Source of the DNA: Fonticula alba ATCC 38817
Taxonomy: Eukaryota; Protista; Nucleariida
NCBI GenBank assembly: GCA_000388065.2
Contig: KB932201.1
Direction: 5' to 3' (one strand)
DNA: 11,611 bases
The notes beneath the pieces are model-generated. The model was not told the DNA's origin. It saw only the letters and a list, made by a program, of their open reading frames with translations, and did not search any database. Within the stretch, counting starts at the first letter, position 1. Each line of letters begins with the position of its first letter. A program made the position numbers and the translations under genes. Positions 1-11,611 of this stretch are shown piece by piece.

Positions 1-402
1 GGGGGGGGGGGGGGGGCCGGCCAGCATCAGGCCCGTTTCGACAGCGACGCGGCCCGCCGGAGAACGCATCAGCACGCCCGCTCCCCGACATGCTCCGGCT
101 TTAGAAGGGGCCAGCCCGGCCCCCGCGCCCGGACGCGGGCCCGCGAGCGCGAGCACGGCGGGCGCTCGATCGGCACCAGAGCACCGCCCCCGGCGCCCCA
201 GGGGCGGCGGGGGACGCGTTTGGGTCCAAGGATCCCCGGATGGGCGCGCGAGCGCGCGCTCCGGGTGCACCCCAACCCTCGGGGTGCTCTGTCGGGCGAG
301 CCGCAGGGGGCGGCCCCCGCCGCAGGGCGCCGGATTTAACCGCCCTGGTCGGTCCCGGTAGCATGCGGTTCCGCCACCGCCGGGGGACCGGCCCCGGGGA
401 AC

Positions 403-415
403 GAGAGCGAGAAAG

Positions 416-458
<43 letters not shown>
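403..458. repeat. (GA)n microsatellite, perfect (GA)15 at 421-450
   Basis: Read directly from the sequence. Confidence 0.95.
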
Positions 459-460
<2 letters not shown>

Positions 461-755
461 ACCCCACCAAAAGTGGGGAACACAGGATGAGCCACAGCGA
501 GAGGGAGTGAGGGAGGAAGAACCGCGATTGACCCCCGGTCCCCCCGGGGGCGGGGGGGGGGGGGGGGGGGCCCGGGGGCGGCGGGACAACCGTGCGTTTT
601 CCAGGACCTCGCCCGGGGCCGGGAGAAATTCAGGGCTGTGGCCGTGGATCGCTGTTTACCTCTCTGCCCCTCCCCCCGCCCCTCCCCCCGACTAGGGATC
701 CCGGCGCCTCGCCCGCGGGCGGTCAGAAGCGATGGCACTCGGCCTCGGAGCCCCG

Positions 756-1119
<364 letters not shown>

Positions 1120-1354
1120 CCCCCCCCCCCCCCCCCCAAGGACGGAGACAAATGCCAGCCGCCCGTCGCGGGAGGCTTTCCCACGGCCGCGGCAGCGACC
1201 ACCCGCCTCCCCCCTCTGCCCGGCCCAGCCCTGCGCCCCTCCCTCAGCACGCACACACGCCCATCCACCGACCCGCCCATCCGCCCTTCCCTCGATATCC
1301 GCCCACCTCCCCAGTGGACCCTTCTTGCCGGCTCCCGGGATCTGCGCGGCGAAG

Positions 1355-3365
1355 ATGACCCCGTTCGAGGCCTTCTGCGCGATCAACCCGGCCGACACGG
1401 CCCAGGTGCGCCCCCTCCCGGGCTCGGCTCCCGCCCTTGCCTTTCTCGGACTCTCCCCCCTGCCCCTGCCGCGTGCCCCTGAAACTGGAACCTGACGCGG
1501 TCGCCCCCAATCAAGGTCGTGCAAGCTGGCCACAAACTGCTTCACCAGTCCGGACCTTCTCACGGCGAAGAGTGTGCGTCAGCAGTCAGCCTCCCGGTCT
1601 TTTGAGACCCTTTCCCTCCTTTTCTCCTCCTCCCCCCCCCCCTGGACACTGCTCCGCCGGTCCAAGCGTCATGCTGACTCGGCTGCATCGGGCCCCAGAC
1701 TGGTCCATCTGCGAACGCGTGCTCATCGCGGCTCTCGACCGCTTCGACCACTTCCGGCCGATTGCTGCGGTACGGTTTCTCGCGCGCGCGCGCGCGCGCG
1801 CGCGCGCACGTGCCCGCTGCCTCTGGCACGTCGCCTCCTCGTCAGTCCATTGACCGAGCCCGCTCGTATCGGCACCCGCACCCGCACCCGCACCTGCACA
1901 CATTCAGGACTGTCTCGGGCGGCTTGAGAAACAGTTTGGCTCACGCAGCCTGCGCATCATGCGCCTGGCCGGCATGTTCGAAGAGGCCAAGGGCGACTTC
2001 GAAGCTGCGGCCGTGGTGTACCACCAAATCCTTGAGCGCGATCCCTCGAACGCGGTGCGCACCCCCCCCCCCCCCGCCCCCCCCGCCGCTCCCCGGACTC
2101 GGGCCGTGGGTGTGCATGTCACGAAGAGCGACTGACTGTGTCCTTGCCACTCCGGCTGCCGGGGCCTCGGGCAATGAAACCACCACCCCCACCACCAGGG
2201 CGCCATGAAGCGCCTCATCGCGCTGGCCGGCCAGCTGGAGGATGCCTCGCGCATGGTCACCCTCCTGGTGGACTACCTGGAGATCTACATGAACGATGCC
2301 GAGGCATGGAAGCTGCTGGCGTCGCTCTACTGCCGGAGTAGCTGCTATGAGCAGGCGATCTTCTGCTACGAGCAACTGTTCGTCATCCAGGAGACCGCCT
2401 CCTGTCGGATTCTCTGCGCGGAAGTGCGTGCCCAGGAGGTGGGGGGGGGGGGCATTTTCTTTCCGCCTCCGGTCCCCAATGCTGGACCCTCCCATTGGCC
2501 TGCTCCTCCGCCTGCCCCCTCCCCGCGCTGACATTGCATCTCACTGGGGCCGGGCCACAATCGTGCCACAATCGGCCATTGGGGGGGCGGGACCCCTGCC
2601 CGCTGCCCACCGCAAGGCTCTCTACACCCGTGGGGACATTGAAAGCTTGGTCCTGGCCCGGAAGTACTACTGCCGGGCGTTGGAGCTGACCAGCTCCTCC
2701 TCCGGGACTTCGGTCCGGTCACCGACCTCCATCAGCAATGCTGTCACCTGTGGCGAGACGACGCGCGCCCTGCAGGGGATCTTCCTGGTGCGTTCGTGCC
2801 TCCCGTGGGATGCCCTGCTCGCTCTTTTGCCCGGTAGCCCGGGGATCGCCAGCCGCCCGTCCTGACCCTCCTCCCCCCCCCTCCTGTCCCCCTGGCACAT
2901 GAGCAGACCTCGCAGCGCTTGCTCCGGCTCCGGTCCCGCTCGCCGGCCGACCCGGCCATCGACCCGGAGCAGCATCACCGTGATCAGCTCATGGACGAGT
3001 CGATGCTCCGGCGCTCGGCCGAGAGCCTCCTCTCGGTGTTCGGGTCTGCCCGGGCGCCGTTCCCCGTTCGCCAGTCCTTCCATGCCCTGCTGCTGAGCTC
3101 CCTGGACCCGGACGCAGCCAGCCGCGCTGCCAATGCCGCTGCCACCCCGGTCGAGCCGGCTACCCCGCGCAAGTTGGCCCCGGTTGAGGCCTCCCCCTCG
3201 GTGCCGAGCTCGATCAGCTCCTCGGCGGCCTCCTCACCGGCCCTCGCCGATGAGGGTGACCCGCCGGTTGCCTCACCGGAGACCACCTCGGCCCCGGGTG
3301 ACGCCGGCTCCTCGCCATCGCCCTCCTCCGGCCCGCAGACGCCCGAGAGCTCTGGCCATGATTGA
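1355..3365 (+). CDS. EMC2: ER membrane protein complex subunit 2 (TPR protein), 7 exons, 393 aa
   Basis: Exons 1355-1405, 1516-1573, 1699-1769, 1908-2054, 2199-2423, 2617-2787, 2907-3365 (1182 nt, phases consistent, all GT-AG). Spliced protein MTPFEAFCAINPADTAQVVQAGHKLL...YWSICERVLIAALD...DCLGRLEKQFGSRSLRIMRLAGMFEEAKGDFEAAAVVYHQILERDPSNAGAMKRLIAL...YLEIYMNDAEAWKLLASLY...AIFCYEQL...ALYTRGDIESLVLARKYYCRALEL...RALQGIFL is collinear with human EMC2 as recalled (IWIIYEQVMIAALD, DAIQLYDRILQEDPTN, DQEAWHELAELY, LELSRKYFAQAL, RALFGL). The exact start codon is less certain. Confidence 0.9.
1781..1807. repeat. (CG)13.5 microsatellite in EMC2 intron 3
   Basis: Read directly; a second run of 17 nt lies at 3781-3797. 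Confidence 0.95.
1872..1899. repeat. (GCACCC)n short tandem repeat in EMC2 intron 3
   Basis: GCACCC x3 + GCACCT + GCAC. Confidence 0.85.
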
Positions 3366-3368
3366 CCG

Positions 3369-3374
3369 AATAAA
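3369..3374 (+). promoter_or_regulatory. Candidate polyadenylation signal AATAAA 3 nt after the EMC2 stop
   Basis: TGA-CCG-AATAAA-CAC; canonical hexamer in an otherwise AT-poor context. Two more AATAAA occur at 3637-3642 and 3649-3654. Confidence 0.4.
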
Positions 3375-3480
3375 CACCCACCTGCCTGCCTGCCTGGCAT
3401 TCGAGATCCTCCTCTGGCCTTGGCCTTCATGTTCCGGCACATCTGGCCACGGGCTGTCCGGCGTCGAATCCCCCGGCAGC

Positions 3481-3524
3481 CGGGCGGCCGGGCGGCCGGG
3501 CGGCCGGGCGGCCGGGCGGCCGGG
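3481..3524. repeat. (CGGGCGGC)5.5 tandem repeat
   Basis: Five perfect 8-mers plus CGGG. Confidence 0.95.
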
Positions 3525-3922
3525 ACACCGGGGGAATGCCACTGCCGAGCCGGGGCCTTCGGCCCGGATCGCGCGCGCGGCCGCCGTGTCCCCCCCCCCC
3601 CCCTCCGAAAGCCGGCATGTGGAGGCGGGGCGGGAAAATAAAGGGAAAAATAAAAACATGCCCATTTAAATGTCCCTCTTTTTGGGGGGACACCATCTTT
3701 GGCCCACGGTTGCCTTGAGACCGCCCGGCAGCCGGGGTCAGACTGACCCATTGCTCCGTTGGCAGACACCGCCAGCCGCACGCGCGCGCGCGCGCGCCCA
3801 TGCTTGCGCCCGGCCCCCGGGCCAGGCGGGCTCCTTTTTTTCGGGGCCTCTCCCCCGCGCGCTGGCAACCCGCCGGGATGGCCAGCGCAATCCACCCCTC
3901 CCCCACACGCATTGCTCCCCTT

Positions 3923-3923
<1 letters not shown>

Positions 3924-3959
<36 letters not shown>

Positions 3960-3973
3960 CCCCCCCCCCCCCC
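3924..3973. repeat. 50-bp poly-C tract (one T at 3957) ending 16 nt before the TRM82 ATG
   Basis: Read directly from the sequence. Confidence 0.95.
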
Positions 3974-3989
3974 TCGCCCCTTGCCCGCC

Positions 3990-4109
3990 ATGTCCGACAG
4001 CGCCTTCCGCCAGCCGTTCTCCTTCATCCTCGATGCCCGTGACAACATCGTCCTCATCTTCGGCAATGACTTCCAGATTGTGAACAAGGCGTGCGTTAGT
4101 CCCCCTCCG

Positions 4110-4140
<31 letters not shown>

Positions 4141-6303
4141 CTCGCGCGCTCTCTTTCTTCGTCTCTCGCGCTCTCTCTCCCCGTCTCGCTCTCTCTCTCC
4201 CTCTCTCTCCCTCTCTCTCTCTCTCTCTTGTCTTGAGCCTCCTTCTCTCGCCCCTCCCCACTGACCCACACTCCTGCCCTGCGGCCCTGCAGCTCCGCCA
4301 CCATCACCCACTCGACCCGCGCTGTGGAGGGCGCACACCACATCGAGGGCGGCCACACCACCCCCATCGTCGCGGCTGCCCTTTCGCCCGGCCAGGGGCA
4401 CTTTGTGACCAGCTCCAACGACCGCATTGTCACCATCTGGGACACTGCCACCTGGACGGTCAAGTCCTCGCGGTATGTCGACATCCCCCGGCCCCCTTGC
4501 CCTTCCTCCCTCGTGGCCACTGACCATTGCCCGCCCCACGCACGCCGGCACAGCCCGGTCAACAAGCGTATCACCTCCATCAAGTTCAACAAGGACGAGG
4601 ACACCTTCATCGTGGCCGACAAGTTCGGTGACCTCCTCTCGTGCGTCTCCGCCGCACATTTCCCGGGCCCCGCCCGGTCTCCCTCGCCCCCGGGCGTTTT
4701 CCTCGGACCCCTGTTCTTCCGCCCCACTCACCCCCTGGCTCCGGAACTGACCGCCCGCCCCGCCCCCCCCCCCCCGCCCCGCCCCGCCCCCCGGCCCCGC
4801 TACTCCAGCATCAACATCAACAACACCGAGACCCTTACCCCGCTGCTCAGCCACCTGACCATCGTCACGGACTTCGTGCGTTTCTCCCCCGACTCCTGGC
4901 GGGTGTGGCGGCCCTCCCTTCCGGATCTCCGCCGGTATCCCCTCTTCTCCCTCTCTTTCCACCTCCCTCTGACACATGTGTCCCCCTCGACCTCCGGCCT
5001 TCTGGGCGCCCTGCCCAGGCCTTCGCTCGTGATGGGTCGGAGATTGTCTCGGCCGACCGTGACGAGAAGATCCGCATTTCTCGCTTCCCCAAGTGCCATC
5101 TGATCGATGGGTTCTGCTTCGGCCATGACTCCTATGTCACCCGGCTGCAGATGATGGCCGGCGCCGGGCCCGACGCCTCGGACATCCTGCTCAGCGGCGG
5201 CGGTGATGGGCTTCTGATCGCCTGGAACCTCCTGACCGGCTCGCTGGTCCAGCGTGTGTCCATCACCGACATGATCGAGCAGCGCTTCGCCGCCGGCCAG
5301 GACGCCGAGAAGCAGGACGTACGCCGATGCCCATGCGGCGCTTTTCGTGGCCTTGCCTCCCCCCCGCCCCTGCCGCACCGACACGCACATACCCTGCGCC
5401 CCTCCCCCCCTTTTTTCTTTTGGCCCTCGCCCCTCTCCTCCTGCTTGACTGGCTCACTCCGTGCGTCTCTTGCTTTCCTTGATTCCTGCCACCATGCACA
5501 CCCCTCCCTCAGGTGGACATCATGGCCATCGTTGCCACCTCGGACCAGAAGCATGTCGCCGTTGCCGTCGAAGAGTACGCCCGCCGCTCCCTGCCTCTCT
5601 TTGCGCTTTCGCCGCCTCGTGTGGCTGACCGCCCTCTCCCTCCCCCAGCTACCCGGGCATTTTCGTCTTCAACTTCGATGCCTCCGCCGCCGAGCCTCTT
5701 TCTTTCTCGCAGACCCTCCGCGTGTCGGCCGACCATCGCCCCACTGCCCTGGCCATCGATGCCGAGGGTCGTCTCTTCGTTGGCTGGTCCAACGGCACCC
5801 AGCTCCTGTCGGCCTTTGACCTTGTCAACGGCAAGGTGCGCCTCGCATTTGCCAGCCGAGCGTTGTTCTCTCGCTCCCTCTCGCCCTCGCCCTCTCTTGC
5901 TTCCCTGCCCGTCATCGCCTCTTGCTCACCCGAAAATGCCGTTCCCACAGTTCGAGCAGTCTTCTGCGGACATCGTTACCACCATCAACAACAGCTCCTC
6001 AGTTCGTGGTACGGCTTTGTCCCTCGTCTGCCGAACAGCTGGGGTGCCCCTCCTCCCCCCCCCCCCTCTTGCCGAAGGGCCCTCGTCTCACCTGTCTCCC
6101 CTGTCTAACCCGCCTCCTTACCCCATCCGAATCCCCTTGCTTCCTCAGTTGTCACGGTCCCGAGCATGCTGCAATACCTGCAGCTCCGCTCCGGGGCGCA
6201 GAAGACTCGCGTCCTCGGTCGCGAGGCCGTCCGCGGCGACACCGACCTCATGGACGAGGATGCCGAGCAGCCAGATGCCAAGCGTGTCAAGACCGACGAG
6301 TAA
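3990..6303 (+). CDS. TRM82: tRNA (guanine-N7)-methyltransferase non-catalytic WD40 subunit (Trm82/WDR4), 9 exons, 398 aa
   Basis: Exons 3990-4090, 4293-4472, 4554-4640, 4809-4875, 5019-5318, 5513-5574, 5649-5835, 5951-6008, 6149-6303 (1197 nt, in frame, all GT-AG). Family motifs KRITSIKF...IVADKFGDL, LLSHLTIVTD, IVSADRDEKIRISRFP, FCFGHDSYV and LLSGGGDG match Trm82/WDR4 (ADKFGDV, TADRDEKIR, FCLGH). Codons are strongly C-ending. Confidence 0.92.
4111..4228. repeat. Imperfect (CT)n microsatellite in TRM82 intron 1
   Basis: (CT)13 at 4111-4136, then interrupted CT runs. Confidence 0.9.
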
Positions 6304-6630
6304 GGCGGTCGCTCTCCCCCCCCCCCCCCCCCGTGTCGGGAGCACTTGCTCTTCCCTTCCCCGGGCTCAGACATTCGCACTGCTCCTCTTGCCACCTGTT
6401 CTCTTCTCGCCCGCCGTTCCCTCCCCCCCTCCCCCCCTCCTGACGGACATGTGTGCAGACACACAAACACATACAAGCACGCATGTGCACGTCCCTCTCC
6501 CCACTCTTTCATGCCGAAAAAAAAATAGATCCCGTCCCTTCTGCAATGCCCCGGACCGTCGATGGCGATTTCCTCCGCTTCCCTCTGTTTGCCTGGAGCC
6601 CCTCGGCGACCGGCCCGCCGGGCCCCTCTT

Positions 6631-6653
6631 CCCCCCCCCCCCCCCCCCCCCCC

Positions 6654-6699
<46 letters not shown>
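6631..6699. repeat. 69-bp poly-C tract (GT at 6654-6655) between the convergent TRM82 and PA2G4-like 3' ends
   Basis: Read directly from the sequence. Confidence 0.95.
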
Positions 6700-6701
<2 letters not shown>

Positions 6702-6772
6702 CCCGACACACGAGAGTCCACCATGTGCAACCACCCCCGCGGCAAGTACGACGCCGGTGTTTGTGGGATATT

Positions 6773-8897
6773 TCATTGCCCCCCACCCGCCACGCCGAGC
6801 TCGTCGTCCTCGCTAGAGGAGGCCGAGTAGACGGCCTCAAGCTGTGCCCGGCGGCCAGCCGGTCCCCGTGACCCGAGTCCCATGGTGCGAAAGCGCCGAG
6901 TCAGGCGGTCGGGCAGGTCGACCTGCCCTTTGGTCGACAGGGCCGGCAGCCGGCGGGCCCCGGCGACCAGCGCCTCGAAGCAGGCCAGCTCCCGGAGTCC
7001 ATCCAGCGGCTGAGCGTGCCATGGTGTGTTAGTGTGCGGCCACAGGGCAGGGTCCATGGAGGGAGCGAGAGGGGAGATCAATGGACAGCAGGGGATGGGC
7101 GAATGGCCCGGCCCCGCCGCAAGCCGGTGTCGTGCCTGAATGAGGTGGGTTCGGTCGTCGACCGGGGCAAAGGCCACCGGCAGGGGGCCCTCGTGTGTCA
7201 GGAGCACCGTGAACTTGGCCATGGCCACGGTTTCAGTGGGTGCTTCGACAAAGGTCGGATAGGGGGTGACCATGTCCTTGCTGGCCAGGTCTGCAAGGCC
7301 AAGCCGGATCGCAGCCTCATCACCGAGAGATCTACCACCCGGCAGGGAGGGATGTCAGGGAGGAGGGGGGGGGGGAGAGACAGAGGGAGGGGCACAGACA
7401 TCAGCATGGAGAGGATACGGGTGGGAGGGGGGCGGAGGGCCTCCACAGCGGGGAGCAGGACAGCATGGCGCACCTCACCGAGAAGGGGAAGACACTGTGG
7501 TGCTCGGTGATCTGATTGAGAAGAGTACGTGAAGCACGCAGGCGAAGCTGGGTCGAGAAGCCCAACGGCTGGCGCGCGTAGATGTTCGGTCGTGAGAGGG
7601 CCGGATGCGCGGCTTGCGAGGCGAGACGACATGACCCGGTCCCGGTGGACAGTAAAATCGAAACGGCATACACCTCGCCCTCTTCGAAGGTAATCCCATC
7701 ACGCGGGTGTCGGCCATCCTTTGCTCCGAGGGAGAAGGACTTGTGTCCTTCAACAAGCTCCCGGTGCAGCGATGTAGATAAAATGCCTGGCATACAGGGG
7801 GGGGGAAGGGGGGAAGCAGGTGCGTTTAGCCGGCCGTGAGGCACGCCGAAAACAGGTGGGGGAGGAGAGAGAGGGAGAGAGAAAGAAGGGGGGGGGAGAA
7901 GAGAAAGGCAAGACCGAAATCAGGGAGACCGCGAGAGGAACGTGCGCACACATACCTGGGATAACATTGCAGCGGAAGTGTGCGGCCACTTGGCTGATGG
8001 CGGCCCGGAGGTCGGCGCATCGGTGCCCCGGCCGAAGAAGCTGCAACGCGGCCAGGCTGGCGTAGTGCGTGGCGCTCAGGAGGTCCGCCAGCCGGGGGAA
8101 ATCGGCGACCGGCGAGTCGGCCCCATCACCGGGCGGCACGTGCACCGTGGTACCAGCCATCACGGGGAAGGTGTTGAAATGGACACCAAGCTCACTGGTG
8201 CAGCAGAGGGCAGTCACAGGGGGTGGACCATGTAAGTGGCAAAGCCGTGCAGGGGCAGGCGCAAGGCGAGTAGGCGCGGGCAGACGCGGGGGAAGTACAT
8301 TTTGACAATGTCCCCGGGGTTGATGAACATCGGCGGATCGGTTTTCAGCGGACAGCAGTTGCCGATGATATTGTTGACGGCCACCGAGGTGGGAAAGGCC
8401 ACGCCATGGCGAAACTGCCGGTAGTGCCGAGGGATGGTGCCCTGCGATTCCAGGATGTGCCGGTCACCGAGGATGCAGAGGTCCAACACCGAGGCACCCG
8501 GCTGACAGGCATCAACCACAGCAGCAAGGGCACCTACGGGAAAGGGGGCCACAGGGGACGAGGTGAGTGCACGCCAGCGAAGAGGGCCCCGGCGGAGCCC
8601 CATGGCGGAAGGGATGGCGCAAGGGGGGGGGGGGGAGGGGGGAAGAACACGGACCGTTGGCGATCGAAGCGGCAATCTGGTAAAAATTCCGCACATCCGG
8701 GTTGACAATGGTGTCTTCTATGTCTTCAAAGCACTCGGACTGCCGGGGAGGGGATGGGGAGGGGAGGGGGGAGGGGAGGGGGGGACATCGAAGGAGGCCA
8801 GAGTCAGCAAGCGAGCGCTCGAGGCCGGCTGGCAGGTCCGGGACAAAGGGCGGCGCACCTGGAACTCGCGCTCCAGCTGGCGGCGGCCGCGGCTCAT
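6773..8897 (-). CDS. PA2G4: Divergent PA2G4/Ebp1-like protein (peptidase M24 'pita-bread' fold, catalytically dead), 7 exons, 447 aa (489 aa if the last intron is retained)
   Basis: Exons in transcript order: 8897-8859, 8739-8655, 8533-8299, 8194-7956, 7786-7474, 7331-7136, 7009-6773 (1344 nt). Motifs DTIVNPDVRNFYQIAASIAN, SVLDLCILGD, GVAFPTSVAVNN, GDIVKIELGVH, FEEGEVYAVSILLSTGTG, LRLRASR, FPFSVR and KFTVLL parallel Ebp1 (TIAEDLVVTKYKMGGDIAN, GIAFPTSISVNN, GDLVKIDLGVH, EVYAVDVLVSSGEG, MPFTLR, KFTVLL). Family membership is secure; orthology versus paralogy is not. Confidence 0.85.
7010..7135 (-). other. Putative GC-AG spliceosomal intron (intron 6 of the PA2G4-like gene)
   Basis: CAG|GCACGA donor, which fits the local GYRCG consensus; CACTAAC branch site at 7034-7028; pyrimidine-rich body; CAG acceptor at 7012-7010; 126 nt, phase 0. 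Confidence 0.7.
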
Positions 8898-9016
8898 GGT
8901 CGCGTGCCTCAGGATGCAAGGGCCGCGGGAGGAGAAAAAAGCCCGAAAAGCAGAAGGAGAGGGGCCCCAAGGTGGGCAGAGTGAGGGTGTGCGTGTGTCT
9001 GAATGCGAGGGGCGAA

Positions 9017-9051
9017 GGAGGAGGAGGAGGAGGAGAAGGAGGAGAAGGAGT
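9017..9051. repeat. (GGA)n/(TCC)n trinucleotide tract upstream of the PA2G4-like gene
   Basis: AGGAGGAGGAGGAGGAGGAGAAGGAGGAGAAGGAG. Confidence 0.85.
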
Positions 9052-10016
9052 CTCATGAGGCTCCATCTCCCGGGGGAGGGCCGGCCCCGGTGTCCAGGCA
9101 GTTGAATGGCGCCGATCGCGGAGCGCAGGGGCGCCGGGAGGGGAAAAAAACATCGGCCTGGGCGCCTCGATGCGGGGTGCCAGGCACGCTGGAGGGGGGG
9201 GGGGGCAAGCGCGCCAAGCGCTTCGGCGTCCTGACGCAAGGCCGAGCCGATCGGGCGGGTGGCGGCCCGGGGGGCGTGGGTGGGGGGGGGAGGGAGCGGG
9301 GCACAGCTGCCGACGGATCGTGAGCGCTCGACGTGATCTCAAGTCCGTGGGCGCGTATTGTCCGCGGCCCTTGCGGGTACCGGGGGGGACTTTTGGTGCC
9401 GGCGCCGGTGGCCGGCAGCGGGGGCCCCCCCGGTGCGGCTCTACGTGCAGCTTTAGAGTCTTTTCATCGTGCCCACACCCACCAGGGCCCGGTGAGCCGC
9501 GCAGCACGTAGACCGACCGCTCAGGGGCCCTCTCCGGGTCCCTGCGCATGCGCCTGGCCCAGCCGCGCGCCTCCGGTGCCCCGTCCGGGTGCTCGCACGC
9601 AAGTGCGGGCCCCGGGCCCGATCGGCACGCTCCTCCTGGGGCGCGTCGGTCGGCGCGTGGGCCCGGGGCGCTGGGCAAGGTGTACAAACACACCCCGCCA
9701 TCTTCCTTCTCTTGCCTCTCTCCCCCCCCTCCCGGCTTTTGACACATGCCCCTTTCAAATAATCGAATCCCTCTCGCGGGGCCGGCCACCGGCACGGTGC
9801 GCTTCCCCGCCGCTCGTCCTCTCGTTCTCCCCCGGGCCGGGCCTGGCCGAAGGCGCCCACCTCCATGTTGAGGGGATGGTGTTTTGGCCAGAGAAAGAGA
9901 GAGGGGGGGGGTAGTATGTTTTGTGTGGTGTATTTCCCATCGGCCGGCGGATGCCGATGGACAGGGGGGAGGGGGGCAGGGCAGGCCGGCCCAGAGACAC
10001 GGAAAAACACCGTGTG

Positions 10017-10836
10017 TCACTGTAGATCGCGCGCCAGGCTGAGGCCGCCGCCGCCGCCGGATTTTCCCTTCTTCTCGTAGAAAAGATCCATGCGTGCGGT
10101 GCCGACATTGACGATCTTCGGGCATCCGTCGCGCTAGATTCGGTGGGTGAGTGAGTCGGATTTGCCAGGGCACAGTGCGTTAGAGAGGCCAGAAGAGGGG
10201 GAAGCCCGGGCATTTGGACGGACGCAGGTGCGGGCAGTGTCGCAGCACAACGTACATCCTTCTCGAGGATGGTGCACTCCTTGCAGTAGTACGCGTCAGA
10301 CACACCGACATTGCCGCAAATGACACAGCGGCCCTGGGGAGAGCAGCGCATGAGGGAAAAGGGGGCATGGGGGAAAAGAGTGCATGGGAGAAAAGGGTGC
10401 ATGGGAGAAAAGGGTGCATGGGAGAAAAGGGTATCTGGGTAAGTACATGGAAGAGGGCAGGGCGAGAGAGAGAGAGAGAGAGAGAGGAAGAGAAACAGAG
10501 AGGCAGGCAAACAGAGGGGGGGGAAAAGTGGCGAGTCACATCCAAAAAGAGGTCGCACTTGGAGGGAGCCAAAGTTGCAGTCATCGCAAATGCGAACCAG
10601 CGTGGCCGGGTGCACGAGCGAGTCACAGACAACGCACTTGCCGTCGCCTGGCAGAGACAATGACGGGAGGCCGAAAAAATGAGCAGGTAAGTAGGCGCTC
10701 CCGCAAAGAACATTGGAAGGAATGGTGGCAGACAGGCAGGCACAAGGGATGCCGACGCACACTTGTCGCAAAGGCGGCCAATCGCGACGCCAGGCTGCTT
10801 CTGGCACATAATCAAATCCGAGTGATGGCGAGCCAT
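10017..10836 (-). CDS. PHF5A: PHD-finger-like SF3b splicing factor PHF5A/Rds3, 4 exons, 119 aa
   Basis: Exons 10836-10761, 10647-10559, 10333-10256, 10133-10017 (360 nt). Protein [119 protein letters not shown]. All 12 Zn-ligand Cys are at the human positions (11, 23, 26, 30, 33, 46, 49, 58, 61, 72, 75, 85). Confidence 0.97.
10347..10431. repeat. 17-bp minisatellite, 5 copies, in PHF5A intron 2
   Basis: TGCATGGGAGAAAAGGG x3 perfect (10381-10431) plus degenerate copies at 10364-10380 and 10347-10363. Confidence 0.92.
10464..10485. repeat. (GA)11 microsatellite in PHF5A intron 2
   Basis: Read directly from the sequence. Confidence 0.9.
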
Positions 10837-11423
10837 GGTGGGCGGGGGAGGGGGAGGGGGAAAGGAGGAAGGGAGGAAAAAGAAGGGAGATGGGGTCCTG
10901 GCTGCCGGACACCCCCGGGGGCGGATGATGCGCAGCCAGCGCGCGCCCTTTTCTGCCCGGCGACGGTGGGAAGCGTGTATCATGGGGAGACTCTATCATG
11001 TGACCCCGCCACATGCATCGTTGTGGGCTAGTTCGATGGCTCGGCGTCGGCGGGCGAGGATTGCCCACCACCCGGGGAGCCCCCTTGGGTGTGGCGGGGG
11101 CCGCTTTCATCGGGTGGGAATTAAATCCCTTCCCCGGCGGCCACTGGCGGCCTCCTGCCCCCGCCATTGGGGCGATGTCTCCCACGACCCCCTCCGGCCG
11201 ATCGAGCATCGAGTCTCCCGCCTGCCAAACGACCCGGCCACGCTTTGCCCCTCGGGGGGTGGGCCCTCGCCCCCCCCCCCCCCCCCCCCTTGTCATGGTC
11301 TGCTCGTGGGGCCACACCGACGAAGCGGCGAAGGGGCTGCCTCGACGGCCAGATCGCGCCGGCCCGGGGACCGCCACCGGCGCATTTGGTTAGCTCAACA
11401 CACCTTGACCGAGGCTCGCCGCC

Positions 11424-11611
11424 ATGGAGCCGGATGGCTGGCCCACAGCGAGTCAGGGATCAAGGGCGTCCATCCTGGGAACGGCCGCCGCGCAACTTGG
11501 CCCAGCACGCCCCGATGCAGCCTTCCTTGGCCTGCCCTTCCCTTTTGCCTCCTTTCCCCCTGGCCCTCACACAGTCCCTTTCCAGAGTGGAGTCTCCCTC
11601 GCCCCCCCCCC
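11424..11611 (+). CDS. Possible 5' end of an unidentified gene divergent from PHF5A (open to the window edge)
   Basis: GCCGCC-ATG-G context and no in-frame stop to the end (MEPDGWPTASQGSRASILGTAAAQLG...). No recognisable homology and no consensus GTRCG donor, so support is weak. Confidence 0.2.
   Translation, partial: MEPDGWPTASQGSRASILGTAAAQLGPARPDAAFLGLPFPFASFPPGPHTVPFQSGVSLAPP

Follow-up and report, generated by a model that had tools for sequence, protein, structure and literature searches.

Within SF3b, the zinc-knot subunit PHF5A and HEAT repeats 15 to 17 of SF3B1 together make the pocket for the bulged branch-point adenosine. In human and yeast, the tail of PHF5A touches nucleotides of the intron on the 3' side of the branch point. 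Human PHF5A has five CXXC motifs and two single cysteines, which provide 12 ligands for three zinc ions, and C40 is not a ligand (Teng 2017, PMC5458519). Its helix-loop-helix from N50 to R57 touches intron RNA; it includes residues 51 and 54, and residue 48 directly precedes it (Teng 2017, PMC5458519). PHF5A contributes Tyr36 to the branch-adenosine pocket; the hydroxyl of this residue bonds to K1071 of SF3B1, and the aromatic ring packs against R1075 (Teng 2017, PMC5458519). The diene tail common to the pladienolides, herboxidiene, and the spliceostatins contacts Y36 (Finci 2018, PMC5859971).

Previous mutagenesis demonstrated that Y36C, Y36S, Y36A, Y36E, and Y36R raise resistance to E7107 by 100- to 5000-fold and that Y36F and Y36W do so by only 5- to 10-fold; by this measure, pladienolide-class binding requires an aromatic residue at position 36 (Teng 2017, PMC5458519; Finci 2018, PMC5859971). 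Protection by Y36A extends to spliceostatin A (Cretu 2021, PMC8302644). Two further residues of this face are known from drug work. R38 neighbors the C7 substituent of E7107, and cells with R38C are more sensitive to some analogues (Finci 2018, PMC5859971). Cys26 is the covalent target of spliceostatin A and sudemycin D6, and human cells with an engineered C26H are insensitive to the former (Cretu 2021, PMC8302644). As to basal splicing, Y36C is nearly silent in human cells (Teng 2017, PMC5458519); in the literature on residue 36, overexpression in rice altered more events.

We analyzed an 11,611-nucleotide stretch of the Fonticula alba contig KB932201.1 (GCA_000388065.2), which we call the window. 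We found a four-exon PHF5A/Rds3 gene on the minus strand, from 10836 to 10017, with a spliced product of 119 amino acids (Table 1). The annotation of KB932201.1 has a 119-amino-acid PF03660 gene with the same span. The window DNA over this span is identical to that of KB932201.1; the two are the same sequence, so the identity is no independent support. In a profile search, all four exon pieces matched PF03660 (PHF5) at colinear profile positions, with scores of 64.7 bits for exons 2 and 3 together, 34.4 for exon 1, and 26.9 for exon 4 (curated cutoff, 26.7 bits). Intron 1 splits codon 26, which encodes Cys. The spliced protein has cysteines at positions 11, 23, 26, 30, 33, 46, 49, 58, 61, 72, 75, and 85 and thus keeps all 12 zinc-binding cysteines as five CXXC motifs and two single cysteines. 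The sole Cys replaced is the nonligand C40, which is Ala in Fonticula. Where the basic YGFKKR end is usual, the C-terminal tail has a run of five Gly and a further 11 residues, and the Gly run is encoded by a GGC triplet repeat. An Rfam search of window positions 1 to 10840 gave no match.

Table 1. Features of the window and of the eudicot loci and Leu36 lineages compared with it. Coordinates without a locus handle are window positions.
Feature	Position	Strand	Description
EMC2-like TPR protein gene	1355-3365	+	Annotated neighbor of PHF5A
Trm82/WDR4 gene (WD40)	3990-6303	+	One exon 100% identical to H696_00813 of Fonticula alba
M24 peptidase gene	6773-8897	-	Annotated neighbor of PHF5A
PHF5A exon 1	10761-10836	-	ATG at 10836-10834; residues 1-25 and first base of codon 26; PF03660 positions 1-25
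PHF5A intron 1	10648-10760	-	113 nt; GTGCGT...CAG; +4C donor; ACTTAC 40 nt from acceptor
PHF5A exon 2	10559-10647	-	Residues 26-55, pocket-facing; ungapped to human PHF5A 27-55; PF03660 positions 27-58
PHF5A codon 36	10616-10618	-	CTC, Leu; usually Tyr
PHF5A codon 38	10610-10612	-	CAC, His; usually Arg; His in 7/107 sampled cores
PHF5A codons 48, 51, 54	10562-10582	-	Asp, Phe, Leu; 0/107, 3/107, 2/107 in the sample
PHF5A intron 2	10334-10558	-	225 nt; GTGCGA...CAG; fivefold 17-nt tandem repeat and (GA)n run
Intron 2, 17-nt unit x5	10348-10432
Intron 2, (GA)n run	10464-10516		
PHF5A exon 3	10256-10333	-	Residues 56-81; a further PF03660 segment
PHF5A intron 3	10134-10255	-	122 nt; GTACGT...TAG; CTCTAAC 46 nt from acceptor
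PHF5A exon 4	10017-10133	-	Residues 82-119 and TGA stop at 10019-10017; PF03660 positions 82-103
PHF5A C-terminal tail	10020-10075	-	Gly-rich
GGC triplet repeat in tail	10044-10059	-	Encodes the Gly run
C-rich stretch	10848-10886		Upstream of the PHF5A start codon
Eudicot variant loci	L090:8191-8664, 10257-10601
	L091:5977-6330, 9539-9883
	L092:7983-13200
	L093:7995-8330
Leu36 lineage			Eudicot paralogue group
Leu36 lineage	P0019		GC-rich contig; adjoins a folate-synthesis (HPPK/pterin-binding) gene pair
Leu36 lineage	P0121		Marine metagenome type
Leu36 lineage	P0122		Marine metagenome type; TARA samples
Leu36 lineage	L011		Animal-like copy without introns

The plus strand reads GAG at codon 36, which gives CTC (Leu) on the minus strand, within the peptide CDSLVHP. 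The translated exon 2 piece (10645 to 10559, minus strand; 29 amino acids) aligned without gaps to residues 27 to 55 of human PHF5A (chain 5o9z_y; E, ~1e-11), and exon 2 also aligned to residues 27 to 53 of yeast Rds3. Because the alignment to the full-length human chain is gapless, the numbering is fixed as Leu36, His38, Ala40, Phe51, and Leu54. The substitutions that stand alongside Y36L are R38H, C40A, E48D, Y51F, and Y54L, and the cysteines around Leu36 (C30, C33, C46, and C49) are present. The original prediction was thus right about the coordinates, the codon, the register, the conserved flanking cysteines, and the companion changes R38H and Y54L. It had also argued that Tyr to Leu takes at least two nucleotide changes; TAY to CTC takes two, so a single base error is unlikely.

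A sequence or assembly artefact at codon 36 could still produce this codon, and the window and the public assembly, as one and the same sequence, do not check each other. Besides the two base changes required, the frame, the splice sites, and all zinc-binding cysteines are intact, and the rare substitutions nearby point to real divergence rather than to local error. We regard an artefact as extremely unlikely. Judged by its sequence, Fonticula PHF5A is an intact, bona fide gene with Leu at residue 36.

We then surveyed residue 36 in two samples. The first was a word search with exons 2 and 3, biased to sequences that share words with Fonticula; its best 120 proteins had Tyr in 104, Leu in 9, Phe in 5, and Met in 2. 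The second was a metagenome scan with peptide patterns that flank residue 36 on both sides and are blind to residue 36 itself. The 80 loci nearest a canonical PHF5A query were kept, and they had Tyr in 71, Phe in 6, Leu in 2, and His in 1. Pooled, the samples contain 107 distinct 55-residue cores (Tyr, 82; Leu, 11; Phe, 9; Met, 4; His, 1), and the share of Tyr36 is 77 to 89% of sampled sequences. The claim that Y36 is conserved from yeast to human is overstated: Tyr is found in human, in yeast, and in 82 of the 107 cores, but Leu, Phe, Met, and His are natural states too. Tyr36 is a strong majority state and is neither invariant nor family-defining.

Leu36 is a minority state (11 of 107 cores) and was seen in Fonticula and at least five further lineages. 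All Leu36 codons that we observed are CTN. TAY can be turned into such a codon in two steps, by way of TTY (Phe) or CAY (His), and Phe36 and His36 both occur naturally; Leu36 may have been reached through either state. Phe36 is resident in several marine or environmental eukaryote lineages (the P0058/P0133 cluster and L045, L073, L077, L079, L081, and L085), and the P0058/P0133 cluster has 59 members, including MMETSP transcripts. Met36 was seen in P0040 and P0072 and His36 in L015. Other states of Fonticula are rarer than Leu36: besides His38, Asp48, Phe51, and Leu54 (Table 1), Asn63 was found in 5 of 107 cores. The Fonticula core has the consensus residue at 45 of 55 positions, which places it at about the 5th percentile among the 107 cores. 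A search restricted to exon 2 gave four candidates and no close relative of Fonticula PHF5A, and a degenerate DNA pattern for the CDS... peptide around residue 36 had no match in metagenome contigs. Read from these alignments, Fonticula Leu36 is one instance of rare but recurrent natural variation at residue 36.

Several named Leu36 matches are eudicot PHF5A paralogues. Salix brachista and Dovyalis caffra each have an intronless 110-amino-acid variant copy with C26D and Y36L (and R38H in Salix), located 1.6 to 3.2 kb upstream of canonical PHF5A. We found that dN/dS between the Salix and Dovyalis variant copies is 0.066 at a dS of 0.38, which places the variant under purifying selection. In Gossypium barbadense, at least three intact copies that carry C26H, Y36L, and R38H form an array, and Salvia splendens has C26D alone. 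Because the few defining changes of the plant copies include the two best-known resistance sites, an inhibitor-driven origin of Leu36 becomes more credible in general. The joint occurrence of Leu36 and loss of C26 in plants suggests that selection by inhibitors is able to act on this face of PHF5A. We consider the eudicot copies with C26D or C26H and Y36L a candidate natural toxin-insensitive SF3b isoform.

The tandem arrangement of variant and canonical PHF5A in the Salicaceae raises the question of whether the Fonticula gene is likewise a specialized second copy, a variant isoform in a genome that also has a canonical Tyr36 PHF5A at another place. We looked for a second PF03660 gene in the annotation of the 22 kb around PHF5A and found none. 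The Fonticula gene, unlike the plant variants, keeps C26 and all zinc ligands, and PHF5A has no other apparent cellular counterpart (Teng 2017, PMC5458519). We therefore think that a second copy is an improbable explanation.

Fonticula PHF5A is altered at two inhibitor-contact residues of the pocket, Y36L and R38H (contact roles from Finci 2018, PMC5859971). Our preferred reading, which we hold to be probably correct, is that this PHF5A is functional and that its rare, recurrent Leu36 weakens binding of the inhibitor tail while adenosine docking is kept, with no tie to +4C donors. According to this model, Leu36 and His38 would leave the pocket wall bulky and hydrophobic but without an aromatic ring or a hydroxyl to bond K1071. 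Docking of the branch adenosine should still work, because basal splicing in human cells is hardly affected by Y36C, Y36A, and Y36S. The chief consequence would be a weaker hold on the diene tail of pladienolides, herboxidiene, and spliceostatins. This could confer partial to strong natural tolerance, possibly useful to a bacteria-eating soil amoeba. Since nonaromatic substitutions at position 36 give strong resistance, it is reasonable to infer reduced inhibitor binding in Fonticula, and natural tolerance is plausible. Fonticula keeps C26, so covalent spliceostatins would retain their anchor.

The sole figure for Y36L itself comes from docking of spliceostatin C to an Arabidopsis model with crude MM-GBSA scoring, which gave -60.1 kcal/mol compared with -63.1 kcal/mol for the wild type (PMC9878571 supplement). 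In the same series, Y36A gave -53.0 and Y36R -59.2 kcal/mol; the loss relative to the wild type is about 3 kcal/mol for Y36L versus 8 to 10 kcal/mol for Y36A and Y36C (PMC9878571 supplement). The modeled value suggests a modest effect. Inhibitor sensitivity is set by the SF3B1 side as well as by PHF5A. Yeast has Tyr36 and yet is fully resistant to pladienolide B, due to Hsh155 pocket residues (Hunter 2024; Carrocci 2018), and the PHF5A/Rds3 face is stated to have no differences between yeast and human (Hunter 2024). We found no paper on Fonticula with pladienolide, herboxidiene, or spliceostatin, on natural PHF5A pocket variants, or on the eudicot PHF5A variant paralogues.

Because the Fonticula core is generally divergent, drift is a live alternative: Leu36, His38, and the other odd residues may simply be tolerated in a fast-evolving lineage, as neutral or near-neutral changes with no link to inhibitors and little effect on drugs or splicing. 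Position 36 is more variable in nature than reputed (Tyr, Leu, Phe, Met, or His), Y36C is almost silent for basal splicing (Teng 2017, PMC5458519), and the docking loss for Y36L is small (PMC9878571 supplement). The Fonticula core is also among the most divergent sampled and carries other rare changes, such as E48D and G63N. Against drift, the prevalence of Tyr among the sampled sequences means that the site is constrained, and all tested nonaromatic substitutions at position 36 gave at least 100-fold resistance (Finci 2018, PMC5859971). Moreover, Leu36 in plants accompanies loss of the inhibitor contact C26 in genes under purifying selection. We consider drift possible but rather unlikely, and reduced inhibitor binding by a functional PHF5A remains our preferred reading.

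The original prediction went further and proposed that Leu36 may alter branch-point selectivity and, together with the +4C donors, hints at a remodeled yet intron-rich spliceosome. The three PHF5A donors (GTGCGT, GTGCGA, and GTACGT) all have +4C, the acceptors are CAG, CAG, and TAG, and one exon of the neighboring Trm82 gene ends with a GTACGC donor. Branch-like motifs are found in all three introns, ACTTAC in introns 1 and 2 and CTCTAAC in intron 3. The first AG past the motif serves as the acceptor in introns 1 and 3, at a distance of 40 and 46 nt, respectively. The ACTTAC of intron 2 lies 106 nt from the acceptor, with one AG 5 nt past the motif and no other before the acceptor. We found no sign of changed branch choice in these introns, and the claim of altered selectivity is unsupported. 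The proposed tie to +4C donors was also unsupported, and we ruled it out with a PHF5A gene on an unrelated contig from a GC-rich eukaryote (L003:834-1336; Logan ERR10900032). This gene has GTACGG, GTACGG, and GTGCGT donors, yet it has Tyr36, along with His38 and Ala40; thus, Leu36 and +4C donors are not coupled. As in Fonticula, an intron of this gene falls within codon 26, and in the same phase. Its source may be a relative of Fonticula or a separate +4C lineage.

What is new here is a natural variant inside a well-known family. The drug literature treats PHF5A Tyr36 as invariant, and for years no other PHF5A resistance site was known. Should Leu36, with His38, reduce the affinity for inhibitors and leave splicing unharmed, then the PHF5A side of the pocket evolves in nature too. 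Fonticula would then supply mechanistic studies with a viable resistance allele that already exists and would provide a concrete test of the idea that inhibitors shape microbial spliceosomes (Hunter 2024). Burkholderia rinojensis makes spliceostatin C, a phytotoxin (PMC9878571), and one proposal has it that the spliceosomes of microbial eukaryotes are shaped by splicing inhibitors from bacteria (Hunter 2024). We tentatively raise the possibility, which we think doubtful at present, that bacterial SF3b inhibitors select in the wild on the PHF5A side of the pocket and that Fonticula and the eudicot paralogues converged on an inhibitor-insensitive PHF5A. If true, natural resistance on the PHF5A side would be seen here for the first time, beside that known on the SF3B1 side in yeast and worms. 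The Fonticula case by itself amounts to a modest observation on sequence, and the plant paralogues are the stronger lead.

Human PHF5A (SF3b14b; PDB 5SYB, 6EN4, and 5O9Z) and yeast Rds3 belong to the same Pfam family as the Fonticula gene, and exon 2 aligns to them without gaps. Canonical PHF5A and the Fonticula protein have about 73 to 77% identity, no indel through residue 103, and the same five CXXC motifs and two single cysteines. In contrast to human PHF5A and Rds3, Fonticula has Leu36, His38, Asp48, Phe51, and Leu54 on the side that faces the pocket and the RNA, and its tail is Gly-rich, less basic, and nine residues longer. The human resistance alleles Y36C, Y36A, and Y36S (Teng 2017, PMC5458519; Finci 2018, PMC5859971) share with Fonticula the loss of the aromatic side chain at position 36. 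Unlike the engineered residues, the Leu of Fonticula is bulky and hydrophobic rather than small or charged, and it is a natural, apparently resident allele.

The natural resistance of Saccharomyces cerevisiae and Caenorhabditis elegans (Carrocci 2018; Hunter 2024) likewise involves a natural change in the branch-adenosine/inhibitor pocket. The differences in those organisms are on the SF3B1/Hsh155 side, whereas the Fonticula change is on the PHF5A side, where resistance is inferred. The eudicot variants of Salix, Dovyalis, and Gossypium share Leu36 with Fonticula, and those of Salix and Gossypium share His38 as well. These variants are intact 110-amino-acid frames under purifying selection in which Cys26 is replaced by Asp or His, whereas Fonticula keeps Cys26. 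The Salix and Dovyalis variants adjoin a canonical copy, and Fonticula PHF5A stands as the single copy within its 22 kb.
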